In this document: positions 1 through 40,401 of the stretch, piece by piece | Position numbering within the stretch: the first letter of the stretch is position 1 | Layout: the number at the start of each line of letters is the position of its first letter | IMG/VR virus record: IMGVR_UViG_3300045988_056832 | Strand: one strand, 5' to 3' | Length of the DNA stretch: 40,401 nt | Source: a virus | Notes under the pieces: generated by a model | What the model was told of the DNA's origin: nothing | Seen by the model: the letters and a program-made list of their open reading frames with translations, nothing else | Database searches by the model: none | Translations under genes and position numbers: made by a program

Positions 1-55
1 ATATAGAGAGAGATACGCGCGCGCGTGAAGATGAAAATCCTCTATCTATGTTTGA
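1..55. repeat. Terminal overlap identical to 40347..40401 (circular closure or terminal redundancy of the assembly)
   Basis: Read directly: atatagagagagatacgcgcgcgcgtgaagatgaaaatcctctatctatgtttga occurs at both ends. Confidence 0.95.
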
Positions 56-389
56 AGATGAAGAAGTAAAAAATAAACCCATTTACGAATTGTATATGAA
101 AACAATTGGAGTTGTATCACCTACTATTAAAGAGCGGTTAGATGATCTAGTTGAATCATATGGCAAAGAACGAGTCATTGTTGCTATTAATACCACAGCG
201 GATAATGGTGGCAATAGTATCAAGTATGTTGAAACTGTCACGGCAGGGAATCTAAAGCAGGAGGTGCAAAAGGATTTTGGAGCAAGCAAATGTAACAGCA
301 ATGCTAGAAGCGTGTCTCGAAAAAATTCGAGAAAGGACGAACAAGTCGACTGGCAAGCGGAATATGAAAGAGTCCACGGGAAAAAATGA
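1..389 (+). CDS. Replisome organizer, C-terminal DnaD-like part (continuation of 39776..40401 across the circular junction)
   Basis: The frame is open from base 3 and matches the frame of the ORF at 39776 after subtracting 40,346. The sequence PIYELYMKTIGVVSPTIKERLDDLVESYGKERVIVAINTTADNGG resembles the DnaD C-terminal domain. Confidence 0.7.
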   Translation, partial: IERDTRAREDENPLSMFEDEEVKNKPIYELYMKTIGVVSPTIKERLDDLVESYGKERVIVAINTTADNGGNSIKYVETVTAGNLKQEVQKDFGASKCNSNARSVSRKNSRKDEQVDWQAEYERVHGKK

Positions 390-1011
390 GTTTTTCTATC
401 CGATATATGACGAACCAGTAGTCATCCAAACAAACGTTAATACTACCTATGCTGCAGTTGGAATTCCTAAGAGGTATTATGATATGGATTTTGACTGGTT
501 ACGCAAACACGGTAGCTTTCCAAAAGAGAACGCTGAAGCTTACGACGTAGTTAAAAAGTACTCTGATAATCTGAAAGCTAATCTTGATTCTGGCAAGGGG
601 CTCATATTAAGGGGCCCCGCTGGCACCGGTAAAACATCAATTGCAGTGAGTATCTTGAAACAGGCTATGACATTAGGCAAAGGGTGCCTAATGATTTCTA
701 TGCCTAATTTACTAGATACCATGCTTACATTGTCGAAAGGCGATAATGTAGCTTATCTAAGATTTGAGCAAAAGCTGCGGAACATACCACTTTTATTGCT
801 CGATGATTTTGGGGCAGAGTACTCAAAATCTGATTGGGTACCGTCTAAGGTTGAAAGCATCATTATTGATCGCTACAACCGGATGAAACCCATCATTCTT
901 ACGACGAATTACAGTGATGCTTGGACCGAAAAGAATTATAGCCAAAGAGTATATGACCGCCTACGTGGCGAATATGCGGTGGCTATATTCAATGGAGCAT
1001 CACATCGATGA
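277..1011 (+). CDS. DnaC/IstB-like helicase loader ATPase (start uncertain: TTG 277, ATG 301 or ATG 364)
   Basis: Walker A GPAGTGKTS and Walker B LLLLDDFGAE. It follows the replisome organizer. Confidence 0.8.
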   Translation: MEQANVTAMLEACLEKIRERTNKSTGKRNMKESTGKNEFFYPIYDEPVVIQTNVNTTYAAVGIPKRYYDMDFDWLRKHGSFPKENAEAYDVVKKYSDNLKANLDSGKGLILRGPAGTGKTSIAVSILKQAMTLGKGCLMISMPNLLDTMLTLSKGDNVAYLRFEQKLRNIPLLLLDDFGAEYSKSDWVPSKVESIIIDRYNRMKPIILTTNYSDAWTEKNYSQRVYDRLRGEYAVAIFNGASHR

Positions 1012-1406
1012 AGCTTCTATTAAGATGCCAATTCAGGTTTAGAAAGAAAACTCATGACCGGTTCCCGACATTGAATGAGTATATCGATTGTGAACGTGGT
1101 TCGACTATAGCTGCAGCTGCTATGAAAAAGAAATGCACTGAGCAGGTTAAAGAGCAATGCTTATCACAGCAGATACAATCAGTTAATGGGAAAGTAGACC
1201 TATTATTTGAATGGCATTCTTCAACCAGGCATGATCCTGATAACGTGGCATTTGCTAAGAAGTTTATTCTTGACGGGCTGCAGTTAGCAGGTGTGCTAGA
1301 AAACGATAATCGAAAGTTCATCGGCACTATGGCTGATGAGATTATTCAGGATGATGAGAATTTTGTAATCTTACACATCACGGAAAATATGGGTATATTC
1401 TTGTGA
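1008..1406 (+). CDS. RusA-like Holliday junction resolvase
   Basis: HDPDNVAFAKKFILDGLQLAGVLENDN parallels the RusA DxDN...K...D.L...DD core. ATGA overlap with the upstream gene. Confidence 0.55.
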   Translation: MKLLLRCQFRFRKKTHDRFPTLNEYIDCERGSTIAAAAMKKKCTEQVKEQCLSQQIQSVNGKVDLLFEWHSSTRHDPDNVAFAKKFILDGLQLAGVLENDNRKFIGTMADEIIQDDENFVILHITENMGIFL

Positions 1407-1430
1407 TTATAAAATTAGTGGAGGTATAAA

Positions 1431-1622
1431 ATGACTGTTAAAGAGTTAGAAGAAGCCTTGAGCAGAGTAGAAAACAAAGACATTGAAGTTATAATGTATG
1501 ACGAAATGTTTGGCGGCTCCGAAATTGAGTATGTTGTTCATCAACCGGAAGAGCCAAGACTAAATCTTAAAGAACGTGTAGAGCTATTGATTGGATGTGA
1601 AATTGATGCTAATCGAAGATAA
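1431..1622 (+). CDS. Hypothetical protein
   Basis: 63-aa ORF with RBS GGAGGT 6 nt upstream of the ATG. Confidence 0.5.
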   Translation: MTVKELEEALSRVENKDIEVIMYDEMFGGSEIEYVVHQPEEPRLNLKERVELLIGCEIDANRR

Positions 1623-2034
1623 GGATAAATGGTGTTGGGTCGATGACTACGGAAATGCAGGTGATCCACAAGATACAATACAAGAGGCTATCGATGATTT
1701 CGTGGATTGGGAACCTGATTTAAAAGAAATATGGCTCACAGATGAGTTTGAACGAGTTGTGAAAATAGGACATCCTAATTATTACACTCCAGAAGTTGAT
1801 GCAGAACGAGTGATTGAAGACATTATCAATTATGATATTGATTATGAAATAGCTGAATGGGCTTGTGATTATTTATCAAATGTTAAGACTGAACATCTTG
1901 ATGAGCTGAGCACAGCATTAACAAAGGTATTCCGTGAATGGGAAAAGAAATATGGCTATAAAAATAAAGGTCATGTGGTTTTAGAAACAAAATCGTATCC
2001 TGTTGATAGCAAAGGCAGGCTTATTGTAGTGTAA
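1591..2034 (+). CDS. Hypothetical acidic protein (start 1591 or 1606)
   Basis: 147-aa ORF in the operon context. No recognisable motif. Confidence 0.5.
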   Translation: MDVKLMLIEDKDKWCWVDDYGNAGDPQDTIQEAIDDFVDWEPDLKEIWLTDEFERVVKIGHPNYYTPEVDAERVIEDIINYDIDYEIAEWACDYLSNVKTEHLDELSTALTKVFREWEKKYGYKNKGHVVLETKSYPVDSKGRLIVV

Positions 2035-2122
2035 ATACTAATTATATTTAATTATTTCTTATGAAGCTGGTATACAAATTCGGACTAAAACAAAAAAATA
2101 ATTGTAAAAGGGGGCAACATAT

Positions 2123-2653
2123 TTGAATGAATATGATATTGAGAAAATCACAAGGTTGGCCACAGAGGTGGCAACTAAAACTTACTATGAATTAGCTAAG
2201 CAAGAAAATGCTCAACTCGGTCGCAAACTTCGACACAACACGATCAAGTTGTTAAAGCATTACAGTCAGCTGCAGTCTTATGTAGACAATGCTATCTCGG
2301 ATTCGACACAAGCCGAGGATATATGGCTCAATGAACTGCTAGTTGATATGTTCGATGACAATAGCATAGTAAGGGTAAATGCCATTGTTAAAAGTAAAGA
2401 AAAAACAGCATTGATGATGAGGCATGTGAATAATATGCTTGATATCTATGCTGAGAAGTGCAACACAAAGCAATTTAAGTATTGTGAGTGCATGCGCAGG
2501 TATTATATTAATGGAGAAACGTTAGAGCAGATAGCTGAATCCTTTCCTGAAAAGCCAGATGTTCGTACCATCAAACGCTACATCTCTAGGGGAATTGAAG
2601 AACTATCCGTATTGCTCTGGGGTGTTATTGGGCTGAATACAAAAATAGCTTAA
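2123..2653 (+). CDS. Putative late-gene transcriptional regulator (ArpU/RinA/sigma region-4-like)
   Basis: C-terminal HTH-like ETLEQIAESFPEKPDVRTIKRYISRGIEELS. Located immediately upstream of the packaging genes. TTG start with RBS AAGGGGG. Confidence 0.55.
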   Translation: MNEYDIEKITRLATEVATKTYYELAKQENAQLGRKLRHNTIKLLKHYSQLQSYVDNAISDSTQAEDIWLNELLVDMFDDNSIVRVNAIVKSKEKTALMMRHVNNMLDIYAEKCNTKQFKYCECMRRYYINGETLEQIAESFPEKPDVRTIKRYISRGIEELSVLLWGVIGLNTKIA

Positions 2654-2659
2654 TAAAAT

Positions 2660-2686
2660 TGTCCCAAAACTGTCCTAGACATGTCC
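2660..2686 (+). promoter_or_regulatory. Three direct TGTCC repeats at exact 11-bp spacing (2660, 2671, 2682)
   Basis: Read directly. The repeats overlap the -35 of the promoter below. TTGTCCCA (2659..2666) has a perfect inverted copy TGGGACAA at 2720..2727. Confidence 0.5.
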
Positions 2687-2704
2687 TTTTTGACAATTTA
2701 TAAT
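2676..2704 (+). promoter_or_regulatory. Sigma-A-type promoter TAGACA-17 nt-TATAAT
   Basis: -35 at 2676..2681, -10 at 2699..2704, 17-nt spacer. Confidence 0.5.
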
Positions 2705-2776
2705 GATAGTGTGAGTTAATGGGACAACAAATACTCTATCTCTCAACGACACAGTGAAACCTAGAACACTAAAACG

Positions 2777-2815
2777 AAAAGACCACTTAATCTATACGGT
2801 TAGGTGGTCTTTTTA
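2777..2815 (+). terminator. Intrinsic terminator between the late regulator and the first late ORF
   Basis: Stem GACCACTTAA (2781..2790) pairs with TTAGGTGGTC (2800..2809) around a 9-nt loop, followed by TTTTTA. Confidence 0.7.
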
Positions 2816-2847
2816 TATGCAAATCTAAGGAGGCGAGGTGAATACGA

Positions 2848-3036
2848 TTGACTGATGTGTATTGTGAAAAGCGAAGATGCTTAAACAATGTTAAGGGTTG
2901 GTGTAAAGCAAATGGAATTCACATTGATCATATGTGTAAATCGTATGCGCCATCTCATTCTTTAATCAAAACTAAAACAGCAAAGGTTCATAAAGACCGT
3001 GGTAAGTACAAACAAAATAAAGGTGTATTGAAGTAG
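2848..3036 (+). CDS. Small cysteine-rich protein (DUF1540-like pattern)
   Basis: C-x5-C...C-x-A-x-G-I-x-I...C spacing. RBS AAGGAGG upstream. TTG start. Confidence 0.45.
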   Translation: MTDVYCEKRRCLNNVKGWCKANGIHIDHMCKSYAPSHSLIKTKTAKVHKDRGKYKQNKGVLK

Positions 3037-3051
3037 CCAGGAGGTGAGATA

Positions 3052-3495
3052 GTGGCTGCATTAAAAAATAAGCGTCATGAGAAGTTTTGTCATGAGTACA
3101 TCAAGGATATGAATGCGACACAGGCCGCTATTCGCACTGGTTATTCTAAAAAAACAGCCAAGATGCAAGGTAGCCGTCTGATGACTAATGATGACATTAA
3201 AATGAGGGTTGCCGAGCTTAGAGACGCTTATTTGGACGAAAATATCATGACAGCAAAACAGGTTGAATATGAGCTTACAAGAATTGCACTCGGGCTATCA
3301 ACAGAAAAGACAGTTGTGATTGAAGGCCAGGGAGATGGATGGTCAACAGCTCGTATCATGGATAAGCCGCCGGATGAAAAGTCCAGGTTAAAAGCACTTG
3401 AACTTATGGCCAAACGGCATCGGATCTTATCCGGCGATACAACGATTGATATTAAGCCTGTAATTATCATGGGCGGTGATGAGATTGCCGATTAA
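3052..3495 (+). CDS. terS: Terminase small subunit (P27/Terminase_2 type)
   Basis: KRHEKFCHEYIKDMNATQAAIRTGYSKKTAKMQGSRLM is the typical N-terminal HTH of this family. It overlaps TerL. Confidence 0.85.
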   Translation: MAALKNKRHEKFCHEYIKDMNATQAAIRTGYSKKTAKMQGSRLMTNDDIKMRVAELRDAYLDENIMTAKQVEYELTRIALGLSTEKTVVIEGQGDGWSTARIMDKPPDEKSRLKALELMAKRHRILSGDTTIDIKPVIIMGGDEIAD

Positions 3496-4735
3496 TGCTA
3501 ATAGGATATATCTTCCGGATGTCATCGGCAGAGGATATGGTGCATTTTGGAGATTTAATGGCAGGTATAAAGCAGTTAAGGGCAGCCGTGCTAGCAAGAA
3601 GTCCTCGACGCAGTCAATTAAAGTGATTGTCGAAATAATGGAAAATCCATGCATTAATTGGTTGGTGGTCCGCAAGACCGAAAGGACATTGCGCGATAGC
3701 TGTTATGCTCAATTAAAATGGGCAATTAGACGTTTAGGCGTTGATAAGTACTTCAAATGTTCTGTATCGCCACTTGAAATTACGTACCTTCCTACTGGCC
3801 AGAAAATTTTATTTAGAGGCCTTGATGATCCTCTCAAAGTAACATCAATTACCGTTGAAGTTGGTTCATTGTGCCGGCTTTGGATTGAGGAAGCTTATGA
3901 GATTACAAGCGAGGATGCATTTAACAGATTAGATGAATCAATCCGCGGACAATTACCACCAGGGATGTATCATCAGGTGGTGCTTACATTCAACCCTTGG
4001 TCAGATAGGCATTGGTTGAAAAAGAGATTCTTTGATGAAGAAAATCCGAATGTATTGGCAATTACTACGAACTATCTATGCAATGAATTTCTTAGCGAAT
4101 CGGATTTGGTCCTATTCGAGGAAATGAAAAAGAACCCTCGCCGGTATAAAACTGCCGGCCTAGGGGAATGGGGCATTGTAGAAGGGCTGGTATTTGAGAA
4201 CTGGGAAGAACGAGCCTTTGATGTTAATGAAGTCTCCAAACGCACCAATGTTAAATCTGCATTCGGGATGGACTTTGGCTATGTTAACGATCCGAGTACG
4301 TTATTCTGCGGACTTGTTGATACTGTAGCCCGTGAAATATATGTCTTTGATGAAATGTACGAAAAAGGCATGAGTAACGAAGACATTATCACTAGGGTAA
4401 CTGATCTAGGATATTCCAAAGAGCGAATCAAGGCGGATAGCGCCGAGCCGAAATCGATTGCCTATCTTCGCAAGAATGGATTACGCAATATCAGGGCCGC
4501 TAAAAAAGGACCTGACTCTATTCGTGCAGGTATTGCTTTGATACAGGACTACAAGATTATCATCCATCCTAGATGTGTAAACTTTATAACTGAGATTAGT
4601 AGCTACACCTGGGACAAGGATAAGTTCGATAACATGGTGAATAAGCCAATTGATGATTTTAACCATTTAATGGATGCCATGCGTTATGCAATGGAAGAAT
4701 TCGACGGGCGTAAAGGCGTTCGTTTATTAACTTAG
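3476..4735 (+). CDS. terL: Terminase large subunit (PBSX family)
   Basis: 419 aa. Walker-like VKGSRASKKS, and a nuclease half with FGMDFGYVNDPS...DSAEPKSI...DDFNHLMDAMRY. Confidence 0.9.
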   Translation: MMRLPINANRIYLPDVIGRGYGAFWRFNGRYKAVKGSRASKKSSTQSIKVIVEIMENPCINWLVVRKTERTLRDSCYAQLKWAIRRLGVDKYFKCSVSPLEITYLPTGQKILFRGLDDPLKVTSITVEVGSLCRLWIEEAYEITSEDAFNRLDESIRGQLPPGMYHQVVLTFNPWSDRHWLKKRFFDEENPNVLAITTNYLCNEFLSESDLVLFEEMKKNPRRYKTAGLGEWGIVEGLVFENWEERAFDVNEVSKRTNVKSAFGMDFGYVNDPSTLFCGLVDTVAREIYVFDEMYEKGMSNEDIITRVTDLGYSKERIKADSAEPKSIAYLRKNGLRNIRAAKKGPDSIRAGIALIQDYKIIIHPRCVNFITEISSYTWDKDKFDNMVNKPIDDFNHLMDAMRYAMEEFDGRKGVRLLT

Positions 4736-4746
4736 GAGGTTATGAC

Positions 4747-6183
4747 TTGGAAATAGAGTTAATCAAAAAGCTAATTAAAAAGCATACGCTAGGACATGCT
4801 GCCGTTGTTAGTGCTATAGCAGAAGCCGATAGGTATTATGACGTAGACAATGACATTTTGTATGAAAAACGAAAGCCTAAGAACTTAGAGGAAGCGCAGC
4901 AACAAGGCGATACATTTAATCCGGCACACACAGCGGATAATCGTACCGCCTATTCTTTTTATCCACTTTTAGTCGACCAAAAGACAGCATATATGTTTAC
5001 TGCGCCGCCAATTTATGATGTGAAAGATGACAAATTGAACGACGTAATAGCTGATGTGCTTGGAGATGCTTATGAAAAGAAATGTAAAGACTTGTGTGTA
5101 AAGGCCTCTAATGGCGGTATTGCCTGGGTGCATTACTGGATGGATGAAGCAGACACCTTTCAATGGGCCGTATTACCTGCAAATGAAATCATTCCTATCT
5201 GGGATAACAGAATTAATACAAAACTCGAAGGCGTATTGCGCGTATATGCAGATATTAACGATGAAGGCGAAAATATTACGGTATATGAATACTGGAACGA
5301 TAAAGAAGTTCAAGCGTTCTCCCTCCGTACAGGGGACGTAATTGAAACTCTATCACCGTATGCAGCATTTATTATGATTGATCCTAGCGGGGGCATGATG
5401 GATGTCGATACTATTCCTCATGCCATGGGGCAAGTCCCATTTATTCCGTTTGCCAATAATGCAGCACATACACCAGATTTAAAACGCATTAAGTCATTAA
5501 TCGATGTTTACGATAAAACGTATAGCGGATTTCTTAATGATCTTGAAGATGTTCAAGAGGTTGTATATGTCCTTACTAACTATGGCGGTGAAAATTTATC
5601 AGACTTCTTGGATGGAATGAAAAAATATAAGACAATCCAAATGGACTCTAACGGGCCCGATGACAGGACTGGTATTTCAACGCTGACAATTGATATTCCT
5701 ATTGAAGCCCGCAAGGAATTGCTCAACATTACACGCAAGGCCATCTTTGATATGGGACAGGGTATTGACCCTCAACAGCAAGGCTTAGACGGCACTAGCG
5801 GTGAAGCGATGAAGTTCTTATATACATTACTGGAGTTAAAAGCTGGCATGATGGAAACAGAGTTTCAGTTAGGGTTTAACCAACTAATCCGAGCGATTTG
5901 TAAAGTTCATGGGGCAGATAAAGTTAAAATCACGCAAACGTGGACCAGGACTTCAGTTAAGAATGATGGTGACTTGGTTGATATGTGCTCAAAATCGATG
6001 GGCGTTGTATCTAAACGAACTATTCTCGCTCATCATCCATTTGTAGAGGATGTAAACGAGGAAATTAAGCAGATCGAGGCTGAAGAAGCCGAAAACAACA
6101 ATGGTATTTACGATGATTGGGAATCAAATAATCATAATCATGAGCCTATGAACGGTCATGATGATAATAATGATGACCAATAG
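4747..6183 (+). CDS. Portal protein (SPP1 gp6-like)
   Basis: 478 aa directly after TerL. N-terminal AEADRYYDVDNDIL motif. Acidic C-terminus. Confidence 0.85.
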   Translation: MEIELIKKLIKKHTLGHAAVVSAIAEADRYYDVDNDILYEKRKPKNLEEAQQQGDTFNPAHTADNRTAYSFYPLLVDQKTAYMFTAPPIYDVKDDKLNDVIADVLGDAYEKKCKDLCVKASNGGIAWVHYWMDEADTFQWAVLPANEIIPIWDNRINTKLEGVLRVYADINDEGENITVYEYWNDKEVQAFSLRTGDVIETLSPYAAFIMIDPSGGMMDVDTIPHAMGQVPFIPFANNAAHTPDLKRIKSLIDVYDKTYSGFLNDLEDVQEVVYVLTNYGGENLSDFLDGMKKYKTIQMDSNGPDDRTGISTLTIDIPIEARKELLNITRKAIFDMGQGIDPQQQGLDGTSGEAMKFLYTLLELKAGMMETEFQLGFNQLIRAICKVHGADKVKITQTWTRTSVKNDGDLVDMCSKSMGVVSKRTILAHHPFVEDVNEEIKQIEAEEAENNNGIYDDWESNNHNHEPMNGHDDNNDDQ

Positions 6184-6252
6184 CGTAATTATAAATTTTT
6201 AATTCTCTTATTCGAGGCAGGTAAACCTCGGTAAAAACCGGAAGGAGAACAC

Positions 6253-6897
6253 ATGACACTAGCGGAATTACTTGAACAATTGGGGATTGCTAAAGAACAA
6301 CAGGAAGAGGCAACAAAACAATTAAAAGCATTCTTGGATGGTGAATATGTACCAAAGTCGCGTTTTAACGAGGTTAACGCGGAAAAGAAAAACCTTGAAA
6401 CAACTGTTGCTGATAGAGATAAGCAGTTGAAGGCATTGAAGGATAGCGAAGGGGATATTACAGCGCTAAAGGATCAGATTACAAAGTTGCAAGCTGATAA
6501 CAAGGCAAATGCTTTAAAGGCGGCTGCTGATTTGAAGGCGTTGAAACTATCTACTGCTGTTCAATTGGCAATCGGTGATACGGCTCAGGACGCTGAACTC
6601 GTAGCTAACTTGATTGATAAGTCTAAACTTATTCTTGGCGAAGACGGTAAAGTAACCGGCTTGAGTGAACAGCTTAAAGAATTAAAAGAATCTAAGTCGT
6701 TCTTGTTTAAGCCTGAAGGAGACCCACAATTTAAATATGAACCAAACAAAGGTCATGGGGACCCTAAGATTAATCCGTTTAGCAAGGAACATTTTAACCT
6801 TACTCAACAAGCACAGTTAATTAAGGATGACCCGGCGCAAGCGAAAACATTAGCGGCGCAAGCGGGCGTTAATATTGATTATTTAGGAGGTAACTAA
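6253..6897 (+). CDS. Scaffolding protein (GP20-like)
   Basis: Coiled-coil, K/E/L-rich protein of 214 aa immediately before the capsid gene. Confidence 0.75.
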   Translation: MTLAELLEQLGIAKEQQEEATKQLKAFLDGEYVPKSRFNEVNAEKKNLETTVADRDKQLKALKDSEGDITALKDQITKLQADNKANALKAAADLKALKLSTAVQLAIGDTAQDAELVANLIDKSKLILGEDGKVTGLSEQLKELKESKSFLFKPEGDPQFKYEPNKGHGDPKINPFSKEHFNLTQQAQLIKDDPAQAKTLAAQAGVNIDYLGGN

Positions 6898-7904
6898 TGC
6901 CAAATCAAAACTTCTCTTTTGACTTGCAGACATTTGCAGGAACTACTTTAAAAGACGTGATTACGCCTACAGCTCTTTTTGATGATTATGTGGTGAGACG
7001 TACATCTGAATTATCTGCTCTTTTCCAATCAGGTATCGTTGCTCGTGATGAAAAGTTTGATAGCCTAGCGAGCGAAGCAGCTCAGGTTCATAATATGCCT
7101 TTCTTTGCTGACTTATCCGGCGATTCCGAAGATGTTGTCGAAGGTGCAACCCTTACTGCCGATAAAATCGGTTCTAAAATGGATACATCCACAACTATTC
7201 GCCGTGCTAAAATGTGGGGCGCGACTGACTTGTCTGCGCAATTATCCGGCACAGATCCTATGTCTGCTATTGGTGATTTAGTAGCAGGATTTTGGGCTCG
7301 TGATCACCAAAAAGAATTGATTAATATCTTGAATGGCGTATTTGCATCTACAAGCATGGCTGATCATGTATTGGATATTTCTACTAAAACAGCTAAAGCG
7401 GCGAATTTCTCTGGCGAAGCATTCATTGATGCAATGCAACTCATGGGTGATGCTCGCAACTCTTTAACAGCTGTTGCGATGCATTCTGCTACTAAGTCTT
7501 ACTTAGATAAGTTGAACCTCATTCAAACTATTCGCCAATCTGATGCTGTATCTTTTGATACTTACATGGGACGTCGCGTAATTGTTGATGATGGGTGCCC
7601 TGTTGATTCCGGAAATTATACAACATATTTGTTTGGTGAAGGTGCAATCGCATACGGCGTTGGACATCCTGTAGGATTGATTTCTGCAGAAGTTGATCGC
7701 GATAAAAAGATGGGCTCCGGTGTGGATTACTTAATCTCTCGTAAAGCATTTATCTTACATCCTCGCGGGGTTGCATGGCAAAACAAGACTCGTACTAATG
7801 CTGAATCTGTATCTCGTGCTGAATTAGCAAATAAAGATAACTGGAAAGCAGTGTACGAGCCTAAACAAATTCGCATTGTTAAGTTTGTGCATAAATTAGG
7901 CTAG
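6897..7904 (+). CDS. Major capsid protein
   Basis: 335 aa. ATG overlaps the scaffold stop. Position and size fit a major capsid protein. Confidence 0.75.
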   Translation: MPNQNFSFDLQTFAGTTLKDVITPTALFDDYVVRRTSELSALFQSGIVARDEKFDSLASEAAQVHNMPFFADLSGDSEDVVEGATLTADKIGSKMDTSTTIRRAKMWGATDLSAQLSGTDPMSAIGDLVAGFWARDHQKELINILNGVFASTSMADHVLDISTKTAKAANFSGEAFIDAMQLMGDARNSLTAVAMHSATKSYLDKLNLIQTIRQSDAVSFDTYMGRRVIVDDGCPVDSGNYTTYLFGEGAIAYGVGHPVGLISAEVDRDKKMGSGVDYLISRKAFILHPRGVAWQNKTRTNAESVSRAELANKDNWKAVYEPKQIRIVKFVHKLG

Positions 7905-7914
7905 GAGGTAGCGT

Positions 7915-9834
7915 ATGGGAGCCGATTCATATTGGGCTAGGCGAAGTATAGAACGCGAAGAGGAGTGGAATAAAAAAAGCCAATCCACCGTTGAAAAAGA
8001 ATTGGCCGCCCAGTATGAACGGTCGGCCCAACGTATCCAGGCTAATATTGAGCAGTTATACGGAAAGTTCGCTACAGATAACAACATTAGCATTTCTGAT
8101 GCTCGCAAGTTAATCAACGGGAGCGAATTTAGGACCTGGCGCAAGGATATTGAAGAGTATATTGAGGAGTACAATAAAACGGGGAATCCAAAATTATTGC
8201 TTGAACTTAATACTCTATCAATGAGATCAAGAATATCAAGACTTGATAAGTTGTACGGTGATACTCTTATCGAGATTGATAAGCTAGGACAAAAAACAGA
8301 CGCAACGATTACCGGCTTTTTAAAAAATGCATACAAAGATAATCGGTTGCACTCCGCATACGAACTGGCAAAGCGTGGTAGCGGCCCGCTAGGTGTCTCT
8401 GTTAACAATAAACAAATCGAAGGTATATTGCGTACGCCATGGAGTGGAAAAAACTATAGCGAGCGGATTTGGAATAATTCTGAGAAGCTTGCTAGGACTA
8501 TCCAAGATACTGTTGTTAATGGACTACATCGCGGGGCTAGTGTTAATAAGTTAGCAAAAGAGGTTCAAGATCGAATGAGCGTATCGAAAAACGATGCGGT
8601 GAGATTGGTTAGAACCGAGTTAAACTATGTTAATAATCAGGCCACTTTGGATTCAATTAAGGGCGCTAAGATGGAGTATTTCCAATTTATAGCAACGCTA
8701 GATAAAAGAACTTCATCTATATGCCGTGAACATGATAACAATATTTATCCTGTTGATGAGGCTGAAGTAGGAACAAATGTTCCGCCGCTGCATCCACGTT
8801 GCCGCTCTACGATCGCTGGCACAATTGGGCCAAAGAAACCGACAAGCGGATCACGTATTTCTAAAATGGAAACAGCAAAAGGGGCCCCTGTACAATATCA
8901 AAAGGTGCCTCGTAATATGGATTACGATAACTGGAAAGCTGTATATGTGGATCAATCAAAGACTTTTGCTGAGTGGCGTGGTGAGCAAAAGGCGGCTAAG
9001 ACCGTTAAATCTGTTACCCCTATTCACGATAAGCCTGTTACAACTGAAATGATACGCGATAAAATTGCAAAAATAGATTTACCAAATGCCACTCCACAGG
9101 ATATAATAAGTATAGGAAAGATGGTTGTTGAAAAACATAATATCGTTGATGCTATAGGTAATGCTGACGAGTTAAAGAAGGTATTGTCTGAATATCGTGA
9201 TATTGGTTCAACTGTTCCTAAAGAAATGTGGGCTAAGGGGTCTAATGCGGTAAATAAAAAATTATTGCAAGGAGCGTTTGATGTGTATCCTAGTGATTGG
9301 GTACAGTACTTAAAGGCTAACCATAAAAAGATTAGCACAAGAAAAGTTGACCGTGGATATTTCTACGGAGACGGCGCGATTGCTGGCAGGCGGCCAAGAT
9401 TGTTAGATGTACCTGGTGACGCGGTAAAAGATTATATCACCATTAATATGGATGGCGATATCAAATCTACCCCGTATCATGAAATCGGGCATATGGTAGA
9501 ATTTTTTAACAAGCACGCGAGCAGACTGTCTAACGAATTTCGCAATATGCGGACAAGAGGGGAAAAGCCTCAATACTTGTCCGAAATATTAGCCCATAAA
9601 GGGTATGGGGCAGAAATGACACTCCCTGATGATTTTATAAACCCTTATATCGGTAAAGAATATGAAAATGGCGCTACAGAAGTTCTCAGCGTTGGTCTTG
9701 AAAACATTTTTGCACAGGGATACAGTAATCAACCTAAACGTTTTAATCGTGATACTAAAAAATATGAATATGTACATATTTCTGATGACATGGAATATCT
9801 ACATTTCATTATAGGGATGGTTTTGACGGTATAA
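7915..9834 (+). CDS. Head morphogenesis protein (SPP1 gp7/Mu F) fused to a C-terminal HExxH domain
   Basis: MuF core ELNYVNNQATLDS...DKRTSSICREHDN...PPLHPRCRSTI. HEIGH at 9478..9492 (residue 522), with a downstream glutamate in ATEVLSVG. Confidence 0.8.
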   Translation: MGADSYWARRSIEREEEWNKKSQSTVEKELAAQYERSAQRIQANIEQLYGKFATDNNISISDARKLINGSEFRTWRKDIEEYIEEYNKTGNPKLLLELNTLSMRSRISRLDKLYGDTLIEIDKLGQKTDATITGFLKNAYKDNRLHSAYELAKRGSGPLGVSVNNKQIEGILRTPWSGKNYSERIWNNSEKLARTIQDTVVNGLHRGASVNKLAKEVQDRMSVSKNDAVRLVRTELNYVNNQATLDSIKGAKMEYFQFIATLDKRTSSICREHDNNIYPVDEAEVGTNVPPLHPRCRSTIAGTIGPKKPTSGSRISKMETAKGAPVQYQKVPRNMDYDNWKAVYVDQSKTFAEWRGEQKAAKTVKSVTPIHDKPVTTEMIRDKIAKIDLPNATPQDIISIGKMVVEKHNIVDAIGNADELKKVLSEYRDIGSTVPKEMWAKGSNAVNKKLLQGAFDVYPSDWVQYLKANHKKISTRKVDRGYFYGDGAIAGRRPRLLDVPGDAVKDYITINMDGDIKSTPYHEIGHMVEFFNKHASRLSNEFRNMRTRGEKPQYLSEILAHKGYGAEMTLPDDFINPYIGKEYENGATEVLSVGLENIFAQGYSNQPKRFNRDTKKYEYVHISDDMEYLHFIIGMVLTV

Positions 9835-9849
9835 AAAGGTGGTGACACA

Positions 9850-10068
9850 ATGAAATTACAAGAAGCGATTAATAAATTTAATACGTTGCGAGAATTGTAT
9901 TTGAATACATTCGGCGCTAATTCTTTAGACAGAGTAATTTATTGTGATCCACAACATATGACTGTCGATACTATCGAAAAAGGGTCCAGGATGTTAGCTA
10001 ATGCGATAGCGGACGGGGCTCCTTTGGAGCAGGTTGATGAAAAGACTTGGGAAAACTTGATATTCTAA
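9850..10068 (+). CDS. Hypothetical 72-aa protein (candidate immunity or partner of the MuF C-terminal domain)
   Basis: RBS AAGGTGGTG. It lies directly after the MuF fusion and before a terminator. Confidence 0.5.
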   Translation: MKLQEAINKFNTLRELYLNTFGANSLDRVIYCDPQHMTVDTIEKGSRMLANAIADGAPLEQVDEKTWENLIF

Positions 10069-10071
10069 AAG

Positions 10072-10094
10072 CACTCTACACAGGGTGTTTTTTT
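10072..10094 (+). terminator. Weak intrinsic terminator
   Basis: CACTCT-acac-AGGGTG followed by T7. Confidence 0.45.
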
Positions 10095-10121
10095 ATTGCC
10101 TAAATTCGAGGAGGTGATGCG

Positions 10122-10520
10122 ATGGGCAACGTACAATATTTAGAGTACGATAGTGCAATACAAGAGATCATTAATACATCAAAGCGGTTAATTAGTCTTA
10201 TTGATGGGTTGAAAGATATTGATCACACTACCATATTGACTTTATTTGCTGAAAAATTTGTATTGGATTGCCTGGATTATTGCCATCGAACAAATTTTCC
10301 TCGTACATTGATTTACACGGCTGCAGAATTGGCTGTTAAATATATCAAAGATAAACATGCTGACTCCCGCGGACCGTTAAAGTCATTAAAAGAAAATGAT
10401 GTTGAGTTCGAGTGGGCTGTTACAGACATTTCGCCAATCGGTTGTATTAGCGAAAAAGATTTTGAGTCTATTCGGCCTAAGTTGAATTTATATCGGAAAG
10501 TTGTGTGGTCCAATGGCTGA
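10122..10520 (+). CDS. Head-tail connector (gp6-like)
   Basis: Position and size. LDYCHRTNFPRTLIYTAAELAVKY-type helix pattern. RBS GAGGAGGTG. Confidence 0.55.
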   Translation: MGNVQYLEYDSAIQEIINTSKRLISLIDGLKDIDHTTILTLFAEKFVLDCLDYCHRTNFPRTLIYTAAELAVKYIKDKHADSRGPLKSLKENDVEFEWAVTDISPIGCISEKDFESIRPKLNLYRKVVWSNG

Positions 10521-10875
10521 TATATACGGCAAGTTGTTGGCTGACATTATGTATAAAGACAGCTGTACTATATCTCGTCAAATGGAAACGACTGATGATA
10601 TAGGCGCAGATGTCTATGATATTGTTGCAGTGTATTCGAACGTTCCGTGTAAGCTCGGACAAACTGGGCAAAGCAGCATGAATGGGCTTGAAACTGACCG
10701 GGCCTTTTCTCTGAAGGATCATTTGCGGCTGTCGCTATCGGCTGAGTACGATGTTAAGGCTAATGATATAATTACAATTCAACATAAGGGACAAACGTTT
10801 GTAATGCGCGCTGACACGCCATTTAAATATATGACACATCAGGAGATTACGTTAATTCGTAATGGCGAGGCTTGA
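10513..10875 (+). CDS. Head closure / head-tail adaptor protein
   Basis: The ATG at 10513 overlaps the upstream stop. Position in the connector block. Confidence 0.5.
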   Translation: MADIYGKLLADIMYKDSCTISRQMETTDDIGADVYDIVAVYSNVPCKLGQTGQSSMNGLETDRAFSLKDHLRLSLSAEYDVKANDIITIQHKGQTFVMRADTPFKYMTHQEITLIRNGEA

Positions 10876-11241
10876 ATGGGGATTAAGATTGACGGGTTTG
10901 CACGCTTGAATCATAAGTGGGCAAGAATATTAACTCAATATCCTGAGCATGCTGACACCTTATTGTCACAACAAGCTGAATTATTAGTAGCTGATGTAAA
11001 ATCGAAAACACCTGTTGATACAGGGACATTACGTAATGCTTGGAGACGAACAGAACCTAATAATAGTTCTGTCGAGGTATATAACAACACAGAGTATGCA
11101 AATCATGTGGAATACGGACACAGAACACCAAAAGGAGGTTTTGTAAAGGGTCGAAAGATGTTGCATAGGGCTGTTGTTCATCGTAATAGTGCATTTTTAA
11201 GAGATGCGCGTACAATATTGAGGAACTTGATTGACAAATGA
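10876..11241 (+). CDS. HK97 gp10-like tail-head joining protein
   Basis: TGTLRNAWR...YNNTEYANHVEYGH signature. Confidence 0.7.
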   Translation: MGIKIDGFARLNHKWARILTQYPEHADTLLSQQAELLVADVKSKTPVDTGTLRNAWRRTEPNNSSVEVYNNTEYANHVEYGHRTPKGGFVKGRKMLHRAVVHRNSAFLRDARTILRNLIDK

Positions 11242-11714
11242 TTAAGTTAAGATCCATACAAAAAGCTCTAGTCGAGCTATTAAAAAGTAAATACCCGACA
11301 TACAAGGTATATTTCGACAACGTTGAGAAGTCGAATGTACCTTATTTTTATGTCGAAATGTTCGTTCATTCAGGCGTTGGTAACCATACATATTTCGATA
11401 GAACCGTGCAAGTAGATATTACTTTCCGGACTATGGAAGATAAGAACGGGCGAATTAAACGCTCCGAACTATACGAAATGTCTGATAGTTTGGATTGCAT
11501 GTTTAGACCAGGGCTCAGAGTCGATGATAGATTTATTACGATCAACGATTTTGAACATACATTTATTGATGAAGCATTGCACTTCATATTTAATTTAGAG
11601 TTCACAGACGCTTTCACTGACGATGAAGTTGGATTTATTCGTCGCGAAATCATCCAAACTCTATCGCTTAGCCTTAATGGCATAAATTTAACCGAGGAGG
11701 TAACTAATGGCTAA
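11238..11714 (+). CDS. Tail completion / terminator protein
   Basis: Position immediately before the sheath gene. 158 aa. Confidence 0.45.
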   Translation: MIKLRSIQKALVELLKSKYPTYKVYFDNVEKSNVPYFYVEMFVHSGVGNHTYFDRTVQVDITFRTMEDKNGRIKRSELYEMSDSLDCMFRPGLRVDDRFITINDFEHTFIDEALHFIFNLEFTDAFTDDEVGFIRREIIQTLSLSLNGINLTEEVTNG

Positions 11715-12837
11715 TGAAACCGAAAAATTTGGATTGCCGCAGGTATTAATTGATTTTAAAACTAAAGGCGTAACTGCTATTAAGCGTTCCGCTCGTGGCG
11801 TTGTAGCATTGATTTTAAAATGTGAAACAACAGATGTGTCCAATAAATACAAGATCGCTGATGTATCCGAAATTCCTGATAAGGTATTCGACGAAGCTAC
11901 AACGGACTTGATTAAAAAGTGCTTAGATGGAACCCCGTTGCGTGTACTTGTATATACGTTGCCTAAAGCGAATGTACAAGGTGCTAAAAATACGCAAGCA
12001 ACATTACTTAAGCAATTAAAGCATGTTCGTTACAACTATATCGCGGCACCTACTGGTACCACACAGGAACAGCAAGACCTTGCGTCTTATGTTAAATCTG
12101 AACGTAGCATTGCACGTAAAACTGTAAAAGCAGTCGTCGCTAATGTAGCGGCAGACCATGAAGGCGTTATTAATTTCTGCACAGAAGAAATTAAAGTGCC
12201 TAATGGGAAAGATACGCAAGGCCGAACTACTTATAAAACTTACACACCTATCGAATATACAGCGCGTATCGCTGGTATCTTGGCCGGATTGGCGTTAGAC
12301 CGTTCCGCAACGTATTTTAAATTAACGGAAGTTGAATCCGTTAAAGTATATGAGGATTTGACTGACCGGATCGATAAGGGCGAACTTCATTTGTTTGACG
12401 AAGAAGATGGTGAAGGTGTTAAGATTGCTCGTGCTTGCAACTCCTTGCAAACATTCACAACCGACAAAGGTCAAGACTTCCGTAAAATCAAAATCATTGA
12501 AGGCGTTGACATGGTAACTGACGATATTCGCGATACGTTCAAAAAATACTATATCGGCAAATACATCAATGATTACGATCATAAAATGCTATTTGTATCT
12601 GCGATTATGGTTTACTTTGGGCAGTTGGCTGGTAATGTACTTGATAATCGTGCCGGCAATAAAGTTGATATCGATGAACAATTCCAAAAGGATTATGCAA
12701 TCATCAAGGGCGAAGATATCTCCAAGATGACTGTTATGCAAATCCGGGAATATAATACAGGTTCTGAAATTGGGCTATCCGGCAAAGTTAAATTTGTCGA
12801 TGCGATGGAAGACCTTAAGATTAGTTTCACAATGTAA
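11707..12837 (+). CDS. Tail sheath protein (XkdK-like)
   Basis: 376 aa. N-terminal GLPQVLIDFKTKG. Followed by tube and chaperone genes. Confidence 0.75.
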   Translation: MANETEKFGLPQVLIDFKTKGVTAIKRSARGVVALILKCETTDVSNKYKIADVSEIPDKVFDEATTDLIKKCLDGTPLRVLVYTLPKANVQGAKNTQATLLKQLKHVRYNYIAAPTGTTQEQQDLASYVKSERSIARKTVKAVVANVAADHEGVINFCTEEIKVPNGKDTQGRTTYKTYTPIEYTARIAGILAGLALDRSATYFKLTEVESVKVYEDLTDRIDKGELHLFDEEDGEGVKIARACNSLQTFTTDKGQDFRKIKIIEGVDMVTDDIRDTFKKYYIGKYINDYDHKMLFVSAIMVYFGQLAGNVLDNRAGNKVDIDEQFQKDYAIIKGEDISKMTVMQIREYNTGSEIGLSGKVKFVDAMEDLKISFTM

Positions 12838-12855
12838 AAGGAGAAATAAAGCGAT

Positions 12856-13347
12856 ATGGAAAAAGAGCAATTTAAATTCGATTTACAGGCTTTTGCCCGT
12901 GCAAGCGAAGATGTTAAATATCGTGGCCGCCGCCGTTGGAATGGATCGCATGGTAAAGTGTGGTTAGACGGTGAATTGGTGTTTGAAATTGAAAGCTTTG
13001 AGTGCACGGTCGACTCTCAACGTGAAGATGTTATTATCGGTAACTCTGTTGATTCTAAAGTGACTGCGCTTAAGGGCGAAGGCACGATGAAAATTAAGAA
13101 CGTAATTAACCGCAATTTCCGAAAATTGCATGAGGCGTGGTGCAGAGGGGAAGACCCACGCTCTGTTATTACAGGCCTGCTTGATGATCCTGATGCAGTT
13201 GATGGCCAAAAAGAACGTGTTTCCATCGATAATGTGTGGTTCACTAAATTGACCCCATTGCACTTTGAAAAAGGAAAAGTAGTTGAAACGGACATTCCGT
13301 TTGGCTTTACTCCGGAAGATTTACAATACATTGAATCCATTGATTAA
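12856..13347 (+). CDS. Tail tube protein (XkdM-like)
   Basis: 163 aa. GKVWLDGELVFEIESFECTV pattern. Gene order. Confidence 0.7.
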   Translation: MEKEQFKFDLQAFARASEDVKYRGRRRWNGSHGKVWLDGELVFEIESFECTVDSQREDVIIGNSVDSKVTALKGEGTMKIKNVINRNFRKLHEAWCRGEDPRSVITGLLDDPDAVDGQKERVSIDNVWFTKLTPLHFEKGKVVETDIPFGFTPEDLQYIESID

Positions 13348-13364
13348 TTGAAAGGAATTGTAAC

Positions 13365-13727
13365 ATGGCTGTATCTATTAACGAATTAATCGCTAAGCGC
13401 GAAGAAATTAAATCCCGTAAATGTCAAAAATTAACAATCAACACATCTATCGGTGAAGTCGTCGCAAGGAAACCTAGTAACTCTTTAATGGCAGAGGCGC
13501 TAGGGCTAGATGGCAATAATGATGAATACGTCGTTTATAACTGTCTAGTAGAACCTAATTTGAAAGATAAGGACTTGCAGAAAGCGTATGAATGCGCCGA
13601 ACCTATGGATATTGTAGGCAAATTGTTCGAATTCGGCGAAATCAAGGCAATTTCCGATGTACTAATTAAGTCTGTAGGCGTTGGTCAGAAACTTGATCAT
13701 GCCATTTTTGATGAAGCAAAAAAGTAA
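13365..13727 (+). CDS. Tail assembly chaperone (XkdN-like), short form
   Basis: 120 aa between tube and tape measure. It ends in the slippery site A AAA AAG. Confidence 0.65.
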   Translation: MAVSINELIAKREEIKSRKCQKLTINTSIGEVVARKPSNSLMAEALGLDGNNDEYVVYNCLVEPNLKDKDLQKAYECAEPMDIVGKLFEFGEIKAISDVLIKSVGVGQKLDHAIFDEAKK

Positions 13728-13906
13728 TTGAAGAAGACTGGGAGGCGGCTACGGCCGCCTACTTAGTTTTAAAGGGACATACGTTTGAGTATTTCTTTGG
13801 ACTATCCATGATGGAAAAAGTAATTTGTCATGTAGCTATGGAAAAAGAAAGAAGGGAACGTGTTGAGGTCGCTAAACTTGCGATAAAGGAGGTGTTCGGT
13901 GGCTAA
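13718..13906 (+). CDS. -1 frameshift extension of the tail assembly chaperone (long form 13365..13906)
   Basis: Heptamer A_AAA_AAG at 13718..13724. The -1 frame is open for about 60 codons (KKVIEEDWEAATAAYLVLKGHTFEYFFGLSMMEKVICHVAMEKERRERVEVAKLAIKEVFGG*) up to TAA 13904..13906. Hairpin AGGCGGC-tacg-GCCGCCT at 13743..13760. Confidence 0.6.
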   Translation, partial: KKVIEEDWEAATAAYLVLKGHTFEYFFGLSMMEKVICHVAMEKERRERVEVAKLAIKEVFGG

Positions 13907-16664
13907 TAATGAACGGTTAGGCGTTGAATTATATCTGTCTGACAATGGGTTTATTAAGGGGATCCAAAAGGCTCAACAATCTACACAAAATTTAGGGAAG
14001 ACAACTGCCGGATTAAGCCCATCTATTTCATCCGCTGAAAAGAGCATGCAATCCGCCGTTCGTTCTGTTGATGGAGTTGCAAAAGCAACTAAAAAAGCTG
14101 AAAATGAACTCTCTAAGTTGAAGCGAACAGGGAATGGACTTAGTGTTAATATCAAGGCTAAAGATGATGCTACATCTAAAGTAAGAAAAATAAGGAATGA
14201 GCTTAATGGTTTAAAAGGTAAGGTATATACAGCAACTGTAAATGTGCGTCAAAATCTCGCTGGTATGGCAGGTTCTGCTGGCAATAGATTAAGCGGTGTA
14301 ATGTTTGGCGCTACGATGCAGATGGCCGGTATCGCAGGAATCAGTTTTGGAATCGCAAACGGCATTAAAAAGTACGCTGATTTTGAGAAGGAAATGTCAA
14401 ACGTACAAGCTATTTCCGGAGCTACGACTGAAGAATTTATGCAATTGAAGCAAAAAGCCATAGAAATGGGCGCTGCTACAAAGTACACAGCGACTGAATC
14501 TGCAGAAGCATTCAGATATATGGGTATGGCAGGCTGGAAAACTAGCGAAATGGTTAGCGGTATTGAAGGCATCATGAACCTAGCTTCCGCATCAGGTGAA
14601 GATTTAGCTACAACAAGTGATATCGTAACAGATAGTTTATCAGCTTTTGGGTTGCAAGCTAAAGACTCTGCTATGTTCGCCGATGTATTAGCAGCTGCAG
14701 CCACTAACTCAAACACGAATGTTGCTTTAATGGGACAGACATTTAAATATGCTGCTCCGGTAGCTGGTGCATTAGGTTTTAGTGTTCAAGACACTGCTCT
14801 TGCTGTAGGTATTATGGCTAATCAGGGTATTAAAGGCAGCGAGGCCGGGACGGCTTTACGCGCTATGATGACTCGATTAGTTAAACCAACAAAGGAATCA
14901 GGTCAGGCGATGGACATTCTCGGTTTAAGCATTCTTGATACAAACGGCAAGATGAAGCCATTAAGAGATATCATTGCAGATATTCGGGAGGGCATGAGCA
15001 AATTAACTCCTGACAGCAAGGCTGCCGTGGCGGGGATGTTAGCAGGACAAGAAGCCATGTCAGGATTACTTGCTTTGGTAAACTCTCCTTATGCAGACTT
15101 CGACAAATTAGCCGATGCTATTGATAATTCCAATGGTAAAGCTAAAGAGATGGCGGCGATTCAGCTTAACAATTTAACCGGTGATTTGACACTCCTTTCC
15201 AGTGCTTGGGATGGATTTGTCATTAAGATTATGGACGGCAAGATTGGTGGGTTTCGTGATATCGTGCAAGGCATTAATAATTGGTTTGCAGGATTTAGCG
15301 AAAACGTCGAGAAAAATGGCATCACATTACGATCCATTCTTGACGGTATTACTTCCGCGATTAAAGAACTAGTAGGACAAACATTAAAGATGGATGGCTT
15401 GCCTTCTATTCTATCTGCTGGGGCACTTGCCGTACTAGGAATGGGAGCATTTAAAACGGCTCGCGGGATACGTGGTATATTCCGAGGCAAAGGTGGGTCC
15501 GGGATAACTGGCGCCGGAGATGCTGCCGGAGACATGGTAATTAATGCTATGAACGTAACGCTAAATGCTACGCGGTTACTTGGACCTGTTCAAGGTGCAA
15601 TAGGAGCCGACGGCCCGATTGGTACCCATGGGAAAGGCAAACCAGGGAAATGGGGCAGCCGTTTTGGTAAGGTCGGACGCGGAATTGGAAAAAGTGTCGG
15701 AGCTATTGGTCGAGGACTTATGAAAGTTGGCGGGAAAGTTGCTATCCCGTTAGCCCTGGCAATGGGCGCCTATGACTTAGCTACTAGCGACGATAAAGCA
15801 AAAGCAGGTGTCGGACTTGGTGGGAGCCTTGCCGGTGGTTTAGCTGGAGCGAAACTAGGTGCTATGGGTGGTGCTGCTTTAGGATCTATTATTCCTGGTG
15901 CCGGAACTGCTGTTGGTGGTGCTATTGGAGGCCTTTTAGGTGGCATCGGAGGAGCTGTATTTGGTGAAGAACTTGCACAGCAAATTTACGATGGCATTAC
16001 AAGTAACCTAGAAGGTTTAACTGCTTGGTTTAGTGAAAAGTGGAACAGTATTGTAGCAACATGTGCCCCAGTTATTAATACTATTGTCGGGTTATATGCG
16101 TTCTTATGGGATGGTATAGTGGCGATCTTCGGCCCAGTCGCAAGTTGGTTTAATGATACAGTTTGGCAGCCGGTTTACTCTTTTGCAAGTTCTGCAATTG
16201 ATAATGTGATTGGTGTATTTAGCAGCGCATGGGAAAGTATTAAAGGTGTTTGGAACGGCGTGGCCAATTGGTTTGATGAAAACGTATGGCAGCCAATCAA
16301 ATCTAAAGCGAGTGGCGTATTCGATGCTGTAGGAAACGCATTAGGTTCGGCTCAGGCTAGAGGGGTACAAGTAACTGGTTTGCCGGCACATGCAACTGGT
16401 ACGAATTACTTCGGCGGTGGCTGGACTGAAATTAATGAACGTGGTGGTGAAATTGTAGATTTGCCTAGCGGATCAAGGATATATCCTCATGCCACTACTC
16501 AAAAAATGATTGCAGAACAGTTAAGCGGAGCTAATGCAGGTGGTAACCAATATTCGATTAGCGGTAATACATTCGTTGTTCGTGAAGAAGCTGACATCGA
16601 TAGGATCGCTCATTCTTTATTCTCGATGATTGAATCGGCCGAAAGTAATTATGGAGGTGTATAA
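13899..16664 (+). CDS. Tail tape measure protein
   Basis: 921 aa. Helical N-terminal part, Gly/Ala-rich membrane-like segment, position after the chaperone. GTG start. Confidence 0.9.
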   Translation: MANNERLGVELYLSDNGFIKGIQKAQQSTQNLGKTTAGLSPSISSAEKSMQSAVRSVDGVAKATKKAENELSKLKRTGNGLSVNIKAKDDATSKVRKIRNELNGLKGKVYTATVNVRQNLAGMAGSAGNRLSGVMFGATMQMAGIAGISFGIANGIKKYADFEKEMSNVQAISGATTEEFMQLKQKAIEMGAATKYTATESAEAFRYMGMAGWKTSEMVSGIEGIMNLASASGEDLATTSDIVTDSLSAFGLQAKDSAMFADVLAAAATNSNTNVALMGQTFKYAAPVAGALGFSVQDTALAVGIMANQGIKGSEAGTALRAMMTRLVKPTKESGQAMDILGLSILDTNGKMKPLRDIIADIREGMSKLTPDSKAAVAGMLAGQEAMSGLLALVNSPYADFDKLADAIDNSNGKAKEMAAIQLNNLTGDLTLLSSAWDGFVIKIMDGKIGGFRDIVQGINNWFAGFSENVEKNGITLRSILDGITSAIKELVGQTLKMDGLPSILSAGALAVLGMGAFKTARGIRGIFRGKGGSGITGAGDAAGDMVINAMNVTLNATRLLGPVQGAIGADGPIGTHGKGKPGKWGSRFGKVGRGIGKSVGAIGRGLMKVGGKVAIPLALAMGAYDLATSDDKAKAGVGLGGSLAGGLAGAKLGAMGGAALGSIIPGAGTAVGGAIGGLLGGIGGAVFGEELAQQIYDGITSNLEGLTAWFSEKWNSIVATCAPVINTIVGLYAFLWDGIVAIFGPVASWFNDTVWQPVYSFASSAIDNVIGVFSSAWESIKGVWNGVANWFDENVWQPIKSKASGVFDAVGNALGSAQARGVQVTGLPAHATGTNYFGGGWTEINERGGEIVDLPSGSRIYPHATTQKMIAEQLSGANAGGNQYSISGNTFVVREEADIDRIAHSLFSMIESAESNYGGV

Positions 16665-17374
16665 TGTCAAAATTCATTAGCGGAATTGGACGTGCATTGT
16701 CATATCTGTCCGTAATACTAGGCAAGGAAGGTAGTGACTATCCTACGATTATTCTCTCGCAAGGGGATGAGCGCTTAGTATTGCCAATTACGCCAATTAA
16801 ATATGAAGTTGGTACAGAACAAGAAAATAAAAGCGTCGATATCACACAAGTCGGGGAAGTACTTTTGTTTGGCAATCCTAAGCTTAAAACGCTTTCGTTT
16901 GACGGGTTCTTCCCCGCAAAAGATTATCCTTTTGTCGTGGGAGATAAAAGAAAGCCTGCCGAGCTTATTTCGTTGATTGAGAAATGGAAAGAATCCAAGA
17001 AACCAATAAGGGTCATCGTATCAGATGGCCCTATTAATTTAATGATGGCCATTATGTCCTTTCCGTGGAAGAAGCAAGAGAATACAGGTGATTTATACTG
17101 GACGCTCAGTTTAAAAGAGTACAAAGACCTTAACACATCAACTACTAGTGATGACACAAAAACAGTTGATGATGTTACAGGTCTAAAAGATAGGCCTACT
17201 ATTCAAAACAAGCCAACTACAGCGACGCTATTTAATAAGGGCTCCGATGTGCTCGATGCGGCCAAGAAGGCCTATGGCAATTATAGGCACTATGAACGTA
17301 TTGTTCAGTCTAACGACCTAAAGAATTTAGCTATTAATAATCTTAGCCAGCTTAGAAAGTTGAAGGTGAAATAA
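16664..17374 (+). CDS. XkdP-like tail protein with a degenerate C-terminal LysM-like segment
   Basis: Gene order after the tape measure. 236 aa. Confidence 0.55.
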   Translation: MSKFISGIGRALSYLSVILGKEGSDYPTIILSQGDERLVLPITPIKYEVGTEQENKSVDITQVGEVLLFGNPKLKTLSFDGFFPAKDYPFVVGDKRKPAELISLIEKWKESKKPIRVIVSDGPINLMMAIMSFPWKKQENTGDLYWTLSLKEYKDLNTSTTSDDTKTVDDVTGLKDRPTIQNKPTTATLFNKGSDVLDAAKKAYGNYRHYERIVQSNDLKNLAINNLSQLRKLKVK

Positions 17375-17375
17375 T

Positions 17376-18521
17376 ATGATAATCAAACATATTGGCACTA
17401 AAACAGTGAAAGATGAAAAGACTGGCAAAGAAAAGAACGTTCCTGTTGAAAATGATATTACTCGTTTGGTTGAACAGGCTACATGGTCCGGGTCTCGTAT
17501 TCAAGCTGCAAGAAAGCTGGAGTTTGTGTATGTGCAAGAGCCACGCGATCCAAATTGGCCCGTTTATGCATTAGGCATTGGTGAAACAGTAAAGGCGTAT
17601 TCGGAAGATGGTGACTCGCAGTTTGTAGGTAATATATATACGACTGAACGCAAGACATCCGCATCGAACATTACAGTAACGTGTTATGACAACATGTTTA
17701 TATTGAGTAAATCTAAGACTACTCGAAAATTCACAAATATGACTGCCGAAGATATTACAAAGGCTGTATGCAAGGAAATGGGAATCAAAGTAGGCAATAT
17801 CGCCGAAACCAAAGAAAAAATTACTTTTATAGCTAATAATAAGTCGGGCTATCAAATCATTCTTATGGCGTATACAGAAGCGGCAAAGAAGACTGGTAAG
17901 AAATACCAATCTATGATGGAGGGTGACGAACTTGATGTAATTGAAAAAGGGTCGCTGATTGAAGGCTTGGTAATAGACCAATATAGGAATATTACTGATT
18001 CATCTTATAAAGAGTCCATAGAGAAGATGGTTAATAAAGTCATGATTACAGATGACAAGGGGAACTTTATTCGCTATGAAAGCAAAGATGATCAGATTCA
18101 AAAGTACTCTATGATACAGGCTGTCTATAAGGAAAGTAAAAATAAAAATACTCAAGAAGAGGTTAAGGATATCTTTAAAGGTCCGGAACGAACAGGGGTC
18201 ATAGATTGTTTAGGCGATTATGATGCCTTGTCTTCGTATTCTATCGAAATTAAAGATATAATCACTCAGTTGAGCGGCAAATTTTGGATCAAAAGTGATA
18301 CTCATACTTTCAAAGATGGGCAGCATACTATGAAGCTCGAGATTGAGTTCGAAAACTTAATGACGAAAGAAAAGGTAGACCATTCTTTAGAAGCTAAGGA
18401 GAAAAAACGCCTAGAGCGTGAAGCTAAAAAGAAAAACAAAAAAGCAAAAGCTCCTAAAGGAAAAGGTCGAAGGTCTACTAGAAAGTCAACCAAAAGAAAG
18501 GTAGAAATACATTATGCCTAA
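17376..18521 (+). CDS. XkdQ/gpD-like baseplate hub protein with a highly basic C-terminal tail
   Basis: ATWSGSRIQAARKLEF...ITVTCYDNMFIL pattern as in XkdQ/YqbQ. The C-terminus reads KKKNKKAKAPKGKGRRSTRKSTKRK. Confidence 0.7.
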   Translation: MIIKHIGTKTVKDEKTGKEKNVPVENDITRLVEQATWSGSRIQAARKLEFVYVQEPRDPNWPVYALGIGETVKAYSEDGDSQFVGNIYTTERKTSASNITVTCYDNMFILSKSKTTRKFTNMTAEDITKAVCKEMGIKVGNIAETKEKITFIANNKSGYQIILMAYTEAAKKTGKKYQSMMEGDELDVIEKGSLIEGLVIDQYRNITDSSYKESIEKMVNKVMITDDKGNFIRYESKDDQIQKYSMIQAVYKESKNKNTQEEVKDIFKGPERTGVIDCLGDYDALSSYSIEIKDIITQLSGKFWIKSDTHTFKDGQHTMKLEIEFENLMTKEKVDHSLEAKEKKRLEREAKKKNKKAKAPKGKGRRSTRKSTKRKVEIHYA

Positions 18522-18936
18522 TGATATTCCGAGTGCTGCACATTCTATGGCTAAAATGGTTAATACTATTCATGGTATAGCCAAAGATGAACAGCCAATG
18601 GGAATGCGAATTGGACTTGTTACATCGCCATTCCCTAACCTTGTTATTCGTGTAGATAATATCGACATTACAAATGAACAGATATATCTTAATGACTACT
18701 GGAAACCGGACCACTACAGGGAAGCAAAAGGCCACATCATAAGTGAAACACAACCTCGCTCCGGTGGTGGTGGCTTGGCATTGTTTGAAAGTCATACACA
18801 TGAAATTCATAACGATTATACCGATACCATTATCATGACTGATACGTTACGAGTAGGTGATGAGGTAACAGTATTCCCAGTATACGCACAAGGTGAACAG
18901 CTTTATTACATCGGTCAAAAGGTGGTGAAATTATGA
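18514..18936 (+). CDS. XkdR-like baseplate spike / small baseplate protein
   Basis: Gene order. 140 aa. Confidence 0.5.
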   Translation: MPNDIPSAAHSMAKMVNTIHGIAKDEQPMGMRIGLVTSPFPNLVIRVDNIDITNEQIYLNDYWKPDHYREAKGHIISETQPRSGGGGLALFESHTHEIHNDYTDTIIMTDTLRVGDEVTVFPVYAQGEQLYYIGQKVVKL

Positions 18937-19361
18937 GTACAGAATATCCATTCGCCGGCTTAACGAATAGTAACGCTTATCAAAGCGATGAGTTGCCGTT
19001 ATTTGTTGAATATGATTGGGATTTTGATAACAACTCATTTAAATTCACCGCTAATGGTAACCGAATAAAAGTAACTGGTGATGACGCCTTAAAAGTTTGG
19101 GTGTATAAAGCACTAATGACCGAACGCAATCAATATTTGGCATATTCTACTCGTTATGGTATTCAATTAAAGCCTTTTATAGGAAAGGTTATGAGTGTTA
19201 ATGAACGGTATAGTGAGCTTAGACGAGTTATCGTTGAATGTCTTATGGTTAACCCTTATATCAAGTCTATTGATAGCATTACATTCGACGAAAACGGCGA
19301 TAAGGTAGAATGTTCCGTTGAATTAACCACAGTATATGGAGGGCTTAATATTAATGTTTAA
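18933..19361 (+). CDS. XkdS-like (gpW/gp25-like) baseplate wedge protein
   Basis: DDALKVWVYKALMTERNQYLAYSTRYG motif. Gene order. Confidence 0.55.
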   Translation: MSTEYPFAGLTNSNAYQSDELPLFVEYDWDFDNNSFKFTANGNRIKVTGDDALKVWVYKALMTERNQYLAYSTRYGIQLKPFIGKVMSVNERYSELRRVIVECLMVNPYIKSIDSITFDENGDKVECSVELTTVYGGLNINV

Positions 19362-20388
19362 CATTCCAACTAGCGATGAAATATTAAAAGATTTACAGGA
19401 ACAATGTACATCGCCTTATAGTAAATTTGAGGGTACGTTTGAATATGATGTATTTTCATCTAATGCTATTGAGTTTATGAAAACTTATGTTGAATTAGGC
19501 GAATTGTACAAGGTCGCTTTTGGTGATACTGCATACGGCGACTTCTTAACTATGAGGGCTGCCGAAAGTGGTGTAATTAGAAAAGAGGCAACTAAGGCGA
19601 CTGGTTATGTTACTGTCAAAGGTAACGGAACTTTGCCAAAAGGCAGCCAATTTGCAACTCAAACCGGCATTTTATTCGAAACGCTTGAAACAGTACAAGT
19701 TAATAACTCAACAAAAGTTAAAGTGCAAGCTCTTGAAGGTGGCATAGGCGGTAACGTTACAGCGCAATCGGTAACGGTTATTCCAATGTCTATTCCTGGT
19801 ATTTTAAGTGTTAATAATACAGAGCCTATAGGTGATGGTTTTAACGCAGAAAACGACGAGGAATTAAGAACTCGTTATTTAAATCATGTTCGAACTCCTG
19901 GAACTAGCGGAAACGCAACCCACTATTATGAGTGGGCGATGTCTGTTGGTGGTGTTGGTGGTGCCAAAGTGCTTCCAGTATGGAACGGCGCCGGTACTGT
20001 TAAAGTAATCATTGTGAATAGCGAGTTTAGTCCAGCTTCACAAGAAATTATTAACAAGGTAACTAATTATATTGAAACTGTTCGCCCTATGGGTGCGGTG
20101 GTAACGGTAACAACTGTTACACCTAAGACAATCAATATTGCAGTTAAACCGGAAGGTAATTTTAATCAATCGGTATTTACTGAATTAGTTAAAGCGTACC
20201 TAATCGACATTGAACGACAAAACATCAAAAACTCAACTTTATTAAAAGTTGCTTATTCTAAAATCGGCAGTCTTGTGTTAGATGCCGGAGCGACCGATTA
20301 TACAAATTTAACGATTAATAATGCTACTAAATCAATCGAATTAGCTGTTGATGATTTAGCGATATTAGGCGAGGTGAATATCTTATGA
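19354..20388 (+). CDS. Baseplate J-like protein (XkdT-like)
   Basis: About 345 aa. ATG 19354 is preceded by GGAGGG. Sequence LTMRAAESGVIRKEATKATGYVTV... Confidence 0.8.
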   Translation: MFNIPTSDEILKDLQEQCTSPYSKFEGTFEYDVFSSNAIEFMKTYVELGELYKVAFGDTAYGDFLTMRAAESGVIRKEATKATGYVTVKGNGTLPKGSQFATQTGILFETLETVQVNNSTKVKVQALEGGIGGNVTAQSVTVIPMSIPGILSVNNTEPIGDGFNAENDEELRTRYLNHVRTPGTSGNATHYYEWAMSVGGVGGAKVLPVWNGAGTVKVIIVNSEFSPASQEIINKVTNYIETVRPMGAVVTVTTVTPKTINIAVKPEGNFNQSVFTELVKAYLIDIERQNIKNSTLLKVAYSKIGSLVLDAGATDYTNLTINNATKSIELAVDDLAILGEVNIL

Positions 20389-21014
20389 TTTTTAACCTTT
20401 TAAGGACGTATAAAGTCGATGTACTAAGATACTTGCCTAAGTACCTATCAAAAGATAATACCTTTAAAGGAACGCAAGATTCGTTAAGTGAAGAACACGA
20501 AAAGCAACGCTTGTTAATTATCGATATATGCAAGCAGTTGTTTGTTGAAACAGCGACTTGGGGTCTTGATGATTGGGAGCGAGTATACGGACTTGAAAAC
20601 AATCGCAATTTATCAATCGATGATAGGCGAGCTTATTTATTAATTAAAATTCAAGGCTCGCAAACAATCACCGAAAGTAAATTACAAGAGTTTATTAACC
20701 TTGTATATCCTCCTGGTAGTGCGGTAGTTAAGGAAAATACTGGACCTAATAGTTTTAGCGTTCTTCTTGATACAGCCGACGCTTTAAACGAGATACGAAA
20801 CGTTATCGAGGTATATAAGCCGGCACATTTAACGTATGCTATAGCACATGAATTTAACGCTAGAGGACCGATAGCTGTTGTTGGTGCGGTAACTAATACC
20901 GAACGTATTTACATCAAGCAAGAAAAATCTGATAAATCAATTACAGCACGAGGAATTTATGCTTGCCCTGTTGGTGCAGTCGCTATCCGAAGCAATATTA
21001 ATTTACACTATTAA
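20385..21014 (+). CDS. XkdU/YmfQ-like tail protein (gpI-like)
   Basis: LRYLPKYLSKD...ATWGLDDWERVYGL signature. Confidence 0.65.
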   Translation: MIFNLLRTYKVDVLRYLPKYLSKDNTFKGTQDSLSEEHEKQRLLIIDICKQLFVETATWGLDDWERVYGLENNRNLSIDDRRAYLLIKIQGSQTITESKLQEFINLVYPPGSAVVKENTGPNSFSVLLDTADALNEIRNVIEVYKPAHLTYAIAHEFNARGPIAVVGAVTNTERIYIKQEKSDKSITARGIYACPVGAVAIRSNINLHY

Positions 21015-21025
21015 GGAGTTGAACT

Positions 21026-22015
21026 ATGAGTAATTACAATAAAATTATTCCGACTTTAGCCGGTAGCAATCTATTGGTTGAGTCGGTTAAATCTAAAAAG
21101 CCACTCATCTTTACTCGTATCGCATTAGGTGATGGCACATTAACCGAAAGCGAAAGTATTGAAGGCTTAACTGCATTAAAGCACCCTATGGCGCAGAACT
21201 CTGTACAAGCAATTAACAGTCGAGTGAACGGCGAAATTGACGTTGTAGCGACTATTTCTAATGCAAATATTACAAGCGGTTTTTATGCTCGTGAATTAGG
21301 TGTGTTTGCTAAAGTCGGTGATACTGGTACGGAAAAGCTATTCGCTTATACGAATGCTGGTGCACAAGCAAGCTATACTCCAGCTGGTACATCCTTAGAT
21401 GAAAAGTTGATTACTGTAACCTTTTATATTGGTAATGATGTTAATGTAAAAATCAACCTTAACAGTCAACTATACATCACGCAAGCTGCATTAGATGCAC
21501 ATAATTCGGCTACAAATGCACATCAAGACGCTTTTAATAAAAAACTAGATATTAGTTCGAACCAGTACGCTAAATTTATTGCTAAACACAATCAAGGGCT
21601 ACAAGTAACAAAAGGCGATAATTCACAAGAAATTATTAACTTTATTGCAAATAACTACAACGATGGAGATACTAATAAAGTACTTAATCTAAGTACGCTT
21701 AAAAGTTTATTAGGACAAGGTGCTATCGTGGCATCTAAACTTGATGCAAATGCTGGTTTCGTAAAGTTTGCTAATGGTTTCACTATCCAGTGGGGAGTGG
21801 GTGGTCAAGATAACGTAACTAAGACAGAGGTACGATTTCCTATCAAATTTACAACTTTATTCATGGCGAATGCTATTGATGCGTACTGGTCAGGTTCTGA
21901 CACGCCTAGGTATTTCGCTAACTCCGTGTCAGAGAGCAACACAACTAAGGCCGTATTTTCGGCAAGCGATAGATATGCTGCTTCTTATTACTGGTTTGCA
22001 CTAGGAATAATCTAA
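21026..22015 (+). CDS. Tail fibre protein. The C-terminal 72 residues after QWG form the currently expressed receptor-binding tip.
   Basis: N-terminal IIPTLAGSNLL...FTRIALGDG fibre anchor. C-terminal IQWG...RFPIKF...YYWFALGII tip. Confidence 0.8.
   Translation: MSNYNKIIPTLAGSNLLVESVKSKKPLIFTRIALGDGTLTESESIEGLTALKHPMAQNSVQAINSRVNGEIDVVATISNANITSGFYARELGVFAKVGDTGTEKLFAYTNAGAQASYTPAGTSLDEKLITVTFYIGNDVNVKINLNSQLYITQAALDAHNSATNAHQDAFNKKLDISSNQYAKFIAKHNQGLQVTKGDNSQEIINFIANNYNDGDTNKVLNLSTLKSLLGQGAIVASKLDANAGFVKFANGFTIQWGVGGQDNVTKTEVRFPIKFTTLFMANAIDAYWSGSDTPRYFANSVSESNTTKAVFSASDRYAASYYWFALGII
21782..21796. repeat. Left inverted repeat ACTatCCAGTGGGGA inside the tail-fibre gene
   Basis: The 10-nt core CCAGTGGGGA (21787..21796) is the exact reverse complement of 22293..22302. 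Confidence 0.8.
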
Positions 22016-22061
22016 TTCCCTAGGATAATGAACATAATCTGATCACCGACACATTTGGATA

Positions 22062-22304
22062 TTAAGCCTTCCCTACGGCCATCCAAACAAAACTACCTGT
22101 GTCCGCTCTGGTGGTTAAGAATCGGATGGTGTTTCTATTAGCTTGAGAGAACCCACTATTCCAAGTAATAAAGCATTGTGCACCAGAAGTTTCAACACTT
22201 ACAGAGTCATCGGTAGCTAATGCTATTAGTACAGTGCTGCTAATCGGTAGAGAAATATCCTTATAGTACTTATTAGCATCAAACCAAGTTAATCCCCACT
22301 GGGG
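22062..22304 (-). other. Silent alternative tail-fibre tip cassette (no start codon, no RBS)
   Basis: The minus-strand frame reads PQWGLTWFDANKYYKDISLPISSTVLIALATDDSVSVETSGAQCFITWNSGFSQANRNTIRFLTTRADTGSFVWMAVGKA*. It shares QWG, the P-I-x-x-T core and the W-x-A-x-G ending with the expressed tip. Confidence 0.7.
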
Positions 22305-22307
22305 AGT
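22293..22307. repeat. Right inverted repeat TCCCCACTGGggAGT (core within the palindrome-armed TCCCC-ACT-GGGGA)
   Basis: Reverse complement of the left repeat. It touches the recombinase stop codon. Confidence 0.8.
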
Positions 22308-23158
22308 TATTTTAATAATTCTATGGCTTTTCGTAGCTCACGAATAGTCTTATGTGTGTATACTCTGGTGGTAATATCGCCTTGTTTGTGGCCTAGTAAA
22401 GAACGTAATGTGTTGGGCGGTGCTACCGAATCAAGTAAACTTGCAAATGTATGACGAGTATCGTGGATAGTATGCTTACAATTTAACTGTTTCATAATAT
22501 CCTTGAAATTCTTATGGAATGTTGTGTAACTGATGGTAAATAGATATGCTTCGGTGCAGGTGTATACTTGCTCTATTAGTGGCATGATGCGGTGATGTAA
22601 TGGAATGATACGACCTTCACCAGCTTTCGTTTTAGCGTGTCTTACGATGAGGTATGACGATCGCCTATGGATGTCTTGCTTACGTAAATTAAGAAGCTCA
22701 CCTATGCGGAGGCCTGTGTATAGCAGTATTAAAATCATATGGGAATAAGAAGTATCTATTGACCATAATTTATTAATTTGTTGACGAGTAAATACTTTTC
22801 TCTGAATCGTTGGTACATTGGGGCCTAGGTTCAAGTGTAGGGTGTAATTCGTGATAGCGTAATCCTTGATGATTGCGTAATTAAATAATTGATTAAGTAA
22901 CGTACGGACTTTCTTACATGATGAGTAGGAAAGTCCTTTTACGTGCATGGAATTAATCACGTTCTGAAGGTGCTGAAAATGAATATTCGTGATAGGCATA
23001 TCCGATATGTTGGATATGTGTTTAAAAGCAATGTGATAAGACTTAACAGCGCTATCAGAAATAGACTGAGAGTGAATAGGCAGCCACTCGTTAAATAGTT
23101 GCCTTAATGTAATGGTATTGCGTTGTCTACGGCTTAATATAATAGCGTAACGGCGCAT
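22307..23158 (-). CDS. Tyrosine recombinase without an arm-binding domain (putative tail-fibre invertase)
   Basis: Catalytic set GLRIGEL (R), AKTKAG (K), HDTRHTF (HxxR), LLGHK (H), RVYTH (Y). RBS GGAGGTG. Antisense to the late operon. Confidence 0.9.
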   Translation of the reverse strand: MRRYAIILSRRQRNTITLRQLFNEWLPIHSQSISDSAVKSYHIAFKHISNISDMPITNIHFQHLQNVINSMHVKGLSYSSCKKVRTLLNQLFNYAIIKDYAITNYTLHLNLGPNVPTIQRKVFTRQQINKLWSIDTSYSHMILILLYTGLRIGELLNLRKQDIHRRSSYLIVRHAKTKAGEGRIIPLHHRIMPLIEQVYTCTEAYLFTISYTTFHKNFKDIMKQLNCKHTIHDTRHTFASLLDSVAPPNTLRSLLGHKQGDITTRVYTHKTIRELRKAIELLK

Positions 23159-23184
23159 AATTTCACCTCCGAAAGGATACTACT

Positions 23185-23577
23185 ATGAATCAATATGTAT
23201 TTATTTTAAATGAACAAGGCGAGCGTATTACATCTTTTGTTAATAATATGATTAGCAAAGATGAATTACTAGATCATGCTAAACAAGAATGGCCAGATGC
23301 AGCGGATTATATTTACTCTGCAGACGGCGATAGTATGCTAGATGAATTTATGGCTGGCAAGTTTTATGTAAATGGTGAGTTTGTAATTCCGCAACCAAAA
23401 GAACCAACTAAGGCTGAACAAATTGCAGAAATTAAAAATTACTATGATAAACGATTTGATGCCCTTGATAAAGCGGTATTGCGTAGACGATTGTCTAATG
23501 CAGATATTAGTGATTTGCAAGCACAATATAAAACTTTACAAGCTGAAATGGTTGCTAAAATTAAGGCGGTGAAATAA
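23185..23577 (+). CDS. Hypothetical phage protein (in the position of XkdW)
   Basis: 130-aa ORF in the position after the fibre gene. Confidence 0.5.
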   Translation: MNQYVFILNEQGERITSFVNNMISKDELLDHAKQEWPDAADYIYSADGDSMLDEFMAGKFYVNGEFVIPQPKEPTKAEQIAEIKNYYDKRFDALDKAVLRRRLSNADISDLQAQYKTLQAEMVAKIKAVK

Positions 23578-23703
23578 TGGAAGAAATCAAAAGCAATGTA
23601 CCTGTAATGCGTTTTTGTGAATATTGTTGGGCTACTTTAAATGAAAATGGCACTTGCCCTACAGAGGGTTGTATTCATAATGATCTAATGGATTTGGAAG
23701 AGG

Positions 23704-25150
<1,447 letters not shown>

Positions 25151-25153
25151 ATA

Positions 25154-25492
25154 ATGTGGACTTGGCAGTTTGAGTTGAACGATATACTAACCACCCTTAC
25201 AATTGTAGGGGTGGTTGCAGGTGCAGGATATAGATTGTTGATTATTCCGTTGTTACAACAATTAGACTCACAACGGATGCAAGATAATCTTATTTTTCAA
25301 GAAAAATGGGGTGTGCTAACTGATACTCTAAAAGACTTGAAAGATGAAATTAAATTATCACGTGCAGAACGAATTAAAGCTGAAAGCAAACAAGTGTTGT
25401 TGTCAGCAAAAGTTGAAGCCTTAGAAGTACGTGTTGATGATATTAAGGAGGAGCTACATGAACATACCGCCAAATCTCATCAATACAGTTAA
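25154..25492 (+). CDS. XhlA-like membrane/coiled-coil lysis accessory protein
   Basis: One N-terminal TM (LTTLTIVGVVAGAGY) plus a coiled coil. Position before the holin and amidase. Confidence 0.55.
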   Translation: MWTWQFELNDILTTLTIVGVVAGAGYRLLIIPLLQQLDSQRMQDNLIFQEKWGVLTDTLKDLKDEIKLSRAERIKAESKQVLLSAKVEALEVRVDDIKEELHEHTAKSHQYS

Positions 25493-25838
25493 AAGATCAT
25501 ATCAATCTGTAAGGGTGGCTAATATCCACCCTACAGGTGTATTAGCGACGAGGGTACTAGTATTAGTTATGCTAGTACCTATTTTATTGGTGATTACTCA
25601 ATATATCATGGCTTTTATTAGTGGTTATGTATCAGACGAAGCCAATAAGATAATTAGCGTTGGTATTAATATCATAGATCATATCTTTATTCCGTCTGTG
25701 TTAACTGCATTAGTAGGGTTCTTGGCGTTATGGGTTGATAAGGATGGAAACGGTGTTCCAGATAAGCTAGAGGAACCTCCTAAAATACCGATTAATACCG
25801 TAGTAAACGAAAGGAGTGATTATAATGCACCTCGTTAG
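25458..25838 (+). CDS. Putative holin
   Basis: ATG preceded by AAGGAGGAG. Two hydrophobic segments, VLVLVMLVPILLVITQYIMAFI and IPSVLTALVGFLALWV. Confidence 0.5.
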   Translation: MNIPPNLINTVKRSYQSVRVANIHPTGVLATRVLVLVMLVPILLVITQYIMAFISGYVSDEANKIISVGINIIDHIFIPSVLTALVGFLALWVDKDGNGVPDKLEEPPKIPINTVVNERSDYNAPR

Positions 25839-26367
25839 TCTTACTGATTTAAATGACTATTGCCGTAGAGCTTTAAGTCAGATTAGTAAAATATATTTGC
25901 ATTGGACGGCAGGTAGGTACAATCAACAATTTGATGACTACCACATTAACATTGATAGGGATGGCAACATTTACATTGATGGTGAATTAACAGACCATAA
26001 GAACCATACCTATATGCGCAATGGTTCTGCGGTAGGTATTGCTTTAGACTGTGCTTATGGGGCTCAATGGACTGATAATCTTGGTGAATATGCACCTACA
26101 GATGCACAGATTGAAACTTTAGCGCAAGTGGTAGCGTTGCTGTGTGTTGACCTTGGCATTCCGTGTGATATTAGACATGTTCTCACCCATGCCGAGGCCG
26201 CCGATAACATGGACGGCTACTATGCTCACGAACCGTATGGACCTACTACAACATGTGAACGATGGGACTTATGGGCTATACGTGAGGGTGATGTTCCTGG
26301 TTCTGGTGGCGATGTAATTCGTGGCAAAGCTAAATATTATGCTCAACAATGGGGAAGTAATATATAG
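25825..26367 (+). CDS. Endolysin, N-acetylmuramoyl-L-alanine amidase (PGRP/Amidase_2-like), catalytic domain only
   Basis: IYLHWTAGRY...HINIDRDG...GIALDC...LTHAEAAD pattern. RBS AAGGAG 8 nt upstream. Confidence 0.7.
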   Translation: MHLVSLTDLNDYCRRALSQISKIYLHWTAGRYNQQFDDYHINIDRDGNIYIDGELTDHKNHTYMRNGSAVGIALDCAYGAQWTDNLGEYAPTDAQIETLAQVVALLCVDLGIPCDIRHVLTHAEAADNMDGYYAHEPYGPTTTCERWDLWAIREGDVPGSGGDVIRGKAKYYAQQWGSNI

Positions 26368-26376
26368 GGGGTATAT

Positions 26377-26811
26377 ATGTATGAGAAATTTAAAACTATA
26401 TTTTCTGCCTATAGGGGCTATTGCACTGCTATTGTGGTGCTTATTGTTTGCATCATCTGTGTATGGGTCTACTCCAACAGAACCAGTAACATTGACACCA
26501 CAGGAATACGCAACGCTGAAAACGAACTTCGACACGCTAGAGAATACAATAGACAGTCAGTTGAATACAATCAACGCATTAGAACAGCAGTTGAAAGTAG
26601 CCAAACTCTCAACGAGCGAACAGAAGAACGAATTAATACAAGCCTTGAACTTAATCAACGAACAGAAAACGCAATTGATAGAAGCACGGAACTTACTGCA
26701 AAAGCAAGAACAGATGCTGAACGAGCAAAAGCTATCATTAGCGAAAGCAGAAATATACTTAGAGCAGCAGAAGAACGAAATCAAAAAAGCGAAAATGCAA
26801 CAACGAAATAG
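26377..26811 (+). CDS. Membrane-anchored coiled-coil protein. An alternative frame, 26381..26869, is equally open.
   Basis: N-terminal TM CTAIVVLIVCIICVWVY. By eye this frame has purine-rich first and A/T-rich third codon positions. The frame choice is not secure. Confidence 0.4.
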   Translation: MYEKFKTIFSAYRGYCTAIVVLIVCIICVWVYSNRTSNIDTTGIRNAENELRHAREYNRQSVEYNQRIRTAVESSQTLNERTEERINTSLELNQRTENAIDRSTELTAKARTDAERAKAIISESRNILRAAEERNQKSENATTK

Positions 26812-26948
26812 TAAATTACTTAATATCTTATTAGGTGGTGCTGTTGTATACCTAGTAGCCAAGAATTGAGGTGATCCATGCATCTCCCTACCATACGAGG
26901 GTGGACGTGTGGATAGTCCAATATTTGGTGATTTATTAGACTAAAGAG

Positions 26949-26999
26949 GGCCTTAGTCCAAGAAATGATGATTTTCTAGACTAAGGCCTTTATTTTTTT
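26949..26999 (+). terminator. Intrinsic terminator at the end of the late/lysis operon
   Basis: GGCCTTAGTC (26949..26958) pairs with GACTAAGGCC (26979..26988), followed by TTTATTTTTTT. Confidence 0.65.
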
Positions 27000-27017
27000 G
27001 ACATCATTTTGACATCA
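26997..27017 (+). repeat. Two tandem TTTGACATCA repeats (putative integrase arm-type sites, P arm)
   Basis: Copies at 26997..27006 and 27008..27017. The same decamer recurs three times on the other side of the core. Confidence 0.6.
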
Positions 27018-27117
27018 GATTATATAAAAATATAGTGAAATATAAATAGATACGCAAGTAATAGAGTTAGGTGGTTACTGTATTTATAAGTTTTATGCAT
27101 GAACTTTAAATGCCACG

Positions 27118-27177
27118 CCATCTTGAGGGGGTGGTGAGCTAACGCTCGTGCGGGTTCAAGTCCCGCCAACCGCACCA
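27118..27177 (+). other. attP core: 3' portion of a tRNA-Leu(GAG)-like gene (anticodon arm, long variable arm, T arm, 3' acceptor, CCA)
   Basis: CCATC-TTGAGGG-GGTGG, GAGC-taac-GCTC, GCGGG-TTCAAGT-CCCGC, CAACCGC-A-CCA. No matching 5' acceptor or D arm lies upstream. Confidence 0.7.
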
Positions 27178-27189
27178 AGCTAATAAAAT

Positions 27190-27225
27190 AAGGGCTTACA
27201 GGTAATTCTGTGAGCCCTTATTTTT
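27190..27225 (+). terminator. Intrinsic terminator after the tRNA fragment (also faces the end of int)
   Basis: AAGGGCTTACA-ggtaattc-TGTGAGCCCTT followed by ATTTTT. Confidence 0.65.
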
Positions 27226-27226
27226 G

Positions 27227-27272
27227 TTTGACATCATAAAGTCTTATGGGGTTTGACATCATTTTGACATCA
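27227..27272 (+). repeat. Three TTTGACATCA repeats (P' arm)
   Basis: Copies at 27227..27236, 27252..27261 and 27263..27272. The last overlaps the int stop codon. Confidence 0.6.
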
Positions 27273-28343
27273 GAAAATTTTAGCAATGCGTTCCACGATG
27301 TCATCTTCCATTTTAGGAGTGACGTGTGAATAGGTATCCATTGTTTCTTGAAACGAAGCATGGCCTAGGCGCTCTTGTATGGCTTTCATATTTGCCCCAT
27401 TTTCAATGAGAAGTGTGGCGTGGGTATGTCTTGTACCGTGCATAGTAAAAGTTGGCTTACCGATTAAATTGGCGTATTTCTTACATAACTTACTGACTTC
27501 ATCAGGGCAGCGAGGTGCACCTTTAATGCCAGGGAATACTAGATTATTATTAATCCAGTTCATTGTCTTAATTCTGCGTTTATCTATGACTGTTTTATGT
27601 TTTGCAAGTTCCTGAAGAGTTTCCGTATCAATGGCTATTATTCGTTTGGATGATGTAGTTTTAGTTGTATTTGATATAACTGCAGTTGATCCGATTTTGA
27701 GTGCTGTTTGTGAAATGGATATGGTCGATTTCTTAAAGTCGATATCAGACCATCTTAGGCCTAGCAATTCAGATCGCCGCATGCCGGTTGCAAATGCTAA
27801 TTTAAATAATGCATGGTGTTCGGAATTTGATATATTTGATAGGAAATTTTTAACTTCATCTGCAGACAACGTTACCATATGGCGTACTTTAACCTGTTTT
27901 GGCCTATCAAGGTTACGCATATAATTTTTTGGGATGATATCATCTTTTACTGCTTGTTCTAATATCGAGCTCAGTATCGTCATGGTGTATGATATAGTTC
28001 GAGAGGATAAACCATCCATAGATTCAAATACATATCTTAGTGTGTTTGGCTTGATTTCAGCCAACTTTACACCGCCGATCTTATCTCGAATATAGCGATT
28101 TATGATGCCTGTATAACTTTGATAGGTAGCTGGTGTTATGCTCTTTTCTTTTAGTTGCAACCAAATATTAATCCAGGTATTTAATGAGATGGTAGCATCG
28201 AAATTGGCGCACGATTGGTTAGCGTTTATATATTTCTCCATCGCTTCCGTAGCAGCTTTCTTTGTGCTGCCATAAAAGTATTTTCGCTTGCCATTTATCA
28301 CCTTTGACACTTGGTAGCGGCCATCGGGTCGTTTTTTAGCCAT
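27270..28343 (-). CDS. int: Phage integrase (tyrosine recombinase with an N-terminal arm-binding domain)
   Basis: MAKKRPDGRYQVSKVINGKRKYFYG arm domain, GMRRSELLGL, HGTRHTHATLL, LGHASFQETMDTYSH. The start is set at the ATG downstream of the terminator hairpin. Confidence 0.9.
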   Translation of the reverse strand: MAKKRPDGRYQVSKVINGKRKYFYGSTKKAATEAMEKYINANQSCANFDATISLNTWINIWLQLKEKSITPATYQSYTGIINRYIRDKIGGVKLAEIKPNTLRYVFESMDGLSSRTISYTMTILSSILEQAVKDDIIPKNYMRNLDRPKQVKVRHMVTLSADEVKNFLSNISNSEHHALFKLAFATGMRRSELLGLRWSDIDFKKSTISISQTALKIGSTAVISNTTKTTSSKRIIAIDTETLQELAKHKTVIDKRRIKTMNWINNNLVFPGIKGAPRCPDEVSKLCKKYANLIGKPTFTMHGTRHTHATLLIENGANMKAIQERLGHASFQETMDTYSHVTPKMEDDIVERIAKIF

Positions 28344-28370
28344 ATTTTTAATCCTTATAATAATTAATAA

Positions 28371-28411
28371 AAAGATGAGGCCTTGTTCCATAAGAACAAG
28401 GCCTCATCTTT
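28371..28411 (-). terminator. Strong intrinsic terminator between the MazF-fold gene and int
   Basis: 18-bp perfect stem AAAGATGAGGCCTTGTTC / GAACAAGGCCTCATCTTT with a 5-nt loop. T-rich on the minus strand. Confidence 0.75.
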
Positions 28412-28522
28412 AGTTGCGGCTAAACCGCTTATAATGATTTTAGTTTAGGGCTAAACCCCTTTGTTCTTATATTATAGAATAGATGTAAAAAAAAATCAAC
28501 AGTTTTAAACTTTATTATAGGT

Positions 28523-29266
28523 TTACTTTATATCGTATAACTCTTTTATAACTGCTCGAATTTTATCAGTCACATGTTTATCTACTCGCATATTATAAAG
28601 TGCATCTTTATGATATCTAGGACTTTGTATGCGTATTTTACTTATAGTCCTTATTTGAGAAACAATGGCAACGGTGCCTGCATTTAACCGCGACACTTCT
28701 TTCATGATTATATCGTGCTTAGCAAGTAGGTCTTTGGCTTCAGCTAACTGTTTTTCAAAGCGTTTAACATCATTAGCCGTTAACGTCTTTTTGTCAGTAT
28801 TTTCGAATTCCTTTACATACTCTTCGCATTTGTCTAACATCTTTCCGGATCTATCCAGTAGAACTGTAAATAATTCTGTTCCCAAATAAACATCTGTTTT
28901 ATATAGTGTTTTTGGACTCTCTTTGCTTAACTTCAAAGACCTCAGAGGGACAACTGTGACTGTGCTGCTTTTAGAATTACTAGGTGCAAGTACTATCGCA
29001 TAATGAAGGCCCCCGAACTCAGATCCTATCCCAAAGCCCAAGTCTACTTTAACTATATCTCCAGGTTTAAATTGAGGAAAATACTTTGGATCAAAAGTTT
29101 CTTCTTGTTTTATATATCTTAAATAATTACGCAGCCAATAATAGAGCAGGGCAGCCTTGTGTTGATCTGAACCTAGTATATTTTTTAAAAACGCACTTAT
29201 GTTACTCGCAAGTTCCGTTATTTTCGACAATAAAGCCCCTTTGTTTTCCGGCTTTTTTAAATCCAT
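28523..29266 (-). CDS. MazF/PemK-fold protein with an N-terminal helical extension and a large internal coiled-coil insertion
   Basis: PGDIVKVDLGFGIGSEFGGLHYAIVLA, VTVVPLRS, GTVAIVSQIRTISKIRI. Start at MDLKKPENKG, with RBS AAGGAG 7 nt upstream. Confidence 0.7.
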   Translation of the reverse strand: MDLKKPENKGALLSKITELASNISAFLKNILGSDQHKAALLYYWLRNYLRYIKQEETFDPKYFPQFKPGDIVKVDLGFGIGSEFGGLHYAIVLAPSNSKSSTVTVVPLRSLKLSKESPKTLYKTDVYLGTELFTVLLDRSGKMLDKCEEYVKEFENTDKKTLTANDVKRFEKQLAEAKDLLAKHDIIMKEVSRLNAGTVAIVSQIRTISKIRIQSPRYHKDALYNMRVDKHVTDKIRAVIKELYDIK

Positions 29267-29342
29267 ACAAAAACTCCTTGTTGTACATTTTATATTTTCC
29301 TTTATTATAAAGCCCTTTGCCTCGTAGCAGGACAGGGGATTT

Positions 29343-29912
29343 TTATATCCCGAAAATCCCTCTAATGATGCTACGACTACGTTCGTGTTTAGCTTTACGC
29401 TCAGCTTCTTTTTGTTGTGCAATTCTTGCTTCCTGTTGTTCTTTTGCTAGTTGCTCTTTTTCTTCAGCACGTGCTTGTGCCTCTGCAGCTTGTTGCTTTT
29501 TGTAGTCTGCTAATTTAACGTCACGGCCGACTAGTCCCTTTACAGATGCAATAAGCGCTTCATCACCCATTCCTGGGGCAGCGACATGGTTTTGGCCGTT
29601 AAAATTATAGTTACTAATTATGGAATCAGATCCGCTTCGATATATGTTTCTATCAAATAAATCAACGGAATTATCAGAGAAATGAATTCTATAAGATAAA
29701 AGTTCTTGTGTTCCTAAAGTTCGTACCCATACGGCCCAAGCCCTAGCTGTGTCGGTAGAAGGGTCGTAGGACAATGTGTTTAAATCGACTTTCCCTGTGT
29801 AATCAGAATTTGAATAAAACCATTGCCAACGTGCGTCATTGAATTCTTTAGCACTAACCATCATTGTTACGCATAGTACAAATATTGTTGCTAATACTAA
29901 CCCTTTTTTCAT
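29343..29912 (-). CDS. Secreted or membrane-associated protein with a charged C-terminal coiled coil
   Basis: Signal peptide MKKGLVLATIFVLCVTMMVSA. C-terminal KKQQAAEAQARAEEKEQLAKEQQEARIAQQKEAERKAKHE. Confidence 0.65.
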   Translation of the reverse strand: MKKGLVLATIFVLCVTMMVSAKEFNDARWQWFYSNSDYTGKVDLNTLSYDPSTDTARAWAVWVRTLGTQELLSYRIHFSDNSVDLFDRNIYRSGSDSIISNYNFNGQNHVAAPGMGDEALIASVKGLVGRDVKLADYKKQQAAEAQARAEEKEQLAKEQQEARIAQQKEAERKAKHERSRSIIRGIFGI

Positions 29913-29929
29913 ATTGTCATCTCCCTGTG

Positions 29930-30196
29930 TTAAATTATGTGGTGATAGAAATCGATTCCGTTAAGGTCCCCATCTTCAATTTGAGACATCCTTACCATAC
30001 GTTCGACTAAGTTAACGTGATGTTCCACATAAAAGTCATCACGAATAATATGAATTAATTCATGCTTAATTTCTTCCCTCATGCGATCATGGGGAAGATT
30101 TTTATTTATGTAGATATTATGGGTATCCACATCTTCACATTCCTCTGACACAGCGTTGGCATGTGGTAAGTCACAGTAAATTACATTAACTACCAA
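29930..30196 (-). CDS. Mini ImmA/IrrE-like metallopeptidase (88 aa)
   Basis: HELIHI (HExxH). Immediately downstream of the XRE repressor in the same operon. Confidence 0.5.
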   Translation of the reverse strand: MVVNVIYCDLPHANAVSEECEDVDTHNIYINKNLPHDRMREEIKHELIHIIRDDFYVEHHVNLVERMVRMSQIEDGDLNGIDFYHHII

Positions 30197-30217
30197 ATTA
30201 ACACTCTCCCTTATATA

Positions 30218-30604
30218 CTATTTATTTTTTAATTTTAATAGTTCTATATATTCAACTGCTTTCTCCATATCCTCCTTACTAATATCTTTTGCCGCAGAGA
30301 ATAGCATACGAGCACCTGGGCGTGTGCGCAAGTACTCAGCGAATTCAGCTGCTTCTTTATCTAGGTAATATTCCTCTTCGGTTTTATCTTGCCTTTCTAC
30401 TAATTCTGATTTTGGCACGTGAAAATAGTTTGCCATCATTTCAATTTTATCTATTCTTGGATATGTATTGCCTTTCAACCAATCTGTTAAAGTAGTGTAT
30501 TTAAACCCTAAATCAGCACATAGTTTATTTCTGTCTATTCCTCGGCTATCCATTAGCCTTTGGAGATTTTGCGCCATAATTTCCTTATTGCCTAAATCAC
30601 TCAT
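30218..30604 (-). CDS. XRE-family HTH repressor (CI-like)
   Basis: IMAQNLQRLMDSRGIDRNKLCADLGFKYTTLTDWLKGNTYPRIDKIEMMANYF. Divergent from the cro-like gene. Confidence 0.8.
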   Translation of the reverse strand: MSDLGNKEIMAQNLQRLMDSRGIDRNKLCADLGFKYTTLTDWLKGNTYPRIDKIEMMANYFHVPKSELVERQDKTEEEYYLDKEAAEFAEYLRTRPGARMLFSAAKDISKEDMEKAVEYIELLKLKNK

Positions 30605-30646
30605 CTCAAATTTCCTCTCTATAATAAATTCATAATAATTAATAAC

Positions 30647-30675
30647 ATAATACGATATTTCCGTAATAAATTCAA
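30647..30675 (-). promoter_or_regulatory. Leftward (repressor) promoter TTGAAT-17 nt-TATTAT
   Basis: On the + strand, attcaa at 30670..30675 and ataata at 30647..30652. The spacer contains ATTACGGAAAT. Confidence 0.4.
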
Positions 30676-30737
30676 TATTTAAACTAAAATTTTACGATAA
30701 TTTACGGAAATTTAATAGACATTACGGTAAAACCGTA
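30657..30737. promoter_or_regulatory. Operator cluster built on TTACGG motifs
   Basis: ATTTCCGTAAT at 30657..30667, TTACGATAAT at 30692..30701, TTACGGAAAT at 30702..30711, and the palindrome at 30723..30737. Confidence 0.55.
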
Positions 30738-30744
30738 GTATACT
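30716..30744 (+). promoter_or_regulatory. Rightward early promoter TAGACA-17 nt-TATACT with an operator palindrome in the spacer
   Basis: -35 at 30716..30721, -10 at 30739..30744. TACGGTAAAACCGTA at 30723..30737. Confidence 0.55.
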
Positions 30745-30788
30745 CTAGTCATGATAATAAGTGACGTTAATAAGAAAGGAGGTAATTT

Positions 30789-30977
30789 ATGAAGTATACA
30801 CTTAGAATGCTCCGCGCATCCAAGTCTTGGACACAAGCTCAAGCCGCAAAAGAAATTGGCGTATCTACTGAGACTTGGGGGAATTGGGAGCGTAAGCGAT
30901 CTTATCCGGATGTACCAAACATATCTAAGATAGAACGGGTATTCAATGTCGCTTATGATGATATTATTTTTTTATAG
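30789..30977 (+). CDS. Cro-like XRE HTH protein
   Basis: LRMLRASKSWTQAQAAKEIGVSTETWGNWERKRSYPD. RBS AAGGAGG. Confidence 0.8.
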   Translation: MKYTLRMLRASKSWTQAQAAKEIGVSTETWGNWERKRSYPDVPNISKIERVFNVAYDDIIFL

Positions 30978-30982
30978 TGAGT

Positions 30983-30997
30983 TACGGTTTTACCGTA
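30983..30997. promoter_or_regulatory. Distal copy of the operator palindrome (TACGGTTTTACCGTA)
   Basis: Exact reverse complement of 30723..30737. It lies just after the cro-like stop codon. Confidence 0.5.
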
Positions 30998-31021
30998 AAT
31001 AATTTGAAGAAAGGAGAAAAT

Positions 31022-31198
31022 ATGAAAATCACAATTGATATCACCGCGGAAGAGGTACTGAAGATTAAAAGCATTCAATCCGCAGAAAACGCACAACAAT
31101 CTATCCTAGATATTCTAGGGAAAGATTTACATCAAACTATTCGTAGTCCATTTAAAGTTGATATTTGTAAGTTATCTGCCAAGGATCCACGCATTTAG
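31022..31198 (+). CDS. Hypothetical protein (58 aa)
   Basis: ATG preceded by AAGGAGAA. Confidence 0.45.
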   Translation: MKITIDITAEEVLKIKSIQSAENAQQSILDILGKDLHQTIRSPFKVDICKLSAKDPRI

Positions 31199-31215
31199 TA
31201 GTGTAAGAAAGGGAA

Positions 31216-31467
31216 ATGATGTTAGTACAAAACCAAAATGATTTGGAATTAGCGAATAAGATGTATCGTGAAACTCCAACTACATTCGGCTGCGCTGGGC
31301 ATAATGCTGAATACGCAAAAGTAAAGCGTAAAGAGGTTAGTAAATACTTTGCTAATCGCCATGTAAATAAGCTGTATAGGAAATCTATTTACGGCAAAAT
31401 TAAAGAATGTAGGCGCGCTGATAGATTAGCAGCGATAGAAGCTAGGACACCAATATGGAATCCATAA
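31216..31467 (+). CDS. Hypothetical basic protein
   Basis: 83-aa ORF in the early operon. Confidence 0.5.
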   Translation: MMLVQNQNDLELANKMYRETPTTFGCAGHNAEYAKVKRKEVSKYFANRHVNKLYRKSIYGKIKECRRADRLAAIEARTPIWNP

Positions 31468-31488
31468 GTGCTTAAGACTGGAGGAACA

Positions 31489-31689
31489 ATGGATAGGAAC
31501 AAATTATGCCTCACTGTCGAAGAGGCCGCTGAGCTCGCTAGTGTGTCAGATGATGTTATTCGGCAGTGGGCAAAAGACTTCGATTTTCCATCGATGAAGA
31601 TCGGGGCCAGAGGCGGTAAACGGTTAATTCATCTTGATTCGTTCAATGAATGGTTGGCTAAACGATGCCAAGCAAGAATAGGAGAGTAA
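31489..31689 (+). CDS. Excisionase-type (MerR-like) HTH DNA-binding protein
   Basis: LTVEEAAELASVSDDVIRQWAKDFDFPSMKIG...RLIHLDSFNEWL. Confidence 0.55.
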   Translation: MDRNKLCLTVEEAAELASVSDDVIRQWAKDFDFPSMKIGARGGKRLIHLDSFNEWLAKRCQARIGE

Positions 31690-31691
31690 AA

Positions 31692-31868
31692 ATGAAAACA
31701 TTAGCGTTGATCATGTTGCTTGCATGCTTCGGAATTTTAGAGGGTTCAGATGTACAAGGGTACGAACTGCATTCATCGACAGTATTGTTATTAATTGCAT
31801 GTACTGTATCGGCTGTGGTTATGCTGTACAAATCATTTAAGGAGGATGAGCATTATGGAAGATATTGA
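31692..31868 (+). CDS. Small membrane protein (58 aa)
   Basis: RBS GGAGAG. Two hydrophobic segments. Confidence 0.5.
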   Translation: MKTLALIMLLACFGILEGSDVQGYELHSSTVLLLIACTVSAVVMLYKSFKEDEHYGRY

Positions 31869-31953
31869 TGTAATCGGAGCGTTATTTATTTTAGTATTAA
31901 CGGCTGCCAGTATTATGTTCTACGGTTGGTTGATTTGGGTGCTGATGCAATGA
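31855..31953 (+). CDS. 32-aa hydrophobic peptide
   Basis: RBS AAGGAGGA 8 nt upstream. MEDIDVIGALFILVLTAASIMFYGWLIWVLMQ. ATGA coupling to the next ORF. Confidence 0.4.
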   Translation: MEDIDVIGALFILVLTAASIMFYGWLIWVLMQ

Positions 31954-32120
31954 GAGCTCCAATTCGAATATGCACAAAATGCGGTGTTAGGTTAATTCCA
32001 CACACTCATAACTACATTTATGACGAGATTAATCGAAAGGCAATTAGAGTATGTAAGCATTGCCACGATGAACATGTTCGCCGTAAAAGTAAAAATGCCC
32101 TCACGCACGGCAATGCGTAA
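31950..32120 (+). CDS. Small zinc-finger protein
   Basis: CTKCG...CKHCH. Confidence 0.5.
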   Translation: MRAPIRICTKCGVRLIPHTHNYIYDEINRKAIRVCKHCHDEHVRRKSKNALTHGNA

Positions 32121-32174
32121 AGGGCAAAGATAAAAAAAATATCCTATGTAAATTATACCAGATAAGGAGATAAA

Positions 32175-32564
32175 ATGCCTGAAATAAAAGCAATAAAACA
32201 TAAAGCCACTATAAATGCATTTGACTTTAATTTCTTTGCAGATAACAGGGGCAAACACGAACCATTACAAAAGGTAGCTATAGTTACTACAAATAGCTAT
32301 ATCAAGCTTTCAATGCCGGCTTACAGAAAATTAAAAGGCCCGGAATATTTCAAAGTTGGTATAGATATTAATAATAAAGTCATTTGTGTGGCGCCTGCGC
32401 TTGCAACAGAGCCATATGTAATTAAACCAACAGCAGTACAAATCGAAAGAAATACTATTTATATATCCAAAAGTCGTAGCGTAATTCAAAAACTTCAACA
32501 AATTGGAATCCCTAAAATCGTGGAAGGGAAATTAGTTGATGATGAATTACTGTTTAAATTCTAA
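32175..32564 (+). CDS. Hypothetical protein
   Basis: 129-aa ORF. RBS AAGGAG. Confidence 0.5.
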   Translation: MPEIKAIKHKATINAFDFNFFADNRGKHEPLQKVAIVTTNSYIKLSMPAYRKLKGPEYFKVGIDINNKVICVAPALATEPYVIKPTAVQIERNTIYISKSRSVIQKLQQIGIPKIVEGKLVDDELLFKF

Positions 32565-32577
32565 AGGAGAAACTATC

Positions 32578-33165
32578 ATGGAAAACCAAAATATCTTAAC
32601 AATTAAATTCAATGATACCGAAGATCTTGCACTTAAAATCGCAGAATGGAATGAAATTTTAAACCATCAATGCTGTGGTAATTGTCATGACAGTAAAATT
32701 CCTGCTGAGACTATTGATGTAGAGGCTGTAGCATCTAAGGTCGCGCCTGAAGTGGTGAAGGTTGAAAAAGCTGAAGTGAAAGAAGAAAAAGCATCAACTA
32801 AAACTGTTAAGGCAGAACAAAAACAAGACGTGCCAGTGACAGACTTCGAAGGCAAACCAACAAAACCTAAAAATGAAGAAAAGGTTGAACCAGTAGCAGA
32901 ACCTGAACCTGCTAAAGCGACAAAAATTAAAGAGGCTGATACAGCAGAAACTCCTCAACAAGAGACAGAATTAGACGTTTCCGCTGAGCCTGTAGATAAA
33001 AAAGCTTTTTACAAGGAATTCCGTGCATGGATGGGTGAGGATGGGGTAAAAGCAAAAAAAGCACTTGCAATTTTTAGCAAGCACGGCGTCACTCGTCCGT
33101 CTAGCGACTCTTTAACGGATGATCTTATCACCGATTTAAAATCTATCATGGCAGAGGAGGCTTAA
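32578..33165 (+). CDS. Hypothetical acidic K/E/P-rich protein
   Basis: ATG preceded by AAGGAGAA. CCGNCH motif followed by a low-complexity E/K/P region. Confidence 0.5.
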   Translation: MENQNILTIKFNDTEDLALKIAEWNEILNHQCCGNCHDSKIPAETIDVEAVASKVAPEVVKVEKAEVKEEKASTKTVKAEQKQDVPVTDFEGKPTKPKNEEKVEPVAEPEPAKATKIKEADTAETPQQETELDVSAEPVDKKAFYKEFRAWMGEDGVKAKKALAIFSKHGVTRPSSDSLTDDLITDLKSIMAEEA

Positions 33166-33167
33166 AT

Positions 33168-33539
33168 ATGGCTAAACAACAATTTAAAAGCCAAGCAGAC
33201 ATATGTAAAAAGTCGCTAGACATATTACATAAAGCAATTGAAATGGACCCTGGTAACGCTGAAGAATACCAAGCTGGTATCGCATACACAGAAGGAGTTA
33301 TGAAAGCGTCCAATGCGATTGTAAAAGCCTTTGATGTGGTCGAGCCTCCTAAGTCAGCTGCTCCTAAGGATAAAACGGAAGATGCTGCAAAGGAAGAAAA
33401 GCCAAAGCGTACACGTAAGACTAAAACAGCTAAAGAACCTGCACCAGTTGATAGCAAGCCAAATGCAGATGAAACGCAACCAACGGTTGCGCCTAGTATA
33501 GAAGAAAATTCGAACATCTTTGCCATGTTCGATGATTAA
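33168..33539 (+). CDS. Hypothetical K/E/P-rich protein ending in NIFAMFDD
   Basis: 123-aa ORF. RBS GGAGG. Confidence 0.5.
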   Translation: MAKQQFKSQADICKKSLDILHKAIEMDPGNAEEYQAGIAYTEGVMKASNAIVKAFDVVEPPKSAAPKDKTEDAAKEEKPKRTRKTKTAKEPAPVDSKPNADETQPTVAPSIEENSNIFAMFDD

Positions 33540-33553
33540 GGCGGTGGTGTTCT

Positions 33554-35203
33554 GTGGAAACTGTGTCTAGTTTATACATCCGTAAAATGTTCGATAGCAT
33601 CATAATTGAAAAGGGTTATGATGCTTCGTACACCACAATCCATCACTGTGATTGTGGACATACGTTCGGTGGCAGTTGGAATAGAAAATACAATATGGGA
33701 AGAGGATATTATACTGCGGCTAAGTACTATACTTGCCCAAATTGTGGCATTCATTCTAACCCATTTATGCACAAAGTTTTATTGGCCAACAGTGAACACG
33801 AAGTGGTTCCTGAAGAGATGCAGATTGACGTTCTAAGTTATAAGAACTTCATTGATTTACGAATACGATATAAAGGCATCCAGTTATATTGGGATGGCAC
33901 ATCAAAGGACGGCTCTTACAAAGAAATTTTGCGATTTGACTTTAAAAATAAACAGGCTATTTATATTGATAAATACAAAAATAAACATCCTTTGACAATT
34001 GATTATATCCGTGATCGTGAAAGACCAATTATGATGGTGCTTAAATATATCGGCAAATCTTATGCGGTGCACGACGTTAACAAATCACGTTTGGCTCATT
34101 TATTTAAAGCATTGCGTCTCGAGTTTGAAAGGCGCTTAACAGAACAGTGTGGATATAAGGTAAAAGGCATTTACATCCCACACTCTATTGATGAATATGG
34201 AGGATATGGACTTTCTATGTTAGTCAATATGGCTTTAAAAATTTCTGCCCCTGATATGCCGCCTATTACCAAGTTAATTAAAAGCAACATTAGATGGGGC
34301 GAGTTTTATTGGCGCTGCACAGCTTGTGATATTCCATTTAGTGATGAAATATTAACTATGACTAAAAAAGGAATAGGTTTTCTTGAAGCGTTACGGATTT
34401 ACCACAAATCACCTAATAGCAAATTATTACGCAGCATGATGGTTGAAGACCCTATGATTGTTAAACTATCCGATATGCTAGGTATCTTTAAGGATGAAAA
34501 TAACCGTAGGACAATATTAACTCTTAAGCGGAATAAAGATCCAGATAATGAATCTGCAAAAATATTTGACGCCAGCCATTTTGGCGAATGTATGGGGGTT
34601 AAATCTTCAAAAATCAAGAATATGTGGATTAGACTTTCTAAACGCTATGGGGAACGCAATTTATTAAGGTATCTGTTAAATGCTGAGTCATCAGATATTA
34701 AGGATATTGTTAATATGTATAGTCAAATAAATAAGGAATATATATCTCAAGTTTGGAACACTGATTGCAAGTTAAAAGACTTCCATGATGTTGTAGTTAA
34801 TGTTTACAACAAACAAGAGTACGGTGACGTAATTCTTCCGGAAATTCCTCAGCTACAAGCTGATGTAAACGGGATGCACTTCATGGTCCCTAAGACTGCA
34901 GCTGATTTGATGATTGCAGGTAAACGGTTAAAAAATTGCGTTGGATCATATCGAGATAGAGTCATGAAAGGGACTACTGCAATAGTGTTAGTTACCGACA
35001 ATGCTATGAAGCCGGTCGCATGCCTAGAATTGGCCAATAAAGGTAAAAATAAAGGTCGTCAAATATTCGATTTAGTGCAGGCGAAGCTCTTTGCTAATGA
35101 AAAACTAAAAAAGAATACTCAGATTAATTCGACGGTAATGCAATGGGCTAATCAATTAAAGATTGAACCTCATACCATCGATGTGGATGCCACTATTGTA
35201 TAG
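33554..35203 (+). CDS. PcfJ-like domain protein with N-terminal zinc-ribbon cysteines
   Basis: C-terminal AGKRLKNCVGSYRDRVMKGTTAIVLV matches the PcfJ-type xCVxxY motif. N-terminal HHCDCGH...CPNCG. Confidence 0.55.
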   Translation: METVSSLYIRKMFDSIIIEKGYDASYTTIHHCDCGHTFGGSWNRKYNMGRGYYTAAKYYTCPNCGIHSNPFMHKVLLANSEHEVVPEEMQIDVLSYKNFIDLRIRYKGIQLYWDGTSKDGSYKEILRFDFKNKQAIYIDKYKNKHPLTIDYIRDRERPIMMVLKYIGKSYAVHDVNKSRLAHLFKALRLEFERRLTEQCGYKVKGIYIPHSIDEYGGYGLSMLVNMALKISAPDMPPITKLIKSNIRWGEFYWRCTACDIPFSDEILTMTKKGIGFLEALRIYHKSPNSKLLRSMMVEDPMIVKLSDMLGIFKDENNRRTILTLKRNKDPDNESAKIFDASHFGECMGVKSSKIKNMWIRLSKRYGERNLLRYLLNAESSDIKDIVNMYSQINKEYISQVWNTDCKLKDFHDVVVNVYNKQEYGDVILPEIPQLQADVNGMHFMVPKTAADLMIAGKRLKNCVGSYRDRVMKGTTAIVLVTDNAMKPVACLELANKGKNKGRQIFDLVQAKLFANEKLKKNTQINSTVMQWANQLKIEPHTIDVDATIV

Positions 35204-35212
35204 GAGAATGAT

Positions 35213-37120
35213 ATGAAACTCACAAAATTAGAATTACTAAATTTTAAAGGGCTAAAGTCCTTTGCCATAAATATTAATGGCGATGTCGTAATCCGTGGCG
35301 ATAATGCCACCGGCAAAACGACTGTATTTGACTCAGTGTGTTGGTTACTATTCGGCAAGGACAGCCTAGATCGGGCTGATTTCGAAATTAAGACATTGGA
35401 TGGTGGTGAACCTATTCATAAAGTCAATCACGAAGTAACAGGCACCTTCACATTAGATGAAGGAGGTGCTATTGAGCTCAAACGTATCTATCGTGAAAAG
35501 TACTCATCCCCTCGTGGTGGTGAAGTTACTTTAACAGGCCATACGACAGATTATTTTGTCGACGGTGTGCCTAAGAAAGAAAAGGAATACAAAGAGATTG
35601 TAAACTCTCTAGTTGATGAAAGCATTTTCAAATTAATTACAAATCCATTGTATTTTAATGAAACGTATTCCTGGCAAAATCGCCGTAAGTTACTTCTTGA
35701 AATGTGTGGCGATATTGACGATGCTGCTGTAATTAATAGTCGTGAAGATTTAAAACGTTTAGCTGAGTTATTAGATGGTCGGACGGTTGATGATCAACGC
35801 AAAGTTATTGCTAGCAAGAAAACAGCTATTAATAAAGAACTTGATATGATTCCGGTTCGTATTGATGAAGCTGTGCGAAATAAACCTGAAGTTATGGCTG
35901 ATAAAGATAAACTAATCAGTGATATTAAAACTTTATCAACTGGCATTGATGATGTTGAAAAACAAAAGGCCATTATTAAAAACGGTTTTAGCGCTACAGA
36001 AAAACAGTCTAAAATTCGTGACATTAATCGTCAATTAGACGTCAGACGTTCAGACATACTATCCGATTACCATAAACGCAAACAACATTTGCGCAGCGAA
36101 TACGAAACGGCACTATCTAAATTAAAGGCGACTGAAGCTGAAAGAGATAGATGCATGGATAGAAGCAACGAGCTTGATAAAGAAATTGAGCGAGAAGCCA
36201 AACGCATCGAAACTCTAACATCTGAATTCGACACATTTAACTCTCAGCAGTTTAGTAAAGAGGCTTGCCCTACTTGCGGGCAGCAATTGCCGGCGGATAA
36301 GCAGGAAAAACTCGAGGCAGAATTTAACGCTAATAAATCTAAAAAGCTTGAAGAATGGAAAGGCCTTATCGATAGTGCTGCTAAGTTAAAAGGAAATTAT
36401 GAAGAGCAGCAGAAAACGATGGCGTTGAAAGCTGACGGATTAATAGATGACATTACCCTACAAAGCAAGGAGCGAGATATTAAACGTGAAGAATATGAAG
36501 CGTATTCTGAACCTAATGTCGAAGATGATCCTACATATGCTGACTTAAAAGCGCAATTATTCTTGCTTGAGATTGAAGAGGAACCAGGTGCAGATGTCGA
36601 AGAACTTGCAAGACTTGATGATGAATTATCCTCTTTAAAATCTAAAAAAGCAAATCTCGAGACTGAATTGAATAAATTCAAATTGATTGATGATATTGAA
36701 AAACGTGTTATCGAATTAGAAAACCAACAACAAAAACTTGTTGCCGAAAAGAATGAACTTGATGAATCCTCTTATCTGATGGATGAGTTCATAAAAGCTA
36801 AAGTTAACATGTTGGAAGAAAGCATTAATGCAAGGTTTAAATTAGCTCGTTTCAAAATGTTCAACGTTATGCTAAATGGCAACGTTGAAGAATGTTGCGA
36901 AACCACCTATAAAGGGGTGCCATACCGCAGCATGAATAACGCAGCACGCATTAATGTAGGTTTAGATATCATTAACGCATTGACTAGCTATTTCAAAGTT
37001 AATGCTCCAGTGTTCATCGATAATGCTGAAGCTGTTACTGACTTTATTCCTGTTAATAGCCAAACAATTAAATTGATCGTTGATGAATCAGCACCACAAC
37101 TTGTGGTTAAGGAGGTGTAG
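35213..37120 (+). CDS. Rad50/SbcC/SMC-like AAA ATPase with a central CxxC hook
   Basis: KLELLNFKGLKS...GDNATGKTT Walker A, long coiled coils, CPTCGQ mid-protein, C-terminal VFIDNAE Walker B. Confidence 0.8.
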   Translation: MKLTKLELLNFKGLKSFAININGDVVIRGDNATGKTTVFDSVCWLLFGKDSLDRADFEIKTLDGGEPIHKVNHEVTGTFTLDEGGAIELKRIYREKYSSPRGGEVTLTGHTTDYFVDGVPKKEKEYKEIVNSLVDESIFKLITNPLYFNETYSWQNRRKLLLEMCGDIDDAAVINSREDLKRLAELLDGRTVDDQRKVIASKKTAINKELDMIPVRIDEAVRNKPEVMADKDKLISDIKTLSTGIDDVEKQKAIIKNGFSATEKQSKIRDINRQLDVRRSDILSDYHKRKQHLRSEYETALSKLKATEAERDRCMDRSNELDKEIEREAKRIETLTSEFDTFNSQQFSKEACPTCGQQLPADKQEKLEAEFNANKSKKLEEWKGLIDSAAKLKGNYEEQQKTMALKADGLIDDITLQSKERDIKREEYEAYSEPNVEDDPTYADLKAQLFLLEIEEEPGADVEELARLDDELSSLKSKKANLETELNKFKLIDDIEKRVIELENQQQKLVAEKNELDESSYLMDEFIKAKVNMLEESINARFKLARFKMFNVMLNGNVEECCETTYKGVPYRSMNNAARINVGLDIINALTSYFKVNAPVFIDNAEAVTDFIPVNSQTIKLIVDESAPQLVVKEV

Positions 37121-37122
37121 AT

Positions 37123-37890
37123 ATGGAGAACTTACAAGTTTTCAATAATATTTCTTTCGGGCAGGTTAGAGTCCAGGAGTTAGATAATGAATTGTGGTTT
37201 GTAGCAAAAGATGTATGTGAATGTTTAGGTCTTGGTGATACATCAAAAGCAGTAGGTCGTTTAGATGCAGATGAAAAGGGTACGAATTCAATTCCTACCC
37301 CTGGTGGGCATCAGAATTTATTAACTGTAAATGAATACGGACTGTATAGTTTGGTTCTTTCTAGTCGAAAACCAGAAGCTAAAGAATTTAAACGTTGGAT
37401 TACACATGATGTAATTCCTGCCATTAGAAAAACCGGCTCCTATTCTATAGTAATTCCAAAAACATTACCTGAAGCTCTTAGAGCTTACGCCAACGAGGTA
37501 GAATCGCACAATGCAACAAAGGCTATTGTTGCTCAACAAGAGCAACAAATAGCTGAGTTCAAGCCGGTTAAGGATTACGTGGATAAAATCTTATCTAGTA
37601 AATCCTGTTTAACCATCACTCAGATTGCCGCTGACTATGGCATGAGTGCTCAAGAGCTAAATAAGATTTTGCATGAAGCTGGCCTACAACGTAAAGTCGG
37701 TGATCAATGGATTCTCTACAAGCAGCATATGTCGAAGGGCTTCACTAAATCCGAAACCTTTACATTCTGCAGAAGCGATGGTCGCTTAGACTCTAAAATC
37801 ACAACTAAATGGACTCAAAAGGGTCGTTTAGAAATTCACAATATTTTATCTAATTTAGATATCCACGCTGTATGCGAAAACGTGGCATAG
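37123..37890 (+). CDS. Antirepressor (Bro-N domain plus KilAC domain)
   Basis: FGQVRVQELDNELWFVAKDVCECLGL...KAVGRLD (Bro-N). ITQIAADYGMSAQELNKILHEAGL (KilAC). Confidence 0.85.
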   Translation: MENLQVFNNISFGQVRVQELDNELWFVAKDVCECLGLGDTSKAVGRLDADEKGTNSIPTPGGHQNLLTVNEYGLYSLVLSSRKPEAKEFKRWITHDVIPAIRKTGSYSIVIPKTLPEALRAYANEVESHNATKAIVAQQEQQIAEFKPVKDYVDKILSSKSCLTITQIAADYGMSAQELNKILHEAGLQRKVGDQWILYKQHMSKGFTKSETFTFCRSDGRLDSKITTKWTQKGRLEIHNILSNLDIHAVCENVA

Positions 37891-37900
37891 GAGGTACATA

Positions 37901-38608
37901 ATGGCAAATGAAGTAACTGTAAAGCAACATACAAATTTACCTGGCTTTCAATCTGCAGAAGGATTTGAATTATTACAACGACAAGCAAAAATGTTTACAC
38001 ATTCCACGTTGGTCCCTCAACAATTCCAGGGTGAGCAGAATATGGGAAATGCTATTATCGCATTAGAAATGGCAACTCGAATGAATGCTAGCCCATTAAT
38101 GGTAATGCAAAATTTATATATCGTATATGGCAATCCTGGTTGGTCTTCAAAGTTTTTGATTGCAACCTTTAATCAATGTGGTCGATTTGAAGCTATTAAA
38201 TATAAACCTACTGGCGAAAAAGGAACAGACTCTCAAGGTATTATTGCTTACACTCGTGAAAAGGGCTCAGAAGAAATTATCGCAGGTCCTGAAGTAACAA
38301 TCGCACTAGCCAAACAGGAAGGCTGGTATGACAAGAAAGGTTCTAAATGGAAAACCATGCCGGATCAAATGTTACGTTACAGAGCTGCAGCATGGTTGAT
38401 TAGAACTACAGCGCCTGAAATTTCAATGGGTTTACAGACTGCAGATGAAATCATTGATGTTGAAGGAAAGGTTATTGATACAGCTGACATAGTCGCTGAA
38501 ACTATTAATCAAAACGCTAATAGCGAAGTAATCGATATTGAGCCTGCACCTACCAGTGAGTTTGTTAATCCTGAAACTGGCGAAGTAGTCAATATGTTTG
38601 GTGATTAA
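37901..38608 (+). CDS. recT: RecT-family single-strand annealing recombinase
   Basis: AIIALEMATRMNASPLMVMQNLYIVYGNPGWSSKFL...MLRYRAAAWLIR. Confidence 0.85.
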   Translation: MANEVTVKQHTNLPGFQSAEGFELLQRQAKMFTHSTLVPQQFQGEQNMGNAIIALEMATRMNASPLMVMQNLYIVYGNPGWSSKFLIATFNQCGRFEAIKYKPTGEKGTDSQGIIAYTREKGSEEIIAGPEVTIALAKQEGWYDKKGSKWKTMPDQMLRYRAAAWLIRTTAPEISMGLQTADEIIDVEGKVIDTADIVAETINQNANSEVIDIEPAPTSEFVNPETGEVVNMFGD

Positions 38609-38610
38609 TT

Positions 38611-39333
38611 GTGATTAGTATTCAAGCATTCGGTAGTAGCTCGAAAGGGAACTGCTACCGAATCAAAACCTCAACAAATGGCGATGAATTACTGCTTGAT
38701 GCAGGGTTATCCTTCAAAGAAATTCAACGGTATTGTCGATTTAATTTTTTACATCTATGCGGCACGTTGCTCACACATCAACACGGCGACCATAGCAAGG
38801 CTGTAACTGATCTATTAAAGCTCGGACATCGTGTATACATGTTAAAAGACACTGCAGATGCATTATATGTAGCTGGGCATCATAAAGCCATCTATATTAC
38901 GACTAAGGTTCAATTTACGATAGGTAATTTTAGTATTCTACCTTTTGAATTAGAACATGACGTTCCTAATGTTGGTTTTTTGATTTCTGATGGAGAGGAA
39001 AAATTACTCTATATCACGGATACCTATTACTGCAGGTACACCTTTAAGGATATTGATCACATCATGGTTGAATGTAACCACTCCTATGAAATCTTAAATC
39101 AACAAGTAGAAGCTGGTTATTTAGATGAAAAGCGAATGGAACGGTTAATCCAATCTCATTTTTCACTAGAGAATGTAATTAAATTTCTAAAATCTATGGA
39201 CCTAACTAAGTGTCAAGATATACGGCTACTCCATTTATCAGATAGCAACTCAGATTCAGAAACATTTAAGCAAGCTGTTCAAGCTGCTACTGGCAAGTTA
39301 GTAATCGTAGAACAAGAAAGGAGCCCTTTATGA
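38611..39333 (+). CDS. MBL-fold metallo-hydrolase (putative nuclease partner of RecT)
   Basis: LLTHQHGDHSKA (HxHxDH). GTG start. Confidence 0.8.
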   Translation: MISIQAFGSSSKGNCYRIKTSTNGDELLLDAGLSFKEIQRYCRFNFLHLCGTLLTHQHGDHSKAVTDLLKLGHRVYMLKDTADALYVAGHHKAIYITTKVQFTIGNFSILPFELEHDVPNVGFLISDGEEKLLYITDTYYCRYTFKDIDHIMVECNHSYEILNQQVEAGYLDEKRMERLIQSHFSLENVIKFLKSMDLTKCQDIRLLHLSDSNSDSETFKQAVQAATGKLVIVEQERSPL

Positions 39334-39770
39334 TTATTAAATCAATTCAAATTAAAGATAACGATATCAGTATTGCCTATCAGAAGCCATCTGCCACAGG
39401 TCTTACGGATGTATTCACTCTAAAATCTAAAGATGATCCACGTCCTGAACTTCTGCAAGCATTTAGTAAACTGCAGTCTATTGTGAAGAAGAACTTTGAA
39501 TTTTTGGAAGAGTTTAAAATTCCGTTTTTGGTAAACACATTTAAATTTAAGTATGGCGACATTGAAGGTCTTATTAACCAGGTTGGTGTTGAAGGTATCG
39601 TGTCTGATATGAACACTCCTAACGAGTTCAAATTCAAAACAGATTGGTTAAATGTTGAGTATGCAGACTCTACATTCGCTATCTCTGTTCAAGACTTAAT
39701 CGATGAATGCGTGAAATTTATTATGGGACGTCGAGCCCAGGACAATTTGTTTAACGACAATGAAGAGTGA
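39330..39770 (+). CDS. Hypothetical protein
   Basis: 146-aa ORF with ATGA overlap to the upstream gene. Confidence 0.5.
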   Translation: MIIKSIQIKDNDISIAYQKPSATGLTDVFTLKSKDDPRPELLQAFSKLQSIVKKNFEFLEEFKIPFLVNTFKFKYGDIEGLINQVGVEGIVSDMNTPNEFKFKTDWLNVEYADSTFAISVQDLIDECVKFIMGRRAQDNLFNDNEE

Positions 39771-39775
39771 TAGAA

Positions 39776-40401
39776 ATGGCGAAAAACCAATCATACTACT
39801 TTAGTCATGATATCAATGCGAGCAATGATCCTAAAATCGCTGCTATGATTTCAGAATTAGGAATGATTTCATATGCCTGGTGGTGGATATTGATTGAAAA
39901 ATTAGCCGCAGCAGATGACTATAAACTGCCACTAAAAAAATATACATTCGTTGCTCTAGATAATGAATTAAAAATGAATAATGAACAAATTTTAACAAGT
40001 GTTCAACAAGTGTTCAACAAAAATCAACACGTGTTGGAACAAAATTCAATGTGTTCATTTTGTTCATTTTTGTTAATTTATTTGTTGATTCATGACTACG
40101 AATTATTGGACTGTGATGACGAATATTTTTGGTCACCCAGCTTAATTCGAAGATTTGAATTTAAAAAGGTGAAAGAGGAAACTATCCGCGAAAAACGTAG
40201 GTTGGCGGGACTTAAAAGTGCGGAGTCTCGCAAATCAAAAAAACAAAATTTAACACATGTTCAACAAAATTTAACACATGTTCAACAAAATTTAACACAT
40301 GTTCAACAAAATCAACTAATAAAAGAAAAGAAAAGAAAAGAAAATAATATAGAGAGAGATACGCGCGCGCGTGAAGATGAAAATCCTCTATCTATGTTTG
40401 A
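39776..40401 (+). CDS. Replisome organizer, N-terminal part (Lin1244/DUF4373-like N-domain). Continues into 1..389.
   Basis: YFSHDINASNDPKIAAMISELGMISYAWWWILIEKLA. No stop before the window end. The frame is continuous with 1..389. Confidence 0.7.
   Translation, partial: MAKNQSYYFSHDINASNDPKIAAMISELGMISYAWWWILIEKLAAADDYKLPLKKYTFVALDNELKMNNEQILTSVQQVFNKNQHVLEQNSMCSFCSFLLIYLLIHDYELLDCDDEYFWSPSLIRRFEFKKVKEETIREKRRLAGLKSAESRKSKKQNLTHVQQNLTHVQQNLTHVQQNQLIKEKKRKENNIERDTRAREDENPLSMF
39994..40036 (+). repeat. Iteron cluster A: 2 x AACAAGTGTTC plus the 12-bp palindrome CAACACGTGTTG
   Basis: Read directly. Followed by the T-rich tract tgttcattttgttcatttttgttaatttatttgttg. Confidence 0.7.
40249..40311 (+). 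repeat. Iteron cluster B: three perfect tandem 21-bp repeats TTTAACACATGTTCAACAAAA
   Basis: Read directly. Translated in frame as (NLTHVQQ)x3. Shares TGTTCAACAA with cluster A. Confidence 0.85.
40347..40401. repeat. Terminal overlap identical to 1..55
   Basis: Same 55-nt string as the window start. Confidence 0.95.

Follow-up and report, generated by a model that had tools for sequence, protein, structure and literature searches.

A probable tyrosine-recombinase inversion switch of tail-fibre tips in a temperate, contractile-tailed Veillonella prophage

The 3' end of the tail-fibre gene in a temperate, contractile-tailed Veillonella prophage very probably takes part in a site-specific inversion switch, a minimal shufflon that exchanges one fibre tip for another. 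The window, as we call the whole stretch of DNA analysed, comprises the 40,401 nucleotides of IMG/VR virus record IMGVR_UViG_3300045988_056832. An earlier note, made from the letters alone, had claimed a two-state inversion at this locus, and comparison with related loci supports that claim. With two cassettes, the locus is the smallest form of a shufflon family whose largest members have four. The phage is temperate, and its sheath, Baseplate_J and Gp48 proteins indicate a contractile tail with a baseplate of the Mu type; related loci reside in genomes of Veillonella parvula and V. dispar.

Fibre gene, tip cassettes and crossover sites

The features of the locus are given below; the letters of the tip families come from the clustering done in the present analysis.

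21026..22015, plus strand: tail-fibre gene in the present assembly, 329 aa (ORF, Pfam, PHROGs)
21026..21796, plus strand: constant part of the fibre, residues 1-257, joined to the expressed tip of cassette family A
21782..21796, plus strand: left recombination site ACTATCCAGTGGGGA, within the fibre gene; CAG TGG GGA encodes Q255-W256-G257
21788..22015, plus strand: expressed tip cassette, family A, QWGVGGQDN...YYWFALGII, 75 codons and stop
21797..22292, no strand: invertible segment, 496 bp between the repeats and 516 bp with them, holding two tip cassettes tail to tail
22016..22061, no strand: spacer of 46 bp separating the convergent cassette stop codons, read from the sequence
22062..22301, minus strand: silent tip cassette, family D, QWGLTWFDANKYY...VWMAVGKA, 79 codons and stop (22062..22064), startless
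22293..22307, minus strand: right recombination site ACTCCCCAGTGGGGA (minus-strand reading), its final base common to the recombinase stop codon
22307..23158, minus strand: tyrosine recombinase, putative DNA invertase, 283 aa (Pfam PF00589, E = 4e-21; Phage_int_SAM_3)
27270..28391: lysogeny integrase, 373 aa (PF00589), beside lysis genes (amidase) and an HTH repressor

PHROGs assign the product of 21026..22015 to tail fibre families. In Pfam, its N-terminus matches Phage_tail_fib, and the expressed tip passes the threshold of Gp53-like_C, PF21882 (residues 247-327, 37.8 bits, cut-off 24.9). The second tip becomes visible when the minus strand is read from 22304, which gives PQWGLTWFDANKYY...VWMAVGKA, 80 codons ending in a stop at 22064..22062. 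The residues upstream of this tip, ATKSHRIIKIT, include no ATG, GTG or TTG codon, and an ORF listing with a cut-off of 40 aa has no entry at the silent cassette; both the reading and the listing confirm the startless frame described earlier. We ruled out that the silent frame is an independent small gene, since it has no start codon in the window. Short database ORFs on such cassettes (P0012, P0017) begin at fortuitous upstream ATGs.

The silent frame crosses the repeat in the same Q-W-G register as fibre residues 255-257, leaving 72 residues after QWG in the expressed tip and 76 in the silent one; frame continuity and lengths are as the earlier note had them. BLASTP aligns the two tips over their full length at 23% identity (E = 0.003), and their likeness, as judged from sequence, is real but low. 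A scan of the 46-bp spacer found no terminator-like hairpin, and a promoter scan of the locus, with 8 promoter-like sites against 15 expected, is uninformative on transcription of the invertase.

Structure prediction offers a further comparison of the two tips. The AF2 models represent monomers of a probable trimer and are of moderate confidence, with a mean pLDDT of about 70. The matches of the expressed-tip model are 6ct8, the R2 pyocin fibre (E = 9e-6), and 4mtm, AP22 gp53. The silent tip was modelled in P0001, a database protein in which it is fused to the constant junction; this model, with a mean pLDDT of only 69, matches 6ct8 (E = 1.4e-5), 6cl6 and 4mtm at a probability of 1.00. The top structure matches of both models are the R2 pyocin fibre (6ct8/6cl6) and AP22 gp53 (4mtm). 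In Pfam, the silent tip alone has no family above threshold, only a spurious sub-threshold Fve match; fused to the constant part, it aligns with positions 1-83 of the 84 of Gp53-like_C (15.3 bits, E = 0.03), below threshold. Several proteins from the search that found P0001 carry PF21882, for example P0008, which has a tip of family B, the family closest to the silent tip. Both tips are predicted from the models to share the fold of the R2-type pyocin fibre foot (PDB 6ct8, 6cl6), AP22 gp53 (4mtm) and PF21882, in agreement with the common fold that the earlier note expected. The R2 pyocin and AP22 gp53 fibres, to which the window tips are 18-23% identical, are fixed and have no known inversion switch.

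The 10-mer CCAGTGGGGA occupies 21787..21796, and 22293..22302 holds its exact reverse complement, just where the earlier note had placed them. The extended arms, ACTATCCAGTGGGGA (21782..21796) and ACTCCCCAGTGGGGA (minus strand, 22307..22293), agree at 13 of 15 positions, which bears out the extended match claimed before. On the plus strand, the right copy is a 13-bp near-palindrome, TCCCCACTGGGGA (22293..22305), corresponding to the palindrome-armed site of that description. By itself, the 10-mer is weak evidence for a site pair: with at most one mismatch allowed, it is matched three times where 0.82 would be expected, a count attained in 4 of 100 shuffles, and many inverted repeats as long as this one occur within the same 2.4 kb. 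As these statistics are unconvincing, we take the significance of the pair from the 15-mer and from comparative data. The 15-nt pattern ACTNNCCAGTGGGGA has exactly two occurrences, both at the site pair, with 0.02 expected and none of 100 shuffles reaching two.

The left site is found at the same position of the fibre gene in all 75 distinct related loci, and every cassette in these loci opens with CCAGTGGG[G/T]A. All 168 sites share the unselected T at position -3. At 10 bp, the core common to the sites is a short one for a tyrosine recombinase, and around the sites no recombinase-binding arms are obvious beyond T.ACT on one side.

Inverted and permuted arrangements among related prophages

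Related loci display the window segment in both orientations. Positions 21787..22302 are inverted in locus L082 (98.3% identity) and in L087 (95%) while the flanks remain collinear, and the collinear and inverted alignments of L082 overlap exactly on the 10-bp repeats, 21787..21796 and 22293..22302. L082 and L083 are 99.8% identical over ~ 7.7 kb apart from the inverted 516 bp, so that the inversion about 21797..22292, as the earlier note drew it, is all that distinguishes them. Both of these loci come from IMG dataset 3300045988.

A second phage background behaves likewise. The V. parvula loci L161 and L162 carry the same pair of A and D cassettes in opposite states. V. parvula UTDB1-3 (NZ_CP019721, about 1,095,005-1,101,853) has A as the expressed and D as the silent tip, and the flanks of L091, L090 and L093, in which A is expressed, are 99.7-99.8% identical to those of L161, in which D is expressed. 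The two-cassette A/D array therefore occurs in both states in two different phage backgrounds, the natural variants compared being near-identical (99.6-99.9%), not identical. In L082, L087 and L161, the family D tip forms the expressed C-terminus of the fibre. The C-terminus of P0001 consists of the constant junction followed by the window's silent tip, with identity over both, and this is exactly the fusion of residues 1-257 to the silent tip that had been predicted.

The wider group extends over hundreds of IMG/VR contigs plus several genomes. Seven IMG/VR contigs end 0-50 nt from a site, an indirect hint of inversion within a clonal population. The cassettes of the group, of 74-81 aa, fall into ten families, of which family A is present in 44 distinct variants in related loci, and the array of a relative contains from two to four cassettes. 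The set {A, D, E, G} adopts four arrangements (L149, L155, L158, L160) between flanks that are at least 99.7% identical, each reachable from another by one inversion between oppositely oriented sites. Near-identical flanks combined with permuted cassette orders identify the array as a shufflon. Among the Veillonella prophages, inverted sites are found in 72 of 72 loci with the recombinase and in 0 of 28 without it, so the repeat and cassette, whose loss from recombinase-bearing relatives would have spoken against the earlier note, accompany the recombinase throughout. A blastn search with the locus against 50,697 GenBank phage records gave no match, and hence no deposited phage is related to it at the DNA level.

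These arrangements can be best explained by the following mechanism. The constant 5' part (residues 1-257) ends in the Q-W-G codons inside the 15-bp site ACTnnCCAGTGGGGA, with the inverted second site 496 bp downstream. The 283-aa recombinase would synapse the two sites, cut and exchange strands at positions that probably lie within the CCAGTGGGGA core, and so invert the segment. Inversion would free the present 75-residue tip A and join the startless 79-residue tip D in frame to residue 257, the old tip being then parked beside the recombinase. The crossover would fall inside the Gp53-like C-terminal domain, leaving the first strands constant and exchanging the remaining ~ 75 distal, receptor-contacting residues. 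Because it is this distal part that would change, the virions from a population of lysogens would be of two classes that differ in receptor specificity. As judged from R-pyocin and gp53-type tips, what they bind is probably a variant of surface polysaccharide or LPS, and the same analogy, together with the predicted fold, suggests that the two tips may give different host ranges. Inversion is presumably ongoing in the window's own genome.

The recombinase and alternative explanations

The 283-aa recombinase consists of a core-binding SAM-like domain and a catalytic domain, without an arm-binding N-terminal extension. Its catalytic set comprises R151, K176 or K178, H232, R235, H257 and Y267, and within the alignment to XerA-type 4a8e and 5hxy lie its R, H-x-x-R, H and Y motifs. 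The enzyme is of the tyrosine type and not a Gin/Cin-type serine invertase, which adds to the earlier note. It is 25% identical to the 373-aa lysogeny integrase of the window and ~ 90 aa shorter; as the alignment starts at integrase residue 67, the recombinase lacks roughly 65-90 N-terminal integrase residues. Its position, its co-occurrence with the sites and its intact motifs point to this enzyme as the probable catalyst of inversion.

It seems unlikely that the locus is a frozen relic, that is, a formerly active shufflon in which inversion has ceased, the silent cassette is dead cargo and the fibre is fixed with tip A. Relatives have as many as four cassettes and the window two, a difference that might stem from decay through deletions between direct sites, and A is the expressed tip in most assemblies, with nine A>D< arrays against two D>A<. 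Such decay is, however, hard to see in the parts themselves: neither window site deviates from the family consensus, the recombinase is encoded at full length and keeps every catalytic residue, and the silent tip, whose frame is open, has 100% identity with one that is expressed elsewhere. The occurrence of the A/D array in both states in two backgrounds likewise argues for a switch that operates.

Less probable still, and only a slight possibility, is an origin of the arrangements in general homologous recombination or in module swapping among co-infecting phages, with the recombinase otherwise employed. Mosaicism is clear in the tail-fibre modules of the group. At the fibre N-terminus, the window shares 93% identity with L001 and only 44-45% with L082 and L083, the cassettes and recombinase of these last two loci being 98-100% identical to those of the window. 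However, the breakpoints of the inversions lie on the 10-bp repeat, which is too short for efficient RecA-type exchange and thus disfavours it. Modular exchange is difficult to reconcile with flanks that keep 99.6-99.9% identity around cassettes that differ in order and orientation alone, with permutations that are all explained by inversions between opposed copies of one conserved site, or with sites that occur only where the recombinase does (72/72 versus 0/28).

That the recombinase is instead an integrase, an excisionase-type or a dimer-resolution (Xer-like) enzyme beside an incidental inverted repeat is the least probable explanation. Its closest GenBank phage matches (tblastn, at most 36% identity) are indeed lysogeny integrases, and its NCBIfam matches are Xer-like, far under the curated cut-offs. 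Yet the canonical, longer integrase is already present in the lysogeny module (27270..28391), the short gene sits antisense within the tail module with its stop codon touching the right site in all related loci, and its presence predicts a cassette array perfectly. The lysogeny integrases matched include those of Fusobacterium phages JD-Fnp2 and phiHugo and of Butyrivibrio phage Idris; no Bifidobacterium record is among the matches listed. We considered the mid-genome matches in phiHugo and Idris as analogues of the tail-module enzyme and ruled them out as ordinary lysogeny integrases beside lysis/repressor genes. No Rci-specific family match was seen for the 283-aa protein.

Relation to known switches and significance

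Among known systems, the Rin tyrosine-invertase shufflon comes closest; it has been described in prophages of Bifidobacterium breve and B. longum (Mavrich et al. 2018, PMC6109161) and in clade 1 prophages of Eggerthella lenta (PMC8778435). Compared with Rin by description, the window locus is of the same architecture. In both, a phage tyrosine-family invertase without an arm-binding domain, separate from the lysogeny integrase, stands beside an array of short variable C-terminal receptor-binding cassettes with the constant N-terminal gene at the opposite end. In both, a short asymmetric crossover repeat (about 10-11 bp) heads each cassette, and alternative orders are recognised by comparing near-identical prophages. 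The crossover sequences differ: that of Rin, rix, is TTCCCTAACCC (PMC6109161), whereas the window has CCAGTGGGGA within the 15-bp ACTnnCCAGTGGGGA. The window site lies in frame inside a domain, where it encodes Q-W-G, and it serves only two cassettes. The host is a diderm Firmicute (Veillonella, Negativicutes) and not an Actinobacterium; the phage has a contractile tail with a Mu-type baseplate and a tip fold predicted to be gp53/R-pyocin-like, while the receptor-binding proteins of bifidophages have been described as TP901-1-like or 1358-like.

The distinct character of the switch becomes clearer upon comparison with the serine-invertase systems. Tail-fibre switches of this kind comprise Gin with the G segment of Mu, Cin with the C segment of P1, Min of p15B and Pin of e14. 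There, as proposed for the window, inversion in the fibre operon joins a constant N-terminus to alternative C-termini, and it is known to change host specificity (PMC6109161). Min is a multi-segment shufflon, according to the summary in PMC6109161 and established knowledge. In contrast, the sole recombinase at the window locus is of the tyrosine type (PF00589), its sites bear no resemblance to gix or cix, and its cassettes are of 75-79 codons with no U/U'-type assembly chaperone gene, for which the 496-bp segment has no room.

In the R64/IncI shufflon, the tyrosine recombinase Rci acts on sfx sites to exchange PilV tips, inverting segments singly or in groups, and deletion does not necessarily follow where sites are directly repeated. 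Like Rci, the window recombinase would use short asymmetric sites to swap an adhesin tip onto a constant N-terminus, and arrays of three or four cassettes in relatives show this same behaviour. The target differs, being a phage tail fibre (Phage_tail_fib and Gp53-like_C in a baseplate/fibre module) rather than the pilV adhesin of a conjugative pilus, as does the site, with a conserved core of 10 bp plus T.ACT against the 19-bp sfx.

Beyond the switch itself, we consider it possible, at slightly less than an even chance, that invertase and cassettes together make up a self-contained host-range module, one that is portable horizontally and originated independently of Rin. Fibre N-termini are 31% to 93% identical across shafts while the invertase is 87-98% identical. 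Such a module would have been grafted onto several very different shafts at a conserved junction of ~ 30 residues, LLGQGAIVASKLDANAGFVKFANGFTIQWG. Its crossover site would be written into the codons of a β-strand inside the tip domain, with no cassette-specific chaperone; with the crossover inside the domain, part of the domain and not the whole of it would be swapped. If this holds, phages of a diderm Firmicute would have a compact, naturally designed means of switching receptors by plug-in parts.

For practical purposes, the catalogue of exchangeable tips with an in-frame Q-W-G splice point would be useful for engineering phages or tailocins against Veillonella, and the compact putative invertase with its 15-bp site pair is a candidate genetic switch. 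Metagenome surveys should take into account that contigs break at the sites and that silent cassettes are annotated as small hypothetical proteins.

The literature searched describes no shufflon or inversion in Veillonella, which does not prove absence elsewhere; the switch is apparently undescribed in this host, though the mechanism is of an already known kind. The locus introduces no new principle and extends a Rin-type mechanism, seen before in prophages of Actinobacteria, to Negativicutes phages with contractile tails. Veillonella, a commensal with an outer membrane, is abundant in the mouth and gut; to our knowledge, very few of its phages have been studied and nothing is known of their receptors. 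A large group of Veillonella prophages would appear to hedge its host range by means of a tyrosine-recombinase shufflon with at least ten interchangeable tip families.

Layout of the fibre switch and its surroundings

The features on which the switch and its setting depend are as follows.

19336..20388, Baseplate_J, Mu-type baseplate gene upstream of the fibre (Pfam)
20385..21014, Gp48, Mu-type baseplate gene upstream of the fibre (Pfam)
21026..22015, plus strand, tail-fibre gene, 329 aa (ORF, Pfam and PHROGs)
21787..21796, plus strand, left repeat CCAGTGGGGA, read as Q255-W256-G257 of the fibre
22293..22302, right repeat, exact reverse complement of CCAGTGGGGA
22304 to 22062, minus strand, silent frame, 80 codons open (PQWGLTWFDANKYY...VWMAVGKA), entered at 22304, stop at 22064..22062
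22307..23158, minus strand, tyrosine recombinase, 283 aa (PF00589, E = 4e-21, plus a SAM-like core-binding domain)
23185..23577, plus strand, 130-aa ORF directly beyond the recombinase, outside the invertible segment
24050..25150, plus strand, second fibre-like gene, 366 aa, downstream of the switch (Pfam Collagen; PHROG tail fibre families)
25816..26367, amidase, before the integrase
27270..28391, longer tyrosine integrase, 373 aa
28523..29422, minus strand, ORF with a PemK/MazF toxin domain (E = 3e-8), next to the integrase
30218..30604, HTH repressor, after the integrase

The layout described in the earlier note is borne out in full, from the fibre ORF and the repeat coordinates to the Q-W-G frame and the startless minus-strand frame of 80 codons, which holds no ATG, GTG or TTG upstream of QWG. 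Terminase, sheath and tape-measure protein are also encoded, identifying the window as the genome of a temperate contractile-tailed phage. In Pfam, the fibre combines a tail-collar fibre N-terminus with a Gp53-like C-terminal fibre domain (residues 247-327), and its PHROG matches are tail fibre families.

The extended arms of the repeats, ACTATCCAGTGGGGA and ACTCCCCAGTGGGGA, are alike at 13 of 15 positions, and on the plus strand the right site forms the near-palindrome TCCCCACTGGGGA. By itself, the 10-mer is statistically unimpressive: with up to one mismatch it has three matches against 0.82 expected, and 4 of 100 shuffles do as well. The 15-nt pattern ACTNNCCAGTGGGGA, in contrast, has just two copies, those at the two sites (0.02 expected; 0 of 100 shuffles). 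On the fibre strand, the stretch 22293..22315 (plus strand), made up of TCCCCACTGGGGA and then GTTATTTTAA, is scored as a small terminator-like hairpin and might also end the fibre transcript ahead of the antisense recombinase gene.

Several neighbouring genes deserve mention. The 130-aa ORF, whose sole match is phrog_32639 (unknown function), is suggested by its position to be a putative tip-independent fibre assembly factor. The 366-aa gene displays collagen G-x-y repeats and repeated 'FRYSDFTxEQLxALxGPKGD' units; lying beyond the switch, this gene may give the phage a second, non-switchable kind of fibre. The prophage may also encode a toxin-antitoxin or defence gene in the PemK/MazF-domain ORF.

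Both orientations in natural relatives

Two scans of IMG/VR, with the fibre and with the recombinase, yielded 160 loci, in each of which a tblastn survey placed the constant part of the fibre (residues 1-257), both tips and the recombinase. Some are arranged as the window is, others the opposite way. In the related contig L082, the flanks are collinear with the window but 21787..22302 is inverted (98.3% identity). At each repeat, the inverted and the collinear alignment have exactly its ten bases in common, placing the breakpoints within CCAGTGGGGA. L082 and L083, two contigs from one IMG dataset, are 99.8% identical over ~7.7 kb and differ solely in the orientation of a 516-bp segment. A second background, with flanks 99.7-99.8% identical, is flipped likewise between L090, L091 and L093 on one side and L161 on the other. 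Among Veillonella genomes, L161 expresses the tip that is silent in the window (family D), and L162 the tip that the window expresses (family A). Seven contigs (L014, L057, L084, L101, L115, L129 and L153) end 0-50 nt from a site, at the QWG junction or the recombinase stop, as expected where an assembler meets both orientations in the reads of one sample.

A search of protein collections with the predicted fusion returned P0001, a database protein whose C-terminal ~100 residues are identical to the constant junction plus the silent tip of the window. The silent cassette thus serves other genomes as a working tip.

Counting only loci with sufficient downstream sequence, the inverted site is present in 72 of 72 that bear the recombinase and in 0 of 28 fibre loci that do not, so that repeat and cassette are not missing from recombinase-bearing relatives. 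This co-occurrence, both states and breakpoints at the repeats support the tip-switching inversion that the earlier note had proposed. In the recombinase-less loci (L013, L064 and 26 others), the fibre is the same but ends in one fixed tip, of B or D type in some cases (L013, L064), and there is no silent cassette, which points to repeated gain or loss of the switch module.

Cassette arrays and tip structure

The stretch from constant part to recombinase, taken from 75 distinct loci, holds two, three or four cassettes, each starting CCAGTGGG[G/T]A. By sequence they form ten families, A to J, with lengths of 74-81 residues; nearly all of them open with QWG and close with a W/Y-x-x-A/V-x-G motif. 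From locus to locus, the cassettes are permuted in order and orientation. Listing families from the constant part toward the recombinase, with > and < for orientation, flanks that are 99.7% identical or more enclose the set {A, D, E, G} in the arrangements E>A<D<G< (L149), G>D>A>E< (L160), G>D>E>A< (L150, L158, L159) and G>E>A<D< (L155). One inversion between sites in opposite orientation is enough to turn each of these into another of them, which is shufflon behaviour; the window, A> D<, is the minimal member of this family. Several sites in L158, L159, L150 and L160 (e.g. G> D> E> A<) are direct and the intervening cassettes are nonetheless kept, a deletion-avoidance question common to Rci and Rin.

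In cassette orientation the site consensus is T.ACT[A/C][T/C]CCAGTGGG[G/T]A. Position -3, which played no part in site selection, is a T in every distinct site (168 of 168). Around an asymmetric central base pair, the core reads as a near-palindrome, TCCCCA-G-TGGGGA.

End-to-end alignment of the two window tips gives 23% identity (E = 0.003). When the silent tip is fused to the constant part, Gp53-like_C aligns over positions 1-83 of 84, below threshold; PF21882 is carried by several proteins matched in the fusion search, such as P0008, with a tip of family B, the family nearest D. AlphaFold2 was used to model P0001 (D tip) and the C-terminus of the window's fibre (A tip), each from a 40-41-sequence alignment; the models are of moderate confidence, with mean pLDDT of 69 and 70, respectively, and 80-90 in the tip core. 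The shared fold anticipated for the two tips is recovered in these models: strand order is alike, and the top structures are common to both (R2-type pyocin fibre 6ct8 and 6cl6, AP22 gp53 4mtm, R1 pyocin fibre 6cxb). QWG lies inside a predicted beta-strand and the Pfam tip domain begins about ten residues upstream of it, suggesting that the crossover splits the domain, with the first strands constant and the remainder exchanged. The 30 residues preceding QWG are nearly invariant, even where fibre shafts are only 31-45% identical, and this junction is probably the graft point for the module.

The window shaft is 93% identical to that of L001 (array A>C<F<), while its cassettes and recombinase are 98-100% identical to those of L082/L083, whose shaft is only 44-45% identical. 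This mosaic suggests that the module has moved between fibre backbones. When L001/L109 and L082/L083 are compared with 21026..23158, the apparent exchange point of the mosaic locus is the conserved junction LLGQGAIVASKLDANAGFVKFANGFTIQWG.

Recombinase, known systems and significance

The 283-aa recombinase aligns with XerA-type recombinases across the catalytic R, H-x-x-R, H and Y motifs (R151, K176 or K178, H232, R235, H257, Y267), and its stop codon has one base in common with the right site. The 373-aa integrase occupies the expected place of a lysogeny integrase, after the amidase and before the HTH repressor. The two enzymes are only 25% identical, and the short one aligns from integrase residue 67 onward, thus lacking the N-terminal extension. 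With a separate integrase present, integration does not require the short enzyme, whose position suits it to act on the fibre. Most probably it synapses two oppositely oriented sites; strands would be exchanged at putative cleavage positions within the shared core, inverting everything between. In the window, inversion would fuse residues 1-257 to tip D and park tip A beside the recombinase. We infer that inversion is active in this very genome, and that tip exchange would affect host range.

Classical tail-fibre inversion systems, those of Mu (Gin), P1 (Cin), e14 (Pin) and p15B (Min), rely on serine invertases, and a chaperone gene forms part of their segments. In contrast, the Veillonella locus has neither a serine invertase nor a segment-borne chaperone gene. 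Among published systems, the Rin shufflon of Bifidobacterium prophages comes closest: its armless tyrosine invertase lies next to variable receptor-binding-protein cassettes, and it also has a constant N-terminal gene, 11-bp rix sites and a separate integrase (PMC6109161). It was later noted also in Eggerthella lenta prophages (PMC8778435). The Veillonella locus has the same architecture, but in a different host phylum and virion type and with another tip fold and site sequence. The Rci shufflon of plasmid R64 is the other mechanistic analogue. No published description of the Veillonella locus was found in the literature searched, and GenBank phage records gave no close homologue (blastn of the locus, tblastn of the recombinase).

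A recombinase scan of one genome per species recovered the locus from no genus other than Veillonella, where it occurs in V. parvula, V. dispar and unnamed MAGs. Members of this genus are Firmicutes that possess an outer membrane and LPS, and R-pyocin fibres with such a tip fold bind LPS; the host envelope would thus fit an LPS-binding, R-pyocin-type tip.

The locus is an apparently undescribed, well-evidenced tyrosine-invertase phage receptor-binding shufflon, of a known kind and introducing no new principle. It is of moderate interest: for a genus with phages that are, to our knowledge, almost unstudied, it provides ten catalogued, swappable tips sharing a defined splice point, together with a compact invertase and its pair of sites.

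Follow-up and report, generated by a model that had tools for sequence, protein, structure and literature searches.

Phage receptor-binding genes that are rearranged by a tyrosine recombinase are known from the Rin shufflon, which was described in prophages of Bifidobacterium breve and Bifidobacterium longum (Mavrich et al. 2018, PMC6109161) and occurs in Eggerthella lenta prophages as well (PMC8778435). In this system, the gene for an arm-less tyrosine recombinase is convergent with a receptor-binding protein (RBP) gene, in which a constant N-terminal part is followed by promoterless C-terminal cassettes, each placed after an asymmetric crossover site of 10 to 11 bp. A separate arm-bearing integrase is encoded elsewhere in the phage. 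The RBPs were described as resembling those of lactococcal phages (PMC6109161). The R64 (IncI1) shufflon also has a tyrosine recombinase, Rci, beside a cluster of invertible segments, and the C-terminal end of the PilV adhesin that is swapped there, at the tip of the conjugative pilus, determines partner specificity. The same logic, a C-terminal swap of a myovirus tail fibre, is followed by Gin/G of Mu, Cin/C of P1 and Min of p15B, whose invertases are serine recombinases. The invertible segment of Mu also carries a fibre assembly gene.

We analysed a viral DNA of 40,401 nucleotides (IMG/VR record IMGVR_UViG_3300045988_056832), referred to here as the window, and conclude that an open reading frame on its minus strand (22307..23158) very probably codes for a phage DNA invertase of the tyrosine family, which operates a tail-fibre shufflon in minimal form, with two cassettes. 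The host, which a preliminary description of this DNA had taken for a Gram-positive, is Veillonella, a diderm member of the Negativicutes and hence no classical Gram-positive. The locus shares with the Rin system the flanking arm-less recombinase gene convergent with the fibre gene, the constant N-terminal part, the start-less and promoterless cassettes, the short asymmetric sites at which inversions occur, and the separate arm-bearing integrase. A fibre inverton with a tyrosine recombinase in a Gram-positive myovirus had been called an unusual pairing; it has a precedent in the Rin shufflon, whose architecture is the same (PMC6109161, PMC8778435).

The recombinase gene and its setting in the phage

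22307..23158, minus strand: putative fibre invertase, an arm-less tyrosine recombinase of 283 aa (Pfam and catalytic residues)
27270..28391, minus strand: second integrase, arm-bearing, 357/373 aa (Pfam)

The gene at 22307..23158 starts with ATG, immediately preceded by a GGAGGTG ribosome-binding site, and its stop codon occupies 22307..22309. Pfam analysis of the 283-aa protein revealed a Phage_integrase domain (PF00589) at residues 125 to 271 (E 4.4e-21) and a SAM-like core-binding domain at residues 17 to 71 (PF14659, 5e-6; PF13102 and PF22022 matched too). The catalytic residues R151, K178, H232, R235, H257 and Y267 were invariant in all 48 full-length 283-aa homologues, and the protein thus has both the R-K-H-R-H/W-Y residues and the N-terminal SAM-like domain characteristic of the tyrosine recombinase superfamily. 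Only 16 residues precede the core-binding domain, which leaves no space for an arm domain. The preliminary description had read the protein as an arm-less tyrosine recombinase with the full catalytic set, and both parts of that reading are borne out. Its alternative, a degraded second integrase, is contradicted by the purifying selection acting on the gene (dN/dS ~0.10). The identical recombinase protein was present on at least 22 contigs, and the family extends to at least 127 IMG/VR contigs and 8 Veillonella genomes. At the DNA level, blastn (distant mode) of this region against GenBank phages gave no match.

The surrounding genes encode a sheath, tube, sheath initiator and baseplate J, as expected from the earlier assignment to the myoviruses, and the baseplate genes are of the Mu type (Gp48-like and baseplate J). 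Of the ORFs between positions 48 and 26869 that reach 90 aa or more, the recombinase gene is the sole non-overlapped one on the minus strand, and in this form the earlier claim of a lone minus-strand gene in the late region is correct. A promoter scan of 21900..23700 returned 7 promoter-like matches against 7.4 expected, and chance was not exceeded. ARAGORN detected no complete tRNA in the window. A weak tail fibre assembly candidate (23185..23577, PHROG E 0.007) lies beyond the recombinase gene and outside the invertible segment described below.

Recombination sites and fibre cassettes

21026..21786, plus strand: constant part of the fibre gene, residues 1-254; it contributes the first strand to the Gp53-like_C tip domain (Pfam, PHROG)
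21787..21796, plus strand: fibre-side core CCAGTGGGGA, codons I254-Q255-W256-G257 of the fibre gene; breakpoint of natural inversions
21788..22015, plus strand: expressed C-terminal cassette F1, 75 aa, QWGVGG...FALGII* (translation, family comparison)
21797..22292, no strand: invertible segment, 496 bp between the cores, seen in both orientations
22016..22061, minus strand: remains of a third cassette, from family F4, with C-terminal ...VGDQIMFIILGN*, its site destroyed (TATCCAAATGTG) (decay series)
22062..22301, minus strand: silent C-terminal cassette F0, 79 aa, QWGLTWFD...WMAVGKA* (translation)
22293..22302, minus strand: recombinase-side core CCAGTGGGGA, read on the plus strand as TCCCCACTGG; inversion breakpoint

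The 40.4-kb window contains exactly two copies of the 10-mer CCAGTGGGGA, inverted with respect to each other, where 0.01 copies are expected; two or more copies were found in 0 of 100 shuffles. The recombinase-side copy is 4 nt from the recombinase stop codon, and the extended palindromic right site, ACTCCCCAGTGGGGA, reaches position 22307 and so shares 1 nt with the stop codon, an overlap that had been pointed out before. The 15-nt inverted repeat is not statistically remarkable by itself, since 16 comparable pairs lie within 6 kb; it owes its weight to the exact core, to the reading frame and to the comparison with relatives. Common to all sites in the family is a short sequence, 8 to 10 bp together with T at -3 and A at +10, which leaves little for arm recognition. 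Each site would consist of weakly symmetric arms (A-n-T-n-Y) around the asymmetric overlap region CCAGTGG(G).

The fibre protein has a Phage_tail_fib N terminus and a Gp53-like_C domain at residues 247 to 327 (Pfam), and PHROG comparison identified it as a tail fibre. Inversion replaces fibre residues 255 to 329 by the 79 residues of F0 and lengthens the protein from 329 to 333 aa. The F0 cassette is without a start codon of its own, and no ORF was called in its frame. Analyzed alone, F0 gave no Gp53-like_C match in Pfam or PHROGs; joined to the constant part, it matched positions 1 to 83 of the 84 in the profile with an E value of 8.5e-4, at 20.3 bits and hence below the cut-off of 24.9. Families F2 to F6 joined to the constant part matched Gp53-like_C over its full length and above threshold. 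The Gp53-like_C tip is presumed to be the receptor-binding end of the fibre, and a difference in receptor specificity between the two tips is assumed on the model of Mu G, P1 C and Rin.

Inversion of the segment in nature

The 496-bp segment was recovered at 100% identity in both orientations from independent human metagenome assemblies, all of which carried the identical recombinase. Among 10 places, the segment had the window orientation in six (L104, L105, L109-L111 and L113) and the inverted one in three (L106-L108). Two further pairs of loci differ only by a precise inversion, with flanks that are 99.8% identical (L011/L012) or 99.0-99.8% identical (L001/L002); L002 is the complete chromosome of V. 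parvula UTDB1-3 (CP019721). In both pairs, the alignments of the two orientations overlap by the 10-bp core, and inversion breakpoints always fell within this core. The left flanks of the sites are constant and the right flanks, which are the cassettes, are exchanged. Because a G/T polymorphism at core position 9 moves together with its cassette, the crossover can be placed inside CCAGTGGG. Both orientations yielded intact, in-frame fibre genes. The natural inversions thus take place exactly at the two cores and leave an intact gene in either state, next to a recombinase gene that is conserved and always adjacent. These breakpoints, together with the adjacency of the recombinase gene and a core that varies along with it, strongly support the earlier proposal that the arm-less recombinase serves the fibre inverted repeat.

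Related loci have two to four sites and cassettes in shuffled arrangements, of which the window is a reduced, two-cassette form. Sub-segments invert independently (L079 versus L089) and are permuted (L078 versus L079). Seven cassette families were distinguished among the relatives, and each of the five common ones was found in both expressed and silent positions. F1, for instance, fills the expressed position at 34 related loci and silent ones at 33, and F0 fills the expressed position at 11, forming a 333-aa fibre in L106 and L107. The F4 family presents a decay series: the cassette is intact in L086, has a frameshift and a mutated core in L015 and L017, is shorter in L021 and is reduced to the 46-nt relic in the window. 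Such decay of a cassette with a mutated site would follow from a requirement of the site for expression.

Contig ends were concentrated at the shufflon, with 21 of 86 lying within 1 kb downstream of the recombinase stop and 1 of 86 within 1 kb upstream. Such a pile-up indicates mixed orientations within single samples, of which it is the typical assembler outcome.

Assignment of the recombinase as the probable catalyst

The assignment of the inversion to the protein encoded at 22307..23158 draws on adjacency, conservation and covariation, and the alternative with the most to be said for it, although an improbable one, is that the catalyst is encoded elsewhere. The segment would then be inverted by a host enzyme acting in trans or by the integrase at 27270..28391, and the 283-aa protein would have another function, for example that of a second integrase or an Xer-like dimer resolvase. 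Invertases acting in trans exist, such as Mpi in Bacteroides (cited in PMC6109161), and a bifidophage inverton without an adjacent recombinase has been described (PMC6109161). The best NCBIfam matches of the 283-aa protein are also Xer-type models. Its scores are nevertheless far below the equivalog cut-offs of those models (XerA, 78.8 bits versus 220; XerD, 67.6 versus 329.6; XerC, 55.4 versus 335), and the protein is not an Xer recombinase; in this comparison, made with the NCBIfam Xer models and PDB hits, the arm-less architecture was the only feature in common.

The distribution of sites also argues against a catalyst elsewhere. In all 83 scorable relatives, the site begins 5 nt (+5) past the recombinase stop codon. 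More divergent fibre-associated recombinase clades, at 42-45% identity, have another core, CCAAGGGGGA, which again adjoins their stop codon; enzyme and site thus covary, which is hard to square with a common enzyme acting in trans. The recombinase and shufflon also move jointly, and the module was found together on a different baseplate and fibre backbone in L108 and L112. The integrase at 27270..28391, the only other recombinase detected among the window ORFs scanned, is 25% identical to the 283-aa recombinase, and its presence agrees with the earlier remark that the latter is surplus to integration. A count of the 10-mer across the whole window located the core nowhere else, the att region included, and no serine recombinase or resolvase domain was detected in the 29 window ORFs scanned. 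Together, these observations support the 283-aa protein as the invertase.

Even less probable is that the two orientations are a fossil polymorphism, left by old and rare inversions that became fixed in separate lineages, with a recombinase that no longer switches. In its favor, the comparison is one of assemblies, and the shufflon of the window is reduced, with a third-cassette relic and its dead site. Against this, the 496 nt are 100% identical both ways beside a recombinase that is itself 100% identical, the active site is intact under purifying selection, and the contig ends point to mixtures within samples. Finally, an assembly artefact or RecA-dependent homologous recombination at the short inverted repeats is barely credible: assemblers can mis-join metagenome reads at repeats and many contigs do break at the locus, but the complete chromosome CP019721 shows the pattern, as do MAGs and viromes that come from many different studies and assemblers, the fibre genes are intact and in frame in both orientations, the breakpoints are constant, and the shared identity of ~10 bp is far too short for homologous recombination.

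With the 283-aa protein as the invertase, its subunits would bind the two inverted core-type sites, one formed by fibre codons I254-G257 and the other placed 4 nt past the recombinase stop. The sites would synapse, and strand exchange within the identical 7- to 8-bp overlap, where the cleavage positions are predicted to lie, would invert the 496-bp segment. The constant part (residues 1-254) would be joined either to F1 (75 aa, the present state) or to F0 (79 aa), and nearly the whole Gp53-like_C tip domain would be replaced. Switching probably takes place in the lysogen, in which case virions released upon induction would carry one of the two tips, a form of host-range bet-hedging.

Relationship to described recombinases and shufflons

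The nearest relatives of the recombinase are arm-bearing phage integrases, to which it is 33-48% identical over the whole core-binding and catalytic region. Annotated integrases of Fusobacterium and Butyrivibrio phages (for example, the XerC-annotated Int of phiHugo and the Int of JD-Fnp2) are at 33-36%, and the metagenomic P0122 is at 48%. These relatives have ~55-65 extra N-terminal residues that constitute the arm-binding domain, and the alignment with the closest integrases starts at their residues 63 to 68 and at residues 12 to 16 of the recombinase. A canonical lambda-Int-like architecture is ruled out for the 283-aa protein by this start near its N terminus. The closest annotated phage homologues are not fibre linked either; inspection of three phage genomes showed ordinary integrases at the lysis/lysogeny junction, in contrast to the position of the Veillonella recombinase inside the tail module. 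For P0124, no close relatives were found in IMG/VR or JGI metagenome contigs.

Similarity to the enzymes of the described shufflons is lower. A Rin-type enzyme was taken from IMG/VR locus L138, which has the published rix arrangement, 61% G+C and a TTG gene start. The Veillonella recombinase is 21% identical to it (32 bits), a weaker match than those to Rci (23%), to the integrase of its own phage (25%) and to the arm-bearing integrases, and it is not a Rin orthologue. The systems differ further in the crossover site (CCAGTGGGGA in the Veillonella phage versus rix TTCCCTAACCC in Rin), in the target, which in the contractile-tailed Veillonella phage is a Gp53-like_C fibre tip and not a Rin-like RBP, and in the host, a low-G+C Negativicute as opposed to an actinobacterium. 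In contrast to Rin, crossover takes place within the tip domain, and the window has only two cassettes. The distance from the last site to the recombinase stop is similar (6 nt in L138 and 4 nt in the Veillonella phage), and how deletion is avoided is a puzzle common to both.

The R64 shufflon (reference NC_005014) and the Veillonella family both have multiple short asymmetric sites, at which only inversions are seen. The central region of the sites is identical, and of the arms beside it, those on one side are poorly conserved. Rci and the Veillonella recombinase are 23% identical over 239 residues (46.6 bits). Rci, at 384 aa, is ~100 residues longer at its C terminus; the Veillonella protein is without this extension and stops where the shared catalytic region ends, and with 23% identity it is ruled out as an Rci orthologue. 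The targets are also different, namely a phage tail fibre within a sheath, tube and baseplate module and the PilV pilus tip in R64, and the site sequences differ. A serine invertase of the Gin/Cin/Min/Hin type is ruled out, since the protein belongs to PF00589. The FimB and FimE invertase models (NF007370 and NF007371) were not among its NCBIfam matches at E<=0.01, and BLASTP of FimB and FimE against the recombinase was not significant.

With arm-bearing integrases as closest kin, ahead of Rci and the Rin-type enzyme, the Veillonella invertase looks like an independent recruitment, judged from these alignments. Its lineage would be that of arm-bearing phage integrases after loss of the arm domain, and natural intermediates were found: a 324-aa arm-bearing relative (48% identity), a fibre-linked clade of 308 aa with a truncated arm-like N terminus, and arm-less forms of 283 and 271 aa. 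On balance, we favor the view that these phage tail-fibre shufflons form a family that evolved independently and converged with Rin and R64. In this view, its invertase descends from arm-bearing integrases through arm loss, and the family, which is common in phages of Veillonella from human-associated samples, has natural specificity pairs of enzyme and site (CCAGTGGGGA versus CCAAGGGGGA) and a pool of at least seven exchangeable Gp53-like tip cassettes. Our literature search returned nothing relevant on a Veillonella phage shufflon, and if this view is correct, no such system would have been described before for contractile-tailed phages whose host is a diderm member of the Bacillota. The combination of a tyrosine invertase with C-terminal cassettes would then have arisen more than once in phages, as a general design and not a Bifidobacterium curiosity.

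Veillonella is abundant in the human oral and gut flora, and for a group of prophages that is common in it, the switch offers a concrete, testable host-range determinant. The graded series of enzymes, with an arm, with a truncated arm and without one, provides natural material, along with the two cores, on how an integrase becomes an invertase, and on how a minimal site of 8 to 10 conserved bp specifies inversion without deletion in enzymes that have neither an arm nor an Rci-like C-terminal domain. The seven tip cassettes share a fixed fusion point (QWG) and could be used directly to retarget phages of Veillonella or tailocin-like particles. The shufflon also accounts for the breaking of Veillonella phage assemblies at this locus.

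Fibre-linked recombinase gene and its inverted repeat

The window contains exactly two copies of the 10-mer CCAGTGGGGA, inverted relative to each other (chance expectation, 0.01). One copy lies in the fibre gene, where the Gp53-like_C domain (fibre residues 247 to 327) begins; the other adjoins the recombinase gene, as the preliminary description had it. The features of the locus are as follows.

21787..21796, plus strand: fibre-side core CCAGTGGGGA, covering fibre codons I254-Q255-W256-G257
22016..22061, minus strand: remains of a third cassette of family F4 (...VGDQIMFIILGN*), behind a ruined site (TATCCAAATGTG)
22293..22302, minus strand: recombinase-side core CCAGTGGGGA, 4 nt past the recombinase stop codon
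22307..23158, minus strand: tyrosine recombinase ORF, 283 aa, with an ATG start and a GGAGGTG ribosome-binding site, intact

Reading from the recombinase-side core, the minus strand carries a 79-aa frame (QWGLTWFD...FVWMAVGKA*) that lacks its own start codon. This silent cassette (F0) alone matched nothing in Pfam or PHROGs. Fused to the constant part of the fibre (residues 1 to 254), it aligned with positions 1 to 83 of the 84-position Gp53-like_C profile, a sub-threshold match (E, 8.5e-4; 20.3 bits versus a cut-off of 24.9). About 280 nt past the fibre stop codon, the recombinase-side site (22293..22305, plus strand) forms a small palindrome with a T-rich run behind it, and a scan flagged it as terminator-like; this appearance may be incidental.

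Pfam analysis of the recombinase placed the PF00589 catalytic domain at residues 125 to 271 (4.4e-21) and SAM-like core-binding domains from residue 17 onward, so an arm-type DNA-binding domain cannot be present, in agreement with the preliminary description. The full catalytic motif set that it had claimed also was found, and R151, K178, H232, R235, H257, and Y267 did not vary in any of the 48 full-length homologues of 283 aa. Pairwise dN/dS among homologues was approximately 0.10 (mean dS, 0.53). These comparisons indicate a functional gene under purifying selection; a decaying second integrase is ruled out by the invariant catalytic residues and the low dN/dS.

Only 26 nt separate the recombinase start from the next plus-strand gene, so the recombinase promoter must sit within that gene; a promoter scan around the recombinase returned none that could be named. 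A hairpin inside the recombinase gene (22906..22936, plus strand), with a 12-bp stem followed by TTTT, resembles a terminator for the late-operon strand and is antisense to the recombinase. Across 86 homologues it hardly varies; most of the differences fall in the loop, and one in the stem turns T-G into T-A. Its conservation may simply be due to the conserved peptide GLSYSSCKKVR.

Phage and host

The neighboring genes encode terminase, portal, sheath, tube, tape measure, sheath initiator, baseplate J, a Mu Gp48-like protein, and the fibre. The sheath, tube, sheath initiator, and baseplate genes identify a contractile-tailed phage, the myovirus assignment made previously. Likewise, the recombinase is the sole exception among the substantial ORFs from 48 to 26869, all others being on the plus strand, and late transcription might interfere with it. 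The phage does have another integrase, as had been noted: a 357/373-aa protein at 27270..28391, only 25% identical to the recombinase. A 299-aa ORF adjoining it (28523..29422, minus strand) has a PemK/MazF-like toxin domain (3e-8) in mid-protein. At 27020..27178, the translation of a spurious minus-strand ORF (...LAGLEPAR...) resembles a tRNA 3' fragment, which would suit an attP core next to the integrase gene; no complete tRNA was found in the window by ARAGORN.

Recombinase homologues with 85 to 98% identity were found in Veillonella parvula, V. dispar, and uncultured Veillonella genomes. This places the host in Veillonella, a member of the Negativicutes, which possess an outer membrane; the earlier assignment to a Gram-positive host was inaccurate. 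Such homologues were also present on at least 127 IMG/VR contigs and the identical protein on at least 22 contigs, human oral metagenome assemblies among them. One scaffold (ERZ28628096 scaffold_206; 40,397 nt) was 100% identical to the window across the 5.9 kb compared.

Just past the recombinase, a 130-aa protein (23185..23577) weakly matched a tail fibre assembly protein in PHROGs (E, 0.007). Should it be a chaperone, it would need to act on both tips from a gene outside the invertible segment. Another fibre-like protein, which has collagen triple-helix repeats (24050..25150), contains four copies of an approximately 72-nt repeat unit (FTQEQL..LKGPKGD). This module is swapped for other genes among phages with an identical recombinase (L104 versus L105), indicating mosaicism.

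Natural inversion of the segment

Segment orientation was compared in 10 contigs encoding the identical recombinase. Six (L104, L105, L109 to L111, and L113) carried the 496-bp segment between the cores (21797..22292) with 100% identity in the window orientation, and three (L106 to L108) carried it with 100% identity in the inverted orientation; the tenth (L112) had an inverted copy with 98.8% identity. In inverted contigs L106 and L107, gene callers predict a 333-aa fibre (254 plus 79 residues) and, at the now-silent F1 cassette (expressed in the window), an orphan ORF of 72 aa that weakly matches Gp53-like_C. Two further pairs of relatives, L011/L012 (flanks 99.8% identical) and L001/L002 (99.0 to 99.8%; L002 is V. 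parvula UTDB1-3), differ by a precise 516-bp inversion; at both ends, the stretch shared by the alignments is exactly the 10-bp core. At both junctions, the left-hand flank was kept and the right-hand flank was exchanged. The comparisons thus indicate that the segment inverts in nature. In addition, 21 of 86 contigs ended within 1 kb downstream of the recombinase stop codon (11 of these within 250 nt), compared with 1 of 86 within 1 kb upstream. This pile-up is a signature of mixed orientations inside single samples.

Across approximately 220 sites, the invariant part was CCAGTGGG, with T at position -3 in all and A at +10 in 97 to 98%. Position 9 (G or T) always moves with the cassette, and positions -1 and -2 always stay with the left flank, which puts the crossover inside the 8 bp CCAGTGGG. 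Tyrosine recombinases need a short overlap of identical sequence, whereas the crossover of serine invertases spans 2 bp within longer sites of dyad symmetry. With the 7 bp CCAGTGG as the overlap, a weak inner symmetry (A-n-T-n-Y) is common to the two arms. The recombinase-side site joined to cassette F1 forms a perfect 17-nt palindrome (ACTCCCCAGTGGGGAGT). We infer the cleavage positions within the site.

A larger shufflon in relatives

In all 83 scorable relatives, the site begins 5 nt past the recombinase stop codon. An inverted site lies in the fibre gene, with 0 to 2 extra sites between in either orientation. Between L079 and L089, inversion is limited to a 459-bp sub-segment, so sub-segments invert independently; between L078 and L079, the sub-segments are permuted. 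Flanks are 97 to 99.9% identical between phages showing such rearrangements. The cassettes (74 to 81 aa) form seven families, all starting with QWG or QWV and finishing with a hydrophobic -x-(I/V/L)-G- motif. Each of the five common families was seen in both expressed and silent positions, and F0 was in the expressed position at 11 loci. Fused to the constant part, F2 to F6 gave full-length, above-threshold Gp53-like_C matches (E, 1e-6 to 5.5e-13).

The F4 cassette was found in successive states: intact, with core CCAGTGGAT, in L086; with frameshifts and a core mutated to CCAGTGAG in L015 and L017; as a shorter remnant in L021; and as a 46-nt relic in the window. Site loss appears to precede cassette loss, which fits a site that gives the cassette access to expression.

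The adjacent recombinase as the likely catalyst

Two further fibre-linked recombinase clades, one of 271 aa (P0124; L101) and one of 308 aa (P0273; L102 and L103), are 42 to 45% identical to the window enzyme. Their genes occupy the same position as in the window: antisense, and adjoining the fibre gene located after the genes for baseplate J and the Gp48-like protein. The core that abuts their stop codon differs, being CCAAGGGGGA (coding QGG), and the loci carry 2 to 4 cassettes; one contig of these clades stops 11 nt past the recombinase stop codon. Enzyme and site, as judged from these loci, covary. The L102 fibre is 692 aa long and has three 192-nt tandem repeats.

L108 and L112, with the identical recombinase and a segment 100% and 98.8% identical, respectively, differ from the window in the fibre N terminus (302/298 aa) and in the baseplate module (Tail_P2_I, Baseplate_J_N); recombinase and segment therefore move as a unit between phage backbones. 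The adjacent recombinase is likely the catalyst of inversion, given its invariable adjacency to the site, the purifying selection on its gene, the lack of any serine recombinase among the 29 window ORFs scanned, the absence of the core CCAGTGGGGA from the integrase/att region, the covariation of enzyme and site, and the occurrence of the module on a different backbone. The natural inversions and the covariation support the functional reading proposed previously, a tyrosine recombinase serving a fibre inverton.

Relationship to known shufflons

That pairing had been considered unusual, but the principle is already known from the Rin shufflon of Bifidobacterium prophages, which combines an arm-less recombinase and 11-bp rix sites with a constant receptor-binding protein part and variable C-terminal cassettes (PMC6109161); Eggerthella lenta prophages have a counterpart (PMC8778435). 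Literature searches found no mention of a shufflon in Veillonella phages. Rin-type loci were sought in IMG/VR by paired rix sites (TTCCCTAACCC, approximately 300 nt apart), which were present in 64 viral contigs (L124 to L187). The one locus examined (L138, 61% G+C; 4790..7732) agrees in layout with PMC6109161. The stop codon of its 291-aa PF00589 protein and the last rix are 6 nt apart, a geometry of site close to recombinase stop that matches the Veillonella system.

Similarity of other proteins to the Veillonella enzyme (identity; score)
P0122, arm-bearing relative (324 aa): 48%; 238 bits
P0273, fibre-linked 308-aa clade: 45%; 236 bits
P0124, fibre-linked, arm-less (271 aa): 42%; 207 bits
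Arm-bearing integrases of Fusobacterium and Butyrivibrio phages: 31 to 36%; 129 to 167 bits
The phage's own Int: 25%; 52 bits
R64 Rci: 23%; 46.6 bits
Rin-type enzyme of L138: 21%; 32 bits
FimB, FimE: match not significant

The annotated Fusobacterium and Butyrivibrio phage integrases are located at lysogeny modules. Among NCBIfam models, the window enzyme matched Xer and integron models, all below threshold, and had no match to the Fim-type invertase model; among solved structures, its best relatives were XerA-like proteins. In its mode of action the Veillonella system resembles Rin and R64, but by sequence it belongs to neither family. It represents a new version, derived independently, of the shufflon principle known from phages and plasmids, and from the sequence relationships it looks like an independent recruitment of an integrase lineage. 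The 308-aa clade, which retains a shortened arm-like N terminus (KRPYVVYSVIGYY...), is a possible intermediate between integrase and invertase.

What the first reader, a model, noticed from the sequence alone, without database searches (positions are those of the whole stretch)
28523..29266. Orphan, elaborated MazF/PemK-fold protein in the lysogeny operon: candidate prophage defence or abortive-infection gene
The three core MazF/PemK segments are visible: PGDIVKVDLGFGIGSEFGGLHYAIVLA, VTVVPLRS and GTVAIVSQIRTISKIRI. The protein is 247 aa rather than about 110. It has a roughly 65-aa helical N-terminal extension. It also has a roughly 75-aa charged coiled-coil insertion (KTLYKTDVYLG...LAKHDIIMKEVSRLNAG) between the core strands. 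No small MazE/PemI/AbrB-type antitoxin ORF lies next to it. The upstream gene encodes a 189-aa secreted protein, and the downstream sequence is a terminator. It lies between the repressor operon and int, which is the classic position for lysogen-expressed morons. The extensions may act as a built-in regulator or sensor.
Basis: partly seen in the sequence, partly recalled or inferred. Interest (0 to 1): 0.7.

Follow-up and report, generated by a model that had tools for sequence, protein, structure and literature searches.

The report
Sma-like single-protein MazF antiphage gene
This Veillonella phage gene encodes an enlarged, partner-less MazF-type RNA-cutting toxin of the known "Sma" family, which resident phages and islands carry to block rival phages, so it is a distant new member rather than a new kind.

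Summary
Window 28523-29266 (minus strand) encodes a 247-aa protein with a MazF/PemK core. The core carries a ~65-aa N-terminal helical hairpin and is split by a ~66-aa helical hairpin. This rests on the Pfam match, HMM alignments to solved MazF structures, and an AF2 model (pLDDT 92.6) whose best PDB fold matches are all MazF.

No antitoxin gene lies next to it. It sits between the cI/ImmA repressor genes and int, ahead of a 19-bp-stem terminator.

It is not an orphan oddity. It matches PHROG 1412 over its full length. It is homologous, with the same split architecture, to ORF005 of SaPIpT1028 (26% identity; hhalign 99.2%). [quoted passage not shown]

The family has about 390 clusters at 50% identity. 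They are mostly in Bacillota prophages, typically between repressor and integrase.

Family features are an invariant His at the catalytic-Arg position, PL[T/S]S-K and SK-R motifs, and a conserved YW helix. A near-identical Veillonella parvula prophage carries a 36%-identical allele in exactly this slot.

Verdict: new, distant member of a known kind. The defence role is inferred by homology and untested here.

The parts
28523..29266 (-). Sma-like gene: 247-aa single-protein MazF-like protein. The stop codon is at 28523-28525.
   Evidence: ORF. Pfam PemK_toxin. PHROG 1412 over full length, E=2.9e-51. AF2 model plus Foldseek matches to MazF. Homology to SaPIpT1028 ORF005.
29093..29266 (-). N-terminal helical hairpin, aa 1-58. 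Helix 1 is variable. Helix 2 (aa 35-58) carries the conserved KAALLYYWLR..Y.K.E..F motif.
   Evidence: DSSP on the model. W44 is present in 169/172 members, E55 in 170/172 and F58 in 164/172. Helix 2 is the most conserved segment both deep in the family and among close relatives.
28880..29068 (-). MazF core, N-terminal half (aa 67-129). It contains GSEFGGLH88YA and VPLR109S110LK112.
   Evidence: Aligns to MazF 4-53. E83 172/172, H88 170/172, P107 171/172, S110 171/172.
28682..28879 (-). Helical-hairpin insertion, aa 130-195 (helices 131-155 and 164-193), in the beta4-beta5 loop of the MazF fold.
   Evidence: Model. Insertion length ranges 49-113 aa across the family and this is the most variable segment. 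Among close relatives, variation peaks at the hairpin tip, aa ~147-170.
28526..28681 (-). MazF core, C-terminal half plus C-terminal helix (aa 196-247). It contains QIRTIS209K210IR212...P216.
   Evidence: Aligns to MazF 70-107. K210 172/172, S209 169/172, R212 168/172, P216 171/172.
29274..29279 (-). Shine-Dalgarno AAGGAG, 7 nt upstream of the ATG at 29266.
   Evidence: Read directly from the sequence.
28371..28411 (-). Intrinsic-terminator-like hairpin (19-bp stem, 8 GC pairs, T-rich tail) that closes the cI-to-Sma transcription unit just ahead of int.
   Evidence: Terminator scan.
28371..29339 (-). Exchangeable cassette: the gene plus both intergenic regions. It has no DNA homology to the otherwise 83-90% identical Veillonella parvula UTDB1-3 prophage, which carries a 36%-identical allele in the same slot.
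   Evidence: blastn mosaic analysis. Protein identities of the flanking genes.
29343..29912 (-). Context: upstream 189-aa protein with a signal-peptide-like N-terminus. It is not a conserved partner.
   Evidence: ORF. No Pfam or PHROG family. Homologues occur next to Sma-like genes in only two other Veillonella loci of 89.
29930..30604 (-). Context: ImmA/IrrE-like M78 protein (29930-30196) and cI-like HTH repressor (30218-30604), at the head of the lysogeny operon.
   Evidence: Pfam Peptidase_M78 and HTH_26/HTH_3.
27270..28343 (-). Context: tyrosine integrase, downstream of the terminator.
   Evidence: Pfam Phage_integrase E=2.8e-30.

Best explanation
[quoted passage not shown] It is carried as a self-contained, exchangeable moron cassette in the repressor-to-integrase lysogeny operon of a Veillonella temperate phage.

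Proposed mechanism, step by step:
- Inferred from position, orientation, own SD and terminator: the gene is transcribed in the lysogen together with, or just downstream of, cI.
- Shown by sequence and model: the product is a MazF-fold protein with a complete, strongly conserved active-site-like constellation, GSE-GG-L-His88-Tyr, PL-x-Ser110-x-Lys112 and Ser209-Lys210-x-Arg212. His replaces the canonical catalytic Arg.
- Shown as architecture, inferred as function: instead of a separate MazE antitoxin, the protein carries two helical hairpins, one N-terminal and one inserted in the beta4-beta5 loop. The model's high confidence over the whole chain (pTM 0.84) suggests that they pack with the core as one compact unit; their packing itself was not inspected, because no model coordinates were available. 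They may keep the enzyme latent and/or sense an infecting phage.
- Inferred by homology to Sma and to MazF: on infection by a heterologous phage the protein is activated and cleaves RNA. This stops translation and aborts the infection, which protects the lysogen population and the resident prophage.
For: Fold and split architecture.

Family membership:
- Full-length PHROG 1412 hits for the window protein (E=2.9e-51).
- The same for SaPIpT1028 ORF005 (4e-67), phage 77 ORF017 and pneumococcal phiARI0004 gp24.
- BLASTP to ORF005: 26% identity, E=4e-14 over residues 32-247.
- hhalign: 99.2% probability, E=1.6e-19.
- ORF005 is the only MazF-like ORF in the SaPIpT1028 record.

Literature:
[quoted passage not shown] - Sma is also found integrated in prophages (PMC13123717 section 11).
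- FS_Sma is among the commonest defence systems in cultured phage genomes, with 26 hits (bioRxiv 10.64898/2026.05.06.722914).

No antitoxin:
- No ORF of 20 aa or more lies in the gaps.
- A census of two ORFs on each side in ~77 loci finds no MazE, AbrB or PemI family. It finds repressor HTH (28), S24 (10) and M78 (10) upstream. It finds tyrosine integrases (30) and serine recombinases (7) downstream.

Defence-like company and evolution:
- Abi_2, Fic, RhuM and MTase-GmrSD-HEPN genes share the same slot in relatives.
- The cassette is replaced precisely between otherwise 83-90% identical prophages.
- Variation is concentrated at the hairpin tip.

Purifying selection on active-site-like residues across 172 non-redundant members.
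Against: No phenotype, toxicity or RNA cleavage was or could be tested here.

The link to the one characterised member is remote (26% identity). The equation ORF005 = Sma is made by elimination, because the primary paper (Cell 185:3248) is not held in the library.

PADLOC-DB v2.0.0 gives no meaningful hit. The DefenseFinder FS_Sma model could not be run.

The canonical catalytic Arg is His in this family. The window protein has Arg109 where most members have Thr or Ser, so the catalytic chemistry is not simply that of MazF.

Regulation by the helical module is pure inference. The model coordinates could not be inspected for where the helices pack.

Promoter-like matches are no more frequent than chance, so expression in the lysogen is not shown.
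Confidence: 0.65

Rival explanations
1. It is a conventional type II MazF/PemK toxin whose antitoxin has been overlooked. Candidates are the cI-like XRE repressor, the upstream 189-aa protein, or a host-encoded MazE. The module would then serve mainly as a prophage addiction or stabilisation system.
For: [quoted passage not shown] In some relatives an XRE-HTH gene abuts the gene directly: the gap is 0 nt in L001-L003 and there is an overlap in phiARI0004. XRE-HTH antitoxins are known in other TA families (general knowledge).
Against: The immediate neighbours differ between loci. HTH proteins occur in only about a third of them, and they are the phage repressors, paired with S24 or M78 domains. 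In the window two unrelated genes separate cI from the gene.

The 189-aa neighbour looks secreted and recurs in only 2 of 89 loci.

The recombination boundaries enclose the gene alone. No MazE, AbrB or PemI family was found nearby. The characterised relative is described as a single-protein system (PMC12409344).
Confidence: 0.1
2. It is a phage-serving RNase rather than a defence gene. A lysogeny-expressed endoribonuclease would tune the prophage's own lysis-lysogeny decision or host physiology, for example by degrading lytic or host transcripts. Exclusion of other phages would be incidental or absent.
For: The gene has a fixed position inside the cI-int module in many Bacillota phages. The putative active site is conserved. 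No experimental phenotype exists for this clade.
Against: A core lysogeny function would not be expected to be optional. It would also not be swapped for 36%-identical alleles between near-identical prophages. Nor would it share its slot with Abi_2, Fic, RhuM or GmrSD/HEPN genes. Its homologue on SaPIpT1028 is reported as an antiphage system (PMC12409344).
Confidence: 0.15
3. It is a catalytically dead MazF-fold scaffold that acts by binding. It could be a decoy or antitoxin-like inhibitor of host MazEF or of another defence, as the PHROG label 'antitoxin mazE-like' suggests. Alternatively it could be a CcdB-like protein poison.
For: The canonical catalytic Arg is replaced by His in 170/172 members. 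The window protein has Arg at the Thr/Ser position 109. PHROG 1412 is labelled 'antitoxin mazE-like'. The MazF/CcdB fold is also used by non-nuclease toxins (general knowledge).
Against: There is near-absolute conservation of a polar and charged constellation at MazF active-site and RNA-binding positions: E83, H88, S110, K112, S209, K210 and R212. This pattern is typical of an enzyme. His is a classical general acid/base in RNases.

No part of the protein matches any MazE, AbrB or RHH family at E<=1. Sequence similarity is to MazF, not CcdB.
Confidence: 0.07

Closest known systems
[quoted passage not shown]
   Same: Both are single proteins of ~250-265 aa with no antitoxin. Both have an N-terminal helix with the YW motif. 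Both have a MazF core split by a coiled-coil insertion. Both carry GSE-GG-His-[YF]-A, PL-x-S and SISK motifs. Both hit PHROG 1412 over full length. Both are carried next to int on a mobile element and oriented with the lysogeny genes.
   Different: Identity is only 26%. The host is a Gram-negative-type Firmicute (Veillonella, Negativicutes) rather than Staphylococcus. The carrier is a temperate phage, with the gene between cI/ImmA and int, rather than a SaPI, where it lies just downstream of int. The N-terminal extension is longer and the insertion shorter. The window protein has R212 where ORF005 has Lys, and R109 where ORF005 has Ser. No experimental data exist for this clade.
Canonical type II MazF/PemK/EndoA endoribonucleases (e.g. 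B. subtilis 4MDX, S. aureus 4MZM, E. coli 5CR2)
   Same: Same core fold, with Foldseek target TM up to ~0.8. Shared GSE-GG loop and QIRTI-K-R strand motifs.
   Different: About 110 aa against 247 aa. No MazE partner. Two helical hairpins are added. The catalytic Arg25/29 is replaced by an invariant His. The equivalent of the catalytic Thr is T/S in only 77% of members, and it is followed by an invariant Ser.
GajC of type II Gabija (E. coli; NAR 2026, PMC13069673)
   Same: [quoted passage not shown]
   Different: GajC works with a GajB UvrD-like helicase partner. No helicase is encoded next to the window gene. Sequence relatedness to GajC could not be tested because no sequence was at hand.
Fused toxin-antitoxin sensors such as CapRel(SJ46) (analogy from general knowledge)
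   Same: Both are one polypeptide that combines a toxin domain with a possible autoinhibitory or sensor module, are prophage-encoded, and follow abortive-infection logic.
   Different: The toxin fold is unrelated (RelA/SpoT-like tRNA pyrophosphokinase). For the window protein, autoinhibition and sensing are hypothetical.

Membership tests
[quoted passage not shown] | Contains a MazF/PemK-fold domain | tested here: met
   Pfam PF02452 E=1.6e-8. hhalign to BsMazF 95.2%. AF2 model plus Foldseek: all top PDB hits are MazF.
[quoted passage not shown] | Single protein: no cognate antitoxin gene | tested here: met
   No ORF of 20 aa or more in the flanking gaps. No MazE, AbrB or PemI family among 300 neighbouring ORFs of ~77 loci. 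The cassette boundaries enclose only this gene.
[quoted passage not shown] | Full-length homology to the prototype protein of SaPIpT1028 | tested here: met
   BLASTP E=4e-14, 26% identity, residues 32-247. hhalign 99.2%, E=1.6e-19. Both hit PHROG 1412 end to end. Caveat: ORF005 = Sma is inferred because it is the only MazF-like ORF of the island.
[quoted passage not shown] | Passes the DefenseFinder FS_Sma HMM threshold | not testable with these tools
   The model is not available here. PADLOC-DB v2.0.0 returned only a spurious DrmB hit.
[quoted passage not shown] | Carried by a mobile element and expressed in the lysogenic state | tested here: inconclusive
   Location and orientation in the cI-to-int operon, an own SD and a terminator fit. 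Expression itself was not measured, and the promoter scan is no better than chance.
[quoted passage not shown] | Confers protection against phages (abortive infection) | not testable with these tools
   This needs plaque and growth assays.
PHROG 1412 ('antitoxin mazE-like') | Full-length match to the family profile | tested here: met
   E=2.9e-51, residues 20-245 to profile 9-235 of 237. The family label is misleading: nothing MazE-like was detected.
Canonical type II MazEF/PemIK toxin | Compact ~110-aa toxin with an adjacent upstream antitoxin gene | tested here: not met
   247 aa with two helical hairpins. No antitoxin.
Canonical type II MazEF/PemIK toxin | Catalytic Arg (Bs R25 / Ec R29) in the beta1-beta2 loop | tested here: not met
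   It aligns to His88 in both phmmer and hhalign. His occurs in 170/172 members and Arg in 2.
Canonical type II MazEF/PemIK toxin | Catalytic Thr (Bs T48 / Ec T52) | tested here: inconclusive
   hhalign and Pro-anchoring place it at residue 109. That residue is Arg in the window protein and T/S in 133/172 members. phmmer places it at the invariant Ser110.
Type II Gabija (GajB + split-MazF GajC) | Adjacent GajB UvrD-type helicase partner | tested here: not met
   The neighbours are a 189-aa signal-peptide protein and an integrase.

The most novel reading that the evidence does not exclude
The Sma-like family may be a mechanistically distinct, self-regulated nuclease rather than 'MazF without MazE'. 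The invariant Arg-to-His swap would give RNase-A-like acid/base chemistry, perhaps with a different RNA target such as tRNA or rRNA. The two helical hairpins (the conserved YW helix plus the insertion hairpin) would act as a built-in antitoxin and sensor. The fast-evolving hairpin tip would directly recognise a protein of the invading phage, in the manner of CapRel. That would explain why near-identical Veillonella prophages carry 36%-identical alleles.
Probability: 0.3. Interest if true: 0.55.

Novelty: new member of a known kind. Interest (0 to 1): 0.3.

Why it matters
It extends an experimentally described staphylococcal defence (Sma) to temperate phages of Veillonella. It also shows the family is broad: about 390 clusters at 50% identity, across Streptococcus, Staphylococcus, Lachnospiraceae, Clostridium and Veillonella. 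Members almost always occupy the repressor-integrase slot.

The family-wide motif set gives concrete mutagenesis targets: His in place of the catalytic Arg, invariant Ser110, Lys210 and Arg212, and the YW helix. The clean allele replacement between near-identical prophages gives a natural experiment for specificity.

The analysis also flags two annotation problems. PHROG labels the family 'antitoxin mazE-like'. NCBI and IMG label it a type II TA toxin. Both hide its likely role as a stand-alone antiphage gene.

None of this is a new kind of system.

Tried and rejected
- PADLOC-DB gave only a chance DrmB hit.
- NCBIfam gave nothing near any cut-off.
- Megablast of 27000-31000 against cultured phages found no match.
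- Look-up of contigs encoding P0053 found nothing.
- The primary Sma paper (Cell 185:3248) is not held by DOI or PMID. Its mechanistic details could not be used, so only secondary citations are quoted.
- Sigma-70 promoter matches around the gene are no more frequent than in shuffles (14 against 15.5), so no promoter is claimed.
- The 76-nt gap upstream of the gene does not fold better than shuffles (z=-0.17). No attenuator or terminator is claimed there.
- Rfam found nothing meaningful in 26700-29500 except a tmRNA 3'-end-like fragment outside the gene.
- I considered the 189-aa upstream protein as a partner and rejected it. It looks secreted, recurs in only two Veillonella loci, and lies outside the exchanged cassette.
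- I considered the XRE/cI protein as antitoxin and rejected it as a general partner.
- I considered a MazE-like part within the protein, as the PHROG label suggests. There is no support at E<=1 in Pfam or NCBIfam.
- I could not inspect the model coordinates. Where the helical module packs (dimer interface or RNA groove) is therefore unknown.

Full report
**What is there**

The minus strand of window 28523-29266 carries a 247-aa ORF. Three facts support the ATG at 29266 as the start:
- A consensus AAGGAG lies 7 nt upstream (29274-29279; sequence).
- Every homologue begins at the same Met.
- The longer 299-aa TTG ORF would overlap the upstream gene by 80 nt.

On the same strand the gene order is:
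- cI-like HTH repressor (30218-30604)
- ImmA/IrrE M78-like protein (29930-30196)
- a 189-aa protein with a signal-peptide-like N-terminus (29343-29912)
- the target gene
- a terminator-like hairpin with a 19-bp stem and a T-rich tail (28411-28371)
- a tyrosine integrase (27270-28343)

No ORF of 20 aa or more lies in either intergenic gap.

The exact protein is on record on a JGI/IMG contig of 40,401 bp, the length of the window. [quoted passage not shown] The element is therefore a Veillonella temperate phage.

**Is it MazF-like, and elaborated?**

Yes. The evidence is as follows:
- Pfam PemK_toxin passes its gathering score (E=1.6e-8). It covers only residues 67-118, which align to the first half of the profile.
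- phmmer against PDB sequences aligns residues 67-108 to MazF 4-47 and residues 195-232 to MazF 70-107.
- A 44-sequence family profile aligns to B. subtilis MazF across the gap with 95.2% probability.
- An AlphaFold2 model built on that alignment is confident throughout (mean pLDDT 92.6, pTM 0.84).
- The top 50 Foldseek matches of the model in the PDB are all MazF/Kid-family chains (target TM 0.65-0.81, best E=7.5e-6).

The model shows this layout:
- an N-terminal helical hairpin (helices 6-33 and 35-54)
- MazF strands at 70-129
- a second helical hairpin (helices 131-155 and 164-193)
- the remaining strands at 198-215
- the C-terminal helix at 230-243

Residues 125-129 (DVYLG) form a core strand. 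The insertion is about residues 130-195 and replaces MazF's short beta4-beta5 loop.

**It belongs to a large, already recognised family**

The protein matches PHROG 1412 end to end (E=2.9e-51).

tblastn against cultured phages finds 31 records. They include Staphylococcus phages 77, P954 and StB27, pneumococcal and other streptococcal prophages, streptococcal satellites, and 'phage' PT1028.

A word-indexed protein search gives 79 relatives. A profile search of 1.84 billion 50%-identity cluster representatives gives 389 clusters at E<=1e-30 and 1018 at E<=1e-10. The listed hits are nearly all 230-330 aa and match over full length.

A genome scan finds 107 relatives. Nearly all are in Bacillota: Veillonella, Lachnospiraceae, Streptococcus, Clostridium, Gemella and others.

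**The literature link**

[quoted passage not shown] 2022, Cell 185:3248). Three further points bear on this:
- The same gene name is used for a chromosomal copy in S. aureus island vSa-alpha (PMC12829572 section 6).
- Sma has been noted 'integrated into other prophages' (PMC13123717 section 11).
- FS_Sma is one of the commonest defence systems detected in cultured phage genomes, with 26 hits (bioRxiv 10.64898/2026.05.06.722914).

In the 15.6-kb PT1028 record, ORF005 (265 aa) is the only ORF that resembles MazF or the family profile. I therefore take ORF005 to be Sma. This is an inference, because the primary paper is not held.

ORF005 aligns to the window protein over residues 32-247 (26% identity, E=4e-14). 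It aligns to the family profile with 99.2% probability. It shows the same YW helix, GSE-GG-His-Phe-Ala, PL-S-S, a coiled-coil insertion and SISK. It hits PHROG 1412 full length, as do phage 77 ORF017 and phiARI0004 gp24.

**Genomic logic**

Relatives sit in the same place in:
- phage 77 and phiARI0004
- oral and gut metagenomic prophages

I ran a Pfam census of the two ORFs on each side in about 77 loci. Upstream it finds:
- repressor-type HTH: 28
- LexA-like S24: 10
- ImmA M78: 10

Downstream it finds:
- tyrosine integrases: 30
- serine recombinases: 7

It finds no MazE, AbrB or PemI antitoxin family.

Other occupants of the same slot in relatives are Abi_2, Fic, RhuM and an MTase-GmrSD-HEPN trio.

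The clearest evidence comes from the prophage of V. parvula UTDB1-3:
- It shares 90% DNA identity with the window across int (27114-28370).
- It shares 83% across the 189-aa gene and ImmA (29340-30229).
- It has no detectable DNA homology across 28371-29339, which is exactly the gene plus its two intergenic regions.
- It still encodes a 36%-identical family member there.

Conversely, V. parvula f34 shares only the cassette (68% DNA identity, 28341-29271). That copy lies between a different upstream gene and a serine recombinase.

The gene is thus a discrete, exchangeable moron. Its neighbours, including the 189-aa protein, are not obligate partners. The 189-aa protein has homologues in only two other loci.

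**Anatomy that bears on mechanism**

I examined 172 non-redundant members, each under 70% identical to the others. The near-invariant positions are:

| Position | Count |
|---|---|
| E83 | 172/172 |
| G85/G86 | 171/172 |
| H88 | 170 His, 2 Arg |
| Y89 | 168 |
| P107 | 171 |
| S110 | 171 |
| K112 | 154 |
| S209 | 169 |
| K210 | 172 |
| R212 | 168 |
| P216 | 171 |
| W44 (N-terminal helix 2) | 169 |
| E55 (N-terminal helix 2) | 170 |
| F58 (N-terminal helix 2) | 164 |

His88 aligns to the catalytic Arg25 of B. subtilis MazF in both independent alignments.

The catalytic Thr48 aligns either to position 109 or to the invariant Ser110:
- hhalign and Pro-anchoring to E. coli VPCT52 favour position 109. 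That position is T/S in 133 of 172 members and Arg in the window protein.
- phmmer favours Ser110.

I cannot resolve this one-residue ambiguity without coordinates.

Segment conservation is informative. Helix 2 of the N-terminal hairpin is the most conserved part, at 1.27 bits of entropy. The insertion, at 2.59 bits, and helix 1 are the most variable. Insertion length ranges from 49 to 113 aa.

Among 57 close relatives (55% identity or more), helix 2 differs at 1.5% of positions and the insertion at 23%. The variation peaks at the hairpin tip, residues ~147-170.

**Best mechanism**

What is shown is a MazF-fold protein under strong purifying selection at active-site-equivalent positions. It has no antitoxin gene. 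It sits in a lysogeny-oriented, terminator-bounded, exchangeable cassette, in the company of defence genes.

What is inferred has three parts:
- The protein is made in the lysogen.
- It is kept latent by its own helical module rather than by a MazE.
- It is switched on by an incoming phage to cleave RNA and abort the infection, as reported at the phenotype level for Sma.

Replacement of the catalytic Arg by His suggests altered, RNase-A-like acid/base chemistry. The variable hairpin tip is a candidate sensor surface. Both are hypotheses.

I put 0.65 on the overall explanation and about 0.9 on family membership alone.

**Rivals**

- A conventional TA toxin with a missed antitoxin: 0.1. The variable neighbours and the cassette boundaries argue against it.
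- A phage-serving regulatory RNase: 0.15. Its optional nature and allele swapping argue against it.
- A catalytically dead binder or 'MazE-like' protein: 0.07. The conserved polar constellation and the absence of any MazE-like signal argue against it.

**Comparison and novelty**

In function and architecture the protein is the same kind of thing as Sma. It fails two defining features of canonical type II MazF toxins, namely a compact toxin with an adjacent antitoxin and the catalytic Arg. It lacks the helicase partner of the type II Gabija split-MazF GajC (PMC13069673).

It is a distant new member of a known kind, in a new host lineage (Negativicutes) and on a temperate phage.

The useful outputs are the family-wide motif map, the breadth census, the natural allele-swap pair, and the note that the current labels obscure the likely function. 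Those labels are 'antitoxin mazE-like' and 'type II TA toxin'.

Noticed in passing
window 26997-27274: A fragment like the 3' end of a tRNA or tmRNA (GGTTCAAGTCCCGCCAACCGCACCA, ~27150-27176) gives an Rfam tmRNA 3'-end match at E=0.006. ARAGORN finds no whole gene. It is flanked by five exact copies of TTTGACATCA (26997, 27008, 27227, 27252, 27263; 0.12 expected), including a 23-bp exact direct repeat. This is probably the attP core with integrase arm-type sites, which would imply integration into the 3' end of a host tRNA or ssrA gene.
   Followed up: partly
window 28371-29339 compared with L042 (Veillonella parvula UTDB1-3) and L010 (V. parvula f34): There are sharp mosaic boundaries. The flanks are 83-90% identical to L042, with no homology across the Sma-like cassette. 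L010 shares only the cassette, next to a serine recombinase instead of the tyrosine integrase. The left boundary coincides with the terminator hairpin and the right boundary with the stop codon of the upstream gene.
   Followed up: yes
window 29343-29912 (minus strand): A 189-aa protein has a signal-peptide-like N-terminus and a highly charged, Gln/Glu/Ala/Lys-rich C-terminal third. It matches no Pfam, PHROG or NCBIfam family. Homologues (66-75% identity) occur only in two other Veillonella prophages, again just upstream of an Sma-like gene. It may be a separate lysogenic-conversion or superinfection-exclusion moron.
   Followed up: partly
window 24050-25150 (plus strand): A 366-aa protein carries several collagen-like G-x-y repeat runs ([25 protein letters not shown]...). 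It is probably a tail fibre. It is followed by an amidase-like 183-aa ORF (25816-26367) and two overlapping out-of-frame ORFs (26321-26869 and 26377-26811) in the lysis region.
   Followed up: no
L001-L003 (oral metagenome prophages), locus coordinates ~7500-10600: In these relatives the slot between the Sma-like gene and int also holds an N6/N4 methyltransferase, a GmrSD_N protein and a HEPN (RiboL-PSP/MAE_28990) protein. In L005/L006 the slot upstream holds Abi_2 or Fic plus RhuM. The cI-int interval therefore behaves as a defence hotspot in these phages.
   Followed up: no
PHROG 1412; NCBI and IMG names: The PHROG family label 'antitoxin mazE-like' is not supported by any MazE-like signal in these proteins. 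RefSeq phage records have inherited it, for example phage 77, P954 and phiARI0004.
   Followed up: partly
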